Notes: generated by a model from the sequence alone, not told the origin. DNA of 64,000 nucleotides from Candidatus Woesearchaeota archaeon (GCA_964354405.1 CAYGZP010000001.1:210879-274878), one strand, 5' to 3'. Shown: positions 1 through 64,000, counted from the stretch's first letter. Translations and numbers: made by a program.

Positions 1-331
1 GCTCGACTTTTCTTCTCGTCATTGCGAACTCGCCCAATCGATGTCCTAGCATTTCTTCATTTATTTTTATCGGCACAAATTCTTTGCCGTTGTGAATATT
101 GATATCCAAACCAACCATCTTCGGCACAATTATTATTGTCCTCAAATGAGTTTTGATTGCCTTATGTTTGGCGATTTTCTGTTCGCATCTCTTCAAAAAT
201 TTCTCGACAAAACCAGTTTGCCTGAGCAAAGTTCTCCGCTCTCTTGCCGGGAGTATTTTTGCGAACTCTCCTAAGTTCAATTGCTTCAATTCCTCCAAAC
301 TTTTTCCGCGATATATGAATTCTTTTACCAT
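1..331 (-). CDS. rps19p: 30S ribosomal protein S19 (uS19), 3' end beyond window
   Basis: Hand translation [18 protein letters not shown]...[15 protein letters not shown]...HNGKEF...[13 protein letters not shown]; follows rpl2 as in the S10 operon; absent from ORF track. Confidence 0.95.
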
Positions 332-341
332 TTTATGCTAC

Positions 342-1043
342 TTACTTTTTCCTCCCTGTTCTTCTTGGTCTCAAGAGTCCGACTTTTCTTCCCGGAGGTG
401 CCCATCTCTTAGAAATTTTGCTCTTTATTCTCTTGCCTCTGCCGCTTCCGAATGGATGATCAATAATATTCATCTTTACAGCTGAGGTTCTTGGGTAAAC
501 TCTCCCCCCAGTTGCCTTTGCTATAAACAACCCCTTACTTGCCTTTACAAGAGGTTTTTCAAGTCTTCCTGACGCTGCAACCGTTCCAATGCTCGCGCGA
601 GCATTAGGATTGAATACTTTTTCTTTTTTTGAAGGCAGCAATACAGAAACCCCTTTGGGCTCTTTTTTTATAATTCTTCCAGCGATTCCGCTTGTTCTAA
701 CCATTTTTCCGCCCATGCCCGGAATAGTTTCAATATTGTAGATTAAAGTTCCAAGAGGCAGCATCCCCAAAGGAATGATATTTCCGGTTGCTATAGGCAC
801 ATTTTTTCCAACCATAATCCTTTGCCCCTCGCACATTCCTTCTGCAGCTATATTGTAGAATATTTCATGATTCAATTTTATTTTTGCCACAGGAGCATCA
901 TAACAAGCAAGATGCATTAGCTTGAGAACCTCTCCAACTCCCTCTGTTCTAGGATAGCTCACACTGATTCTATAAGCCTGTTTTCTTGTTCTGTAAGCAG
1001 GGCCCCCATGGCCTCGCGCTCGTTGTATGATTCTTTTTCCCAT
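342..1043 (-). CDS. rpl2p: 50S ribosomal protein L2 (uL2)
   Basis: MGKRIIQRARG, MNIIDHPFGSG, PPGRKVG motifs; operon order. Confidence 0.97.
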   Translation of the reverse strand: MGKRIIQRARGHGGPAYRTRKQAYRISVSYPRTEGVGEVLKLMHLACYDAPVAKIKLNHEIFYNIAAEGMCEGQRIMVGKNVPIATGNIIPLGMLPLGTLIYNIETIPGMGGKMVRTSGIAGRIIKKEPKGVSVLLPSKKEKVFNPNARASIGTVAASGRLEKPLVKASKGLFIAKATGGRVYPRTSAVKMNIIDHPFGSGRGKRIKSKISKRWAPPGRKVGLLRPRRTGRKK

Positions 1044-1044
1044 T

Positions 1045-1338
1045 TTATATATTCTCCAAAACTTCTAATAGTATATTTTCTAATACTTTATTTAATTTTG
1101 AGAAAACTTCTTCACTTTCTTGGTATAATGTAACCATGAAGGGTTCTTCTCTATCTGGGAGATAAGTTATCTCAAATTCATTACCAGAAAATTTTAATAT
1201 TTGAGAGCCATTAATTCTTCCAAAACCAAAAGTTTCTAGATGAGAAGGAACTTCATAAGATACATCTTCTCTCATTAAATATTTTACATCATCATTAACT
1301 GTTCTTAACATTTCATGATAATTTTGTGTTGTTCCCAT
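1045..1338 (-). CDS. Hypothetical acidic protein inserted between rpl23 and rpl2
   Basis: 97-aa ORF filling the gap with 1-nt spacing on both sides; no recognised motif. Confidence 0.7.
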   Translation of the reverse strand: MGTTQNYHEMLRTVNDDVKYLMREDVSYEVPSHLETFGFGRINGSQILKFSGNEFEITYLPDREEPFMVTLYQESEEVFSKLNKVLENILLEVLENI

Positions 1339-1339
1339 T

Positions 1340-1588
1340 TTACATCATCCCAAGTTTAGTTGCAATATCTATGGCTGGCGAATCAGCCTTGAGTTTTATA
1401 GTTGCGATTTTTTTATTGTTTCTAATGTGCAAGTTTACCTTTGCGACCTTGACTTTGAACATTGTTTTAATCTCTTCGGCAATCTGCGCTTTGGTTGCTC
1501 TAGAATCGACGACAAAACTTATTTTATTCTCTAGCTCTACTTGCTTTATGGCTTTCTCGGTTGCTAAAGGATAGAGCAAGACTTTCAT
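1340..1588 (-). CDS. rpl23: 50S ribosomal protein L23 (uL23)
   Basis: YPLATEKA...ENKISFVVD...ATKAQI...KVN...KIATIKL. Confidence 0.96.
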   Translation of the reverse strand: MKVLLYPLATEKAIKQVELENKISFVVDSRATKAQIAEEIKTMFKVKVAKVNLHIRNNKKIATIKLKADSPAIDIATKLGMM

Positions 1589-1589
1589 T

Positions 1590-2372
1590 TTATCTCTTTA
1601 GCCCCTCAATAGCTTTTACTGTCCATACGATAACTCGGCCAGGAGTTCCGCCAGGAGCCAGCGCCATAATATTTAATTGATAAGTGTTGATAATGTCCAA
1701 GCCATAGTTTCCGAGTGTCTTAGTATTTTCGTTCTTATCCACAATCAACAGAACTTTATTACGGCTCTTGTATTTCCTTCCTCTTCTCTTTCCTAATCCT
1801 GCTCTAATTTTCTTTTCTTTTTTCAGCTCGATATTTGTCAATTTTTCTAAGAGCGCTACAGTTTCTTTAGCTTTACCCTCCAAAATTTTGGAATCGATTA
1901 CTATCGGAAGCGAATGGCTCAATTTAAGCTGCGGATATTTTTTCTTTAATATGTCTTGTGATGTCGAGGCAGCAATGGCGCTGTTTATCGCCTTTCTATT
2001 TTCCTTTTTGTTTATCTTTTGTTCAGCTCTAAGTGGTTTTGGAGGATGAGCTGCTCTTCCACCGACAGTTCCTGGAATAAAAGCGCCAATCCAGTGGAAT
2101 TGTTCGCCCCTATGGCTTAATGTTTTTCTAGGGACTCTTGACACCCCTTTTCCATAAAGCGTTTTCCATTTTCTTCTTCTATGACTTTGTTTTCCGCTTG
2201 CTGAAACTTCCTTTCCTGCGAGAATATAGGCTCCGTACAATTGTCTCTGTCGGTTGTGGACTGTCCAGAAAACCTTGTGAATCAAATCTTTTCGAACTTC
2301 CTCTTCAAAGCATGATGGCAGAGAGATTTCTCTTGTGTTTTTTCCCTCATTGTTCAATATTTGTGCTTTCAT
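1590..2372 (-). CDS. rpl4: 50S ribosomal protein L4 (uL4)
   Basis: GVSRVPR, PGTVGGRAAHPP, LAPGGTPGR motifs. Confidence 0.96.
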   Translation of the reverse strand: MKAQILNNEGKNTREISLPSCFEEEVRKDLIHKVFWTVHNRQRQLYGAYILAGKEVSASGKQSHRRRKWKTLYGKGVSRVPRKTLSHRGEQFHWIGAFIPGTVGGRAAHPPKPLRAEQKINKKENRKAINSAIAASTSQDILKKKYPQLKLSHSLPIVIDSKILEGKAKETVALLEKLTNIELKKEKKIRAGLGKRRGRKYKSRNKVLLIVDKNENTKTLGNYGLDIINTYQLNIMALAPGGTPGRVIVWTVKAIEGLKR

Positions 2373-2373
2373 T

Positions 2374-3345
2374 TTATTTTAATAAGTGTATCACTTCAAA
2401 ATTTTCTTTTGCAGTTGATTTAGTCTCTCTTAAAGAGGAGGTTATTAACATTTGTCTTTTTGCAGGCCCTTGCACCGAGCCCTTTAAAGCGATATAATTT
2501 GCCCTGACTTTTCCGTAATGTGTGAATTCAAAAGGAAGTTTTTCTCCAGCGCCAATCTCCATCAATTTTGAATTATATTTGACTCGTGTAAAATATCCGA
2601 ACTGTCCTGCCATGGAAACTCTAAAAGTAACGCGGGCAGGATGCCATGGTCCAAGAGTTCCTGGCCTTCGCCTGCCTTTTTCAGCTTTATGGCTTCTCAA
2701 TCCTATTCCAAACCTTTTCATCGGCCCAGTAAACCCATGTCCTTTAGTCAAGCCATGAACATCAACCAGTTGTCCTTTTGTAAAAAACTCGCCGATTTCA
2801 ATAGGTTTGTTTACATGCTCCTTGACAAAAGCTAATTTGTCTTGATTGTTTCCGCCCAATCCAATCTCTGCGATGTCAGGAGTTTTCTTGATTCCTGTCT
2901 GTTTTGGAATATTGTAAACCAAGACTCTTATATCGCTGAACTCATTTAACTTCGGCTCGATTTCATTAAGCATGTCGCTCAATTTTTTAGGGGTTTTTGG
3001 AAGCTTGATATTATGTTTCAATTCCTTATCAAGATTTTCAGCTAAAATTTCTTTAGAAACCTCAGTTCCCTTGTAAAATCTGACGCTTAAGATCTTCATT
3101 GAAGGGCATTCAAGAACTGTTAAAGGAACGATAATTTGTTTATTTTTTGTCATAGAATCAGGAGTCAAGTCACGAGAAAGGGCGCGAGCCATGCCGGCTT
3201 TATAACAAATAAATCCCAGCAAGCCTTTTTTGTCTTTATATTTGTTCCCAAGAACTCTCCAGTTCACACCAGGTAGTACTTTAGCTGCTCTCTTTCGAGG
3301 CCAGATCTGCAGTGATCCTGCTCGTGGTTTGTGTATCTTTGGCAT
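2374..3345 (-). CDS. rpl3: 50S ribosomal protein L3 (uL3)
   Basis: PRAGSLQIWPRKRA, YKAGM, TKGHGFTGPMKRFG, GTLGPWHP. Confidence 0.97.
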   Translation of the reverse strand: MPKIHKPRAGSLQIWPRKRAAKVLPGVNWRVLGNKYKDKKGLLGFICYKAGMARALSRDLTPDSMTKNKQIIVPLTVLECPSMKILSVRFYKGTEVSKEILAENLDKELKHNIKLPKTPKKLSDMLNEIEPKLNEFSDIRVLVYNIPKQTGIKKTPDIAEIGLGGNNQDKLAFVKEHVNKPIEIGEFFTKGQLVDVHGLTKGHGFTGPMKRFGIGLRSHKAEKGRRRPGTLGPWHPARVTFRVSMAGQFGYFTRVKYNSKLMEIGAGEKLPFEFTHYGKVRANYIALKGSVQGPAKRQMLITSSLRETKSTAKENFEVIHLLK

Positions 3346-3469
3346 TTCTTATATTAGGGATATTTACAGTTTTATCTATCATTTTCTACCCTTTATGAAC
3401 CCTGAACCTATAATTCTTATCTAAGGATGATTTATAAAGCTTACTGTAAGCTTTACCGGAGCTCGTCAG

Positions 3470-4144
3470 TTAAGCGACGAATTCCTTTTCTTTTACAGTT
3501 TCCTTGCCATCTACAATTATTTTTCTGACAAGCGTGCCTTTCCTCTTAGCCATAATCCTTATTTTTTCGAAATCTTTCTCGCCTTGTGGCATGACAATAT
3601 CTCTTATAATATAAGTGTGTTCCATCCGAGCCTTCTTGAATTCTTGAGATAAATCAAATAAAAACTCGTTATGGACTTGTGGCCAGAATCTCTTGTCTAA
3701 CTCCAACATGCAGAACTTGTCATTGGTTTTTCCCTCTCCGCTCTTGCCTGGCTTGGGCAGTTTCTTTTTCATCTTTAGCGAGATTCCTGGCGCGCTGCAA
3801 TCTAACAAAGTAGCATAAGCTTTGCTTGCAAGCTCTCTCAATTCAGTATTAACCAGTTCTTTTTCTATGTCACATGCAAGAACCCCTGCTTTTTTCCTGA
3901 AGTCAAAACCCTCTATTTTGTCCCTGCTCAGAACAATCCCGCTCACTGAAAATCTTGGCGCAAAGTTTGAAATAAATTCCACAAAGTCATTGGCAAACTC
4001 AAAACTCGAGCTTATCTTAATCTTATCCGCTTGTTTTACAACATTAATTATTGCTCTCGAACCATAAGTACCCTTACCAAACCTAACAAACTGTCTATGA
4101 ACACATTCATCCTGCTTTCCTTCGAACAACTTTTTTATGAACAT
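3470..4144 (-). CDS. Hypothetical protein
   Basis: 224-aa ORF co-oriented with the r-protein operon, downstream of tRNA-Val; no family recognised. Confidence 0.75.
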   Translation of the reverse strand: MFIKKLFEGKQDECVHRQFVRFGKGTYGSRAIINVVKQADKIKISSSFEFANDFVEFISNFAPRFSVSGIVLSRDKIEGFDFRKKAGVLACDIEKELVNTELRELASKAYATLLDCSAPGISLKMKKKLPKPGKSGEGKTNDKFCMLELDKRFWPQVHNEFLFDLSQEFKKARMEHTYIIRDIVMPQGEKDFEKIRIMAKRKGTLVRKIIVDGKETVKEKEFVA

Positions 4145-4162
4145 TTTTATTTTTCTAACAAA

Positions 4163-4235
4163 TGGGCCTGCCTGGGATCGAACCAGGGATCTTCTCCGTG
4201 TAAGGGAGACGTCTTAACCGCTGGACTACAGGCCC
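4163..4235 (-). tRNA. tRNA-Val(TAC)
   Basis: Cloverleaf GGGCCTG/CAGGCCC-A; anticodon arm TCTCC-CTTACAC-GGAGA; T loop TTCGATC. Confidence 0.95.
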
Positions 4236-4291
4236 TTTATCTTCTAAAAAAGAGACAAAGCTTTAAAAAGGTTTTTGCCCTTTTTTTATTA

Positions 4292-6124
4292 ATGACAAAA
4301 TACAAAATAGAAAAACCGAAATTAGAGGCAAAAGGAAAGAAAGAACTCGGGGATAAAGAAGATTACCAGTTGAAACAGGAGCAGCTTGAAAAGGAAATCC
4401 CTGCAGAAGTAAAAAAGGAGATTGAAAAAGTCCGCGAAAATTTGAAGGAATTCAAGAAGAATATTGTCAAAAAGTTCTCATATATTGCGGCCATAGGCAT
4501 CTTGCCTCCGCCAGCTTCTCAATTGATTGAAGAGGAAGAGGAAGTCCCGCGAGCTTCCAAAGAAGAAAAAATAATCCATCTCATTGTCGTCGTTCCAGAA
4601 GAAAAAGCCAAAGACATGGGAAAAATAAAGCTTGAAAGTATAAAATTAGTGCAAAACATCAAGCCTAAAGTCTGGCTCCACATATACACCACAAAACAAT
4701 TATGGGAGCTATGTTTCGACGGCAAATATGCTTTGGTTGAAGCTATAGCAATGTCTTTTCCATTACAAGACAAGGGCATTTTTGGGGCATTGAGAGCTGC
4801 GTCAATCCATAAAACTCTTGTACTCAAGAAATTTGAGAGATATGTTGTCAGTTATATTCTTGCAGGTTCTTTAGTTCGCGATGAAGCAAGCAAGACAAGC
4901 GATGTGGATGTCTACATAGTTATCGACGATACAGATGTCAAAAGAATGAGCAGATTCGAACTGCGAGAGAAACTTCGGGCGATTATATACAGTTATACAG
5001 TCGAGGCAAGCGAGATAGCAGGAGTTCAAAACAAGCTTAATCCCCAAGTCTATATTTTGACAGAGTTCTGGGAAGCTGTCAAGGACGCTCATCCTGTCAT
5101 TTTTACATTCATCAGAGACGGGGTGCCTCTTTACGACAGAGGAGCTTTCATGCCATGGAAATTATTGTTAAGAATGGGCAAGATTAAACCATCTCCCGAG
5201 GCCATTGATATGTTCATGAGCCTTGGTGAAAGAGTTGCTGAGAATGTCAAGAGAAAATTAAATGATATTGTTACAGAAGATATTTATTGGGGGGTCATAA
5301 CTCCAAGCCAAGCGTTAATCATGCTTTATGGCTTGCCTCCCCCAACACCAAAAGAAATACAGCAGGGCATTTTCAGGAAGATTTTCGTTGAAAAAGAGAA
5401 ATTACTTGAGGCCAAATACGCAGATATTCTAGAAAACATAGTAAACCTTTACAAGAAATATGAGCATGAAGAGATTAAAACAATAAGTGGCAAAGAAATT
5501 GATTCTTTAGTTGAACAGTCAACAGAATATATCAAAAGATTGAAAGAATTGATGAAACAGATAGAGGAGAAAAAATCAGAAGAGGAAGTCATCAAGCACT
5601 ATGATGTAGTTATAGACTTGCTTGAAAAAATATTCGGCAAGGCTTCTGAAACCATTCTTGTGGCAAAATTCGAGAAAGAGTTAGTTGACAAGGCAAAAGT
5701 TTCTCCGAGAAACTTGAATCTGTTGAAGCAGATAATAGATGCGAAGAAAAAATACAAAAAAGGAAAATTCACTAAACACGAAATCGCCACAGTAGCAAGA
5801 AGCGCTCATGAGCTTATCTCGGCGATATTGGAATATTCACAAAGGCGCGAGCTTCTCGAGATGCAAAAATCTCGGATTGAGGTCATTTACAAAGAAGGCA
5901 AAGAGACTAAGCGCGCAGAATTGTTCATATTCAAGGATGCCGCGTTTATCCTGCCAGACATCGCAAAAGATGACATAAAGAAATTCAGCGAAGGCAAGAT
6001 AGTCGAGAGCAGCAAGGATGAATTGAAGCAATGGCTTGCAAAGAAGGTTGGCGAGAAAAAAATATCGCCCGAACTGATGAGTTACATGAAAAAGGCTTTT
6101 GGGGAGTTTGAGTTAATTTTTTAA
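4292..6124 (+). CDS. Pol-beta-superfamily nucleotidyltransferase domain protein with HEPN-like helical region
   Basis: GSLVRDEASKTSDVDVYIVIDD (GS-x-DxD) motif; start moved to ATG 4292 because the track's upstream part overlaps tRNA-Val; TATA-like TTTAAAAA at 4262. Confidence 0.8.
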   Translation: MTKYKIEKPKLEAKGKKELGDKEDYQLKQEQLEKEIPAEVKKEIEKVRENLKEFKKNIVKKFSYIAAIGILPPPASQLIEEEEEVPRASKEEKIIHLIVVVPEEKAKDMGKIKLESIKLVQNIKPKVWLHIYTTKQLWELCFDGKYALVEAIAMSFPLQDKGIFGALRAASIHKTLVLKKFERYVVSYILAGSLVRDEASKTSDVDVYIVIDDTDVKRMSRFELREKLRAIIYSYTVEASEIAGVQNKLNPQVYILTEFWEAVKDAHPVIFTFIRDGVPLYDRGAFMPWKLLLRMGKIKPSPEAIDMFMSLGERVAENVKRKLNDIVTEDIYWGVITPSQALIMLYGLPPPTPKEIQQGIFRKIFVEKEKLLEAKYADILENIVNLYKKYEHEEIKTISGKEIDSLVEQSTEYIKRLKELMKQIEEKKSEEEVIKHYDVVIDLLEKIFGKASETILVAKFEKELVDKAKVSPRNLNLLKQIIDAKKKYKKGKFTKHEIATVARSAHELISAILEYSQRRELLEMQKSRIEVIYKEGKETKRAELFIFKDAAFILPDIAKDDIKKFSEGKIVESSKDELKQWLAKKVGEKKISPELMSYMKKAFGEFELIF

Positions 6125-6200
6125 AGCCACGTTTTTATAAATTCACATTACTTAAACAACACAATCAAACAATAAGGCAAACAAATCTGTAAAGCATAAA

Positions 6201-6458
6201 ATGAAAGCTCAAGTTATAAGTTTCAGAAGAGGAAGGCACCGAGTGACGCCAAGGCACTTTATCTTGCAAGTTTCAGGGGTCGAAAGCAAAGAAAAAGCCG
6301 AGAAGTTCCTCAACAAAACAGTTATATGGAAAAGTCCGGCTGGAAAAGAGATTAAGGGCATTATAATGGCGCCTCATGGAAATAAAGGACTTGTCCGCGC
6401 GATTTTCGAGAAGGGATTGCCAGGCCAAGCCATCAACACAGAAGTCGAGGTTAAGTGA
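6201..6458 (+). CDS. rpl35ae: 50S ribosomal protein L35Ae (eL33)
   Basis: SFRRGRH...GIIMAPHGNKGLVRAIFEKGLPGQA. Confidence 0.95.
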   Translation: MKAQVISFRRGRHRVTPRHFILQVSGVESKEKAEKFLNKTVIWKSPAGKEIKGIIMAPHGNKGLVRAIFEKGLPGQAINTEVEVK

Positions 6459-7156
6459 ATAAAATGGAAATCAAATTATTAGTCGAAGGCAGCGCGATGA
6501 AGCCAGGGCCGGCACTAAGCCAAAAAATCGGGCCATTGGGATTGAATTTAGGGAAGATAATCAGTGAGGTTAACAAAGCAACTTCTGGATTTGAAGGAAT
6601 AAAAGTTCCTGTTACTCTTGATATAAACACAAAAACAAAAGATTTCACAGTTAAAGTCTCTACTCCTCCAACTTCCGAGTTATTAAAAAAAGAATTCTCA
6701 ATACAAAAAGGCTCACCCCAACCCAATAATATCAAGACAGCCAATGCTTCAATGGAGCATATAGTCAAGATAGCAAAAATAAAACAAGATGATATGTTAG
6801 TTGAAAGTTTCAAAGCAGCTGTCAAATCAGTTGTGGGCTCGTGCAATAGTTTAGGGATATTAGTTGAAAGTAAGGAGCCCAAGATAATCATGAAAGAGAT
6901 TGATGAAGGAATTTATGATAATATAATCAATAAGCAGTTAGAGGAGCCCTCACAAGAAAAGCTCGATCAATTAGAAAAAGATTTTGAGCTCGTGAAGAAG
7001 AAACAGGAAGCATTCATCAAAGAATTAGAGAAGAAAGCTGAAGAGAAAGCAGCTGCAGCCGCAGGAGCTGCAGCAGGGGCGGTGACAGCAGAAGGCGCGA
7101 CCCCAGCAACAGGAACAGCAACAACTCCGGCAAAAGCAGAAGAGAAGAAGAAATAA
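6455..7156 (+). CDS. rpl11: 50S ribosomal protein L11 (uL11) with C-terminal extension
   Basis: GSAMKPGPALSQKIGPLG, PPTSELLKKE, VVGSCNSLG. Confidence 0.93.
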   Translation: MNKMEIKLLVEGSAMKPGPALSQKIGPLGLNLGKIISEVNKATSGFEGIKVPVTLDINTKTKDFTVKVSTPPTSELLKKEFSIQKGSPQPNNIKTANASMEHIVKIAKIKQDDMLVESFKAAVKSVVGSCNSLGILVESKEPKIIMKEIDEGIYDNIINKQLEEPSQEKLDQLEKDFELVKKKQEAFIKELEKKAEEKAAAAAGAAAGAVTAEGATPATGTATTPAKAEEKKK

Positions 7157-7214
7157 TTTTAAAAATATTTAATTTAAAAAACATTTAAATATCAAAAACT
7201 ATTGCCCTTAACGA

Positions 7215-7287
7215 GGGGTTGTAGTATAGCTTGGTAGTATCCGAGTCTTGGGCACTCGTGGCCCCGGTTCAAATCCGGGCAGCCCCA
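7215..7287 (+). tRNA. tRNA-Pro(TGG)
   Basis: GGGGTTG/CAGCCCC-A; anticodon arm CGAGT-CTTGGGC-ACTCG; TATA TTTAAATA at 7184. Confidence 0.95.
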
Positions 7288-7324
7288 TGCTTATAAAAAA
7301 TTACATAAAAGCATATAACATAAA

Positions 7325-7543
7325 ATGTCAAGGACAAAAAAAGTAAAGATAGCAGGCAAATTCGGCGCAAGATACGGCTCGACAGTAAGAGAAAAATATG
7401 GTGTAGTAGCCACAAAACAAGCCAAAAAACAGCAATGCCCTTATTGCAAGAAGTTCAAAGTCAAGAAAACTTCAAAGGGAGTTTGGCATTGTAAGTCTTG
7501 CAATAAAAGATTTACGGCTCGCTCATATTATCTAAATAGTTAA
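7325..7543 (+). CDS. rpl37ae: 50S ribosomal protein L37Ae (eL43)
   Basis: AGKFGARYG, CPYC...GVWHCKSC zinc finger. Confidence 0.96.
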   Translation: MSRTKKVKIAGKFGARYGSTVREKYGVVATKQAKKQQCPYCKKFKVKKTSKGVWHCKSCNKRFTARSYYLNS

Positions 7544-7587
7544 AAAAGATAAATAAAAAACAAATAACAAGAAAAAACAAAAATAAA

Positions 7588-7725
7588 ATGACAAACTATA
7601 AATGTTTTTTTTGCGGTAAGCAAATCTCGGCTAAGCAGTTGAAATCTAGATTTCTATGTCCTTACTGCGGCTCAAAAGTTTTTTTCAAACCCCGGGCAAT
7701 AGTAAAAAAAGTCAAGGCAGTTTAA
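7588..7725 (+). CDS. rpoP: DNA-directed RNA polymerase subunit P (Rpo12)
   Basis: Hand translation MTNYKCFFCGKQ...LCPYCGSKVFFKPRAIVKKVKAV (45 aa); usual rpl37ae-rpoP-prefoldin order. Confidence 0.92.
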   Translation: MTNYKCFFCGKQISAKQLKSRFLCPYCGSKVFFKPRAIVKKVKAV

Positions 7726-7737
7726 ATCTTTTAAAAA

Positions 7738-8100
7738 ATGGCAAAAAAGACAAGAGAAGAAAACCAGGAAAGGGGAGAATCAGAACAATCAAGCATAGCT
7801 CATCTGCAACTTTCTGAGCAAGCATTGCAGAACTTGTTATTGCAGAAACAGGTGTTTCAATATGAGTTTGTAGAGACTAATAATGCCCTGGAAGAGCTGA
7901 AAAAAACAAAACAAGAGGATGTTTACAAAATAGTGGGCTCGCTGATGATAAAGTCTCCTAAAGTCGAGTTAGAAAAAGAGCTTGAGAGAAAGAAGGATAT
8001 TGTAAACTTGAGACTTAAAGCCATAGAAAAGCAGGAACAAGAGCTCAAAGACAAGCTTTTGAAGCATCGTGATGCTTTATTGAGGCAGATGAAGGCATAA
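7738..8100 (+). CDS. pfdB: Prefoldin beta subunit
   Basis: Coiled coils flanking ALEEL...VYKIVGSLMIK. Confidence 0.9.
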   Translation: MAKKTREENQERGESEQSSIAHLQLSEQALQNLLLQKQVFQYEFVETNNALEELKKTKQEDVYKIVGSLMIKSPKVELEKELERKKDIVNLRLKAIEKQEQELKDKLLKHRDALLRQMKA

Positions 8101-8228
8101 AAACTGCCATAAAGGCTGAAAAAAGCCCTAAAAAACTGCCATAATGATGCTTTCAAAATATATAAAACATCAACAAAAAATTTATAAACTAAAGGTAGTT
8201 CATAAAACTTGTAAAAAGGTAATTAAAA

Positions 8229-8609
8229 ATGTCAATATTCAAAAAAGTTTTTGGTGGCAGTGAAAGACAGGCGGAAGCTCCCGATTACATTGAGGTTGAT
8301 GTTGGCAAAGAGGAAGCCAAAAAGTCCAAAATTGTAGTAAGACCCTTCGTCTTGAAGACTTTTGAAGACGTTAATAAGATTCTTGAAATCTTAAGAGAAG
8401 GTTATACAATTGCATTGATTGACATCAAGCCTTTGAAGCAAAAAGACATTATCGAGCTAAAGCGTGCAGTTTCAAAACTTAAGAAAACAGTAGATGCTTT
8501 AGAAGGCAATGTCGCAGGCTTCGGCGAGAACACAATCGTAGCAACACCTTCTTTTGTAGAAATCTACAAAGGCGAAACTCAACAACCGTCAACAGCGATG
8601 CAGTTATAA
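8229..8609 (+). CDS. sepF: Cell division protein SepF (archaeal)
   Basis: DYIEVD N-terminus; LREGYTIALIDIKPL...LKRAVSKLK...GNVAGFGENTIVATP. Confidence 0.88.
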   Translation: MSIFKKVFGGSERQAEAPDYIEVDVGKEEAKKSKIVVRPFVLKTFEDVNKILEILREGYTIALIDIKPLKQKDIIELKRAVSKLKKTVDALEGNVAGFGENTIVATPSFVEIYKGETQQPSTAMQL

Positions 8610-8632
8610 ACCGCACAGCAAGCCACTGAAAC

Positions 8633-9286
8633 ATGAAACATTTGTTTGTTCCAGCAACTTCTTCTATTACTTTTTCCTTTAATAAAATAAAGCCTAACCT
8701 TCTGCCCAAGGCTATAGCCCTCATTTCGACAGTCCAGTTTCTCCCAACATTGCCAAAATTGAAGCAACAGTTAGAAAAACAAGGAAAACAAGTTATAATC
8801 AAGGGCAACGGTCAAATTCTGGGCTGCAACACATTCAATGCAACAAGCATCCAAGACAAAGTTCAAGCTTTCCTTTACATTGGTTCAGGAAAATTTCATC
8901 CTCTGGCAATTGCCACATCACTAAAAAAACCCAAGCCAATATTCATCTACAATCCAAACACAGGCGAGTTTTCAAGACTCGAAGATAATGAGATAATCAA
9001 GGTTCTCGCGAGAAAAAAGACAGCTAAAATAAAATTTCTCTCAGCCCGAGTTTGTGGAATTTTAGTCTCGACAAAACCCGGCCAAGAGCGATTAAAACAA
9101 GCTGAAAAGTTAAAAATAAAACTTGAAAAACAAGGCAAGAAATGCTACATTTTCTTATTCAGCGACCTTGATATCAATCAGTTAGAGAATTTTCCTCAAA
9201 TTGAAGCATGGATTAACAGCGCATGCCCCGGCATCTCGCTCGAACATCCTTTCATCTGGGTTGATAATATAAACAAAAAAGATTAA
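8633..9286 (+). CDS. dph2: Diphthamide synthesis protein Dph2 (short form)
   Basis: STVQF, GQILGC, YIGSGKFHP, STKPGQ, NSACP motifs. Confidence 0.85.
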   Translation: MKHLFVPATSSITFSFNKIKPNLLPKAIALISTVQFLPTLPKLKQQLEKQGKQVIIKGNGQILGCNTFNATSIQDKVQAFLYIGSGKFHPLAIATSLKKPKPIFIYNPNTGEFSRLEDNEIIKVLARKKTAKIKFLSARVCGILVSTKPGQERLKQAEKLKIKLEKQGKKCYIFLFSDLDINQLENFPQIEAWINSACPGISLEHPFIWVDNINKKD

Positions 9287-9310
9287 AAATTGATTATTCT
9301 TTAATCTCTG

Positions 9311-10084
9311 ATGTTCGGTAGATCTAAAAGAAAAGGAAAAAAAATAAAACCTGCTAAAAGAGTAGGCGGATTGACTTATGAAGCAGAGAAAAAGATTGTC
9401 AAAAGCATTGCCAAAAGGCTGCATCCTTTCTTTACCCCCAACAGACTCACACTAATTTCATTTGTAGCATCATTTCTTACAGGTCTTTCTTATTTTCTTG
9501 CAAGATTTAGTAAATGGTGGCTGATAGCTGCTTCTTTTTTTCTCATAATTGTTTGGTGGGGCGATAGCTTGGATGGGGCAGTCGCCAGAATCAGAAAAAT
9601 AACCAGGGAGCGCTTTGGGTATTATCTGGATCATATCGTCGATATGATTGGCGTTTTTTTCATAGTTTTGGGTATGAGTTTATCAACAGGAATGAATGGA
9701 ATTCTTGCTTTTGGTTTGTTAATTGGGTATTATCTCGTTTGTATAAATACTTTCCTCGCAGCTTATACCCACAACAAATTTAAACTAGCTTATGGCAATC
9801 TGGGGCCTACAGAGATAAGGATTGTAATGATTATAATAAACACAGTTATACTTTTCTTTGAATTTCCTTTGAATCTTTTCAATATAGGGAATATCAACTT
9901 TACTTTATGGGATGTTTTTGCGATAATTGCACTGGGTTTTTTTGCATATGCTTTTTTTGCGGGTATTGTAGAAAATTTGATTTATTTGAATAAAATAGAC
10001 AAAAAAAAGTATAAAGAGATGTCTATCCAAGAAGTTTTTCAGAAGAGCCAGTTTATCAAATCTCTTCAAGAAACATATGGATAA
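9311..10084 (+). CDS. CDP-alcohol phosphatidyltransferase family protein
   Basis: TPNRLT and DSLDGAVAR...GYYLDHIVD motif; multiple TM helices. Confidence 0.9.
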   Translation: MFGRSKRKGKKIKPAKRVGGLTYEAEKKIVKSIAKRLHPFFTPNRLTLISFVASFLTGLSYFLARFSKWWLIAASFFLIIVWWGDSLDGAVARIRKITRERFGYYLDHIVDMIGVFFIVLGMSLSTGMNGILAFGLLIGYYLVCINTFLAAYTHNKFKLAYGNLGPTEIRIVMIIINTVILFFEFPLNLFNIGNINFTLWDVFAIIALGFFAYAFFAGIVENLIYLNKIDKKKYKEMSIQEVFQKSQFIKSLQETYG

Positions 10085-10127
10085 TTTTTTGAATGAATTT
10101 TTAAAGATTCTTATCCGATTAAAGAAA

Positions 10128-10224
10128 CGCCGCGGCAGGGAATTGAACCCCGATGCCCTTGCGGGCGAGGCTTTATGGTTTTTATTATTTCCAGGCCTCT
10201 GCGATACCATTACGCGACCGCGGC
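10128..10224 (-). tRNA. tRNA-Ser(GGA) with 16-nt intron (10173-10188)
   Basis: GCCGCGG acceptor; GAGGC-CTGGAA[intron]A-GCCTC; long variable arm GCCCGCAAGGGC. Confidence 0.9.
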
Positions 10225-10285
10225 ACCTGAACAAAAGTATACAAAACTATAAAAATCTTTTTTATCTTGAATAAATGAGGCTAAG

Positions 10286-11503
10286 ATGCAGATAATAGCA
10301 GATTTACACATCCACAGTAGATTCAGCAGAGCCACAAGCAAGGATTTGACTATCGCGAATCTGGAGAAATGGGCGAAAGTCAAGGGTTTAGATTTGTTGG
10401 GGACAGGAGACTTCTCGCATCCAGAATGGATTAAGGAGCTTAAATCCGAGCTCACTGAAGATGGCTCAGGAATTCTAAAAACAAAAAATGGATTTCCTTT
10501 CATATTGACGAATGAAGTCTCTTTGATGTATTCGCAAGATGGCAAAGGTAGAAGAATTCATCTTGTCTTGCTTGCCCCAAGCCTCGATATCGTCGATAAA
10601 ATCACAGATTATCTAAAGAGTAAGGGTCGCATAGATTATGATGGCCGCCCGATTTTTAACATTCCTTGCGATGAATTTGCAAAAGCAATGTTCGAAATCT
10701 CGAGCGATATTGAAATTATCCCAGCTCATGCCTGGACACCATGGTTCGGCATATTTGGCTCAGCAACGGGCTTCGACTCTATCGAAGAAGCTTTCAAAGA
10801 ACAAGCCAAATATATTCATGCATTTGAGACAGGCATGTCAAGCGACCCTGAAATGAATTGGAGGCTAAGCAACTTGGATAAATACACTATAGTTTCCTTT
10901 TCTGATTCACATTCATCCTGGCCTTGGCGTATAGGGAGAGAGGCCACAGCATTTGAACTTCCAAGATTGACTTACAAAAATATTATAGAATCGATAAGGG
11001 ACAATAAAATTGCATTCACAATAGAAACCTCTCCAAGTTATGGCAAATATCATTATGACGGCCACAGATTCTGCAGCTTCTCGTGCTCGCCAGAAGAGGC
11101 AGAAGATCACGATAACACATGTCCGATATGCCACAAACCTCTGACAATAGGTGTTTTACACAGAGTCAATGAATTGGCAGACAGGAAAGAAGGATTCAAG
11201 CCCGAGCATGCGAAGCCCTTCAAAACTCTCTTGCCTTTGCATGAGTTAATCGGCGCTGTTTTCGAAGTTTCAATGACTTCCAAGAAAGTTTGGCAAGAAT
11301 ACAACAAATTGATAGAAACTTTCGGCAATGAACTTAACATATTGCTTAATGTGTCTTTTGATGAGCTAAGGAAAGTAACCTCGACAAAGATTGTTCATGT
11401 CATTAAAGTCAACAGGGAAGGCAAGATAAAAGTAAAGCCCGGTTACGATGGTGAATATGGTGAGCTCATTCTCGAGGCCGAGAAACAAGAGACTTTGTTC
11501 TGA
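10286..11503 (+). CDS. Endonuclease Q family PHP-domain protein (TIGR00375-like)
   Basis: DLHIHSRFSRATS, GTGDFSHP, PAHAWTPWFG, SDSHS, GKYHYDGHR, CPIC, PGYDGEYG. Confidence 0.9.
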   Translation: MQIIADLHIHSRFSRATSKDLTIANLEKWAKVKGLDLLGTGDFSHPEWIKELKSELTEDGSGILKTKNGFPFILTNEVSLMYSQDGKGRRIHLVLLAPSLDIVDKITDYLKSKGRIDYDGRPIFNIPCDEFAKAMFEISSDIEIIPAHAWTPWFGIFGSATGFDSIEEAFKEQAKYIHAFETGMSSDPEMNWRLSNLDKYTIVSFSDSHSSWPWRIGREATAFELPRLTYKNIIESIRDNKIAFTIETSPSYGKYHYDGHRFCSFSCSPEEAEDHDNTCPICHKPLTIGVLHRVNELADRKEGFKPEHAKPFKTLLPLHELIGAVFEVSMTSKKVWQEYNKLIETFGNELNILLNVSFDELRKVTSTKIVHVIKVNREGKIKVKPGYDGEYGELILEAEKQETLF

Positions 11504-11550
11504 TTTTCAATAATCTTTATTTAACTTAATAGTAGTAACAAACAGAAAGA

Positions 11551-11558
11551 TTTATAAA
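11551..11558 (+). promoter_or_regulatory. Putative TATA box of DGR target gene (leaderless transcript)
   Basis: TTTATAAA preceded by purine-rich BRE-like AGAAAGA, 29 nt before ATG 11580; similar spacing at other genes in the window. Confidence 0.55.
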
Positions 11559-11579
11559 CTCCTTTTTCTTAAAATAAGC

Positions 11580-12287
11580 ATGGAAACAAAAGAATTAAAC
11601 GGCAATGGAAAAATTGTTGTAGCAAGAACAGAAATTTATGTTCCTCATTTAGGCGAAGTTTTGGCTTTTAGTTTGCCAATGACAGGCCCTAACTATTTTA
11701 AAGATATAATGGGCGCAATCGACCAGGATAAGAGATTGAGGCCTACAACTGCACAAACTTTATCTTTAGTTGATTTAGCTTTACAAAACCCTGATGAAGA
11801 GCATTGCGAAGAAATTTTAAGTAAATTTAAAAAACAGTATTTTTGGACATCAACAGAAAATTTATGGGGCAAAGAAGATGTAATTGTTTATGATAATCCT
11901 GATGGAACCATGCCTTCTGACAGGAAATCATTGATAAAAAGACATAAAGACGGCGATAAAGCAGTCAGAATTGTTCCTTATGGGTTTAGAACAGGAAGAC
12001 AATCAGTTGATGAATTGCTTAAAAATCCTTATGTAATTGCTCAAATTGGAAATAAAGAAATTCTTGATGTTGTTAAAAGAGTAGCTGAAGGAATAAGCGA
12101 AAATGAGCCTCATCTTTGGGCTTTAAATCCAACTCAAGAAGATGTTAAAAGATATACCGCGCTGTATTCCTACTGGTATGATGACAGGTTCAGCCTGAAT
12201 GGCAGCTGCGGTGACTACAGCAGGGATGGCTATGCTTCTGGGGTGCGTAATGCGAGCGCTGAAGGCGCGAAGCCGCAAAAAAAGTAA
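11580..12287 (+). CDS. DGR target (variable) protein, C-terminal VR
   Basis: VR encodes ALYSYWYDDRFSLNGSCGDYSRDGYASGV near the C-terminus. Confidence 0.92.
   Translation: METKELNGNGKIVVARTEIYVPHLGEVLAFSLPMTGPNYFKDIMGAIDQDKRLRPTTAQTLSLVDLALQNPDEEHCEEILSKFKKQYFWTSTENLWGKEDVIVYDNPDGTMPSDRKSLIKRHKDGDKAVRIVPYGFRTGRQSVDELLKNPYVIAQIGNKEILDVVKRVAEGISENEPHLWALNPTQEDVKRYTALYSYWYDDRFSLNGSCGDYSRDGYASGVRNASAEGAKPQKK
12157..12245 (+). repeat. DGR variable repeat (VR)
   Basis: 77/89 identical to 12498-12586; all 12 differences face TR adenines (4 A>T, 8 A>G). Confidence 0.95.
12256..12276 (+). promoter_or_regulatory. GC-rich GAA-loop hairpin(s) downstream of VR (candidate target-recognition element)
   Basis: GCGCT-GAA-GGCGC (12256-12268) overlapping GC-GC-GAA-GC(C)GC (12265-12276); absent after TR. 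Confidence 0.55.
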
Positions 12288-12379
12288 GCATAAGTTTATT
12301 AATTCTAAATTTAATCCTTTTTTGTCTTAGTTAAACTTCTCAATTCAAAAATAAACAAGAGAAGAAATTAGGGCCACAC

Positions 12380-12486
12380 GCCTGTTAATAGTGCTTGCTC
12401 AAATGAACAAGACATAAAATCAACTGCGACATTAAGTAAAGCAATTGAAATATGAAGCAGTGGTGATTTACTTTCAATTAATAGGC
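12380..12486 (+). ncRNA. Predicted structured RNA (three-way junction) 5' of TR
   Basis: Hand-found stems 12380-12389/12477-12486, 12394-12400/12405-12411 and 12417-12427/12457-12469. Confidence 0.4.
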
Positions 12487-12497
12487 TACATAGCTGT

Positions 12498-12586
12498 CCG
12501 CGCTGAATTCCAACTGGAATGATGACAGGTTCAACCTGAATGGCAACTACGATGACAACAACAGGAATGGCTATGCTTCTGGAATG
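12498..12586 (+). repeat. DGR template repeat (TR)
   Basis: Non-coding copy of VR with 28 adenines, 9 AAY codons in the target frame; ends 23 nt before the RT ATG. Confidence 0.95.
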
Positions 12587-12609
12587 GCTCTAGTTCTAAG
12601 ACTTATAAT

Positions 12610-13678
12610 ATGGCTAAAACATATAATCACCTTTATGAAAAAGTTATTTCTTTATCTAATTTAATTCTTGCTTGGCGAAAAGCGAGAAAAGGCAAAACAA
12701 AGAAGAATTATGTCAAAGAATTTGAAAAAGATACTCTAGGCAATTTGCTGAGATTGCAGAAAGAACTCTCTGAACAAACCTACTCGCCAAAACTACTTGT
12801 AACTTTTATTCTGCGAGATCCAAAAACTCGCAAGATTTCAAAATCTGCTTTTCGCGATAGAATTGTGCATCATGCATTATGCAATGTGATTGAGCCTATC
12901 TTCGAAAAGCTCTTTATTAATGATTCTTGCGCTAATAGGATTGGAAAAGGCAATCTTTTTGCTCTAAAAAGATTTGATGAATTTAAGAGAAAAGTTTCTA
13001 GAAATGGAAAAATAAATGGCTGGTTTAATAACAATCAAATAAGGGGATACTGCCTTAAGGCAGATATAAAACATTATTTTGAAGAAGTTAATCATGAAAT
13101 TCTTGTAAATATACTAGAAGGGAAAATCAGAGACGAAAGAACTATTTGGCTGATTAAACAGATACTTAACACTACTGTTTTTAATTCGGGGGGGGGGGGC
13201 GAACGAGAAAAAAAGTATGCCTCTTGGAAACTTAACTTCGCAATTCTTCGCCAATGTTTATTTAAATGAATTGGATTATTTTGTAAAACACAAACTAAAA
13301 GCAAAATATTACATAAGATATGTTGATGATTTTATTATTTTGCATGAGAATAAAATTCAACTTGAAGAATGGAAAGAGCAGATTAACAAATTTTTAAAAG
13401 AAAAATTAAAACTTGAGTTACATTATGAGAAGTCAAGAGTTATTGCTTTATCAAGAGGCATTGATTTTGTTGGCTTCAGGAATTTTTATTATTACAGATT
13501 ATTAAGAAAAAGAAATATTAAGAAAATGATATTTAAGATTAAAATGCTTAAAGAAGGCGTATTAAGTTATGGAAAACTTCTTGAAAGCTATCAAGGATGG
13601 CAGGCTTATGCAAGATGGGCAGATACATATAACTTAAGAAAGAAGATCCTTATGGAAATTGATAAAAGTAAAATATAA
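12610..13678 (+). CDS. DGR reverse transcriptase, interrupted by a +1 frameshift near G12 tract 13188-13199 (track ORFs 12610..13269 and 13217..13678)
   Basis: N-part: KTRKI, FRDRIVHHAL, LKADIKHYF; C-part: MPLGNLTSQFFANVYLNELD, YIRYVDDF, GIDFVGF; removing one base gives a 355-aa RT. Confidence 0.93.
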
Positions 13679-13728
13679 AAGTCTCGCGGGCTTTTTCTAA
13701 GCAAGCCCCCATAGGTCAATGGATGATT

Positions 13729-13800
13729 GGGCGCATAGTATAATGGATAGTATGAAACCTTGCGGAGGTTTTGATCCGGGTTCGAATCCTGGTGCGCCCA
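13729..13800 (+). tRNA. tRNA-Arg(GCG)
   Basis: GGGCGCA/TGCGCCC-A; anticodon arm AAACC-TTGCGGA-GGTTT; TTCGAAT T loop. Confidence 0.9.
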
Positions 13801-13804
13801 TTTA

Positions 13805-14668
13805 ATGTTCGAATCTCAGTGGGGGCATTTTAATAAGATGATAAAAAGGGTTTTTACAATTTTTATTTTTCTTTTGCTCGCGATTCTTGTTTCCGGCTGC
13901 GTTCAGGAAAGCGCGATAAGGCAAAGGATTCTCCAGCAAACCACAATAATTGAAGTTGTCGACGGTGACACAGTCAAGACATCTGACAATGAAACTCTGA
14001 GACTATTGCATATAAACACTCCTGAAAAAGGCGAGAAATGTTATAGTGAAGCAAAAGCAAGATTGAAAGAGCTGGTTGAGAACAAAACAGTTTGGCTTGA
14101 GCGCGACATGCAAGATGAAGACAAGTACAATAGAAAATTAAGATACATTTTTCTCAGTGCAAACACAAATTCTCAGGATTATCAAGATTTTGTGAATCTG
14201 ATGATTATTCGCGAAGGTTATGCCTCCCTGCTTATGATTGAACCGAACATGAAATATCAACAGGTTTTCGAACTCGCGCTAAATGATGCTTCACAAGAAC
14301 AAGGATGCATTTGGGGTTCGCCAAGCAATTACAAGAATTGTTTTGTTATAGAACAGTTTCACTCTGATGCAGAAGGCGATGATTGCGAGAATGCAAATGA
14401 TGAATATGTTTCACTAAAAAATATCTGTCAAGATATCGAAATGAAAGATTGGACAATCAAAGACTCTTCAAGAAAGGTTTATACTTTTAAAGATTTCACC
14501 GCAAAAACTAATAGCATATTTACTTTATACAGCGGCTCTGGTGCGGACAATGAACTTTCTCTTTTCTGGAATTCCGAGTTAACTTGCCCTTCAATATGGA
14601 ACAATGACCATGATTCATTATTTTTGCGCGATGCCGACGACAATCTTGTTCTGCAATATATCTATTAA
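13805..14668 (+). CDS. Thermonuclease (SNase) family lipoprotein with lamin-tail-like domain
   Basis: LVSGC lipobox-like; VVDGDT, RLLHINTPE, DKYNRKLRY; C-terminal NDEYVSLKN...IWNNDHD; start may be 13838. Confidence 0.88.
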   Translation: MFESQWGHFNKMIKRVFTIFIFLLLAILVSGCVQESAIRQRILQQTTIIEVVDGDTVKTSDNETLRLLHINTPEKGEKCYSEAKARLKELVENKTVWLERDMQDEDKYNRKLRYIFLSANTNSQDYQDFVNLMIIREGYASLLMIEPNMKYQQVFELALNDASQEQGCIWGSPSNYKNCFVIEQFHSDAEGDDCENANDEYVSLKNICQDIEMKDWTIKDSSRKVYTFKDFTAKTNSIFTLYSGSGADNELSLFWNSELTCPSIWNNDHDSLFLRDADDNLVLQYIY

Positions 14669-14711
14669 CTTTACTAAAGGTTTTTAAATTTCTCTCGCTT
14701 GGAAAAATTAA

Positions 14712-14783
14712 GCCTCGGTAGCTCAGCGGTAGAGCACTGGTCTCATAAGCCAGGGGTCGCGTGTTCAACTCACGCCCGAGGCA
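14712..14783 (+). tRNA. tRNA-Met(CAT), probably elongator (Ile2 not excluded)
   Basis: GCCTCGG/CCGAGGC-A; anticodon arm CTGGT-CTCATAA-GCCAG. Confidence 0.88.
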
Positions 14784-14898
14784 TTCTTGATGATTTATTG
14801 GAGATTATTGTTTCAATTGTCTACAATAATCTTTTTAAATCCAGGATAAAGATATATTCTATCAAAAAAGAGATAAGACAGGAATAAAAGAGGCAAAA

Positions 14899-15300
14899 AT
14901 GGAAAGTTTGTCAGTAGATTCATTGAAGAACTTCTTTTCTGAGTTTCTAGAGCAGTACAAGCAGGAAGCTGAGAAGAAATGTCCTAAGCACAAAGAACAG
15001 TTGACGCTTCTCAATTCATTTCCTGTAAAAGTCGATTTGTTATGTGATAAAAATCTGCATTATTCCGCTATTCTTTTGTCTAAGAATTCCAAGCCATTCT
15101 CAGAATTTGTGGTCGATACTACTTTCCAAGATCCGATGATGGTTGTAGCTACAGCTAATTCCAAGAGATACCAGTATGGCGAAGCTAAAAGTTTCTTATA
15201 TTTATTGCATACCAATGCAAAAGTGTTCCCAAAATGGCATTCGAGCACTTTTGTAAAAGATTTCATAGATTTTGAGATTTCTAAGAATAATTTTAAATAA
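14899..15300 (+). CDS. Hypothetical protein
   Basis: 133-aa ORF with GAGG upstream; no motif recognised. Confidence 0.6.
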   Translation: MESLSVDSLKNFFSEFLEQYKQEAEKKCPKHKEQLTLLNSFPVKVDLLCDKNLHYSAILLSKNSKPFSEFVVDTTFQDPMMVVATANSKRYQYGEAKSFLYLLHTNAKVFPKWHSSTFVKDFIDFEISKNNFK

Positions 15301-15335
15301 AAAGATAAATAAAAAACAAAAAAAAGAAAAAAAGT

Positions 15336-15635
15336 TTATTTCTTGAGTAAAGTGATATCTATAGTTGAAACATTGACCCGTCTGCCTTCCTTGTTATCAA
15401 ATTCTTCACTGTTAATCTTAATGTCTTTCACTTCAATTCCATGTTCTTTCAAGAATCTCTTTGTTGCGACTTCTGCGACGTCAACAGCGCGAGCAATGAA
15501 CTTTCCCCTCGCCTTGATGACTACTTCTTTCGCGCCCTTAGTTGTAAATTGCATCACTACAGCAGTCACATAATTCATAAAAGGTTTGCCTCCTATGAAC
15601 ACAATGTTTTCATCTGTTCTGCCTTTTCCTTCCAT
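15336..15635 (-). CDS. albA: DNA/RNA-binding protein Alba
   Basis: [35 protein letters not shown]; start after GGAGG. Confidence 0.95.
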
Positions 15636-15689
15636 TTTACCTCCGTTGTTTTTGTCTAAGCTGATGCTTAGCATGAGTTGTTATTTTAG

Positions 15690-15905
15690 TTATTTCCACT
15701 TCTTTGGTTTTTTGTTCTTAGTTTCTTGTTTCTTTATTCTGGCAATGTAGCCAGAAATGCTGTTTCTGGTTCTTTTATCTGTTTCTGGCAATATCTTTGC
15801 CATTATTTTCTTGTTTTTCTCAAAACTATTATCAAATAACTCTGGATACTTTTCCAAGAGCTTTCTTGTAGTTCTTTTTATTCCCTGTGATTTAACTCGC
15901 CCCAT
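15690..15905 (-). CDS. rps17e: 30S ribosomal protein S17e
   Basis: MGRVKSQGIKR...FEKNK...RNSISGYIAR. Confidence 0.93.
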   Translation of the reverse strand: MGRVKSQGIKRTTRKLLEKYPELFDNSFEKNKKIMAKILPETDKRTRNSISGYIARIKKQETKNKKPKKWK

Positions 15906-15915
15906 TGTGACTTGT

Positions 15916-16557
15916 CTAACTCCCTTTGCCCTTATATCTACCTCGGCTTTCAACCTTTTTAAGCCTTTCTAACACCATCGAGGCATTTTTCGATGTTTTG
16001 TAGCCTTCGCTGACTGCCTTGAAGAACTCTATCCAGTGTTTAAAGTGCTTTGCCTCTAAAGCTTCTCGCAACAAGTGCAGATCAACTGCCTTGTCTTCTG
16101 TTCTATCTGAATGAAACCCCAATCCGAAATCGATAAAATATACCTTATTCCTGCGCAAGATCATGTTGCTTGTTGTCAAGTCTCCATGTACAATGCCCAT
16201 ATCATGTAATTTCGCTGTGCTTTCACCAATTTTCTTGCAAATCTCTAAACCTTTAGTCAATGGGAAGCTATCAAGCGCTTGGCTGAGCACTTTACCGTCG
16301 ATAAATTCCATCTCGATTTCGGTTTCTGGCTCAAGATTTTTCTTTGCTTTTCCATCAATCGCTTTGACTTTTGGCACTGAAATAACTTGAGAAGTCTTTT
16401 CTAAAAGCCTTGCCTCTCTTCTTGTGCGAGATGCTCGCAGCATCAAGTCAATTGCTTCATGCCTATAGCCTTTCTTTATGCGCATTTTCTTTAGAATATT
16501 GCCCCGTTTAATCAACAAAGCTTCCGCGCCCCTCCCAATAATTTGTTCCTTTGCCAT
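15916..16557 (-). CDS. bud32: KEOPS complex kinase Bud32
   Basis: GAEA, RTRREARLL, HGDLTTSN, IDFGL, EDKAVDL, RGRY. Confidence 0.93.
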   Translation of the reverse strand: MAKEQIIGRGAEALLIKRGNILKKMRIKKGYRHEAIDLMLRASRTRREARLLEKTSQVISVPKVKAIDGKAKKNLEPETEIEMEFIDGKVLSQALDSFPLTKGLEICKKIGESTAKLHDMGIVHGDLTTSNMILRRNKVYFIDFGLGFHSDRTEDKAVDLHLLREALEAKHFKHWIEFFKAVSEGYKTSKNASMVLERLKKVESRGRYKGKGS

Positions 16558-16600
16558 TTTACAGTTTATTTTGATTAAATTTGATTAGAATTAATAATTT

Positions 16601-18079
16601 TCAGTAACTTTTTGCAATATATGCGATGACATTTGCCTTCTTGCCGCAAAAAGGACATTTTCCTTTTGCAATTTCCTTTTTGTCATGTCTTACTCCTCTG
16701 ACTGAAGCCAAAAGATTTTTTTCAACTGTTTCTGCGCACTTCATTCCTTCTTTTCCAATGCTGCAGAAATTGCATCTCGCGATTTTTTTCTCATCCAAAG
16801 CTTTTTTTATCTCTTCTTTGTCTTTGCAATCTGTAATCATGCCCTTGAACCACAAGTCTGCCTTCTTTTTCAGTCTTTCATCATACAACTCGCCTTGATT
16901 TTTTATCTCGCTTGCAAGCTTTTTATCATCGACAAACTTCTTTTCTTTCAAATCTCTCAAAAATAATGTGAATTTCTTGCTTTTCATCTCCTTTTCTCCG
17001 AATTCTATTCTTAAAGGAACCCCTTTCATCTCCCAAAAGAAAAACTTTTCGCCCGGCCTGTCTTCTCCCTTGTCAATTTTTGTCCTTATCCCCGCGCTCT
17101 TCAGTTCTTGCTCGATTTGCTCAGCTTTTTTGAAAATGATCGCTTTATTATCATTGTTATATATAGGTACAATTACCACCTGAACTGGTGAGATTATGAA
17201 AGGCAACACTAATCCAGAGTCATCTCCATGAACTGATATCAGAGAAGCGAATATTCTCGAGACAGCTGGCCCGTAACAAGTCTGATAGACATATTTTTCC
17301 TTGCCATCCTTGTCTTTGAATTTTACATCGAACACTTTCGCAAAACCCTGCCCAAGATAATGGGTTGATGGCTGTTGTATAACCCTGCCGTCAGGCATTA
17401 GCGAGTCAGAACCTATAGTATAAACAGCGCCAGGGAACTTGTCCCATTCAGGCCTTTTCAAAGCTAAGAAAGGAATGCCCAATTTATTATGCATAAGCTG
17501 TTCAGTGGTGTCTATATCCTCTAAAACCTGCTCTTCAGCATCTTTTTCAGTGGCAAAACAATCATGCCCCTCAATCCAATAAAACTCGCGGCTTCTGATG
17601 AAAGGCCTTGTGGCTTTAGTTTCATATCTCCATACTTGAGCTCGCTGATACATCTTGAAAGGCAAGTCCTTGTAGCCTCGAATCCATAATGAGTACATCT
17701 GATACATCGCTGTCTCGCTTGTCGGCCTTAGGGCCATCTTTTCCTCAAGAACCGTGTCAGCAGCATGGGTAACCCAAAATACTTGTGGCGAGAACCCTTT
17801 GATGTGCTCGCCTTCAAGCTTGAAGTTCTTTTCAGGAATCACAGCAGGGAACCATGCAGGCTCGTGCCCCTTGCTTTGCAAATCCTCCTCGAGAAAAGCA
17901 TACATCTTTTCCATACATCTAACTGCCCAAGGCCTGAACACAAGGAAACCCTTGACATTGTATCTCAGGTCAGCAAGCTCAGCTTTATCGATTATTTCTG
18001 AGAACCACTCTGAAAAATTTGTATTCTTCTTGATGTTAAAAGTGATTTTCTTGCCCTGCTCTTTTTGTCCCTTTTCCAT
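16601..18079 (-). CDS. proS: Proline--tRNA ligase (archaeal/eukaryotic type)
   Basis: FSEWFSEII, LRPTSET, RYETKATRPFIRSREF, C-terminal AKSY. Confidence 0.96.
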   Translation of the reverse strand: MEKGQKEQGKKITFNIKKNTNFSEWFSEIIDKAELADLRYNVKGFLVFRPWAVRCMEKMYAFLEEDLQSKGHEPAWFPAVIPEKNFKLEGEHIKGFSPQVFWVTHAADTVLEEKMALRPTSETAMYQMYSLWIRGYKDLPFKMYQRAQVWRYETKATRPFIRSREFYWIEGHDCFATEKDAEEQVLEDIDTTEQLMHNKLGIPFLALKRPEWDKFPGAVYTIGSDSLMPDGRVIQQPSTHYLGQGFAKVFDVKFKDKDGKEKYVYQTCYGPAVSRIFASLISVHGDDSGLVLPFIISPVQVVIVPIYNNDNKAIIFKKAEQIEQELKSAGIRTKIDKGEDRPGEKFFFWEMKGVPLRIEFGEKEMKSKKFTLFLRDLKEKKFVDDKKLASEIKNQGELYDERLKKKADLWFKGMITDCKDKEEIKKALDEKKIARCNFCSIGKEGMKCAETVEKNLLASVRGVRHDKKEIAKGKCPFCGKKANVIAYIAKSY

Positions 18080-18162
18080 ATTAATCCAAGGCATAAGATA
18101 TTTTTAAAGGTTTTTGAGAACTGAAAAGAAACCTTTAAATAAATTGGTTAATAAGTCTATAC

Positions 18163-18741
18163 ATGAGCATACTTGAAAAAGAGGTTGAGAGAAAAAATAT
18201 TCTCGACATATTGAAGAACGCAAGAAAAGCCATTAAAACAGATGATGTGCTGTTACTGAGAGATATGTCAAATCGTACAGTCCATAGCGCTTCGTTATAC
18301 AAAGATCCAGATTCTATTGCCTTAGCTGTTACGATTTATGCTTTAAGCAAGATAATAGAGAGGAAGAAATATGAGCAATACCAAGAATGGCCTGCGTTTT
18401 TCACCCGCGTTTCTAAAGATATTGATAATGCCCTCGCGAATCTTGAAAAAAGCAAATTCAAGGAGTTCCGCGCTGACTTGCAGAACATACGAAGGGCATC
18501 AAACCAGCTTTCTGGCCACTTAAAACTTTATATTCAGGATGTTTTCAGACGAGCAAGCATAAACAAAGCGTCAAGATTGTATGAGCACGGAATCTCAATG
18601 GCTGAAACAGCTGCGCTGCTTGATGTTACAACGTGGGAGCTTGCAGAGTATGTAGGAACAACAGGAATCGGGGATGTAGATTTGAGCATAACAATGCCAA
18701 TCAAAGAAAGAATAAATTTCGCTAAGAAATTGTTTGAATAA
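18163..18741 (+). CDS. Hypothetical protein with C-terminal HTH (UPF0175-like)
   Basis: LYEHGISMAETAALLDVTTWEL resembles the UPF0175 HTH. Confidence 0.6.
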   Translation: MSILEKEVERKNILDILKNARKAIKTDDVLLLRDMSNRTVHSASLYKDPDSIALAVTIYALSKIIERKKYEQYQEWPAFFTRVSKDIDNALANLEKSKFKEFRADLQNIRRASNQLSGHLKLYIQDVFRRASINKASRLYEHGISMAETAALLDVTTWELAEYVGTTGIGDVDLSITMPIKERINFAKKLFE

Positions 18742-18770
18742 TAAACAAAAATAAACAAAAAAGATGAAAA

Positions 18771-19430
18771 ATGAAAGCATTGATATTTGATTCATCAACT
18801 ATAATCTCTTTGGCGCTGAATGATTTGTTGTTTATACTGAAGCCATTAAAAAAGTTGTTTGGCGGCGAGTTCTACATAACAGAACAGATTAAAAAAGAGC
18901 TCATAGACAAGCCTATGGGAATAAAAAGATTCAAGTTCGAAGCACTGATGATTGAAAAATTAATTGATGAAGGAATTATAAAAATAAAAGGAGATGGGTT
19001 AATACAAAAAAAAGTTCAAACATTCCTGAATGTCGCGAACAACACATTCAAAGTCGAAGATGAAGGCATAAGAATTATACATGAAGGTGAAGCCTCTTGT
19101 CTGGCGCTTTATAACGTTTTACCGACGGAAAAAAAGGCGATTGTGACAGATGAAAGAACAACAAGGATGCTTTGCGAGAATCCAAAGAATTTGCACAAGT
19201 TACTTGAAAAGAAAAACCACCGCCCGATTCAGGCAAACGAGCTTAATTATCAATTTTTCAAGAAATTTAATGTAATCCGCTCAGTAGAATTAGCTTATAT
19301 TGCTTACAAAGCTGGAATAATCACCCTGCCTTCAAAACAAAAAGAAGCAATTGAGGCGATTTTTTACGCGTTGAAATACAAGGGTTGTGCGATATCTCAT
19401 AATGAGATTCACGAGGCGAAGAAGTTATAA
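18771..19430 (+). CDS. PIN-domain-like protein (DUF3368-like)
   Basis: LIFDSSTIISL, ITEQIKKEL, HEGEASCLAL, VTDERTTR acidic PIN motifs. Confidence 0.65.
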   Translation: MKALIFDSSTIISLALNDLLFILKPLKKLFGGEFYITEQIKKELIDKPMGIKRFKFEALMIEKLIDEGIIKIKGDGLIQKKVQTFLNVANNTFKVEDEGIRIIHEGEASCLALYNVLPTEKKAIVTDERTTRMLCENPKNLHKLLEKKNHRPIQANELNYQFFKKFNVIRSVELAYIAYKAGIITLPSKQKEAIEAIFYALKYKGCAISHNEIHEAKKL

Positions 19431-19461
19431 TAATTTATAATCAAATTTCTGATTAATAAAA

Positions 19462-20514
19462 ATGCCTGGGAAAAAAGAGGTTAAGAATAAAGAAGAAAGC
19501 AAAGAAACGCTTAAGGAAGCTCTTTACTACAGAAAGCTCAAGAACAATTTAGTCAAATGTAATCTTTGCCCGCGATTCTGTGTGATTAAACATGGTGAGC
19601 GAGGCAATTGTGGAGCTAGAGGCAACATTGATGGTAAGTTATTCTCCTTGGTTTACAACAAGCCTTGCTCTGTTGCATTGGATCCCATAGAGAAAAAACC
19701 ATTTTATCATTTTTTGCCTGGTTCAAAATCTCTTAGCATAGCAACAGTCGGCTGTAATCTACATTGCTTGCATTGCCAGAACTGGGAAATTTCTCAAGCT
19801 AAAGTAGATGATGTCCCTTATCTTCAAGTCTCTCCTCAACAAGTCATCCAGCAAGCCAAGACAAAACAAGCCCAAAGCATCTCTTATACCTATACCGAGC
19901 CCACAGTATTCTATGAATACATGCTTGACATCGCGCAACTCGCCAAGAAAGAGAAGCTGAAAAATAATATTGTGAGCAACGGTTTCATCAATTCTTTGCC
20001 TTTGAAAAAACTCTGCGCTTCTATAGATGCCGCGAATATAGATTTGAAAGGCAACGCATTATTCTATGAAAAGATGTGCCAGGGAAAAATAGAGCCAGTA
20101 TTGGAATCTATAAAACTCTTGCATCAAAAAGGAGTTTGGCTTGAGCTCACGAATTTGATTATCCCCGGTTATAATGATAGTGTAGAGGAGATAAAGCATA
20201 TGATTGCTTGGATTCTCGAGAATCTTGGCAAAGATGTTCCTTTACATTTTTCAGCGTTCTATCCTTGCTATAAAGCCACGAATATCAAGCCTACTCCTCC
20301 TGAATTCTTGATGAAAGCCCGCGTTATAGCAAAAAATCTTGGCTTGAATTATGTTTACACAGGCAACATCGCTGATGCTGAAGGCTCGACAACATTCTGT
20401 CCTAAATGTGGCGCCAAAGTAATCACAAGACAAGGATTCCACGTTATAGATAACAAACTCAGCAATGGCAAATGTCCTTTTTGCAAAGAAAAAATAGCAG
20501 GAGTATGGAAGTGA
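19462..20514 (+). CDS. amrS: AmmeMemoRadiSam system radical SAM enzyme
   Basis: CNLCPRFC, DPIEKKPFYHFLPG, GCNLHCLHCQNWEISQ, YTYTEP, ANIDLK, YVYTGN. Confidence 0.92.
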   Translation: MPGKKEVKNKEESKETLKEALYYRKLKNNLVKCNLCPRFCVIKHGERGNCGARGNIDGKLFSLVYNKPCSVALDPIEKKPFYHFLPGSKSLSIATVGCNLHCLHCQNWEISQAKVDDVPYLQVSPQQVIQQAKTKQAQSISYTYTEPTVFYEYMLDIAQLAKKEKLKNNIVSNGFINSLPLKKLCASIDAANIDLKGNALFYEKMCQGKIEPVLESIKLLHQKGVWLELTNLIIPGYNDSVEEIKHMIAWILENLGKDVPLHFSAFYPCYKATNIKPTPPEFLMKARVIAKNLGLNYVYTGNIADAEGSTTFCPKCGAKVITRQGFHVIDNKLSNGKCPFCKEKIAGVWK

Positions 20515-20607
20515 TATCTAAAAATAGCGCTCGAGAATAATAGAGCTTATATATTCTATTTCTTTTGTTAAAATTGGCAATAAATATCCACAAAGTGTAA
20601 AATAAAG

Positions 20608-21786
20608 ATGAGAATAGATACTTATCAACCAGTTTTTGACATCGCTTTAGAAACAATTCAGAAACTAACCCGATATGGAAATACAAGATTAATATTCCCT
20701 CCCGTGAAGAAGATGGGGGGGATTGCTGCTGATCTAGTCTCTGTCATCAGTCGTTTTAATAATAAAGTAGGTTTAAGGGTGTTTAAAGATAATAAGCAAG
20801 TTTTTCAAAGCCAAGCATACTCCTATCACTATTATCTTGATATCGCATTTGATAGCAGTCAAGAGTATAGAGGGGAGAAGAAAGACAACTATTTTCATTC
20901 TACTGAAATAACATTTATACCTGGACCCGCAAAAGCAACTAATCCCTATAGTGTGTCTAACTGGGGCACTAAGAGGAAAATGTCTGTTTCAGGAGTCAAC
21001 AGTAAAGATGATAAATTGGACTTTTCAAGAAAAAATCCTTTTATCAATGCTTTAGCAGCAGAAGGATTATTGCCAGAAAGGAAAAACAGGATCTCGTTAA
21101 GTTTTATCTACGGCGGACCTTTTTCTTTTTTTACTTTTTTGAGTTATCAGGATTATAAGCCCCTATTAACTTCGGATGGATATTCTTTATTCCCTGTTTC
21201 TTCAAAAAAAGAACATTTTACTGATATCTATGCCTTTAAGTTTATATCAAGGCCCGTATTTTGGTTCGAAAGAGGGATGATGGTTTCTCACGCTTTAGAT
21301 TCTATAGCAAAGAACATCCCTTTAGAAAAGTTAATAGATAAGATAGAGAAAAGCCCGCCTCATCAAGAAAGACTTATCAAAGAGCTTCAGGAAGAAAGCC
21401 TTCCCTTAGCTTACAAATTTATTGGGGCGTATTTAAAAGGAATGGAATTCAAGAGTGAAGAAACAATAAAGTTCTTTACAAAGGAAATCCCCCCAAGAGA
21501 ATATTATGGGATTTTTCTAGGACCAATAGGAAGATCAATTCTCCATTTTACATTTCGTGGCTCGCAAGAATTTCATGGTTCGCAAGAGTTAGATAATATA
21601 ATTAAAAATTATAATCAAAATTATGCTACTCCTGCAGGCGAAAGAAGAATAACTATGGAAGACATCAAAAAAGCCAACTCAATCCAAGCAGATAAGAAAA
21701 AAAGGTTAGGGGCAAGGAATAATATAAGAAAAAGTCAAGAGGTTGTTATCCCCCCTCATGTTTCATCACTTTCTTCTGTTAATTAA
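20608..21786 (+). CDS. Hypothetical protein
   Basis: 392-aa ORF, no motif recognised. Confidence 0.6.
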   Translation: MRIDTYQPVFDIALETIQKLTRYGNTRLIFPPVKKMGGIAADLVSVISRFNNKVGLRVFKDNKQVFQSQAYSYHYYLDIAFDSSQEYRGEKKDNYFHSTEITFIPGPAKATNPYSVSNWGTKRKMSVSGVNSKDDKLDFSRKNPFINALAAEGLLPERKNRISLSFIYGGPFSFFTFLSYQDYKPLLTSDGYSLFPVSSKKEHFTDIYAFKFISRPVFWFERGMMVSHALDSIAKNIPLEKLIDKIEKSPPHQERLIKELQEESLPLAYKFIGAYLKGMEFKSEETIKFFTKEIPPREYYGIFLGPIGRSILHFTFRGSQEFHGSQELDNIIKNYNQNYATPAGERRITMEDIKKANSIQADKKKRLGARNNIRKSQEVVIPPHVSSLSSVN

Positions 21787-23469
21787 ATGCGCGGTTATTG
21801 CCGCAGCTGCTAATACAATTACAACAATAAGAATTATCCACCAGTTTCCAGATGCCCATCCTGCAAAATCATTCCAGAATATAATCAAACCAGTGAAAGG
21901 TGGGCGCTCAGTCGATACTAAAGCAAAAGCTGAGAAATGAGTAATCTTAGCGCTTACTTCTCTTGTCTCTTTGTTCTCAACGCTGTTCAAAGTGAACCAT
22001 CTGCTCTCAATTGGATTGAATGTCGCGATAAACACATTTCCTGAACTTGAAATCTCTCCTTTGTTATATCTTATCTTGACTTCAGCTTCTTTGTCAAATG
22101 TAACTCCATCTGGCAAGAAATTATAGCCTCTGATTAAATAGAAATTTTGTAGAGGATAAGGAATCGCAGAAGCTCTCAAGCTTATTGTCTCTCCAGGCTT
22201 GATGCACCTGCCGTCAATCTTGATTATTGTTCCCTTGTAAACTCTTAATGAAGCCAATCCATCATCACTTATCTCATACAAGTCTTCTTTTAATGGTGTG
22301 CAAGGTCCTTCTGGTTGGGTTTGATTAGTTTGGTTTTGGGGAGTTTTACAATCTTGTGGGCAGTTCAAGTATGTCTCGCCAAATTCACATATTCCGTTGC
22401 CGCATTCAGGAGTAATGCCTCCACCTCCGCCACCGCCTCCACCGCCGCCTCCGCCCCCGTTGGAAGTGATTGTTATGTATTGTGTGGCATTATTATTATT
22501 CCAGTTCGCGCACTCTTGATCAGAATCAACAACAGCTGTCAATGCAATGTTTGTTCCAGCATTTGCAGCTTCCCATGTTGCTGTGGCGCTTTTTGTCTCT
22601 CCAACTGCAAGGTTTCCTATAGTAATTGTTCTTAAAAGATTATTTCCTCTGTAGACTCTTACAACGACATTTGTCGCGTTTATTGAAGGTCTGTCTATAT
22701 TAATTACAGTCACATTGAAAGTAACTGTCGCTCCCACTTTAACACTATTATCATCGAGAGTGAAAGATTCAATCATCAAATCCGAGCCTACAACATTAAA
22801 TGTCTCAGAATCTTCAGCAAGATAATAATTACTGTAGCTTGTTTTGCCCTCAAGCAAGTTTGAACCGCAAGTTGTTGCGTATAAATCATAGACATCTATT
22901 CTGGTCGCTCCCGCGCTTATATTTCCCAGATTCTGTGAGTTAGGATTTACTTGCTGGCTTGTGAAATAGGTTACAACATTAGTTGCAGTGTCATTTCCCA
23001 CATTGCTTACATTTACATTGATATTATTATGAGATTTCGCTGTAATTTGTCCTGGCAATGGTGGCATGATTATATTCATAGTCAAGAAAGGCCTTCCGCC
23101 AGCTACAATCAAAAGTGAGGAGTTTTTAGTACAGTTTTCTCCAGTGGCGCTGTTTACAACAAATACACTTATATTATATTGTCCTGGAACTGTTGAATTT
23201 ATTGTCCATGTTGATGTTGAGAATGGGGTTGTAGCAACAGGATTTGCGCTCAAGCTGACTAATCCTGCAGGAACCCAGCTCAATAATGCTGAACCGCTCC
23301 ATCCTGGCATCGCATTGAAAAAATTAACATTGAAACTCTGTCCAAGAATTACTGGATTAGGGTGGCTTAAAGTTCCATTGCACTCAGCAGCATTAGCAAA
23401 AGCTGCGATAAGGACAATAGTCAATAATATAAGTGCTGCCAAAATTATTAATTTTATTTTTGTGCTCAT
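21766..23469 (-). CDS. Membrane-anchored surface protein (CARDB/Ig-like domains, Gly14 linker, CGNGICE motif)
   Basis: Signal peptide, DLMIESF...TAVVDSD, CGNGICEFGETYLNCPQDC, ITHFSAFAL, C-terminal TM + RRK. Confidence 0.8.
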   Translation of the reverse strand: MSTKIKLIILAALILLTIVLIAAFANAAECNGTLSHPNPVILGQSFNVNFFNAMPGWSGSALLSWVPAGLVSLSANPVATTPFSTSTWTINSTVPGQYNISVFVVNSATGENCTKNSSLLIVAGGRPFLTMNIIMPPLPGQITAKSHNNINVNVSNVGNDTATNVVTYFTSQQVNPNSQNLGNISAGATRIDVYDLYATTCGSNLLEGKTSYSNYYLAEDSETFNVVGSDLMIESFTLDDNSVKVGATVTFNVTVINIDRPSINATNVVVRVYRGNNLLRTITIGNLAVGETKSATATWEAANAGTNIALTAVVDSDQECANWNNNNATQYITITSNGGGGGGGGGGGGGGITPECGNGICEFGETYLNCPQDCKTPQNQTNQTQPEGPCTPLKEDLYEISDDGLASLRVYKGTIIKIDGRCIKPGETISLRASAIPYPLQNFYLIRGYNFLPDGVTFDKEAEVKIRYNKGEISSSGNVFIATFNPIESRWFTLNSVENKETREVSAKITHFSAFALVSTERPPFTGLIIFWNDFAGWASGNWWIILIVVIVLAAAAITAHLINRRK

Positions 23470-23470
23470 T

Positions 23471-23848
23471 TTATTTAACAAATGTGTATTTTTTTAATTT
23501 TTTATAAATATCTTTAGTGATTTCTCCTTCAATACAAGCAATTCTTAATTCTTCCAGGCTTACGCCCTGCTTAACTTGTTTTTCTAATTCATCTATGCGT
23601 TTCTTGGATTCATCGTCTTTTAAGGTCCAAACCTTCTTCTCAGCCTCAAGCTCTTTCTTTAGCGCAGCCTGTTTTGTCGTTAAAACACCTATCGCGCCAT
23701 CTTTATCCGCTAATTCTACCTGCATCTTATTTACTTTAGCAGTATAATGATTTCTGATGTCCGAAGTTGTCATAACATAAGTTAGGCCAGCTATTACAAG
23801 TGCTACTGCACTTCCCCCCACTATCTCATAAAGTGTTCTTTGTTCCAT
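23471..23848 (-). CDS. Small N-anchored coiled-coil membrane protein
   Basis: N-terminal TM followed by a heptad-rich segment. Confidence 0.65.
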   Translation of the reverse strand: MEQRTLYEIVGGSAVALVIAGLTYVMTTSDIRNHYTAKVNKMQVELADKDGAIGVLTTKQAALKKELEAEKKVWTLKDDESKKRIDELEKQVKQGVSLEELRIACIEGEITKDIYKKLKKYTFVK

Positions 23849-23891
23849 TTTGTTTTTTGTATTTTTGTTTATTTATTTATTATTTGATTAT

Positions 23892-26800
23892 TTATACAAC
23901 AGTTACAGGTTTACTTGGGATTGTTAATTCACTAACTCCTTCAATTGCTCCTACATTGTGCAATCCAAGCGTTGTTGCGTTAACTCTCCATGATACAACT
24001 ATGAAACCTCCTTGAGGCAACAAAGTATAGCTTTGTACAGGATCTAAAGGTAACAAGTTATTAGGAGTGATAGTTAACAATGTAGGGAAATCATAAAACA
24101 CTTGATTAGTGAAAGTGTTCTGGATAGGCAAGTATACGTTGAAAAGTGTGTTTAATGAAGGATTTTGATTATCAATAAATATCTCTCGAGTGTCAATGCT
24201 TACAATATCATAAACACTCCATACAGGCAAGTCAAGAGTTTGGAAGTCGTTGCTTGGGTTGCTATCTCCTGCGACAGTTGCTTTGATTCTCAAAGTGTGT
24301 GTTCCTTTAGGCAAGGCATTATAATTGAATGAGACCACTTGAGAGCTTCCATTTGCTAAGCTTATTGTCTGTGTTCCGATTGTAACAGTTACTGGATTGC
24401 TTCCGACAATATAAGTGTCTGTAAAGTTCACGAGAATACTTGACTCGTTGATATTTCCTCTGTTGCTTACAGTTGCGCTGACATTTAACAAATCATTCAA
24501 GTAAACAGTTCTATTATCTCTTCCATTTATCTTTACTTCCCACATGTTATCAACGCTGACATCGTGTATCGCTTGAAGCACAGTAATGAAATGTGTCGCG
24601 CTCGCTGAGCTGTAGTTCTCGCTCTCGTTGTAGAATGCCGTTATATTGTAATAAGTTGGATTATTGTAAACTGAGACAACTGTTAAAGGCGAGTTGCCCG
24701 AGCCAAACTGAGTTCCATTTCTATATAATATCAAACTTCCAGAACTTGGAACATTCAATACAGCTGTATGGTTAACAGCTTGTCCTTCCATTATTGTTAT
24801 ATCACTGTTGCTTCCGTTCAAATATAATGTCAAGCTAGAGTTAGCTTTGTTGATTGTCAAGAAGTATGTGACAGAAGCTGTGCTGTGATTAACATCTCCA
24901 GTGCTTTGAGCTCTAATTTCATAGAATCCAGCAGCCAAGTTATTGAAAGTTTCTACGTAGCCAAGAGCAGGCCCTGCGATTAGAGAGCCATTTCTATAGA
25001 TGGTTACATTGCCATATAGAGTTGAAGCATTAAATTTCAAACTTGTGTTAGTATAAAGCACAGTCAAGTTTCCTTCTGTTCCATTCAACCATAAATGAAT
25101 ATCTCCTGGCAATAATGAAGAGACAATCAAAGTGTTTGTAACAGAAGCAGCTGTCCAATTCTGCGAGCCAGTAGTATTACAAACATAAGTATAATTGCCT
25201 ACAGGCAATGTAGCAACATTACTTATAAGATTGTAGCCGGATGCCACCAAAGTCAAGTTTCTGTAAAGTGTTAAGAACACTTCATTGTTGTTTGCTGAGC
25301 ATGAGACATTTGTCTGAGTTCCAACAGTAACATTCCATGACGGTATTGATGTCAAGTTCAAAATTGTTGTAGCTTGATTTACTGTCAATGTTCTGATAGG
25401 GGTTGTTCCAGCGCTGTAGTTCTGATTTCCAGTTGTGTTGTAAACATAATTGTAAACTCCTGCGCCAAGAACTCTTATATCTGATGCAGGATCACCAGAA
25501 ACAACTTGAGCATTATTTCTGTATAAGTTGTAAACAATACTAAGAACATTCAAGTCACTCCATCCAGTTGCGTTTGTTGTAGTTGGATATATAACAGTCA
25601 AATTTGATTCAGAGCCGTTTAGCGCGAGATGCAAGAAGTTGGTGATGTTTGCTTGAGTGATTACATAATTTAATAATGAAGTCTGGTTTCTGTTGTTGCT
25701 TGGGTCTCTTGCATACCATCTATAAGCATGAGTCCCGGCTGCTAAGTCAGTGAAGACATAAGAGCAGTTTGTATCTGCTGTTGGCATTGCAGGAATACAT
25801 GTAGGTGTGTAATTAACATTATCAAATTCAAACCAAACTTGGGCTACAGCAACATTGTCTTGCCATTCGATGCTGAAGTTGTAAGGCCCAGAACCATAGA
25901 CAGTTGGGCTTGCAGGCGAGACTTGCTCGTTCAAATACCAAGGAGCAATAGTGTCATTAACAACTTCTTGGATAACATTGATTGTTCTGTTTCTTTCGTT
26001 ATCTGTCAAGTTTCTGTCTGTGAATCCTATGATTGTAGTGTTTAGCAAAATATCATACTGTCCTGGAGCTATTCCAGTAACATTCCAGTTGTATGTTGGA
26101 TAAGTGAATACAACAACAATGAGCTGTTCTGTGTACAAGACATATCTATTTGTTGAGTTAACAAGATAATAAGTGTTATTGACAGTCTCGGGCTGAGTTC
26201 CATAGTTGTTGACTCGGGCTCTTAACTCATAAACTCTTGATAAGTTCAAAGTAGCAGGATCAGTCATGATTGGGGTTCCATTGTAACTTATTCTTATTCC
26301 GTTGATGCTGTTGCTGTAATTCATGTCAATTCCAACATCGTGGATTATTGGCGCGCTTGTATTGACAATGAAAGTCCAGTTCTGAGGAGCAAAAGCTCTT
26401 TGATTGATTTCATCAGCGCATTCAGCATTCCACAAGTAAACTCCGTTAGATAAATTAGTATAGCTGAAAGTGCTTGATGTCGCGTTGATTACAACTTGAG
26501 TTCCGTCAACTTGCCATAATCCGCTTGTGTTTGAATAAACATCACAAGTCAATAATATCGCGCTGTCATCTGTTACATTGTAAGTTACATCAACATCGCT
26601 GACATTAAACAATGTTCCGTCTAAAGGTGAAACTAACATAACAACAGGGGGCAAGTTAGTGATGCTTGTGTTCACAGTCACATATCTTGTCTCACTCACA
26701 TTCCAGTTATTGCTTGTGTCATTGGCATGAACTCTGTATATATACAAACCATCTGCTAATCCAGTTACATTCAAATAATAATTTGGTTCGGCGCCAGCCA

Positions 26801-29711
26801 TCGTGAAATTCGCGCCATTCCAATCAAGGATTGCAGTATTAACTGCAACATTGTCTGTGATAGTTGTGTTGACATACACATAATTGACATTAACAGTTGA
26901 ACCATTTGCTGGCGTCGGAGGCACAAAGATTATTGTAGGTGGCTCGATGTCCCCAGTTGTGGTTACAGTTATATTATAGACTCTGTCGAACGAACTTCCG
27001 CCTTGCTGGCAAGTTGTGGTAACCGTTATGTCTGAGATTCCAACTGCCGCAGCAGTCACGTTCCACTGTGTCACAACTGTAGTGCCATTAGCAATATTTC
27101 CTAAGACATTTACTGGCTGAGGAGTTGTTAAAACAGTTCCATTTGAAAAAATTATAGTTGCATTGCAGTCAATGACATCTGCGCCGACTGCAGTGATATT
27201 TGCTTCTGTCAAGAAAATCTGCGTTAAATTGAAAACATCATTATCATTAGGATAAGTTATTATTGTTGTAGTATTGCCTGCCCCCGGAGCTGTTTGCACA
27301 AAGAAGCTTGTTGTCTCAGTTATATTCCAGTTATTGCTTGTATCATTTGCAAAGATTCTTACATTGTATGATCCGATTTGGGATGTGTCTGAAAAGCCAT
27401 ATAAGTATTGTTCAAGAATCATTCCAGGAGCCATTGTAAAATTCAATGCAGTTGTATTAGGATAAGTTACTTGTGCTAAAACAGTGTCAACAGCAACATT
27501 ATCTCTAGCAAATGCTTCAAGAGTTGTCATATCTGATTGATTGATTATATTTGGAGTTGCGCTGACATTCCAGACTTCAGGAGGAATTGTATCCGGTCCA
27601 GTAACATTTGTTACATTCACCCAGAATGTTTCAGAACTTGTAGAATAATTTTGTGTTTCAGGATATAATGCAGTGAAATTATGCAATCCTGGCAATGGGA
27701 AACTTGTAACATAAGTTACAGTGTAATTGCCCGCAGTGATATATTGCCCGTCCATGTAAAGCCATATGTCATAAAGCTGGGGCTGTGGAACAGGAACGCT
27801 TGCCATGCCGCTTTGATTAGTATTTACATAAAATGGGATAAGTAAATAACCCGTTGCATTAACAATCTCACTTATATTTACTGTTATATTATTGCGGATG
27901 TCATTTAATCTTAATTCAACTAGTGAAGCAGCCTTGCTTACATTCAAAACATTTGCAACAGTTGCCGCACTCCAATTTTGAGTTTGGGCAGCACTGCAAT
28001 TATAATTATATAAACCCGCAGCAAAAACATTGACATCTGGATTGCTGACAGGCAATCCATTTCTTGTGAGAGTTATTGAAACTTCATTGTTATTCGCAGT
28101 GCATGAAACATTTGTTTGTATTGGATAAACTACATTCCATCCTGGAATTGCAGTCAATGTTAACACTGTCCGCGCCAATTCAATCACATAAGTTGCGTTT
28201 ACGCTCGCAGCAGTATAATTCTGGGTTTCAGTAACATTGCAAGTGTAATTATAACCCAAAGGATTTGCTGCCAAAGTCACAGGCAATCCATTTTCCAAGT
28301 CAACATTCAAGTCATCACGCCACATTCTTGCTGGTGCTTCAGGATTAGTGCAAGAACACCATGCAATAAAAGGTTGTAAGTCATAAGTTATTGGTGAAGG
28401 CGGTTCAAAAAACAAGTCACATGTCGCATTTATTTTTCCTGTCACATTCAACCATCTTGTAATGCTTTGTTCTGTATAATTTTGTGATTGAGGATAATAA
28501 TAAGTGTAATTATAATACCCTTGAGGTAATGTAGCTATTTCAGTTGCAGGTGAGCCTGTTGCAACAATTTGGTTATCTCTATAAAGTGTTGCCCCAGCAA
28601 CCCCTTCATTTATCATAAGCCATCCAGTTGCATTAGTCTGAATTCCAAAAGGTACAGTCAGATCTTGCTCTTGGCCATTCAATGCCAAATGTATAGTATG
28701 ATTTGCTATGTTTACAATGTAAACTGCTGTAGTGCTCGCATTCCAATAATTTTGAGTCCGAGTCACATTACATTCATAATTATAAATCCCAGCCCCTAAC
28801 AAAATAAATTGATTATTCTCACTATCAATATTTAAACCATCTCTCCATAAGCGGGCTGGAGCTTCAGGGTTAGTGCATCTGCATGAAGCATTCATCAAAG
28901 TTCCATAAGTTATAGGGCTCGAAGGATTAAAATTCAAATAACAAGTTGAATTTAACAAAACATTGATTACAGTTACGTTCCAAGCAACCGTGGCTACTCC
29001 GCCCCTGCCATCGTGGACAATAACATAGACATCGTGAAAGCCAGAAGCATTGAAATCAGGATTGTAATCATAACTTGAAGTGGTTGAGACTTGATTGCTG
29101 TCTAACTTCCATATATAATATAATGGATCATTGTTTGGATCGTGAGCCCAAACTTGGAAATGTAAGGTTTCATTCTCATTGACATCAGGAGTCAAATCCT
29201 GAGGAACATAACTATCAATTATAGGATTTTGATTCAATCCGTCGAATCTTATTGTTATAGTATCGGATTGGACAAGATGATTTCCCAAGTCCATTGTTGT
29301 TGAATAATAAGAATGAGTCGTGTTCTGGGTTTCTGTTTTGACTTTCACGAAAGTGCAGGTTGTCTGGCCGTAGCAATCCTTGTAACCCCATTCTTGATTG
29401 TCTTCATAAATCCTTATCCATCTTATTCCCGCATTGTCAAGATAATCTGTAGCTATTGCAGTCAACACAGCAGTAGTATTAGTATGTAAGGTGTTAGAAT
29501 AGAATTGCAATGTTGGAGGAGGATCAATAAACTCGCCGTAACCATCTCCAGGAGCAATATCCCCGGGATTGCCAATGCCTGGGTGTGTTATAGGCAAGGT
29601 TGGTTGTGGTTGTTCAGGCGATATGCCCGGAGCAAAAAATCCTGTAAGCAATACTGGCAAAATTATGAATAAAGGAATCAACCCTAAAATCAATCTCGCT
29701 TTTTTGTTCAT
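23892..29711 (-). CDS. Giant (1939 aa) secreted multi-Ig-like-domain surface glycoprotein
   Basis: Signal peptide; internal repeats (SPITY...CTNPEAPAR.WRD x2, HLALNG, ANDTSNNWN x2); very many NxS/T sequons. Confidence 0.85.
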   Translation of the reverse strand: MNKKARLILGLIPLFIILPVLLTGFFAPGISPEQPQPTLPITHPGIGNPGDIAPGDGYGEFIDPPPTLQFYSNTLHTNTTAVLTAIATDYLDNAGIRWIRIYEDNQEWGYKDCYGQTTCTFVKVKTETQNTTHSYYSTTMDLGNHLVQSDTITIRFDGLNQNPIIDSYVPQDLTPDVNENETLHFQVWAHDPNNDPLYYIWKLDSNQVSTTSSYDYNPDFNASGFHDVYVIVHDGRGGVATVAWNVTVINVLLNSTCYLNFNPSSPITYGTLMNASCRCTNPEAPARLWRDGLNIDSENNQFILLGAGIYNYECNVTRTQNYWNASTTAVYIVNIANHTIHLALNGQEQDLTVPFGIQTNATGWLMINEGVAGATLYRDNQIVATGSPATEIATLPQGYYNYTYYYPQSQNYTEQSITRWLNVTGKINATCDLFFEPPSPITYDLQPFIAWCSCTNPEAPARMWRDDLNVDLENGLPVTLAANPLGYNYTCNVTETQNYTAASVNATYVIELARTVLTLTAIPGWNVVYPIQTNVSCTANNNEVSITLTRNGLPVSNPDVNVFAAGLYNYNCSAAQTQNWSAATVANVLNVSKAASLVELRLNDIRNNITVNISEIVNATGYLLIPFYVNTNQSGMASVPVPQPQLYDIWLYMDGQYITAGNYTVTYVTSFPLPGLHNFTALYPETQNYSTSSETFWVNVTNVTGPDTIPPEVWNVSATPNIINQSDMTTLEAFARDNVAVDTVLAQVTYPNTTALNFTMAPGMILEQYLYGFSDTSQIGSYNVRIFANDTSNNWNITETTSFFVQTAPGAGNTTTIITYPNDNDVFNLTQIFLTEANITAVGADVIDCNATIIFSNGTVLTTPQPVNVLGNIANGTTVVTQWNVTAAAVGISDITVTTTCQQGGSSFDRVYNITVTTTGDIEPPTIIFVPPTPANGSTVNVNYVYVNTTITDNVAVNTAILDWNGANFTMAGAEPNYYLNVTGLADGLYIYRVHANDTSNNWNVSETRYVTVNTSITNLPPVVMLVSPLDGTLFNVSDVDVTYNVTDDSAILLTCDVYSNTSGLWQVDGTQVVINATSSTFSYTNLSNGVYLWNAECADEINQRAFAPQNWTFIVNTSAPIIHDVGIDMNYSNSINGIRISYNGTPIMTDPATLNLSRVYELRARVNNYGTQPETVNNTYYLVNSTNRYVLYTEQLIVVVFTYPTYNWNVTGIAPGQYDILLNTTIIGFTDRNLTDNERNRTINVIQEVVNDTIAPWYLNEQVSPASPTVYGSGPYNFSIEWQDNVAVAQVWFEFDNVNYTPTCIPAMPTADTNCSYVFTDLAAGTHAYRWYARDPSNNRNQTSLLNYVITQANITNFLHLALNGSESNLTVIYPTTTNATGWSDLNVLSIVYNLYRNNAQVVSGDPASDIRVLGAGVYNYVYNTTGNQNYSAGTTPIRTLTVNQATTILNLTSIPSWNVTVGTQTNVSCSANNNEVFLTLYRNLTLVASGYNLISNVATLPVGNYTYVCNTTGSQNWTAASVTNTLIVSSLLPGDIHLWLNGTEGNLTVLYTNTSLKFNASTLYGNVTIYRNGSLIAGPALGYVETFNNLAAGFYEIRAQSTGDVNHSTASVTYFLTINKANSSLTLYLNGSNSDITIMEGQAVNHTAVLNVPSSGSLILYRNGTQFGSGNSPLTVVSVYNNPTYYNITAFYNESENYSSASATHFITVLQAIHDVSVDNMWEVKINGRDNRTVYLNDLLNVSATVSNRGNINESSILVNFTDTYIVGSNPVTVTIGTQTISLANGSSQVVSFNYNALPKGTHTLRIKATVAGDSNPSNDFQTLDLPVWSVYDIVSIDTREIFIDNQNPSLNTLFNVYLPIQNTFTNQVFYDFPTLLTITPNNLLPLDPVQSYTLLPQGGFIVVSWRVNATTLGLHNVGAIEGVSELTIPSKPVTVV

Positions 29712-29764
29712 TTTTTACTTTATTTTATTTTAGTGTATTTATTTTAATCTGAAAACTCATAAAA

Positions 29765-31402
29765 TTAATCTGAAAATCTGAAGCTTGCCTCTGCCCCCAA
29801 TTTCCATGCGTTCCTGTCCCCTTCTATATTCTGTCTTTCATAGAAAATATTTCCATCAACAGTTTTATTGCCACCGCCCAAATAGAATTTCTTGTGATCC
29901 CTTACAAGTATAATGCCTCCTCTTGCTTTCCATTCACCTAAAGCAGAATAGCCCAATTCGCCATTGAATTTCCAGTAACCTTGTCTGCCTCCGACCTTTT
30001 CAAAATCAACAGAAGCATAAGGTCCGTAAAGTTTATCTGCAAGCTCTAAAGCTCTGTAACCTTGTATTAGTTCTTTTTGCTTATCATTTTTTGAAACATC
30101 TCTTGAAAGCTCTTCTTTTTCTTTCAAATATCCTGTCAGCTCTTCAGCAAATTTTAAAGGCAATTGTTCACAAGCCAAAACAGTTCCGAATCCGAAAGAG
30201 CTGTTATTTACTTGGGCATTCAAAGCATTAGTGAAATTTCCAATGTTATAACTCAATTGGTTTTTCAAAGCCCATTCTTTTGAATTGAAAAATGCCTTGT
30301 CGAAATATAATCTGTCATTCACTTTTCCTTTGCTCAAGCCAATCAAGAAACTTAACAAATCTGTGTTGACTTGCGCCCTGCTGTGATATCTTGAGGTTTG
30401 TACAGATTCAGAATGCATTGAAACAGGGATGGTGTCAACATAAGTGCTGTTGTTTCCATATACTGTCACAATAGTTCTTCCATTAGCATCTGTAGTGATA
30501 TAAGTTCTATTTCTCAAATCATTTTCAACAATATGATTCTGTAATATAGCTCCTGCCCCAAGTTCCCAATTCTTTAATTGATGTTGGTAGAAAAATCTCC
30601 AGAAATTCTCTTGAACTTTATTTTTAGAATCTGTTTCATTGTTTGTCAAGACTCTTGTGATCAAGTCTGTGTTAGTTACAACGACAAGTCCTTGATCTGT
30701 GTAAGTGGAATCTCTGTAACTTTCCATGAAATCGTCTAAGGTGATTATTTTACTGTTTGAATTGTGATTATTGCTGCCAAACTGTATTGAAGTTTTATTT
30801 TTCTTCCCGAGAATTGCGGTGCCCAATCCCAAAAATTTTCCGACATCTTCTCTTGTTTCATCAGAAGTCTGGATATCTTGGCTATTTATCCAAGATATGC
30901 CGTTTTGAATAGGAATAATCCTATTTTCTGAACTTGTTAAGGTGTCTAAATTTCTATAATCGTTCCTAGAAAGTTCGGCGCTTGGTTCTATTGCTAAACC
31001 TTTGCTTTTGATACTTAATGCAGCTCCGGCCTTGGCACTTTGTTCAATGCTGCCCATATTATTATCATCTCTTACATTTTCAAGTTCAAAATAAGGAACA
31101 GCGCTGATGTCTGCATAAGGGGCTTTCGTTAAAATTCTTCCGCTAAGTCCGTAACCTCCGATTCCTAAACCATTATTTCCAAAATAATACTTACCTGTAA
31201 AAAAAGAATACGCATCTTTTGTTTTGCCTGTTTTATCATCGTTGCCTGGCTTGTTGCCTGACACCTTCCCTACAGGCAACACTACAGAACTAGTGTCTTT
31301 AGTATTTTTCTTAAAATCATCGAAAACGCTGACATCAGACACTTTAACATCTGGTGCCTGAGTAATTAGCTGCAAAATAAACAACGCTTCTCCTATTACC
31401 AT
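29765..31402 (-). CDS. Hypothetical beta-strand-rich protein
   Basis: 545-aa ORF with alternating polar/apolar strands. Confidence 0.7.
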   Translation of the reverse strand: MVIGEALFILQLITQAPDVKVSDVSVFDDFKKNTKDTSSVVLPVGKVSGNKPGNDDKTGKTKDAYSFFTGKYYFGNNGLGIGGYGLSGRILTKAPYADISAVPYFELENVRDDNNMGSIEQSAKAGAALSIKSKGLAIEPSAELSRNDYRNLDTLTSSENRIIPIQNGISWINSQDIQTSDETREDVGKFLGLGTAILGKKNKTSIQFGSNNHNSNSKIITLDDFMESYRDSTYTDQGLVVVTNTDLITRVLTNNETDSKNKVQENFWRFFYQHQLKNWELGAGAILQNHIVENDLRNRTYITTDANGRTIVTVYGNNSTYVDTIPVSMHSESVQTSRYHSRAQVNTDLLSFLIGLSKGKVNDRLYFDKAFFNSKEWALKNQLSYNIGNFTNALNAQVNNSSFGFGTVLACEQLPLKFAEELTGYLKEKEELSRDVSKNDKQKELIQGYRALELADKLYGPYASVDFEKVGGRQGYWKFNGELGYSALGEWKARGGIILVRDHKKFYLGGGNKTVDGNIFYERQNIEGDRNAWKLGAEASFRFSD

Positions 31403-31545
31403 TCTTTCCTTAGCCTAAAATTCATAATCATTTAGATTATTTATTATTTACTATATTTTTACTACTCAAAAGGTATTTAAATCTTTCTTTTGTCGAAACA
31501 ATAAAGTAGTGACAAGTTGGTGGTGAAAATCACAAAGTAAATAAA

Positions 31546-33009
31546 ATGTTCTTTCTAATTTTAGTGATGAAAATAGTTTATTTAGTGCTTTTTCTGCTCG
31601 TCATCTCAATAATCTCTTTTTCAAATGTTTCTGCTATAATAATAAATGAAATAATGTATAATCCTAATCAATGCAGTGACGATTATTGCGAATGGATAGA
31701 GTTATATAATCCAACAAACGAATCAATAAATTTAACCGGTTGGAAAATCTCCGACATGAATTCTAATTTATCTATAGAATATAATCATAGTATTACTTTT
31801 ATTAATCAAACTAACATTTCAGCTAATGGATATTTTATACTTGCAAGAAATCCTTCTAACTTTTCATATTATTGGGAAGTTTCTTGTCCTATTGCAAAAT
31901 TCAGTACAAGTGGTTTGAATAATGACCAAGAAATAATAAGAATTTATTCTGCTAACAGTTTTTTGATTGATGAAGTTTATTATGATAATTCAATAGGCGC
32001 AGACGGCGATGGCAAAAGTTTACAATTGTGTAATAGTTCCTTCATCCCAAATATTCCAACGCCAGGCTCGGAAAACAATTGTTCGCAAGGTGGAAATGAG
32101 CCTCCGCCGCAACAGCAAGAGTCTTTCATAAAAATTACTGACTCGCCAAACGACGCTAAATTCGGCGAAGAGATTGATATTGAGCTTGAAATTTACAGGG
32201 GCAACACATCGAAATATGCCGTGTATATTTATGTTGAAGATGAAGATGGAAGAGATGTCAGCGAGAAAATCTCTTTGCATTGCGATGATAAATTTACTAA
32301 TTACACAGAACAAATTTCCTTGGAACTTGATTGCAAGGATGAACAAGGAGATTACATTATAGTTGCGGAAGGTTTGAATGAGCGCGATGAAGAAGAAATT
32401 GAGATAGCATCTTGTCATGATATTCAAGAAGAGGAGAATGCGAGTGGGGAAGAGGTAGGAAGCGAGGGGGTTACAATCGGAGATTTTACTTATGCTTTAA
32501 CAATCCCGAACACAATTTATGTTGGAGAGAAATTCCAGATTCAGGCAAGTATAGCGAGCCAGGCAGAACAGGATCAAGAGTTTCTTGTATGGAGTTATGT
32601 CTATATCACAAGCAAGTGCTACTCGTGTTCTGGCGAGACTCGCGAGAGCAATGCAAAATCCATCATAGTTCCTTCTGGCGCGTCTACAGAAGTTGGGTTG
32701 GAAAATATTGTTCAAGAAGCTGAGCAAGGGATATATAAATTAAAAATAAAAATTCTGCAGCAAGGTTTGAAAACTCCAAAAGAATTCACTTATGATATTA
32801 ATATACTAAATAATCAAAACATTGATACCGAAGCAAACTCTCAACAGACAACAACACAAAATTCTACTGTCCCGACAACAACTTATGCAGCATATTCTAA
32901 AACATCAGAACAGCAATCAGAAAGTTTTTCATTCATGGAATTCGGGCCTTACATCCTAACTTCAATCGCTCTCCTTGCCGCGATATATCTAATTATCACA
33001 AAAATTTAA
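31546..33009 (+). CDS. Lamin-tail domain surface protein
   Basis: IIINEIMYNP...EWIELYNP...LTGWKI...LNN...PTPG; C-terminal TM; start may be 31567. Confidence 0.85.
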   Translation: MFFLILVMKIVYLVLFLLVISIISFSNVSAIIINEIMYNPNQCSDDYCEWIELYNPTNESINLTGWKISDMNSNLSIEYNHSITFINQTNISANGYFILARNPSNFSYYWEVSCPIAKFSTSGLNNDQEIIRIYSANSFLIDEVYYDNSIGADGDGKSLQLCNSSFIPNIPTPGSENNCSQGGNEPPPQQQESFIKITDSPNDAKFGEEIDIELEIYRGNTSKYAVYIYVEDEDGRDVSEKISLHCDDKFTNYTEQISLELDCKDEQGDYIIVAEGLNERDEEEIEIASCHDIQEEENASGEEVGSEGVTIGDFTYALTIPNTIYVGEKFQIQASIASQAEQDQEFLVWSYVYITSKCYSCSGETRESNAKSIIVPSGASTEVGLENIVQEAEQGIYKLKIKILQQGLKTPKEFTYDINILNNQNIDTEANSQQTTTQNSTVPTTTYAAYSKTSEQQSESFSFMEFGPYILTSIALLAAIYLIITKI

Positions 33010-33033
33010 AAACAAGGGACACAAGAGCTTATC

Positions 33034-33552
33034 ATGGACAAAAGAGAAATAAAAGAAAAAATCACGAAGGGATGGCTTAGGGCGCATCTTGTCATAGAAG
33101 TACTTGGAAAGCCTGCGAATTATATAGAAGAATCCCTTAACATGGCAATAGATAATCTTGAGCAGGGCAAAAAAGCCGAAGTTCTCGAAAAAAAAGTCCA
33201 TCCTGCAAAGCTCGTTCCAAACGCAAAAGAAGTTTTCACAACTTTCGCTGAAGTCGAAATTCTCACGCAGGATATGGGCAAATTGATAGAGATTATTTTT
33301 GATTACATGCCAAGCTCTGTCGAGATAGTTGAGCCTTCAAACTTTGCAATGAAACTCGAGGATGCTAATGCTGTATTAAACGATTTGATTGGAAGACTGC
33401 ATCAATACGATGCCATAGTCAAACAGCTAAGGATAAAGTTCGAGATACTTGCAAATAAGTTCAAAGAGATAGAAGCTCAGAGCAAGGGAGAAAAAGGCGA
33501 TAAAGAAGGCGAGAAAGAAAAGAAAGAGGATAAAAAAGAAAAAAAGAAGTAA
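33034..33552 (+). CDS. Hypothetical protein
   Basis: IEVLGKP...FDYMPSSVEIVEP; function not recognised. Confidence 0.75.
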   Translation: MDKREIKEKITKGWLRAHLVIEVLGKPANYIEESLNMAIDNLEQGKKAEVLEKKVHPAKLVPNAKEVFTTFAEVEILTQDMGKLIEIIFDYMPSSVEIVEPSNFAMKLEDANAVLNDLIGRLHQYDAIVKQLRIKFEILANKFKEIEAQSKGEKGDKEGEKEKKEDKKEKKK

Positions 33553-33563
33553 TTTAAATTAAC

Positions 33564-35978
33564 TTACAATCTGCTTATACTAGGAGCTCGCTGAAATCTT
33601 TTTTCATATTGTTTTGATGTCTCTTCCAAGAACTCTTTCATCTCTTTTTTTGGCTTTTTTCTTAATAAATAAAATACTACAAGTAAGACTACTATAACTA
33701 TGAACACGATAATTAACGCGACAATAGTCCCCGGAGCTTCTTTCTTTTTACAGTTGCTTGATGGGATGCAACATGCGAAACTATCGCTCGATGTTGTAAC
33801 ATTTACCTTGCATATCTCATTATCAGCGCATATTTTGCCCCCCATGTCGCTGCAGTTCTTTTCTTCGACTTCTCCAGGGGTTATTTCAATATCAATAGGG
33901 ATTTCTGTGTTTATCTCCTCTCCCTTGTAATCTGCTTTTGCTGTAATCTCTCCGCTGTATGTTCCAGAGCTTGTAGGTGCGAAATATATTGTGATTGTTT
34001 TTGCGCTGTCTTTGGCAAGAGTCTTGATTGTATTGGGTTCGATTCTTATTGTGCCTCCCATTAATATGAGCGAGGAACTGTAACTTAATGAGACATCTTC
34101 CAAGTCTTCATCAAGGTCATTGGCCAGTCTTATAGTTACTGTAAATGATTCGCCAGCTTCCACTTCTTTGATTATATTTTTTTCTACGAATTTGAAATTC
34201 TTCAACAGGCTCTCGTTTATCTCGGCAGTCTCATTCTCAAGCTCTTGAGTTCCATTGATTATTTCCTGCTGTTCAGATTCATTTATTTCTTCTTCACTTG
34301 CATTGATTGAGCCGTTCAATTGCTCTTGAGAGGATTTCTGCGTGAAAATCAATAAAGGAACATTATAACTAAAAGTTTTTTCAGAATTTTTTGCCTGATA
34401 ATTCAAAGCGAGCGTTTCAATTATAGCTCTTCCGTCAACTGTAGTGAGCAAAGGAACATTGAATTTAATATTTTTCATCGAATTTGCCTTTAGCTCAATT
34501 GCATTTGTAGAGTTTAGCAAGTTTGCATTTATCGAAATATTTTGCAGTCCTTTATTCTGCAGTATCAAATCAAAACTTCCTAAGCTTTGTGTTTTTATTA
34601 TCCCAGGCCATATCGCGAGAAGAGGCTCGATGTCTTTTTCTTGGAATGCAAATGCCAATATTGTCGCTTTGTCTTTCATGCTCGCTGAATTGAATTGATT
34701 AATGAGCCAGTTCTCCCCCAGCTCTATCGCAAGAATTGTTTGAGTTGTCTCATTTTCATTGCCCGCATAATTTTTCAGAGCAAACAAAGCTATTGAGCTT
34801 GATTTAATGTCCGGCTGATAAACTCCGGATTTAGGCCACCATCCATTTCCTGTTTGTGAGTTAAGAAGCCATGCAAGCTCATTTGAATCTCTTGTTATAT
34901 AATAAGCTGCGGCTTTATCATCAACAGAAGCTGCATTTCTTGCGAGCCATGACAATGCTGAAAGATGCCCGGTGTCTAGCGAATTGAACTTTCCAGTTTT
35001 TGCCAAAGTTAATAACGAGTAAGTTGTAGCTTCATTGTCGCATTTCACAAAAACATCGCTTAAGCTCGGAGCAAAGCACCCATTATTATTTAGCGAGATT
35101 CCTTCTGGTAGGAGAATGAAATCTTTTGAAAATTGTTTGTAAGAATAAATCAACTTGCCAACAACTCCCACACAGTCTGTCTTCACACTTATTGTTCCAG
35201 TTGTAAAATTACCAAAATTCAAGTCAAGAACATTCAATCCCGAGACTAAGGATAAGTTAGATGTTTCATTATTGATTAACAAGTTGCATTCCTGGGAAGA
35301 GGATGAGGTCAACTGCAATTTCCACAAGCCTTTATTAACATAATTTTGAGAAGCTTCAAGTGAATCAAGCATTCTCTGTCTCAACAAACTGTCTTTGAAA
35401 GCCATCATCGTCATCGAGTTTAGTTTTGTGCTACAGTTTGTGTTCACACATGAGTTTTGTCGCTCAACGAACTTTGTCAAAGCCTGTTCTTGGATTTCAG
35501 AATCATGGGCAAGAGCCATTGCTCCAAGCAAATGTTCTTCTAAAGTCATTGTCGAGAATTTTCCACTTACAAGAGTTTTGAAATCTTGGTATTTAGAAGC
35601 AATACTTTGTTCTACTTTAAATGAGAGGGAGAAAACATAAAAACTTCCATCTTTGCAAGTTCCTCGAACCTTAATTGAATAATCTCCTGCATTATAAGGC
35701 AAATCAAACCACGAGAAATATTTCACTCCAGAAACTTTTGATATAAAGATGTTGACAGGAAGTTTCATATCGCCTTTGTAAAGAAAAACATCGCTTTGTG
35801 CGATGTCTCGCATTGTGTTTGTATCAATCTCAACTTGGACAGTTTCTTGAGGAATATAACTTATTTTGGCAAGTTTTAGCGAGATGCATTCGGTTGCGCT
35901 TACATCACCCCCAATTATTATAGTAAATATAATAACAAAAGATAACAATAACAAAACATTTGACCTCATTTTAATCAT
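33564..35978 (-). CDS. Membrane-anchored surface protein with alpha/alpha-toroid-like region and Cys motif
   Basis: Signal peptide, WLLNSQTGNGWW, CSDMGGKIC...CC, C-terminal TM. Confidence 0.75.
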   Translation of the reverse strand: MIKMRSNVLLLLSFVIIFTIIIGGDVSATECISLKLAKISYIPQETVQVEIDTNTMRDIAQSDVFLYKGDMKLPVNIFISKVSGVKYFSWFDLPYNAGDYSIKVRGTCKDGSFYVFSLSFKVEQSIASKYQDFKTLVSGKFSTMTLEEHLLGAMALAHDSEIQEQALTKFVERQNSCVNTNCSTKLNSMTMMAFKDSLLRQRMLDSLEASQNYVNKGLWKLQLTSSSSQECNLLINNETSNLSLVSGLNVLDLNFGNFTTGTISVKTDCVGVVGKLIYSYKQFSKDFILLPEGISLNNNGCFAPSLSDVFVKCDNEATTYSLLTLAKTGKFNSLDTGHLSALSWLARNAASVDDKAAAYYITRDSNELAWLLNSQTGNGWWPKSGVYQPDIKSSSIALFALKNYAGNENETTQTILAIELGENWLINQFNSASMKDKATILAFAFQEKDIEPLLAIWPGIIKTQSLGSFDLILQNKGLQNISINANLLNSTNAIELKANSMKNIKFNVPLLTTVDGRAIIETLALNYQAKNSEKTFSYNVPLLIFTQKSSQEQLNGSINASEEEINESEQQEIINGTQELENETAEINESLLKNFKFVEKNIIKEVEAGESFTVTIRLANDLDEDLEDVSLSYSSSLILMGGTIRIEPNTIKTLAKDSAKTITIYFAPTSSGTYSGEITAKADYKGEEINTEIPIDIEITPGEVEEKNCSDMGGKICADNEICKVNVTTSSDSFACCIPSSNCKKKEAPGTIVALIIVFIVIVVLLVVFYLLRKKPKKEMKEFLEETSKQYEKRFQRAPSISRL

Positions 35979-36016
35979 TCAACAAATAAAGAAAAAGGGA
36001 GTTAATAAATTTTTTC

Positions 36017-38464
36017 TTATTTCTTGCTCATCTTTTTTAGCTTGCTCAAAGTTTTTTCCAAGTCACTCTCTGTCTTTCCTTTTGGCTTCGCTTCGGTTTT
36101 TGCTGGCGCTGTTGGAGCCGGCCTAAATGATTTTAATGGTGAAGGTCTTACAAGTGGCTTATTTGTGCTCGAAGGCATCAATGGCCTCGGCTGTTGTTGT
36201 GGTCGGAATTGTGGCTTAAACAATGAAGGTTTTGATTGAGTTGCAGGAGATTGAGATGTTGGTCTTATAACTGGCCTTGAGACAGGGCCCATTGGTCCGC
36301 CGAACAAATTCAATTTTTCCTCTTTCTTGATTGCTGGCTTCTTCAGCTTCAAGAAATAATAAGCAACTCCGCCGCCTATGATTACTATAATAATTATTAA
36401 CCATATCCACCACAAGCCAGCTGATTTCTTGCACTCGCCGTTAATACAACATTTTCCTTCTGTCGAATCTACAATAGTTCCAGAACATTTCTCATCCGAT
36501 GTACACACATCCCCACCAAGTTTACTGCAAGACTCGGCGCAAGTTCCTTCACAACAATCTTCAACATCTGTTGTTTCTACTGTATTCCCCGAACATTCCT
36601 CTCCAAGCGTGCATTCGCTTCCAACTTCCGAACAAGTTTTATCTTGGACACATTTTGCGCTTGTTCCGACACAACATCTTGTGCTGTCTTTGGTTGTTGT
36701 GAATCCAATCTCACTCCAAGTGAACTCGTTTAGACAAACCGAGCTTAAATCACATTCAATTCCAATATCAATGCAATTCTGTTCGCTGGTTCCTCCACCG
36801 ATGCAAGAACCCAAACAACACGAGCCGTTCAAACTCTGCACTTCCTCTCCGACGCAAGTCTGCCCTTGTAAAGGATCACACACTTCTCCTTGAATTTCAT
36901 CACATGTGGCTACATCATAAGCCTTGCAGCACCATTTCCAATCAGGACAAGTTAGTATGGATTCAATAGTGAACTCGCTTGAGTTGCAGTCCTCTTTGCA
37001 AGAGCCTCCTGCTTGCGAGCACTGTTCTTCGCCGCCGCCAGTTCCGATGAACTTGCAGCAAATCTCCCCAGCATTACAATCTAAGAAAGGAACTGGTATT
37101 TCAGTAGGGTCACAAGTCAAATTGCCTGTACATCTATAATCAAATCCCTGCTCTTCACAGCTTCCTCCTCTAGGCCCTATCCCTGGACAGTTTCCTCCCC
37201 ATAATGCCCACAACGCGAAAGCAGTGTCTCTAATTGACTCTTTCTGTGATTCACCATAATTAACCGAGACTAAGTTTCCATTGACTTCTTGATTAGCTAA
37301 TAAATAATTCTTTGCTTTTGTTATTGCCTCGCCTCCACTCGCGCCAAGAGCTATTGCAGCATGTGCAGTGTCATAAACTCTCCCATAGACAATCGGCTGG
37401 ATGAGCCAATAACCTTTATCTATTCCAACAATTTTCTGACTTGCTAAAATTTCATCACTATATCGAGCTTGAGTTGTTATCGGATACAAGAAAGATGGAG
37501 GGAAAAAACCAATGTTGTCTTCTTCAAACACCACAAGATAAGGCACAAACATGTTTGCTTCTCTCGAGTCGCCCGATGCTTTCAAAGCATAAGCTGTCCA
37601 TGCTGTTCCTTCGTAATCGCAATATCCTGTGCTTAGAGGATTTGTCAGACAATAACTAGTTACTTTGAGTTCGAGAGGATTTGGCTGGTCCTCGAGCTTG
37701 TTCGAGCCAGGAACTCCGGGCTTTCCGCTTTTTGTTTCGCTCGATACATGCCATGTTCCCGAGCCTGATTTCTTGTAAAGTAATGAAGCTCTGTAAACAG
37801 TTGCATTGCTGAAACATTTTATTGTATAGCTATATGAATAGCAATCTGCCTGCGGCTTGATTTTAAACCAATATGGCTCGTTGACAACATCTTCAATGTA
37901 GAAACATTTGCTCGAGCCAGTAATTGAAACTTTTTTGTCAGCTCCAACTTCAAACATATTTTCTTCGTTGCCGCCGTATATAATCTCGCATGAAGCATTG
38001 CTTCCTCTATCAACATCAATCTGCAGATACCAATTAATATTAGTAACTTGTGTTGTGTTTCTAGATAAGAGCCAATTTTTTATTTTTGTGCTGTTCAGTC
38101 TCAATTTATCAAAAGCGACTTTTGCTAAAGCACTCTCGGTAAGAAGACAGTCATTTGCCGAGCCTGGCTTTGCAGGCCCCCTACCCCAACATCTCATTGT
38201 ATTGCTCGCGAAACTCTTGGCATAAAGTGAAGCATTTGATGGTTCGAGATAAGTATCGTTGCAGCTTAGAGCTAGCAGAGAGAAAACATGTTGCTTGATG
38301 TTAAGTGTTTGCCATTTTCCCTTGACTTGTTTTCCAAGCCAATCATAAGCTTTGGCAACTTTCTGCGAGTCATCAGTCGGAGTTTCTGCATAAACAGCGA
38401 CAATTGATGCTAAAAACACGGCAATAATAAATATAGCTAATAAAGTAACACTCTTTTTTACCAT
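36017..38464 (-). CDS. Membrane-anchored surface protein, probable paralog of 33564..35978, with Cys-rich repeats and Pro-rich tail
   Basis: Signal peptide, KAYDWL, CDYEGTAW, NYLLANQ, six CC-ending repeats, TM, Pro-rich tail. Confidence 0.75.
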   Translation of the reverse strand: MVKKSVTLLAIFIIAVFLASIVAVYAETPTDDSQKVAKAYDWLGKQVKGKWQTLNIKQHVFSLLALSCNDTYLEPSNASLYAKSFASNTMRCWGRGPAKPGSANDCLLTESALAKVAFDKLRLNSTKIKNWLLSRNTTQVTNINWYLQIDVDRGSNASCEIIYGGNEENMFEVGADKKVSITGSSKCFYIEDVVNEPYWFKIKPQADCYSYSYTIKCFSNATVYRASLLYKKSGSGTWHVSSETKSGKPGVPGSNKLEDQPNPLELKVTSYCLTNPLSTGYCDYEGTAWTAYALKASGDSREANMFVPYLVVFEEDNIGFFPPSFLYPITTQARYSDEILASQKIVGIDKGYWLIQPIVYGRVYDTAHAAIALGASGGEAITKAKNYLLANQEVNGNLVSVNYGESQKESIRDTAFALWALWGGNCPGIGPRGGSCEEQGFDYRCTGNLTCDPTEIPVPFLDCNAGEICCKFIGTGGGEEQCSQAGGSCKEDCNSSEFTIESILTCPDWKWCCKAYDVATCDEIQGEVCDPLQGQTCVGEEVQSLNGSCCLGSCIGGGTSEQNCIDIGIECDLSSVCLNEFTWSEIGFTTTKDSTRCCVGTSAKCVQDKTCSEVGSECTLGEECSGNTVETTDVEDCCEGTCAESCSKLGGDVCTSDEKCSGTIVDSTEGKCCINGECKKSAGLWWIWLIIIIVIIGGGVAYYFLKLKKPAIKKEEKLNLFGGPMGPVSRPVIRPTSQSPATQSKPSLFKPQFRPQQQPRPLMPSSTNKPLVRPSPLKSFRPAPTAPAKTEAKPKGKTESDLEKTLSKLKKMSKK

Positions 38465-38545
38465 TTTACTTTTATATAGTTTCTAAAACTCGGGCATTTA
38501 AAATACTTTCGTTTCATTCGCGTTTCCTTTACATTTCATATCGCT

Positions 38546-39925
38546 TTACTCGGATTTTCTTCTTCTTTGTCTTGGTTTTCCTTTCCCAAACTGCTCTCTT
38601 CTCTTTTGTTCCTCAATTCTCGCTTTTACAACAACATAATTAACCGGGTTTTTTATTTTCCTGCAGAGAAAATCAGGCATGCATATCGCGATGTCTTTAT
38701 ACCAGCTCGCCTTGTCCAAGTTACAGTTTGGAGGCAATCTCGTTTCCTGTTTCTTGAACCAATTGACTTGTGTCGCGATATAATTTTCTTTCAAAGGCTT
38801 ATAGTTTACCTTATTCCATTCGCTGATTCTCTTTTCAACATCGCTCCACTCCAATCCGAGCGAACGCAGAAAATTGATAAGGACAAACAATGCTCGCTTT
38901 CTTCCATCTTGTTTCATTCCCTGCAAGATAATCTTGATGCAAGGCGGATAAATTTCCTCGTTTATGCTCGTGAACTTGATAGGGGTTCTCGTTCTTTCTT
39001 TCACTTCAGCAACTCTCGTATTGTCTTCTTTTTTTCTTTGCTCTCGTGCATGCCAGTCAAGAGCTTGCGTAAACAACTCGCGGGCTTCTCCTGGCTCAGG
39101 CTCGGGAATAAACTGCTTGACTATAACTCGCTCGTGCTTTGCCCATCCAGGATGAAATGCTTTCAGATGCTCGGGCCTAAGCACAATTGAAACAAATCCG
39201 GTTTTTTCATGCAACGAATAAGCCATTCTGTAAAGATGTCTTGGGGCAATGAGAATAGTATCAATTTCGAGAATGCTCGAGGGATTGAATTGTCCATCAG
39301 CGTCGAGCAACTGTTCTGGACTCTTCCCAGCTGCTTTTGCGATTTCCTTCACAGTTGAGATCTCCATAATTCTTTTTCTCAAGTCATCTCTTATCATTTC
39401 TTTGAGATACGCAGCGATCATCCGCGGGCCTTGGGGAAAAAAATCTCTTATCTTGACTCCTTGGACAATTTCTGGAAACGCTCTGTAGCTCAAGCCAACA
39501 TGGAACCCTGAGCCCCCTGAATATTTCAAACCAATATTTTTGATTCCGTGAAAATAAAGAGCCTCGCACAAGAGCCATGCCGCGATTTTACTATATTCGA
39601 GAAACTTACAATCTATATCCAAAAGCAGATTCCATCCAACTCGCAACTTGCTTAACTGCTCTTCTCGCATGTCAGTATTGATTTCAAGAGGATTTTGCCA
39701 TATCTCCTCTGAAACATGGAAACTTGTTGCTCCCTTCAGGACAAGATTCATGACATCCTGCGGATATTCAAGAGTATCAGGCCGCTTGCCGAAGCCTTCA
39801 TAATACTGGGGCACAATCTCATGGGCTCCTTCCAAGTCTCTTGCTTGATTGACCAAAGCAGCCTGGACATCTCTTCTCGAGTAATAGCTAAACGCAATTT
39901 TCCTCAGCCTTTCCACTTTTTCCAT
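38546..39925 (-). CDS. priS: DNA primase, fused PriS-PriL (DPANN type)
   Basis: LLLDIDC, KYSGGSGFH (PriS) plus YPPCI...GRKRALF...PPNC...C...C..IKNPVNY (PriL Fe-S domain). Confidence 0.9.
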   Translation of the reverse strand: MEKVERLRKIAFSYYSRRDVQAALVNQARDLEGAHEIVPQYYEGFGKRPDTLEYPQDVMNLVLKGATSFHVSEEIWQNPLEINTDMREEQLSKLRVGWNLLLDIDCKFLEYSKIAAWLLCEALYFHGIKNIGLKYSGGSGFHVGLSYRAFPEIVQGVKIRDFFPQGPRMIAAYLKEMIRDDLRKRIMEISTVKEIAKAAGKSPEQLLDADGQFNPSSILEIDTILIAPRHLYRMAYSLHEKTGFVSIVLRPEHLKAFHPGWAKHERVIVKQFIPEPEPGEARELFTQALDWHAREQRKKEDNTRVAEVKERTRTPIKFTSINEEIYPPCIKIILQGMKQDGRKRALFVLINFLRSLGLEWSDVEKRISEWNKVNYKPLKENYIATQVNWFKKQETRLPPNCNLDKASWYKDIAICMPDFLCRKIKNPVNYVVVKARIEEQKRREQFGKGKPRQRRRKSE

Positions 39926-40045
39926 ATCTCAACACAGAAAATAAAATTTAAATAATTATTCGTGATAAAACATAACAAACAATCATAACAAACTTTAAAA
40001 ACTTCTGAAATCTAAAAATGCTGAAAAGAGGCGAGGAAAACAAAA

Positions 40046-40783
40046 ATGTTGTTAAAACTTGATAATCCTAAAATTTTGTCAGATGTCATATCGCTATTAT
40101 CCGAGCTAGTTCTAGAGGTTAAGGCAAAAGTTTCTAAAAATGGCTTGGAAATCACAGCAATAGATCCTGCAAATGTTGCTCTAGTATCCTTAAAAATCTC
40201 CCCACAAGCATTCTCACAGCTCGAAGCTGACAAGGAAGAGGAATTGGGGTTGAACCTTGAGGATTTCAAGCAAGTCTTGAGAAGAATGGCCCCGGGTTCA
40301 GGATTGATTATAGAAAGACAAGATAACATGCTAAAGCTCAAGATGCAGGAAAAATCAAAGCGCGCATTTAACTTGGCATTGATTAACCTTGATGCCGAAG
40401 ATAAAAAGATTCCCGAGCTCACATTTGCTTCTAAAGTTGAGATGGATTCAGAAGCTTTTGCAGAAGCGATAAATGACGCTGCAATAGTCGCAGATTCTAC
40501 AGCTTTCCTGGCATCAAGCAACTCATTTGCAATAGAATCCAAAGGAACGCTCAACAGCGCTAAAACCGAGTTCAACAATGAAGAGATTGCAATTACTTCC
40601 GAGCAAGACACCAAATCCAAGTACTCTTTAGATTATCTTGTAAAGTTTGTCAAAGCTTCTAAGCTCGCGGAAAAAGTAAAAATCAATTTTGCGACAGATT
40701 ATCCTGCAAGATTGGATTTCAAGAGCAAGGATGGCTTGGTTGAATTGAGTTTTATCTTGGCTCCTAGAGTTGAAGAAGAGTAA
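40046..40783 (+). CDS. pcn: DNA polymerase sliding clamp PCNA
   Basis: AIDPANVALV, YSLDYL, FILAPRVEEE. Confidence 0.96.
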   Translation: MLLKLDNPKILSDVISLLSELVLEVKAKVSKNGLEITAIDPANVALVSLKISPQAFSQLEADKEEELGLNLEDFKQVLRRMAPGSGLIIERQDNMLKLKMQEKSKRAFNLALINLDAEDKKIPELTFASKVEMDSEAFAEAINDAAIVADSTAFLASSNSFAIESKGTLNSAKTEFNNEEIAITSEQDTKSKYSLDYLVKFVKASKLAEKVKINFATDYPARLDFKSKDGLVELSFILAPRVEEE

Positions 40784-40893
40784 GGAAGAATAAGAGCAAG
40801 AAAGAAGAAGCGGGAAAGCAACAAAAACATAATTTTATGGATAATTATGGATAATAAAGCAAGTTTTATAAATCATAGTTTATTTATAAAAAG

Positions 40894-41730
40894 ATGATGA
40901 AAAGAGGCAATTCAAAAGCACAAGTTACTTTGTTTATTATCATCGCTATTGTCATAGTTGCGGTAGCAGCTTTAGTAATCGTTTTATGGCCTAAAATTTC
41001 TAGCTTAGCCATGTCAAAGCAGCAAGTGCAATCCTATCTCGCGAGCCAAACAACACAGTTGCGAGATTCAATAGCGACATGCGTCGAAGAGACAAGCTCG
41101 CCTGCATTCACAAAAATGGGACTGCAAGCAGGTTATTATGACACAACTGGCTTGCGAACATTGAACTTCGGCGGCAGCGATTATATTGTTGTGATGTATA
41201 AAGACACTGCCAAGCAACGCATCAACAAGCTTCCAAGTCTCTCACAAATCGAGGAACAATATCAAATATTTCTCACGAAGGAAGGCAACGCAGCAATAGA
41301 CAAATGTCTTAACAATCTCGCTGGTTTCAGAAGAAACATGAACATCGAGGAAGGCCAGAGAAAGATAACAGCTTCAATTTATCCTGAGTCAGTCATCATC
41401 AATGTCGATTGGCCAATGAAATTATCCAAGGCAAGTGTAGGAGGAACAGTCGAGCAAAGCATCAACCAGCGCTCTGCAATGTTGCTCGTTCCTTTAGGTT
41501 ACATGTGGCAGACAGCGAACACAGTCACAGACTGCGAAACTCGGGTTGATTGCAAATATGAAGGAATCGAGTGGGACAAAGACAACTGGAACAATCCTTT
41601 CAGGCTTCAATACATAACTAAAGACGCGAGAAGCATAAACAAGGATCAAATTGTTTTTATCCTCGAGAGCGTTCCATACAGGCCAAGCGAATTGCCATAC
41701 AAATTTAATTTTGGAATAGACAGAAGCTAA
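40894..41730 (+). CDS. Class III signal peptide (pilin-like) protein
   Basis: KAQVTLFIIIAIVIV N-terminus; GLQAGYY. Confidence 0.7.
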   Translation: MMKRGNSKAQVTLFIIIAIVIVAVAALVIVLWPKISSLAMSKQQVQSYLASQTTQLRDSIATCVEETSSPAFTKMGLQAGYYDTTGLRTLNFGGSDYIVVMYKDTAKQRINKLPSLSQIEEQYQIFLTKEGNAAIDKCLNNLAGFRRNMNIEEGQRKITASIYPESVIINVDWPMKLSKASVGGTVEQSINQRSAMLLVPLGYMWQTANTVTDCETRVDCKYEGIEWDKDNWNNPFRLQYITKDARSINKDQIVFILESVPYRPSELPYKFNFGIDRS

Positions 41731-41759
41731 AAAATAAAAAAGTAAAATAAAAAAGAAAA

Positions 41760-42116
41760 ATGGTAGTCAGAGAAAACATAAAAAATTACATTATAGGAAT
41801 TGGACTTCCACTGAGCCTTATTATAGGGTTTGGGGTGGGATATACTTTAAGCAAATATATTACTAACTTACAAAATAAAGCCACAATTAAAGTATATGAA
41901 AATAATATATCAAACTTAAATCAAGAGTTGACTTCCAAGAGCATGGAGATTCAGGCATTAGAGGATACATTAAAAGCAAAAAAAGAAAGGGATTTAGAAA
42001 GGGTTATTGAGATGACTAAGCTATCTGAAGTGTTAATAGATGTCGCTGTAAAAAGAGGCACTCCCGAAGCAAAAGCAAGAAAAACCTTTTCATATCTTAT
42101 AGAGCTTGCTAAATAA
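41760..42116 (+). CDS. Small N-anchored coiled-coil membrane protein
   Basis: TM followed by coiled coil. Confidence 0.65.
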   Translation: MVVRENIKNYIIGIGLPLSLIIGFGVGYTLSKYITNLQNKATIKVYENNISNLNQELTSKSMEIQALEDTLKAKKERDLERVIEMTKLSEVLIDVAVKRGTPEAKARKTFSYLIELAK

Positions 42117-42118
42117 AA

Positions 42119-43912
42119 ATGAAAAATAAAATAGTGATAAGCGCAGGAATTTTCTTAGTTATAATACTTTTAATAATTACCATACAAGCCATTCAAGCTC
42201 AAGAGCAAAAGGGCTGTTGTCTTGACACAGGAAAAGGTCAGCAGTGTGTTTCAACAACTCGAGCAGAGTGTCTTGGAAGATTTTTCACAGGGCCTCCTTT
42301 CGACTGTTCTAACGTCGCTGAATGTAAAGCACAAACATGCATCCCTAAACAAAAAGATGAAGCATGCATGAGAAACAAGGCAGCTGCAGAATGTTTGGCA
42401 ATGGGCGGAGTTCCAGATGCCAAGCCCCTCGAAGAAATCGCACAATGCAAGCCCGGCTGCTGCATAATCGCAAAAGGTGTCAAGGCAGAAGTGTTGCAAT
42501 ACAGACAATGCGAAAATCTTACAAAAACTCTTGGTTATGATTTAGAGATGATGGAATTCAAGGAAGGAATAACAAGTCAGATTGAATGCAAGAAAGTTGG
42601 CTCTCCAAGTGACTTAGGATGTTGTGTTGTCGGAGATGGTGATTGTAAATATGGCGCTCGAGAGCAATGCGGCGAAGGAAGTTTCGTTCCGTTAGCAGGC
42701 GGATTATTCTGCCGCGATGTCACATCATGCGCGCTAACAACTCATTTTTATTCAGACTGCGGAACATTGCCAGGAACAGAAACTGATATTTACTTTTTCG
42801 ACAGCCAAGGAAATCAAGAAGAGTTGAAAGCTTCATGCAGATATCCTGAAGCAATCTGCTCCAAAGATGCAGAAGGTAGAGTTTCCTGCAAAGACACAAA
42901 ATGTGATGTTAATGGACAAGCTCAGGAAATGTCAAGCACTCCTCCAAAAATCACTATTGTTTCTATCGAACAAACTTTGCTCACAGGAACAAGCATGTGT
43001 TATAATTTTTACACAGATTATGTCGGCGGCGAAGAGAAAGATGAAGCCCAATCATATTTATACAGAAGAAGCACAGGATTGCAGAATCAGATAATCCACT
43101 GCGGCTTCGGCAAGCTTGAGATTGAAGGCTTGGGAGTAGACAGACAAAAATTATGCTTCCCTGCCAATCCCACAGTTCAGGGAGGCGTTGCAACATTCCA
43201 TGCAAATGTCAAGGAAAATAAAGGGCAGAACTGCTCTCAGTGCGGCGCATCATCAGGATTATTCGGATTTGGCAATGATGTCGGCGACTTCCTTGGCCCC
43301 GCGTCTATAGGATTACCAACAGGAAAGATGTTCTCAGCACTTTTCGGAGATTATTGCACTAAAGAGAAATGCGAGAACATTGGCGGCGATTGTTATTATC
43401 ATCAGGATTTACCAGGATTCGTCGGAGGAACTCCAGTTGGCTCGTGTGATTCAATTTATCCTCCTGGCTCATCAGCAAGTAAATGCAGTGAATGTGGAGA
43501 TGGCGGAGATTCAGTATGGAACCTTTGTACAAGAGCAGAATGCAACAGCAAGGGTGATTGCACTTTCAATGATGCGAATGCCTTTGCAAAAGCAGGAACA
43601 TTAGCATGGTTCTGGCCGGGATTAGCAGTCGGCGAGAGAGTCTCATCAATCATCCCAGAATGCACCGCTACATCAATCTACTGTGCAATAAACTGTGCAG
43701 CAGGATGCACTGACACAGCATGCTTGCATCCATCAAACAACAACTTTTTCAAATGTCTTGGAGACAGAGGCAAAGCCTATGCAATATGGGCGCCTGTGTG
43801 GATAATCAATGGAAAATTAATCGGAGCAGCATGGGACGCTCTCAGCGGCAAAGTCACCACAGCGATAGTAGACAAGGCCACAAGTTCAGTAATAGGAGGC
43901 GAAAAGAAATAA
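42119..43912 (+). CDS. Secreted Cys-rich protein
   Basis: Signal peptide; repeated GCC motifs; hydrophobic Gly/Ala-rich C-terminal segments. Confidence 0.75.
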   Translation: MKNKIVISAGIFLVIILLIITIQAIQAQEQKGCCLDTGKGQQCVSTTRAECLGRFFTGPPFDCSNVAECKAQTCIPKQKDEACMRNKAAAECLAMGGVPDAKPLEEIAQCKPGCCIIAKGVKAEVLQYRQCENLTKTLGYDLEMMEFKEGITSQIECKKVGSPSDLGCCVVGDGDCKYGAREQCGEGSFVPLAGGLFCRDVTSCALTTHFYSDCGTLPGTETDIYFFDSQGNQEELKASCRYPEAICSKDAEGRVSCKDTKCDVNGQAQEMSSTPPKITIVSIEQTLLTGTSMCYNFYTDYVGGEEKDEAQSYLYRRSTGLQNQIIHCGFGKLEIEGLGVDRQKLCFPANPTVQGGVATFHANVKENKGQNCSQCGASSGLFGFGNDVGDFLGPASIGLPTGKMFSALFGDYCTKEKCENIGGDCYYHQDLPGFVGGTPVGSCDSIYPPGSSASKCSECGDGGDSVWNLCTRAECNSKGDCTFNDANAFAKAGTLAWFWPGLAVGERVSSIIPECTATSIYCAINCAAGCTDTACLHPSNNNFFKCLGDRGKAYAIWAPVWIINGKLIGAAWDALSGKVTTAIVDKATSSVIGGEKK

Positions 43913-43913
43913 A

Positions 43914-44003
43914 ATGAAAAACAAAAAAATAATTTTAATTTTAGCAATTTTTTCAGTTGCGATTCTAATGATGATTCTAATGATATTACCTTTAGTTCTA
44001 GCT
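43914..44003 (+). repeat. Signal-peptide DNA repeat (copies at 43914, 44787, 45990)
   Basis: First 42 nt of 43914 and 45990 differ at 1 position; shared TAATGATATTACCTTTAGTT; 44787 shares the first 34 nt with 1 mismatch. Confidence 0.8.
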
Positions 44004-44531
44004 CAGGAAGAAGAAGTTATAGAATCAGCATCAGATACAGGTGTTAAAGTACAATTAACTATTCCTAAGAACCATCAAATGTTCGTTGGCAGAGAATATC
44101 GTTTTACATGTCGTTTTAGTAATGAACAACCATGGGCACTCGGACATTGGGTATACATAAATTATTGGGATGCTTCTGGTAATGTTATAAAAAATGCAGG
44201 ACATACTGGTAGCCCTAAATATTATAGTTTACCAATTGGTCCATTTTATGAAGAAAAAACCATTTATGTTAGGTGTGAAGTATTCAGATCAGCGTTTATT
44301 TTCGGGGCATTTCCATCAAGCGATTCTATAGGTAGATGTCCTAATGAAGAAGATGCCGTTGTTATAAAAGTAGTTAAAAAATCATCTGTATCTGATATTG
44401 TATGGGCTAATGGTAAGATAGCACAATTAAAAGTAATAAAAGCTAAAGCAGAAAACGCGGGTAAAACAAAACTTGCAGATTTAACACAACAAATGATAAC
44501 TAAATTTGAAAATTATAAAAGCGCAGCGTAG
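43914..44531 (+). CDS. Secreted hypothetical protein (cassette A)
   Basis: MKNKKIILILAIFS signal peptide. Confidence 0.7.
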   Translation: MKNKKIILILAIFSVAILMMILMILPLVLAQEEEVIESASDTGVKVQLTIPKNHQMFVGREYRFTCRFSNEQPWALGHWVYINYWDASGNVIKNAGHTGSPKYYSLPIGPFYEEKTIYVRCEVFRSAFIFGAFPSSDSIGRCPNEEDAVVIKVVKKSSVSDIVWANGKIAQLKVIKAKAENAGKTKLADLTQQMITKFENYKSAA

Positions 44532-44535
44532 CAAA

Positions 44536-44790
44536 ATGAATCTAAAATATATTTTAAAAGATATTTTAATTATAAGCGCTATAACTTTTCTTTCTAGTTG
44601 TGAAAAGATAGAATATAGTCAAAGAAAAAAATATGAAAGAGAAATAGATAGCCTTAAAACAGAAATAGTAAGGTATGATGATAGTATAAATACTCTTAAT
44701 AGTAAAATAAAAAAATTAGTGCTTGAAGTAGAATTTGAGCAACTTATGCGAAAAGCTGAAAAAGAACTAGGAGAATCTTTAGAAAAATGA
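44536..44790 (+). CDS. Small putative lipoprotein, coiled coil
   Basis: MNLKY...FLSSC then heptad repeats. Confidence 0.65.
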   Translation: MNLKYILKDILIISAITFLSSCEKIEYSQRKKYEREIDSLKTEIVRYDDSINTLNSKIKKLVLEVEFEQLMRKAEKELGESLEK

Positions 44791-45635
44791 AAAACAAAAA
44801 AATAATTTCAATTTTAGCAACGATACTAATTATCTTAGCAGCCATGCCTTTCGTATTAGCACAGGATGAGATAGAGATTACTGTTGAAGAACAACCAACA
44901 AGCGGAGGGATTTCCACTATGGGAGTCGCCACCCCCAATATGGATGTGATTGCCGTTGGGAATAATGCAGCCCAAATAAAATGTTACCTTAGTGATGAGA
45001 ATGAATATCTTAAACAAGGACATGAATATAAAATAGTTTTTGAAGCAACTAAAGATATATTATTTTTGAAAACAATTAATGAAGTTAAACCAATCGCACA
45101 AAGTAGACTTAAGGGATTTAAGAAAGAAATAAAAATTTACAAAGAAGTCCCTGGAGTTACGGTAGGAAAGATAGCTCAATGGGTTCCTGCAGTACCTACT
45201 TTCTATTATAATGTTGTATCTTGGCTGGCAGGAGGGAAACCCCTGATTCGTAGCGGGGATAAAGACATAACTGCGACAATTCCTTATAGTCCTCAATTAA
45301 ATGATAAAAATTTGAATTATGTCGAAGAGAAAGTAGAGGTTTCATGCAAGTTTTATGTTAAAATTCCTACAGACGTAGGAAAAGCCCAAGAAAGTATAAT
45401 TGCAAGTCCAACAAAAACTATAACCTTCAAGAAACCAATTAATTTAGAGAGTTTGAATCCGAAACAGAGAGAAATAAAAACAAACTATGATGATATCATA
45501 AAGGGTTTAGAAAAAAATCGAGATTTATTAAAAGAAAAACGTCCTGATGTTTATCCACAAATTGTAAATGATATAAATCGAGTTTTAAATGACTTAAGAA
45601 AACAAAGAGATGAAGAGATTATAAAAGCATCTTAA
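44787..45635 (+). CDS. Secreted hypothetical protein (cassette B)
   Basis: MKNKKIISILA signal peptide. Confidence 0.7.
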   Translation: MKNKKIISILATILIILAAMPFVLAQDEIEITVEEQPTSGGISTMGVATPNMDVIAVGNNAAQIKCYLSDENEYLKQGHEYKIVFEATKDILFLKTINEVKPIAQSRLKGFKKEIKIYKEVPGVTVGKIAQWVPAVPTFYYNVVSWLAGGKPLIRSGDKDITATIPYSPQLNDKNLNYVEEKVEVSCKFYVKIPTDVGKAQESIIASPTKTITFKKPINLESLNPKQREIKTNYDDIIKGLEKNRDLLKEKRPDVYPQIVNDINRVLNDLRKQRDEEIIKAS

Positions 45636-45643
45636 AAATTAAA

Positions 45644-45988
45644 ATGAATTTAAAATATTATGTCGCAGGAGCCGCAGTTGTATTAACAATAATAGGGTGC
45701 TCTTCAAAAAATTATGAAGAAAAAATGCAACAGTATGAAGATAGGATTCACGCATGTGAATTACGCATCGGGGCACTTGAATCCGAGGTAACTAAATTAA
45801 AAAATCCTAAATTTAATAGTTTAGCACAAGACGAAGATTTAAGTTCAATAATTCGTAAAGATTTATCAGATTTAGAAAAGATGGACTTGGGCGATTCCCC
45901 TGAACTTCGAGCTATTAGGGAAGATCTTGGGAATTTATATAAAGAAATATTAAAAGCGATAGAAGAATCCCCACAACCAAAAAAATAA
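45644..45988 (+). CDS. Small putative lipoprotein, coiled coil
   Basis: MNLKY...IIGC then heptad repeats. Confidence 0.65.
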   Translation: MNLKYYVAGAAVVLTIIGCSSKNYEEKMQQYEDRIHACELRIGALESEVTKLKNPKFNSLAQDEDLSSIIRKDLSDLEKMDLGDSPELRAIREDLGNLYKEILKAIEESPQPKK

Positions 45989-45989
45989 A

Positions 45990-48707
45990 ATGAAAACCAA
46001 AAAAATAATTTTAATTTTAGCAATTTTTTCACTCGTGATTTTAATGATATTACCTTTAGTTTTAGCTGATGCCCTAGATGAAGCCAAAGCTTTAAATCAA
46101 AAAATAGTAGAATTATTAGGTGGCGGCAAAACAATGGGCGGCGAACCTGTAATTCCTGGCGGCGGCACAACAGCAGATAAATGTGCACAGTGGGGCGGGT
46201 TTAAAAAAACAATAGATAATAAATATCTTCCACTTCCAACCCCCCCTCAAACAAAAATTATTACTGAAGGTGACAAGGCATTTGAATGCATCAAGGGAAT
46301 GTTTCCTAATTTAGCAAACAACATTGTATGTTGCAAAGAAATAGCGATGCCTGCAGACACATGCAAACCAGCCGGAGGCACTTGCACTCCTAATGCATGC
46401 GATCCAAAAACAGAAACAGAAAAAACTGACTTGAAATGCCCGACAACAACTGACAAATGCTGCATCAAGAAAACTTGTGAAGAGCTCGACGGAACAAAAG
46501 TCACAAAAACAGACGAGCAAGATAAATGCAAGCAGCCGACACTCATAATCCAAGCAGGCGATGTTGGCGAGAAAGAGATATGCTGCGTTCCAAAAGAACC
46601 ATCGAGAGAAGCTCCAAAGAAGCCAGGAACCTTAGGGAGATTACAAGTCTGTATAGGAAGATACTGGTTGTGGGGCGTTGAGAAAGATACTGAATTTTTG
46701 GATAAAGCTTCAACAAGTTTAAGCGGAGTAAGTGGGATAGACAGCACTAAAACAAAGCTTAATGATCTTAAAACAAATTTCAAAAATTATAACTCAGCAC
46801 AGAAATCAGATAAAATTGATGAGATAAACACAGAACTTTTCAATGCAAGAAAGAAAGTTGTTGAAGGTAAGACAGGAGATACCCTAAAAACCGCCCAAGA
46901 ACAACAGCAAAAGATGGGCGAAGCCCAAGATTCTTTAGAGAAAGCTCGGGCAATTCACACAATGGCGTGGCCTGAGATTGCCGCGAATATTATGGCATGC
47001 GCTCTAGCAACATATAAGGCAGGAACTTTGTCTTTGCAAGGCGGCGATAATGAAATGGGCTCATGCAATGCCGAGCAGCCATTGAAAGGCACTGATTATT
47101 GTACATCATGCAATGAAGATCCTTTGAGATTATGCACTAGCGAGAGATGTTTGATGTTAGGCAATTGTATTCCTGTTCCGACATCAAAAGCAGACCAGTT
47201 TGCTTGCATTCCGGGCAAGTGTGAAGATACAGGAATTCCAATTTTCACAGAAGGAAAAGCAGAATGGTGGATTGACGGCACAATGAATGGCTCTCAAACC
47301 TTAGCTTTAAGCGGCGGCAACATAAGAGCATACTTGAATAGCGAGAAGCCGATTCCATTCAACACCAAGACAATTGTATTAAATGTCACGACAGACAAGC
47401 CAGCCCAATGCCGTTACATTGTTGATACGAGAGGCGCAAACTTCTCACAAATGCAAGATTTCGAGGAGAATTACTTCCCGACAAAAGCAGATGGCACTGG
47501 CTCATGGCAGCTCGCGCATGTCTCATTGCCAGGCGACATCGCCAGAAACGCCGAGCACAGAATATTTATCAAGTGCAAAAATGCTTGCGGAGTTGAGCCT
47601 TCAGGAAGTTATGATCAAAACATTGTTTCATTCAAGCTAGACAAGAAACCAGATCAACTGCCTCCTGAAATAGTTTATGTTGATCCTGCAAACAAGGCAA
47701 TGGTCAGAGATGACTTAGCGATACTCAACGCAAGCTTCTGGCTTGATGAAAAGGGCTCATGCAAGTTCAGCGACAAGTCAATCAACTTTACAATCCAGTA
47801 CACTGGTTCGGGGAATGTAATGATTCCATTTGGCAAAGTCAGTCCTAATCCTAAAGATTCGAGTGTTGTAGCAGGCGGATGCTACTTAGGCAAATGTCTT
47901 GACAGAAATGATTCATGCTCAAGATGCTGGCTCGCGATGGATTTGTCTAAAGGTTATGAATTAATTAATTTCAGCTCCAGCGAGTTCAACGAGACAAGGA
48001 TGTTCAACTTGCTCATAAGATGTAATGATGTCGCAGGAAATATTATGACTGAAGATAACATTTTAGATTACACTTTGATGACAGCTCCAGGTTATAATAT
48101 TTCAATTATAGAGCCAGAAGACGGCTCAAAGACTTATGAGCGCTCGCCAGAGATTGAAGTCACAAGTGATCCAAGATTGACAGAATGTCGATATAAGACT
48201 TACATAGGCTCAGGGCCAAAGACTCCTCCTGCATGGGATGAGATGTGGGCTATCGACGAAGAATTCGCAATATTGCATCAAGGCAAGCACAATGAAACCC
48301 TGAACGGCTCGAAAGAAGGAATGTTATACACAACGTGGGCAAGATGCCGCGACACCTGGCACATCGAAGCAACAGATTCAACAAGATTTTATGTATTGTT
48401 AGATGAGCAGAAACCAATAATCATCAGGATGTATCATGATATAACTGTAGGGGATTATCTTGTAATTGAAACAGATGAAGAGAGTGAATGTGTCTATGGA
48501 ACTTCAGACACAATAAAATGCGCTTACAATTTCTCCGACGGCAGCGCATTCACAACAAGCGACATGTACTTGCATGCAGCTTACTGGCAGTTAAGCAGTT
48601 TGTATTACATAAAGTGCAAAGACAAATGGAACAATTATCCTGGCAAGAGCAGCAATGCGAATCAGTGCACTGCGATTATCAACCCTTACGAAGTTCCTAT
48701 AATGTAA
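45990..48707 (+). CDS. Large secreted Cys-rich protein with Ig-like C-terminal domains
   Basis: Signal peptide; CC repeats; CNEDPLRLCTSERCLMLGNC; TTDKPAQCRY, YIKCKDKWNN. Confidence 0.78.
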   Translation: MKTKKIILILAIFSLVILMILPLVLADALDEAKALNQKIVELLGGGKTMGGEPVIPGGGTTADKCAQWGGFKKTIDNKYLPLPTPPQTKIITEGDKAFECIKGMFPNLANNIVCCKEIAMPADTCKPAGGTCTPNACDPKTETEKTDLKCPTTTDKCCIKKTCEELDGTKVTKTDEQDKCKQPTLIIQAGDVGEKEICCVPKEPSREAPKKPGTLGRLQVCIGRYWLWGVEKDTEFLDKASTSLSGVSGIDSTKTKLNDLKTNFKNYNSAQKSDKIDEINTELFNARKKVVEGKTGDTLKTAQEQQQKMGEAQDSLEKARAIHTMAWPEIAANIMACALATYKAGTLSLQGGDNEMGSCNAEQPLKGTDYCTSCNEDPLRLCTSERCLMLGNCIPVPTSKADQFACIPGKCEDTGIPIFTEGKAEWWIDGTMNGSQTLALSGGNIRAYLNSEKPIPFNTKTIVLNVTTDKPAQCRYIVDTRGANFSQMQDFEENYFPTKADGTGSWQLAHVSLPGDIARNAEHRIFIKCKNACGVEPSGSYDQNIVSFKLDKKPDQLPPEIVYVDPANKAMVRDDLAILNASFWLDEKGSCKFSDKSINFTIQYTGSGNVMIPFGKVSPNPKDSSVVAGGCYLGKCLDRNDSCSRCWLAMDLSKGYELINFSSSEFNETRMFNLLIRCNDVAGNIMTEDNILDYTLMTAPGYNISIIEPEDGSKTYERSPEIEVTSDPRLTECRYKTYIGSGPKTPPAWDEMWAIDEEFAILHQGKHNETLNGSKEGMLYTTWARCRDTWHIEATDSTRFYVLLDEQKPIIIRMYHDITVGDYLVIETDEESECVYGTSDTIKCAYNFSDGSAFTTSDMYLHAAYWQLSSLYYIKCKDKWNNYPGKSSNANQCTAIINPYEVPIM

Positions 48708-48761
48708 GTTGATAAAAGATAAACCTTTTTCTTGGAGAAATTGCGCTTGTCAACTGTTTTT

Positions 48762-49640
48762 TTATTTTTTGTAAACTGGCTGATATAGAAGATAATTGGG
48801 CTTGTTTTTCGAGACTTTCAGCGTTCTATTATATTCTGTGGCTTTCATGAACTCTTTTTTCAGTTTCTTGCCGACTTCTTTTGGCTCAGTGCCTTTCTTG
48901 AATTTTTCATAAAGCTCGCTTGTTGACTCGCCTTTTCTTCTCCTCTCGCGACCGATGAGCCTGTATAAGTTCAAGTAAGCAAAAGCCACAGAGTGAGCAA
49001 GTCTTCCATATTTCTTGTAGCCCCTGGAAGAGATAATAAATTTGCCTGATTTGAGAATTCCAAATCTCGCCTTGGCTTTTCTCCAAGCTCTTTCAACATA
49101 CTCGGAATCCTCGCCAAAAAATAATCTCTCATCAAAGCCTTTTATCTTGTCATGAATCTCCTTTTTCATAAAGAAACAACATTGGGCATAAGGCTTCCAT
49201 TTCTCGAAAAAATGCATCCATGAATTTCCAATAACCTCATGACAGAACTTTTCCCATATCGCCCCCTTGCAGACTGAATAACATGCCGCGGCATCCAAGT
49301 TTCTCTCGATAAATTCCTTCAAGGCTTTATCTAGGAAACCTTGCGGCAAGATAATATCAGCGTCGAGAAATAAGAGCAAAGGCGCGCTGGCTTTCCATGC
49401 GCCATAATTTCTTTGATAAGACTGCCCTTTTTTCTTCGGCAGGAAGATTCGCAGTTTTCTGATTCCACTTTTTCTTGCGACAGCAGCAGTTCTGTCTTTT
49501 GAATGCGCGTCTATCAAAAGAATCTCGGCATTAATGTTTCTCAAGTTGCCCTTGAGCGAGCTTAACAATTTTGGCAGGTCTCGCTCTTCATTGAGAGTTG
49601 GAATGATAATAGAAAGTTCAAGTTCTTTATTTCTTTTCAT
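48762..49640 (-). CDS. Glycosyltransferase family 2
   Basis: SIIIPTLNEE, QRNYGA, LLFLDAD, GFDE...GEDSE; start moved to 49640 (upstream overlaps tRNA-Trp). Confidence 0.92.
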   Translation of the reverse strand: MKRNKELELSIIIPTLNEERDLPKLLSSLKGNLRNINAEILLIDAHSKDRTAAVARKSGIRKLRIFLPKKKGQSYQRNYGAWKASAPLLLFLDADIILPQGFLDKALKEFIERNLDAAACYSVCKGAIWEKFCHEVIGNSWMHFFEKWKPYAQCCFFMKKEIHDKIKGFDERLFFGEDSEYVERAWRKAKARFGILKSGKFIISSRGYKKYGRLAHSVAFAYLNLYRLIGRERRRKGESTSELYEKFKKGTEPKEVGKKLKKEFMKATEYNRTLKVSKNKPNYLLYQPVYKK

Positions 49641-49661
49641 TTTGAATTTTTTGAGAGTACA

Positions 49662-49732
49662 TGGGACTGGAGGGATTCGAACCCCCAACCACTGCTCTGG
49701 AGGCAGTTATTTTACCATTGAACTACAGTCCC
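49662..49732 (-). tRNA. tRNA-Trp(CCA), intronless
   Basis: GGGACTG/CAGTCCC-A; anticodon arm ACTGC-CTCCAGA-GCAGT. Confidence 0.92.
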
Positions 49733-49771
49733 GCATAAAGAATAATCCACGAGGATTTTAAAACCTTATCA

Positions 49772-50071
49772 TTAAGCTTCTGTTTCACAGCTATATTCCA
49801 TCACTCCTTTTCTGTCTTTTACCACAAATACGTTTATAGGAACTCTGTATTTTTCTGAAAAATCTTGATAAGGTTTTAGATTAGGTTTAGTGTTTGTTTT
49901 GACTTGGAAGAAAGTTACAATTCCATCTTTAATATAAAATCCGTCAAATAATCCAAACAAATCTTTTGAGAATCTTGAATGGTGGATTATATGAACTAAG
50001 CATCCTTTCTTTTCTAAATATGCTCTCACTTTCTGTTGAGTTCTACGCATTTTTCTAATGTTATTTATCAT
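49772..50071 (-). CDS. Small PD-(D/E)XK nuclease (Hjc-like, possibly viral)
   Basis: YLEKKG...DLFGLFDG...FFQVKTN. Confidence 0.6.
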   Translation of the reverse strand: MINNIRKMRRTQQKVRAYLEKKGCLVHIIHHSRFSKDLFGLFDGFYIKDGIVTFFQVKTNTKPNLKPYQDFSEKYRVPINVFVVKDRKGVMEYSCETEA

Positions 50072-50183
50072 TTTATTATCTCCAATTTACAATTAGTCTC
50101 TTCAATCATGCCTGAGCCCCTTTTCTTGTTCATATTTCTTTCAACACAACAATCTATTTAAATTTTGTTTAGATGAAATTCTA

Positions 50184-50762
50184 ATGTGGGTTCATTTAAA
50201 ATATGACAATAAGGTTTTTCCGGAGCTTCTGAAAAATTATGAAACAGCAAAATTCGTGATGGAAGCGGACGCTTTGCTGAAATTTATAGATTATAGAGAA
50301 GTGGAAAGGAACAAGCAGAGATGCTTCGACAGCGCAGCTTACTGCTGTCTTTTGTTTAATCATGCGCAAAGATTGGCAGAAGAGAATAATTTACCTGCGA
50401 TTTTTGATTATTGCGAGAAAAGGCACAAACAGGCAAAAGACCTCAGGACAGTTCTTGCCCCTCATGTATGCAAAATAACTAAAGAAGATTTGCTTGGGGA
50501 GTTTGGAGCGCGAAAAACATCAATAAGAAATCCAATCATAAACAAAATCACAGGCCCTGCACAAAATGAAGATGATAAAAATGATGTTATTTTGAAAACA
50601 ATAAATGAGACAGTTATGAAAAAAGACATCAATTACTGTAAGGCGATTATTAAAGACGTCAGAAATTATTATTCAAGAAAAAATATGATTCTCCCCGAAG
50701 AGATTTTTATGAAAATTTCTGAGCTTGAGAAACTTGCTATAAATCTTGGGGAAGAATTGTAG
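50184..50762 (+). CDS. Hypothetical protein
   Basis: 192-aa ORF with TATA-like TTTAAATT ~28 nt upstream. Confidence 0.6.
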   Translation: MWVHLKYDNKVFPELLKNYETAKFVMEADALLKFIDYREVERNKQRCFDSAAYCCLLFNHAQRLAEENNLPAIFDYCEKRHKQAKDLRTVLAPHVCKITKEDLLGEFGARKTSIRNPIINKITGPAQNEDDKNDVILKTINETVMKKDINYCKAIIKDVRNYYSRKNMILPEEIFMKISELEKLAINLGEEL

Positions 50763-50904
50763 TTCTGTGATTTGCCTTAGCGCGCTCGCTCGCCTCTTTC
50801 AATAGCGCTTCAATTTTCTTGTTCAAAGCTTCTGCGAGCTCTACAGAAACCCGCATATCTTTCACAACATCTTTTATTTTTGATTTTACAATAAGTTCAA
50901 CCAT
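50737..50904 (-). CDS. Short histone-fold protein (truncated alpha3; DUF1931/FtF-like)
   Basis: Hand translation MVELIVKSKIKDVVKDMRVSVELAEALNKKIEALLKEASERAKANHRTTILPQDL (55 aa). Confidence 0.85.
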   Translation of the reverse strand: MVELIVKSKIKDVVKDMRVSVELAEALNKKIEALLKEASERAKANHRTTILPQDL

Positions 50905-50946
50905 TTTTCAAAATTAAATTAAAATATTAAACTCCTCAACCTTTTC

Positions 50947-51111
50947 TTAGATCTTTGGTTTTTCCTTGCCAACAATCTTGAACATGTTTGTTCCGCAAAC
51001 AGTGCATTTGCCCTTAACAGCCCATGTTCCTTTCTTGATTTCCACTGCTGCAGGTTCTTTCATCTTTCTTTTGTCCTTGCAACGCATACACCTGCCCTCG
51101 AATTCCGCCAT
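50947..51111 (-). CDS. Small Zn-ribbon protein (DUF5679-like)
   Basis: Hand translation MAEFEGRCMRCKDKRKMKEPAAVEIKKGTWAVKGKCTVCGTNMFKIVGKEKPKI; GGAGGT upstream. Confidence 0.8.
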   Translation of the reverse strand: MAEFEGRCMRCKDKRKMKEPAAVEIKKGTWAVKGKCTVCGTNMFKIVGKEKPKI

Positions 51112-51215
51112 TTTTTTACCTCCCTTGAATTTATTATGTCAATTTCGTCGATAATGACAACATAATGTCAGTTTTTATATTTATAAATCTTACTTCTCCT
51201 AATCTTTTGTTTTTC

Positions 51216-52688
51216 TTACTTCTCAGGTTTCATGAATGGAAACAAGATAACATCGCGGATGCTCGGAGAGTTTGTCAATAACATTGTTAATCTGTCAATT
51301 CCGATTCCTAATCCTGAAGCAGGAGGCATTCCATATTGCGATGCTCGCAGAAAGTCCAAGTCTAATCTCTGTTCCTCGCTCGCGCCTTTCTTAAAAGCCT
51401 CTTCAGTTTTTTTCCAGTATTGTTCGAGGTTGGCAGGATCATTTTCCTCGCTGTAACTGTTGCCGAGCTCCCATGCATTGATGTATGGTTCGAAGCGCTC
51501 AGCGAACCTTGGATCATCGTCTTTTGCTTTTGCCAATCCACTCACAGAAGCAGGAAAGTCATAAACAATTGTTGGCTGAATTAACTGGGATTCAACTTTT
51601 TCCTCAAAAACTCTATTAAGAATTTCGCCCCAGTTGCTCGCGCCAGAAACATCAACTTTGAGTTTCAATGCTAACTTTCGCGCAGCATTTTCATTCTCTG
51701 TATCAAAATCTTCTTTTGTATATTTTTTCAAGGCTTCCAAGAAACTTAGCTCTTGCCATTTCCCAAAGTCAATCTTCGCACCTTGATATTCAATTTTTGT
51801 TGTTCCAAGAACTTTCTTCGCTATGAATTGTATCATTTCTTCGCAGAATTTGATATTATCTTTGTAGTTGGCATAAGCCCACATTGTCTCCATTTGCAAG
51901 AACTCTGGATTGTGTATTTTGTCAATGCCCTCATTCCTGAAATCAGGAGAGAACTCAAAAATCTTCTCATAACCGCCGACTAAAAGTCTCTTTAGATAAA
52001 GTTCGTTGCTTATTCTCAAATATAATTTCATGTCTAACGCGTTCAACTTGCTCTCGAACGGCTTTGCATTCGTGCCCCCGTAAATTGGCTGCAAAATAGG
52101 AGTTTCAACCTCAATAAAGCCTTGTGATTTCAAGAATTCTCGTGTGGCTTCAACAACCTTCGAGCGCTTCAAGAAAACCTCCTTGACTTCTGGATTCATA
52201 ATCAAGTCAACATATCTCTTTCGATAGCGTTCTTCTTTATCCTGCAATCCGTGCCATTTTTCAGGCAACGGCAGAATCGCTTTAGTTAAAATCTCGATTT
52301 TCTTTACAAGTATTGTAATCTCGCCGCGCAAAGTTTTGAAAACCAAGCCTTCTACTCCAATGATATCTCCCATATCAATATATTTTTTGAAAAATTCACA
52401 CAAGTCTTTTCCACTTTCTCTTTCTTCAATGCATAATTGAACGCGGCCTGTGAAATCCTGAAGATGCGCGAAGTTAATCTTTCCATGAACTCTCACAGTC
52501 ACAGCTCTTCCTGCAACAACAACTTTGTCTTTAGTCTTCTCGCCTGGCTTTAATTTGCTATATTTTTCATGCAACTCAGAAGCATAGTTCTTTTTCTCAA
52601 ATCTGTGTTTGTAAGGCTCTTCGCCCTGCTTCTTCAATTCAGCGATCTTTTTTTCTCGCTCTTTTTTGATTTCCTCTTCTCTTGTCAT
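51216..52688 (-). CDS. lysS: Lysine--tRNA ligase, class II
   Basis: LPEKWHGL, RYRKRYVDLI, YLRISNELYLKRL, FRNEG...HNPEF, GMPPASGLGIGIDRL. Confidence 0.96.
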   Translation of the reverse strand: MTREEEIKKEREKKIAELKKQGEEPYKHRFEKKNYASELHEKYSKLKPGEKTKDKVVVAGRAVTVRVHGKINFAHLQDFTGRVQLCIEERESGKDLCEFFKKYIDMGDIIGVEGLVFKTLRGEITILVKKIEILTKAILPLPEKWHGLQDKEERYRKRYVDLIMNPEVKEVFLKRSKVVEATREFLKSQGFIEVETPILQPIYGGTNAKPFESKLNALDMKLYLRISNELYLKRLLVGGYEKIFEFSPDFRNEGIDKIHNPEFLQMETMWAYANYKDNIKFCEEMIQFIAKKVLGTTKIEYQGAKIDFGKWQELSFLEALKKYTKEDFDTENENAARKLALKLKVDVSGASNWGEILNRVFEEKVESQLIQPTIVYDFPASVSGLAKAKDDDPRFAERFEPYINAWELGNSYSEENDPANLEQYWKKTEEAFKKGASEEQRLDLDFLRASQYGMPPASGLGIGIDRLTMLLTNSPSIRDVILFPFMKPEK

Positions 52689-52799
52689 GTTCTTACTCTA
52701 TTTCAAAGTCAAGGCAGTTTAAAAATTTAATCATATAACCCCAAAATTAATACCATTAATAATAACAATCTTTTTAAATTCTTTAATGTATAGATTAGT

Positions 52800-53410
52800 A
52801 TGGGATTAGGCAAACTTTTTACAATTCTGACACTTTTTACAATTTGTTCTTATAAAGCCTCTGCCGGTGAGATTAATATTGAAAATTATACTGAAACAAA
52901 TATCACAAATAAGGATGAAATTAAAGAATTACTGCCTCCAAACCACATATCTTATAAAACAGGCGGGACTAATGTTTGGTCGAGATTAACATTGTATGAA
53001 GAACGCGGGAATTTTAGAGGAGTCTTGACAGATCATGTGAAAAATACAGTGGATACTCTTGAAAATGTGGGGATTTACGATGTTTTGGGCAGAATTGGTT
53101 CTTTAGCCGGGCCTGCCATTAGAATTGAAGTGGCAAAACATAAACATCTTAAAATTAAAAGAAATGATGCAGAATACGAAATCCCCTTCGATAAAATAAA
53201 GAGTTATCTTTTAAAAAAGAAAGCAAATGGGAATGAAAAGGATCTGATTTTTATCGAATTGTTGGATGGCAAAAAATAGAGGCAGAATATGTTCCTTATA
53301 ACGGAGATTGCATTACTGGTACAGTATATTTTTTAGACATGAAAAGCACATTAAATAAACCTACAGGTGGTTATGGCAGAAAACTTGAATTAAAATTACT
53401 ACATGATTAA
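52800..53410 (+). CDS. Secreted hypothetical protein, probably frameshifted at A6 (53271-53276)
   Basis: Track ORF stops at 53279; one extra A continues ...DGKKIEAEYVPY... to TAA 53410. Confidence 0.5.
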
Positions 53411-53417
53411 GTGTTGA

Positions 53418-54227
53418 TCAAATCACTCGCTCGGGCTTCATCACATAAATTTCTTGTTTTTTTATCTCGTGAGAACTGTAAAATGGCTTGACTAGCGCGA
53501 TAACTTCCTTGCCGCAGAAAGCCGCGACAATCTGCTCTTTCTCAAAAGCTCCTTTTATCTTTTTAATATCCTGAGCATGTAGAAATTTGCCCTGTCTTAA
53601 TTTATCTCGAGCTTCTTTTGTTATATAGACAACAGGAGAAACCTTGACAATCAGCTTTTCAGCATCGATAATATCTTTTTTGCTTAACTTTTCCATCGAG
53701 ATTACTTGTTTTATGGTGAAAGGCCCCTGCTTGATTCTTCTGAGCCAAGTCATATGCGCCCCTATTCCAAGTTCCTTGCCCAAATCATCCATTAATTTTC
53801 TGATGTAAGTCCCTTTCTCGCAATGCACTCGAAATTCAAAATCTCTCGCGTTTTTCTTCAAAACTTTAAACTCATATATCTCACGCTCTCGCTCAACTCT
53901 CAAGACTCTTGATTTTTTAGGAGGCGTTTGTTTGATTTTCCCCAAGAACTTTTCTTTGATTGCCTGTCTCAGTTTTTGCAATGAGACATCTTTATGCAAA
54001 TGCGCCTTTCCCTCATAGATTTTGTCTAATTTGTCAAATAATGGCATGAGTTTAGTAGCTTTTTCAAGAGCGACGAGCAAAACCCCGGTCACATTAGGGT
54101 CTAAAGTTCCTGCATGCCCCGCCTTTTCCATTCCGAGTTTAACGCGAACAGCATCACAAGCCTCGAAACTCGTCATGCCAACAGGCTTGTCTAATATAAT
54201 GAACCCTTTTTTAAGCATGTAATACAT
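53418..54227 (-). CDS. cbf5: tRNA/rRNA pseudouridine synthase Cbf5/TruB
   Basis: LDKPVGMTS, GHAGTLDPNVTGVL, CEKGTYIRKL, PUA-like C-terminus. Confidence 0.93.
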   Translation of the reverse strand: MYYMLKKGFIILDKPVGMTSFEACDAVRVKLGMEKAGHAGTLDPNVTGVLLVALEKATKLMPLFDKLDKIYEGKAHLHKDVSLQKLRQAIKEKFLGKIKQTPPKKSRVLRVEREREIYEFKVLKKNARDFEFRVHCEKGTYIRKLMDDLGKELGIGAHMTWLRRIKQGPFTIKQVISMEKLSKKDIIDAEKLIVKVSPVVYITKEARDKLRQGKFLHAQDIKKIKGAFEKEQIVAAFCGKEVIALVKPFYSSHEIKKQEIYVMKPERVI

Positions 54228-54286
54228 AACGAAAATTTTTTTAAATACTTTGTGGCTATAGCTTTGAAGTTCAGGTTAAATGGAAA

Positions 54287-54685
54287 ATGATACAGGAAAC
54301 TGAAGAGACTCTATATCTTAAATTTTATTTTCAACAATACCATATCGATTCGATAGCAATTATAGGCGGGGCCCCCAAAAAGAATTATGATAGTTTAAAA
54401 CAAGTTCTTGGCTTGGATGAAATTTATCATGTCCCTTATGAACAAAAAGAAATTAAAAAAAGCAGCAAGAAGATATATGAATTTATAAAATTAGCAAAAC
54501 TCGTTATAACTGTTATTCCGAGACATTATGAAGTGGACTATTATCTCAAAGAGGCTTTGAAAGAGCATCGTAAGCCTCTTGTTCATACAAGGAGGGGAGA
54601 TGGTAATGCCCATATACTTATAAGTTTGTATGAAAAACGAGCAAATTTAGAAAGAATTCTTAAACAAGGTTATGGAGAAATCTAA
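54287..54685 (+). CDS. Hypothetical protein
   Basis: 132-aa ORF, IAIIGG; no family assigned. Confidence 0.5.
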   Translation: MIQETEETLYLKFYFQQYHIDSIAIIGGAPKKNYDSLKQVLGLDEIYHVPYEQKEIKKSSKKIYEFIKLAKLVITVIPRHYEVDYYLKEALKEHRKPLVHTRRGDGNAHILISLYEKRANLERILKQGYGEI

Positions 54686-54707
54686 TTTTTGATTAATCTT
54701 TTTCTTT

Positions 54708-55283
54708 TTACTTATCTAGAACCATTCTTTTCATCTCTTGTCTTTCTTTGTGCTGCTGAGGAGCCATTATCTTTCCTTTTTCCTTCGCGATTTCCTTGTG
54801 AAGAAGTTTTTCTTTATCTTTCTTCTCTTTTTCTTCAATCTTCTCTTCCTCGCTCTTCTCCTCTTTTACTTCTTTCTTCTCCTCTTTCTTTTTCTTCTCG
54901 CGCTCTTTGGCTCGCTCTTCCTCTTTTTTCTTTGCTTTTTCTATCTTCTTCTTCAACTTTGCTTCATCTGCCTTGAATTTTGGAGGCAATCCTACAAATT
55001 CGGCTTTGACAATTCCCTCTGAGTCTTTTATAGCTTTAACAGTTATCTTGTGCGCAGGCTTTCTGATTCCTCTCATCCATATCGCGCGATTAATCCAGGG
55101 GTCAATCTTGATTTTGTCCATGTCGCGATTCTCAACTTTCATATGTTTCGCCAAGAATTCTTTGATAGCGCGCATGGCTTTCTTCGCTCTTTTGTATCTT
55201 GGAGCCTTGAGCCACTCGCTTCTTAATGGAATTACATAGACTCTTTCCAAAACTTTTTTTGTTTCCTTGCTTTCCTTCGCCAT
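54708..55283 (-). CDS. rpl31e: 50S ribosomal protein L31e with charged C-terminal extension
   Basis: ERVYVIPLR...KRAKKAMRAIKEFLAKHMK...IWMRGI. Confidence 0.94.
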   Translation of the reverse strand: MAKESKETKKVLERVYVIPLRSEWLKAPRYKRAKKAMRAIKEFLAKHMKVENRDMDKIKIDPWINRAIWMRGIRKPAHKITVKAIKDSEGIVKAEFVGLPPKFKADEAKLKKKIEKAKKKEEERAKEREKKKKEEKKEVKEEKSEEEKIEEKEKKDKEKLLHKEIAKEKGKIMAPQQHKERQEMKRMVLDK

Positions 55284-55307
55284 TTTTATTTTTTTCTTTA
55301 TCTTACA

Positions 55308-55538
55308 TTAATATTTTTTCTTAATTCTTCCTGATTTTACCCTGTGGAATCCGTGTTTCTTGATTCTGGTTTTTATCGCGGTTCTTCGCCATGATCTTTT
55401 GACTCGTGTTAATCTTGAAGGGTGAACTCTTTTTCCTCTGCCTAGAGATTTAGGGATGACCCAGAAAGGCGCCCATTTTGTCCTTTTCTGCAGCTTTCCT
55501 AATCGCAGTTTTTTTGTGATTGTTTTATATCTTGCCAT
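55308..55538 (-). CDS. rpl39e: 50S ribosomal protein L39e
   Basis: KKLRLGK...APFWV...RSWRRT; between rps19e and rpl31e. Confidence 0.85.
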   Translation of the reverse strand: MARYKTITKKLRLGKLQKRTKWAPFWVIPKSLGRGKRVHPSRLTRVKRSWRRTAIKTRIKKHGFHRVKSGRIKKKY

Positions 55539-55572
55539 TTTTTTTGTTAATTATTATTTGATTATAATTTCT

Positions 55573-56010
55573 TTATTTGTTCTTCAATTCAGCCGCCATG
55601 CTTTCCAAGTATTCCTTGCCTTTTTTTGTCAGTCTTCTTCCAGTCTTCTTTTCCTTGATGTGTTCAATTAATCCAGCTTTGGTTGCCTGCTGCAGAATGA
55701 CTCGGATAATCTTGCCAGAAGCTTTGTAGAATTTCTTTGGCCTGACTCCCCTATCTTTTCTCGATCCATATTTTGTCCTTAATCTCTCTACTCCAACAAT
55801 TCCCTTGATATAAACAGCTCTCAAGATACTGGCCGCTCGAGTGTACCACCAGTCCTCTTTTTCAGGAGGCCTTGCTTTAGAAACTCCTGTTTTGGTGAAA
55901 GCAGCCCATACTGGGATTTCAAACTCCTTCATTTCTTTCAATTTTTCAGCCAAATGCGCGATGAATTTTGCACTGGGAATTTCATGCACTGTTATATTAT
56001 TTTTCGCCAT
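55573..56010 (-). CDS. rps19e: 30S ribosomal protein S19e
   Basis: KTGVSKARPP...WWYTRAASILR...GVERLRTKYG. Confidence 0.96.
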   Translation of the reverse strand: MAKNNITVHEIPSAKFIAHLAEKLKEMKEFEIPVWAAFTKTGVSKARPPEKEDWWYTRAASILRAVYIKGIVGVERLRTKYGSRKDRGVRPKKFYKASGKIIRVILQQATKAGLIEHIKEKKTGRRLTKKGKEYLESMAAELKNK

Positions 56011-56255
56011 TTTCTAACATATAAAGTAAAGCCAACAATTTTAGCAGTGAAACCCTTGTTCATCTTTTTCTTAAGTTCTGAACAAATCTCTTCCGCGATT
56101 TTCTTTAATGCGTCGCGGTCTCTACAAGCGCTCTTCAATACAGCTATTTTTACAAGTTCATGGTTTTTAAATGTTTTTTCAAGCAACTCGATGAATCCCT
56201 CAGTCAATCCTTGTTTTCCCAGCTGACATGAGACTATACTTGTTCTTTTACTCAT
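55992..56255 (-). CDS. YhbY/CRM-domain RNA-binding protein
   Basis: QLGKQGLTE...HELVKI...IVGFTL; next to rps19e. Confidence 0.85.
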   Translation of the reverse strand: MSKRTSIVSCQLGKQGLTEGFIELLEKTFKNHELVKIAVLKSACRDRDALKKIAEEICSELKKKMNKGFTAKIVGFTLYVRKWRKII

Positions 56256-56622
56256 TTTTCAATGTTTTTAAAATCTCTTCTTGTTTAACAATGATTTTTT
56301 TAGCGCCGCTTACATAAAATGTTCCTAATGGCATATCTTTCTTTTTTGAGGTGTCTTTGCCCTTGAAATAATGAACCTCTACATCTTTCTTGTTTTTCTT
56401 CCAATCTTTTGAATAGCGAGCACAAAAAACTGCTGCTTCCTTAATATCTATCTTATTGGCTTTTCCTTTGATGTTCACGAAAGGCGAGCCAGCAGCCTTG
56501 GTGTGTAACACAATCTCATCCTTGCCGACTTGCTCAACAAGCTCTTCATTTTGCGCGGCATTTTTTCCTGCCAAGACGCGTTTGCCAGAAGAAGTTTGGA
56601 ACTCGCGGAATTTCGGGCACAT
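56248..56622 (-). CDS. NFACT-R (DUF814) RNA-binding domain protein
   Basis: LAGKNAAQNEEL...LHTKAAGSPF...EAAVFCARYSKDW. Confidence 0.85.
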   Translation of the reverse strand: MCPKFREFQTSSGKRVLAGKNAAQNEELVEQVGKDEIVLHTKAAGSPFVNIKGKANKIDIKEAAVFCARYSKDWKKNKKDVEVHYFKGKDTSKKKDMPLGTFYVSGAKKIIVKQEEILKTLKNE

Positions 56623-56628
56623 TTTCCA

Positions 56629-57996
56629 TTAAACCTTTTTCACCTTCGGTCCCTTATCAGTATCTTCAATGATATAGCCTGTTTCTTTAATTTCCTCGCG
56701 AAGCTTGTCAGAAAGTTTGAAATCTTTGTCTTTCCTTGCTTTCTCTCGCTCTTCTACAAGTTTTTTAATTGCAGGAGGTACAGCTACTCGCTCTTGTTTT
56801 AACAAATCCAAGCCAAAAATATTGTCTATCTTTTCTATTGTCTTTACTTTGCCTTGCGCTTTGGCATCTCGGATAAGATTCCACAACACAGCAAGAGCCT
56901 TTGGCATGTCAATGTCATCATCAATCGCAGCTTCGAACTCTTTCAAATATTTTTCATTGATTTTTCCATCGTCTTTGAGTTCTGAAATAATATTTTTTAG
57001 CTTCTGATAAGTGTTTTGGGCATTTGTCAGATTTTCTAGAGTAAAATTAAGTTGGGTTCTGTAATGTGCTGTCAAGCAGAAATATCTGTAAACAAGAGGA
57101 TGGAAACCTTTTTTCTCAAGAGCTGAGATAGTGTAGATATTACCTTTGCTCTTGCTCATCTTCTCGCCCTTGAACAAAAGCCAGCGCGTATGCAGCCAAT
57201 AATTAACAAATTTCTTTCCTGTAGCAGCTTCACTCTGCGCTATCTCATTTTGATGATGAACTGGAATATGTTCCTCGCCTCCAATATGAATGTCAAAGGT
57301 TTCTCCTAAATATTTCATTGACATTGCGCTGCATTCAATATGCCATCCTGGAAATCCTACGCCCCAAGGCGAGCTCCATTCCTGCTGTCTTGCTCCAGGC
57401 TTTTCAGAAAACTTCCATAAGGCAAAATCAGTTTTGTTCTTTTTTTCTCCCAAGGAAACTCGCGCTCCTGCCCTAAGCTTCTCAATTTTCAATCCAGCGA
57501 ACTTTCCATAATCCTTGAATTTGCTCGAGTCAAAATAAATTCCATCGCTTGTCTTGTAAGTGAAACCTTTGGCTTCAAGTTTCTTGATAAGTTCAATCTG
57601 CTCTTTGATGTGCTCGGTTGCTTTGCTCCAGATATCTGGCTCGGTTATGTTTAACTTTTTGAAATCTTTTTTGAACTCTTGTAAATAGAACTCTGTTATT
57701 TCCTTGGCTGTTTTATGCTCTCTCTTTGCTGCCTGCTCAATCTTATCTTCGCCAGTGTCTGCATCACTTGAGAGATGCCCGACATCAGTCACATTCATGA
57801 CATGTTTTATTTTGAAATTGTCATAAAGTAAAACTCGTTTAAGCAAGTCTGAGAAAATGTAAGTCCTCAAATTGCCTATATGCTGGAACCAGTAAACAGT
57901 CGGCCCGCAGCTATATATCCCAACAGGAGATTTGAGGGGCTTGAATACTTCTTTCTTTCTGCTTAAAGTATTATACAATTTTAACATTTTGCCCAC
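56629..57996 (-). CDS. cysS: Cysteine--tRNA ligase
   Basis: [35 protein letters not shown]. Confidence 0.97.
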
Positions 57997-58033
57997 TAAG
58001 AAAAAAGAAAAAGAAGTTTAAAAATTTAAGCTA

Positions 58034-58582
58034 TTAAAAGAATCCCTTGCTTATGACATCAATATTGAAGAAAGTTGTCCTGCTCCAAGTCCCACATGTT
58101 GCTTGTATGTTAAACTTCTGTTGGCAGGGTTGTTGGCTACTCAGAATGTTCAGTTTGACTAATGCATAAGCTGTGTTTTGCGAGATTTCATCAAATGCTA
58201 GATTGTTCATTCCATAGACAAACCAGGTGTTTGGATCAGGGGTTACACAATTGCCTCCGCTTTTTGTAATGCTGTATTTGCAAGTATTCAAGTTTGCAAC
58301 TCCTTCCGGGGCTATCCCAAAAACAAACCCAAATCCATCTGTTCCCTGTCTTACTTTTGCTGTTTGTTGTGTTCCAAGTTTAACAACCATCTCTTTTCCA
58401 CCGCCTTCTCCGAATAAGTTCATCAATTCATTCTTTACTTGATCATCTATCATGCTGATACTCTCTGTAGCACTGCCAAAAATTTGTCTTACAAAAACAA
58501 GCCCAAGAATAAGCATGACAACCGCAATCACTATAACAACTAATGTCGTTATCGACATCTCAAATCCAGCTTTTTTATTCAT
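58034..58582 (-). CDS. Class III signal peptide (pilin-like) protein
   Basis: KKAGFEMSITTLVVIVIAVV. Confidence 0.72.
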   Translation of the reverse strand: MNKKAGFEMSITTLVVIVIAVVMLILGLVFVRQIFGSATESISMIDDQVKNELMNLFGEGGGKEMVVKLGTQQTAKVRQGTDGFGFVFGIAPEGVANLNTCKYSITKSGGNCVTPDPNTWFVYGMNNLAFDEISQNTAYALVKLNILSSQQPCQQKFNIQATCGTWSRTTFFNIDVISKGFF

Positions 58583-58628
58583 TTTTTCCTCTTTTATTTA
58601 TTATAATTTGTTAAATATTCTAATGTTT

Positions 58629-59132
58629 TTAAACCTTATGTCTATATAGCCTGTTTTCGCTGTTTTTCTCGATTAATTTTAGATTTTTGACAGGCCACTT
58701 GTACGAGACTACGATAGCTTTAGTCTCTTTTTTCAATTTTCTTGCGAGTTTTGCATTAGCTTCTTTTGACAAGAAAATGAAAATCTTTGTTGCTCTGTTT
58801 AAGGGCATATTAAAGATATTCCCAAAGATAAGTCTCACATTTTTCGCTTTTCTCGCCTTGATTCTTAGATAAGCAATTAAAAATCTAATCGGATCAATCT
58901 CGATGCCTATTGCTTTTTTCACTTTCGGCGAGGCTTCGAGCAGCAGCGAGCCTGTTCCAGAACCAAGGTCATAAAAAATATCTTTTTTGTTTAGCTTTAA
59001 CATTTTTCTTGCTGCTTTTCTGACTTTTTTTGGAGTTCTGACGAACTCTGCGCCAAAAAACCTTGTATATGCAAGCCATATAAAAATTAGAAAGAGAACG
59101 ATAGCGAGAATTATCAGGATATCTATCAACAT
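58629..59132 (-). CDS. Membrane-anchored class I SAM-dependent methyltransferase
   Basis: N-terminal TM; YDLGSGTG, GIEID. Confidence 0.88.
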   Translation of the reverse strand: MLIDILIILAIVLFLIFIWLAYTRFFGAEFVRTPKKVRKAARKMLKLNKKDIFYDLGSGTGSLLLEASPKVKKAIGIEIDPIRFLIAYLRIKARKAKNVRLIFGNIFNMPLNRATKIFIFLSKEANAKLARKLKKETKAIVVSYKWPVKNLKLIEKNSENRLYRHKV

Positions 59133-59148
59133 TTTTATTATAGCGAAA

Positions 59149-59255
59149 TGGGAAGGGTGGGATTTGGACCCACGACACCACGGTATCTGTATTGGGATTT
59201 TAAGGGGTATCCCCTTACTTCAGCCGTGTGCTCTCCCAGACTGAGCTACCTTCCC
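59149..59255 (-). tRNA. tRNA-Phe(GAA) with 33-nt intron (59185-59217)
   Basis: GGGAAGG/CCTTCCC-A; CACGG-CTGAAG[intron]A-CCGTG. Confidence 0.88.
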
Positions 59256-59332
59256 ATGAATGAGAATAGCATTTTCTCTCTTTTAAAATTTTCTAAGGTA
59301 AAGTTTTTAAATTGCTTTTCCTTAAAATAAAT

Positions 59333-60067
59333 ATGAATAAAAGAGGACAGGTGACTTTGTTTATTATCCTCGCTATTGTTATAATTGCTGCGATACTCCT
59401 TACGTTATTCTTAACAGGCGGATTCAAAAGCAGTTTCAGTAGCTCTGAAATAAATCAAGTCAAGAGTTATCTCAAGGAGTGCTTTGAATTTAAAACTCAA
59501 GAAGGAATTTTGTTCTTGGCAAGACAAGGGGGTTACAATACTCTACCCCAAGCCAACATAAATTTCTTGGATGAGAAAACAGCCTATTATTGGAAAGAAA
59601 ATCAAACCATAATCCCGGGTGTTGCGACAGTTGAACAAGAACTCGGGGATTATTTAGATTCACATGCTTCAGAGTGTTTGAAGATGCAAGGCTATGCATT
59701 GACAGCAGATGAATGTACATCTCAAACAGAAATAAAAGATAAAGTGAAAGTTCTTTTTGATTGTCCTGTAAAGGTTCAAAAAGGCATGGCTTCTGCCCAG
59801 ATCAAAGAATTTAATATTGAAATTGAGGCGCCGATAACAAAAATGTTAGATGTCTCATCGCAGGTTGTTGCAGAATATGCAAAAAAGCCCGGATATTTGT
59901 GTGTTGAGTGTATAGACACGATTGCCTTGAACAGTAATGTAACGATCACTGCAGTCCCGATTACAGAAGAGATTTATCAAAATAATCATATATGGTTTTT
60001 AATTACAGATAAAAATATAAAGTTTGACGACAAAAATATAACATGGAGGTTTGTAATCGGAATATGA
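59333..60067 (+). CDS. Class III signal peptide protein, probable paralog of 40894..41730
   Basis: MNKRGQVTLFIILAIVII; YLKEC...ARQGGY. Confidence 0.72.
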   Translation: MNKRGQVTLFIILAIVIIAAILLTLFLTGGFKSSFSSSEINQVKSYLKECFEFKTQEGILFLARQGGYNTLPQANINFLDEKTAYYWKENQTIIPGVATVEQELGDYLDSHASECLKMQGYALTADECTSQTEIKDKVKVLFDCPVKVQKGMASAQIKEFNIEIEAPITKMLDVSSQVVAEYAKKPGYLCVECIDTIALNSNVTITAVPITEEIYQNNHIWFLITDKNIKFDDKNITWRFVIGI

Positions 60068-61227
60068 AAAAAATAATCGCGCTAATTTTCTTATTTTTAT
60101 TTTTGACCATTATATTCAACATGCCAAATATAGAAGCTTCTAGCATAATAGAAGAATCAGGAAAATTATATGTGGTTTATCCAGGTTTGCCAGACACAAT
60201 CCAAACAATTTTGAATAGATTTTGTATTCAATATCAAAATAACAGATTAATAGGCAATTTCGGGGCTGATAAGAATAAATATCAGGCATTCATCCAATGC
60301 TCGGGGCAATATTACCTGTTTTCTAGACTAATAAGCGAATTGAACAGGAACGCCGCTATACTCCAAGGAGGAAGTAATAACCCCGTCAAAGAAGCAGAGG
60401 TTGTCAACAATTTTGCCATATTAATGAGCAAATACGCGGCATTGTTAATCGAAAAGGAAGGATTCGGAGCAGACAACAAGCTTGTAGTAAAATCATTAAA
60501 ATTCGATGATGCCCCCGGATTAGGATTGCCAGGAGAGCTCATCGGAGGCACGATTGAATGTACTGGAACAACTTGTTTTATTGGTGCAGTGATAGATGAT
60601 ATGAGTTATTTCCAAGTAGGCCTTCAAAAGGCAAGTGTAACATTCGTAGATAGAAACCAGAGAAAAATAAATTTTCTTGCAGGCAACAGCTATATGGTTT
60701 CTTATCTAACAGAAAATGATTTCAATAACAAGAAAGTTTATAAGACTATAGCAAAATCAACAGTTAATCAAGTGAATTACTATAAATTATTGACGCAAGG
60801 CGATGCCAAATATTTTCATGTAGTAAAAGGCACATTTACTTCGAACGGGGTGCCAAAGAAAAACAAGGCTGAAGAGATTCTTACAATGAGTTTGGGCTGC
60901 GCTGTTCCTTCTGGAAAGTATCCTGAAGGCTTTGAAATCCAGCAGATCTCCCAAAAAGTAAGTAATAAAGATTACTTTACTTTGGGGAACTACCCAAACT
61001 TTTATTGCACTGAAGAAAATCCAAATGGAGTTTCTATCAATGTAGAAAATCCCCCTAGCGAACAAGAAGTAGCAATGTTAGAAACAGCTATAATAGATTA
61101 TTTGGCAAAAAAGATAACCACACCCCCAACTTTCAATCCAAGGACAACGACAATAATCGGCAAAACAGAAAATGCAATACTAATAATCCCCCAGACTTCT
61201 GAAGAAGCTAAGACGCTTATAACTTAA
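60064..61227 (+). CDS. Secreted hypothetical protein
   Basis: MKKIIALIFLFLF signal peptide; overlaps the upstream stop (ATGA). Confidence 0.7.
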   Translation: MKKIIALIFLFLFLTIIFNMPNIEASSIIEESGKLYVVYPGLPDTIQTILNRFCIQYQNNRLIGNFGADKNKYQAFIQCSGQYYLFSRLISELNRNAAILQGGSNNPVKEAEVVNNFAILMSKYAALLIEKEGFGADNKLVVKSLKFDDAPGLGLPGELIGGTIECTGTTCFIGAVIDDMSYFQVGLQKASVTFVDRNQRKINFLAGNSYMVSYLTENDFNNKKVYKTIAKSTVNQVNYYKLLTQGDAKYFHVVKGTFTSNGVPKKNKAEEILTMSLGCAVPSGKYPEGFEIQQISQKVSNKDYFTLGNYPNFYCTEENPNGVSINVENPPSEQEVAMLETAIIDYLAKKITTPPTFNPRTTTIIGKTENAILIIPQTSEEAKTLIT

Positions 61228-61246
61228 TTAAGGACTTAAGAATCAT

Positions 61247-61858
61247 TCATTCTGAATAAATTAATCCAAGGTTATCATAAGCCTTTTGCATTTCATTACC
61301 CATCTCTTCTTCAATGCTTTTTGGTGGGCTGTCAGAATCCTCAACCTCAAGATATTTTTTTTTATTTTCATCAAAAACTTTTTGTATGCAGATATTGGCA
61401 GAATCCAAGAAAGCCTTACTCTTTGTTTTTTCATATTGTCTTAGATAAAATTCTGAAAAAATATTATACAAAGTCATCCTTGCAACTTGGATTTTTTTGT
61501 TCTGTATATACTTACCAAACAGCTCTTCTAAATTTTTTAGATTCTCCCCAGCTTTTTCAAAATTCCCCCTTTCAATATAATAACTAGCCCATGCACTGAG
61601 CCTATTAAAACTGTGGCGAGTGTCATTAGGGGATACTATAGTAGTGTCTGAAGCATAAGTTTTTCCTACGTTATAGCCAAATCTTAGAGAAAAATTTCCC
61701 GCGTCTACTTCTATTCCCTGTTTCAACCAATCATCTATCGTGATTATAGTAACAGTCAATTCTCTTTCCTTACCCTTTGTACTTTTAGCAGGAACACAGC
61801 CCAATCCTAAAAGTGCCAATGTTATCCCCGCTAATCCTAATAATTTTGATTTATTCAT
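61247..61858 (-). CDS. Putative lipoprotein
   Basis: LLGLGC lipobox-like; helical TPR-like C-terminus. Confidence 0.6.
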   Translation of the reverse strand: MNKSKLLGLAGITLALLGLGCVPAKSTKGKERELTVTIITIDDWLKQGIEVDAGNFSLRFGYNVGKTYASDTTIVSPNDTRHSFNRLSAWASYYIERGNFEKAGENLKNLEELFGKYIQNKKIQVARMTLYNIFSEFYLRQYEKTKSKAFLDSANICIQKVFDENKKKYLEVEDSDSPPKSIEEEMGNEMQKAYDNLGLIYSE

Positions 61859-61978
61859 TGCTTTATCCTTAAGATAGGGCTATATTTAAACTTTTCTCTT
61901 TGACACTATTTTGGAGTGATAACCAATATCTAAAGCTCCTTAACAAGTATTATAAATTGTCTTTTTCTTTCTATCTCT

Positions 61979-63322
61979 ATGATAAAATTACATGCTATAG
62001 GCGGCTACAGTGAAGTTGGAAAGAACATGAGTTGTATTGAGATTGGGGATGATGCTTTTGTTTTTGATACAGGTTTATTCTTACCTCCTATAGTTGAACT
62101 CGATAATCCTCGAGGCGAGCCCTACACTGAAAAAAAGCTTCGAGAGATAGATGCCCTGCCTAACGACACTGTAATAAAAGCCTTGCAGCCAAAAGTCAAG
62201 GCAATTCTTGTGAGTCATGCTCATCTAGACCATGTAGGCGCGGTTCCTTACATGGCACAGCACTATCACCATGCTGAAATCGCTGCAACCCCGTTCACAA
62301 TTGAGTTTTTGAAATCTGCGCTTCAGGATCAAAATACAAAACTTAACAACAAGATAAGGGCGGTAACTCCTAATTCTAAATTTATTGTCAAAGGTAATAG
62401 CGGCAAAGAGTATGAGATAGAATTCTTGAATGTTACCCACTCTACATTACAGGCTGCGATTATAGTTCTCCATACAGAAAAAGGCGCGATAGTCTATGCT
62501 AATGATTTTAAGTTTGACAACACCCCTATTTTAGGAAAGCGGCCAAATTATGAAAGGCTCAAGGAAATAGCCAAACAAGGAGTTTTAGCATTGATAGTTG
62601 ATTCTCTTTATGCCAATGAAGAAAGAAAAACCCCAAGCGAAAAGATTGCCCGAGGCTTGTTAGAAGATGTCTTGTTAACAACAGCTAATGAAGATGCCTG
62701 CATCACTGTCACGACATTCTCAAGCCACATCGCAAGATTGAAAAGCATTGTTGATTGCGGCAAACAGCTAAACAGAGAGATATTATTTCTTGGGCGCTCG
62801 TTACACAGATATATTTCAGCAGCAGATAAATTAAAACTAGTGCCTTTCATGAAAGATATAAGATTAGTCAGCTACAGAACACAACTTGAGCGAGTTTTGA
62901 AACAAGTTGCCAAGAACAGAACTCACTACATGCTTGTATGCACAGGGCATCAAGGTGAGCCAGGAAGCATACTTGACAGACTAGTTCGGGGAGTTTTGCC
63001 ATTCAAATTTAACTCAAGAGATCATGTAATTTTTTCCTCGCGCATAATCCCCTCTCCAATTAATATGGCAAACAGAAAACAATTAGAAAAGAAACTTAAA
63101 GAAGGCGGAGTCAGGATATTTACAGATGTTCATGTTTCAGGACATTGCGGCCGCGAAGACTTGCGAGATTTGATAGAGATGTTGCAGCCGCAGCACATTA
63201 TTCCAGCTCATGGAGACATGCAAAAGTTGACTGCTCTTGCAGAATTAGCAACTGAATTAGGTTACAGTCTTGGAAAAGATGTTCATATCTTGCAAGATGG
63301 GCAGACATTACATTTAGCTTAA
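61979..63322 (+). CDS. rnj: Ribonuclease J (MBL/beta-CASP)
   Basis: GGYSEVGKNM, SHAHLDHVG, TFSSHIARL, TGHQGEP, HVSGH, IPAHG. Confidence 0.94.
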   Translation: MIKLHAIGGYSEVGKNMSCIEIGDDAFVFDTGLFLPPIVELDNPRGEPYTEKKLREIDALPNDTVIKALQPKVKAILVSHAHLDHVGAVPYMAQHYHHAEIAATPFTIEFLKSALQDQNTKLNNKIRAVTPNSKFIVKGNSGKEYEIEFLNVTHSTLQAAIIVLHTEKGAIVYANDFKFDNTPILGKRPNYERLKEIAKQGVLALIVDSLYANEERKTPSEKIARGLLEDVLLTTANEDACITVTTFSSHIARLKSIVDCGKQLNREILFLGRSLHRYISAADKLKLVPFMKDIRLVSYRTQLERVLKQVAKNRTHYMLVCTGHQGEPGSILDRLVRGVLPFKFNSRDHVIFSSRIIPSPINMANRKQLEKKLKEGGVRIFTDVHVSGHCGREDLRDLIEMLQPQHIIPAHGDMQKLTALAELATELGYSLGKDVHILQDGQTLHLA

Positions 63323-63362
63323 AAATAAAAGCAAAAAAATCAAAAGAGGAAAGACAATAAAG

Positions 63363-63566
63363 ATGGTAAGACAAGACTTGATAACTGCTCTAAGAAACGC
63401 TCTCGAAAGAGGCGAGACACTTGAAGAAGCTAGGCTTTCTTTGCTTAACGCAAACTACAATTCTTCAGAAATAGAGGAAGCAGCCCGGGAGATTGAAAAA
63501 CTCAAACTCAAGAGAGCTCCAACAAAAGGTTCTTTCCCTCCATTGCCAACACCACCGAGAGCTTAA
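63363..63566 (+). CDS. Small hypothetical protein
   Basis: 67 aa, ALERGETLEEARLSLLNANY; co-oriented after rnj. Confidence 0.6.
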   Translation: MVRQDLITALRNALERGETLEEARLSLLNANYNSSEIEEAAREIEKLKLKRAPTKGSFPPLPTPPRA

Positions 63567-63679
63567 AACCCAAATAACCAAAAGAGATTAGTGGCATTTT
63601 AGTGCAAGAAACTTTATATATTTCCTAGCGTTTTCTCAGCAATAAACAAGGTTAAAGGGGATAAATAAAAAGAGTTAAA

Positions 63680-64000
63680 ATGAAATTCGCTCATCTCGCA
63701 GACTGTCATCTTGGCGCATGGCGCTCTCAAGAGTTGCAACAGCTCAGCCTGGCAGCTTTCGATATCGCAATATCGCGATGCATTGAAGAGAAAGTTGATT
63801 TTGTGATAATTGCAGGAGATTTGTTTGATGTTGCCATGCCCGGCGTTGATGTATTGAAAGAAACAGTCTCAATCATAAAAAAATTGAAAGAAAACAACAT
63901 CAAATGTTTCTTGCTTGCGGGCTCGCATGATTTTTCAATCAGTGGCAAAACATTTCTCGATGTTCTTGAGCGAGCAGATTTATTCAAAAACGTTTTTGTG
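63680..64000 (+). CDS. mre11: DNA double-strand break repair nuclease Mre11 (5' part)
   Basis: Hand translation MKFAHLADCHLG...VDFVIIAGDLFD...LAGSHD; runs off the window. Confidence 0.85.
   Translation, partial: MKFAHLADCHLGAWRSQELQQLSLAAFDIAISRCIEEKVDFVIIAGDLFDVAMPGVDVLKETVSIIKKLKENNIKCFLLAGSHDFSISGKTFLDVLERADLFKNVFV

Follow-up and report, generated by a model that had tools for sequence, protein, structure and literature searches.

The stretch analysed here, which we call the window, comprises 64,000 nucleotides of one strand of a Candidatus Woesearchaeota archaeon genome (GCA_964354405.1, CAYGZP010000001.1:210879-274878), and positions are counted from its first letter unless a contig of the source assembly (C1, C2 and so on) is named. 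It contains what is almost certainly the cassette of a diversity-generating retroelement (DGR), arranged in the order target gene (with variable repeat, IMH and hairpin), RT-16 RNA, template repeat with IMH*, and RT gene; as to type, the element belongs to an already published DGR lineage. The features assigned to it are the following.

11504..13666, + strand: the whole cassette as an insertion (approximate), between a TIGR00375 gene and a tRNA-Arg promoter region
11551..11558, + strand: TATA-like box TTTATAAA, 22 nt upstream of the target ATG; predicted leaderless archaeal promoter, its function proposed from the sequence
11580..12287, + strand: target gene, 235 aa, with a predicted AvpA-like C-type-lectin (CLec) fold, from an AlphaFold model and structure comparison
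12157..12245, + strand: variable repeat (VR), target residues 194-222, aligned to the template repeat without gaps
12239..12244, + strand: IMH, TGGGGT, assigned by sequence; the same as the DUSEL4 motif given in PMC4372165
12256..12268, + strand: hairpin with a GAA triloop and a T-G closing pair, within the target ORF, assigned by comparison across cassettes
12315..12494, + strand: RT-16 RNA (Rfam RF03019), adjoining the template repeat; predicted 5' domain of the DGR RNA (90.8 bits, E 1.7e-14)
12363..12376, + strand: predicted 5' arm of a closing helix, pairing with 12585-12598
12498..12586, + strand: template repeat (TR), with 9 AAY codons and IMH* TGGAAT (12580-12585) at its 3' end
12585..12598, + strand: predicted 3' arm of the closing helix, pairing with 12363-12376 and enclosing the TR in the loop
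12610..13269, + strand: N-terminal half of the RT, motifs 1-3, 219 aa; out of frame past the G run, then a stop
13188..13199, + strand: G12 run in a variable loop before (G)MPLGN; candidate phase-variation tract, in frame with 11 or 14 G
13208..13216, + strand: A7 run and AGT (Ser) codon, an alternative site of the extra base; Gly in 165 of 167 relatives
13217..13678, + strand: C-terminal half of the RT, with MPLGNLTSQ, YVDD and thumb, 153 aa, and its own ATG

Two genomes of the same genus delimit the cassette. The site is empty in G002 and is occupied in G001 by another target-like gene, which is broken and has no RT beside it, and we therefore regard the cassette as an insertion of about 11504-13666. 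The flanks are housekeeping genes, among which no phage context was found. The gene at the G001 site (L244 2790-3720) is of DGR target type, is broken by a short duplication and retains an IMH, and the site appears to have been reused. Immediately downstream of the cassette, an intact intron-less tRNA-Arg(GCG) at 13728-13801 is nested within the shell of another tRNA, of which the 5' acceptor and D arm (13705-13724) and the T arm and acceptor (13807-13827) remain; because the outer tRNA-Arg(GCG), with its intron, is still complete here in G001 and G002, a different tRNA gene has replaced it in place within 13705-13827. Elsewhere in the window, 25153-28785 and 43903-46048 carry a degenerate, dispersed 42-nt repeat in 7 copies, together with a signal-peptide-like gene start that is present 3 times. 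Small contigs of the source assembly (for example C8, C20, C22 and C24) have a GC content of 0.55-0.73, compared with 0.37 for C1 and C2, and are likely binning contamination.

The VR and TR align over 89 nt at an offset of 341, without gaps, and differ at 12 positions, every one of them a TR adenine; no mismatch at any other base was found at this locus. With 28 adenines in 89 nt, the probability that all 12 would fall on A by chance is 1.3e-7. The first-pass annotation had reported this alignment, and both it and the two encoded peptides were reproduced exactly. It had also taken the 12 mismatches as the signature of mutagenic retrohoming, and in this respect the count has to be lowered: the mismatches at 12242-12243 are the difference between IMH and IMH*, which recurs in related cassettes, so that 10 changes, in 10 codons, are attributable to mutagenesis. 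The changes at adenine are skewed over all TR/VR pairs that we compiled (73 loci), with 547 to G, 285 to T and 31 to C. The nine AAY codons of the TR allow 15^9 = 3.8e10 variants, which agrees with the earlier figure of about 4x10^10 as arithmetic; with the RT gene frameshifted, the number describes a capacity and not a present output. The AAY positions are also the most variable columns of the target protein, with a mean entropy among 85 aligned homologs of 3.12 bits, compared with 1.69 bits for the other VR positions and 1.48 bits for residues 1-193. Additional VRs served by this TR, for which the first-pass annotation had proposed a search, were not found elsewhere in the assembly by blastn or by an A-tolerant scan, the best other site matching at 32 of 59 non-A positions.

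The target protein has no family in Pfam or NCBIfam, and its 87 sequence matches (itself included) are, where named, from Pacearchaeota and Nanoarchaeota. Its AlphaFold model (pLDDT 93.7) most resembles AvpA, a nanoarchaeal DGR target with a CLec fold (PMC5006420; PDB 5IOO), with a Foldseek E value of 6.4e-6 and a VIA Z score of 17.1 (rmsd 2.6 over 178 aligned residues, 15% identity); the next DGR target by structure, 5VF4, scores Z 8.4. The tip of a protein with a predicted lectin fold has been rewritten by the DGR, and the proposal that this is a DGR with a history of adenine mutagenesis is borne out by the target fold, by the variability of the AAY columns and by the RT profile described below. 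The target contains no hydrophobic segment (highest 19-residue hydropathy 1.11) and is apparently soluble, and archaeal clade 5 DGR targets likewise lack such a segment (Roux et al., PMC8144416). A GNA-loop stem of at least 4 pairs is present in 44 of 64 cassettes, 42 of them with a perfect stem and 2, including the present locus, with a T-G closing pair; the folding z-score of the hairpin by itself is not significant.

The genome holds a second complete DGR (C1:389159-391247), with a 251-aa target, a 92-nt TR/VR pair with 18 mismatches at A only, a perfect GAA hairpin, an RT-16 RNA and an intact 339-aa RT without a repeat. A remote paralog of its target (81%) lies at C1:282032-282691, where the VR, IMH and hairpin are present, a TR and an RT are absent, and a small indel in the VR shifts the frame. 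The TATA-like motif of the first target's promoter also occurs upstream of these two other target genes.

The RNA between target and TR matches the full RT-16 model, at 90.8 bits against a gathering score of 50, and RT-16 and tRNA are the only Rfam matches in 11500-13900. In each of the genome's two DGRs, RT-16 adjoins the TR. Among 101 genomes, a related RT is present in 36, RT-16 in 34, and bAvd over cut-off in 2; RT-16 was found in 18 of 20 loci scanned, and the two without it (L048 and L049) are the Avd-bearing ones. The present cassette has no avd-sized ORF between target and TR: no ATG-started ORF of more than 15 aa lies between VR and TR, stop-to-stop frames wholly inside that gap reach at most 30 aa, and only 24 nt separate the TR from the RT start. 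Neither PF22296 nor PF05635 has a match in the 98%-complete genome, although a very divergent Avd could escape such profiles. Across these sequences RT-16 and the absence of avd appear to go together, which we put forward as a co-occurrence and not as a causal link, and we predict that RT-16 supplies the RNA scaffold in a cassette without Avd. According to Wu et al. (PMC5758913), avd accompanies 74% of DGRs and Avd-independent homing is suggested for others. Weinberg et al. 2017 (PMC5737381) assigned only RT-10 to a DGR in their main text, with speculation on others, and our literature search, which took in the main text of that paper, returned no assignment of RT-16 to this type of DGR.

The predicted closing helix would hold the TR in a loop. 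Anchoring succeeded for 28 of 81 loci, which are related to one another; in these, the first 8 pairs of the helix were 91% paired, with changes on both sides, compared with 74% (maximum 81%) in a control in which the arms were re-dealt. Handa et al. (10.1101/2023.10.23.563531) describe a duplex between sequences upstream and downstream of the TR, and by analogy the helix at our locus is likely the counterpart of the BPP-1 cPRT Stop duplex.

The RT itself is not encoded by one intact gene. Its two ORFs (12610-13269 and 13217-13678) are in different frames, with a +1 shift at the G12/A7 region, upstream of the half that carries LGNLTSQ and YVDD. These two motifs had been cited as the mark of a DGR-type RT downstream of the TR; both are indeed present (in the region 13217-13243 and at 13319-13330), but both are in the second ORF. 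Over the two halves taken together, no deviation was found at 92 conserved columns. A profile of both halves and 26 in-frame relatives matched the bRT of BPP-1 in the PDB at E 3.6e-60, whereas group II intron RTs reached 2e-32 at best and retron RTs 4e-5; this assignment of class is by profile scores. We rejected a group II intron or retron RT accordingly, also in view of scores against TIGR04416 of 69 and 66 bits where the cut-off is 300. The ratio dN/dS of the RT versus its neighbours is about 0.1-0.2, with dS near saturation, so that the ratio cannot date the frameshift.

The G12 run is the longest run of G or C in the 834-kb genome, which otherwise contains 21 runs of 7 and one each of 8, 9 and 11. 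It falls in a loop that varies in length among relatives and is disordered (pLDDT<50) in the model of an in-frame relative. Across 101 genomes, 7 of about 50 listed runs of G9 or longer sit in this same RT loop. The G11 run of the genome (C1:419590-419600) is in frame near the 5' end of another ORF and, like the run in the RT, has the bases CGA directly after it; it is a possible second contingency locus, downstream of a gene that we take to be KaiC-like.

We asked how often such repeats occur in related RTs, and in which frame. Copies were drawn from relatives of the genome, from species genomes searched by motif (119 of about 430 stretches) together with one viral contig (the single locus returned by the scan of viral contigs), and from metagenome cassettes picked by their target gene. 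We excluded 8 of 170 loci that lacked both halves, 54 of 70 in a further set, 10 duplicates and 1 copy with an N gap, and were left with 167 unique RT copies. A repeat was called as G>=6 or (AG)>=4, thresholds that were fixed after the linkers had been viewed. By this measure 30 of the 50 copies with poly-G or (AG)n in the loop are out of frame, compared with 3 of the 117 without (Fisher P 1e-16, which is overstated for loci that are related). The association recurs in each sampling set, at 12/21 with a repeat versus 0/27 without, 12/20 versus 3/88, and 6/9 versus 0/2. Long tracts (G>=8, AG>=6) are out of frame in 28 of 39 cases, which fits the two-thirds expected of random phase (P=0.61), and short tracts in 2 of 11. 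Eleven metagenome cassettes of the target family have a whole linker, with a tract in 9, of which 6 are out of frame. In six loci of the collection (L186, L187, L015, L037, L125 and L195) the interval from the first target to the TR holds an additional ORF or VR, and tandem targets are likely there. No repeat is present in 117 of the 167 copies, the majority of the clade and among them the second DGR of this genome; the repeat is therefore dispensable, which we count against a role as a switch. We also rejected the idea that the repeat compensates for the lack of Avd, as most Avd-less cassettes, the second DGR among them, have no repeat.

All three frames occur among the 50 repeat-bearing copies: 20 are in frame, 19 at +1 and 11 at +2. 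This spread bears on the possibility that the loop is a recoding site or a split point, at which reinitiation from the second ATG, frameshifting by the ribosome or slippage in transcription would keep RT at a constant, low level, in the manner of a dimmer and not of a switch. The C-terminal half does have its own ATG (13217), and an A7 run does lie downstream of the G run, yet a programmed shift would have a fixed direction. A related proposal is that the intact RT of the second DGR acts in trans. It might complement the first, given that both DGRs have RT-16 and that their RTs are 64%/51% identical; among relatives, however, 6 of 12 out-of-frame copies are the sole RT match in their (incomplete) genome. 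We regard recoding, a split gene or complementation in trans, taken together, as very unlikely to account for the locus.

Additional evidence comes from protein databases. Of the best 120 of 1486 homologs of the N-terminal half, 119 could be classed: 48 were full length and 71 truncated, and in 68 of the latter the truncation falls at a run of Gly or of Glu-Arg, with the reservation that a short query favours truncated matches and that the classification is rough. Among the proteins that bear a run are five sets with 98-100% identity, three of which include both full and truncated forms (P0098/P0102, 99.5%; P0108/P0109, 100%; P0150/P0159, P0161 and P0206, 99%) and two truncated forms only. In the three ON/OFF sets, reading the end of the full form in the shifted frame gives the truncated tail exactly, over 17/17, 5/5 and 18/18 residues, where shuffled sequences gave a mean of less than 1 and a maximum of 3-5; for one pair the tail is only 5 residues long, a match within reach of shuffled sequences.

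Homopolymers are error-prone in sequencing, and a miscount in sequencing or assembly would leave a true RT gene that is intact and a DGR that is simply active. The proteins of each ON/OFF set come from separate assemblies, and slips at G runs would look just like the differences between them. The (AG)n tracts, however, are dinucleotide repeats, and they are spread over the frames in the same way (9 of 14 out of frame). A general homopolymer fault in the assembly is unlikely: the genes adjoining the cassette are full length, and there is little loss of ORFs at A/T runs, which lie inside long ORFs on C1 at 0.60 for runs of 5, 0.58 for runs of 7 and 0.46 for runs of 8 or more. An artefact would in addition leave the clustering of repeats in this one loop unexplained. 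We therefore judge a miscount to be highly improbable.

A third alternative, which we consider unlikely though deserving of more weight, is that the DGR was recently inactivated: the loop would be a neutral slippage hotspot in a tolerant part of the protein, and out-of-frame copies would be young pseudogenes that seldom revert. Several observations are compatible with this. In the present copy, Ser (AGT) replaces the Gly that is near-invariant before MPLGN, and the hairpin has the T-G closing pair seen in 2 of 44 stems; both may mark early decay. Cassettes have been gained and lost at this site within the genus, and the saturation of dS prevents dating. G runs elsewhere in the RT also coincide with truncation, in L027, L032 and L087; these are G6-G10 runs in the C-terminal half near the closure of the frame, and are possible second tract sites. 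Against this alternative, the out-of-frame copies have no excess of other lesions: extra defects are present in 2 of 24 out-of-frame repeat copies and in 9 of 78 repeat-free in-frame copies, YVDD is kept in 24 of 24 out-of-frame copies, and the median number of deviations at conserved columns is 2 in both the out-of-frame and in-frame groups. Non-A mismatches between TR and VR occur in 3 of 15 loci with an out-of-frame RT, compared with 11 of 36 comparison loci, and the present copy has none, nor any deviation at the 92 conserved columns. Finally, two types of repeat recur at one site across the tree, even though these genomes have very few long G runs. A quick tree of 110 RT copies, computed without the loop and leaving 53 of its 107 branches open, intermingles copies with G, with AG and with no repeat, and places G and AG forms as sisters at a starred branch.

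Taking this evidence together, we propose that the G12 run is likely a reversible, phase-variable on/off switch for the RT, which is OFF in this assembly. Weighing against a switch at this particular copy are the Ser before MPLGN where 165 of 167 have Gly, the T-G closure of the hairpin, and the extra base, which could equally sit in the A7 run. We favour, with somewhat less assurance, the more general proposal that DPANN DGRs are under a heritable stochastic switch: poly-G or (AG)n would be repeatedly gained or interconverted in one permissive RT loop, about two-thirds of long-tract alleles would be off, and hypermutation would come in bursts in a sub-population, in an Avd-free class in which RT-16 RNA takes the place of the helper protein and of the downstream spacer.

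Slipped-strand mispairing is an established cause of length change at bacterial contingency loci. In the mechanism that we envisage, such slippage during replication would add or remove a G in the run, and about one length class in three would give a full RT, with poly-Gly in the flexible loop. By extension from the BPP-1 model, a transcript of RT-16 and TR, closed by the helix around the TR, would then template error-prone cDNA, and this cDNA would replace the VR at the IMH and hairpin. Variation would fall mainly on the nine residues encoded by AAY codons, which lie in the face of the soluble CLec-fold protein that is predicted to bind ligand. A minority of cells would thus mutate the target, while the rest would keep the selected variant.

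Should the switch reading be mistaken, what remains is an unexceptional representative of a DGR lineage already in the literature. If it is right, a mutator would here be subject to phase variation, and in an archaeon. Our literature search, which covered titles and the beginnings of abstracts and had Paul et al. 2017 outside its scope, returned no description of a repeat tract in DGR RTs, and neither the tract nor the assignment of RT-16 appears in the consulted portions of two reviews (PMC8867640 and PMC8632793); likewise, the consulted portions of these and of PMC8144416 do not name a slippery tract as the brake on DGR activity once a good variant has been reached. Such a tract would be a simple and measurable answer, since the spread of tract lengths and the diversity of the VR can be read from one metagenome. 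Surveys that require a full-length RT would miss or discard such elements, which here number 30 of 167 copies. The combination of RT and RT-16 without Avd is also a candidate for a compact, two-component mutagenesis tool.

Among known systems, the closest are the DUSEL4 and AvpA DGRs (PMC4372165 and PMC5006420). Paul et al. 2015 (PMC4372165) give IMH TGGGGT with IMH* TGGAAT as the signature of the DUSEL4 Nanoarchaeota DGR, and our locus shares this pair of motifs, a GRA-triloop hairpin within the target ORF, an orphan CLec-fold target with an internal VR, and a capacity of about 1e10-1e13. The locus L103 of SCGC AAA011-G17 has the same order of elements and an RT-16. The differences are that the target here is only 15% identical to AvpA, that the RT here is split by G12 whereas L103 has no run, and that no Avd-sized ORF lies between target and TR here, where Paul et al. 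2015 mark candidate ORFs in some cassettes.

The BPP-1 DGR (mtd-avd-TR-brt; PDB 8UB7) has in common with our locus the RT family, the A-to-N pattern, and an IMH with hairpin. Unlike BPP-1, our cassette and genome contain no Avd that we could find, the RT carries a frameshift tract, a structured RNA (RT-16) lies upstream and the TR-RT gap is short in place of a long downstream spacer, and the target is chromosomal and apparently soluble. The RNA agrees with Rfam RT-16 (RF03019) in its full-length match over the gathering score and in adjoining an RT gene. The tract itself resembles the bacterial SSR contingency loci, such as poly-G in Campylobacter and Neisseria, in which the length of an intragenic poly-G or dinucleotide tract sets the frame; here too an intragenic repeat sets the frame, at a conserved site. 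It differs from them in that the organism is an archaeon and that the controlled gene is a mutator and not a surface-structure or methylase gene.
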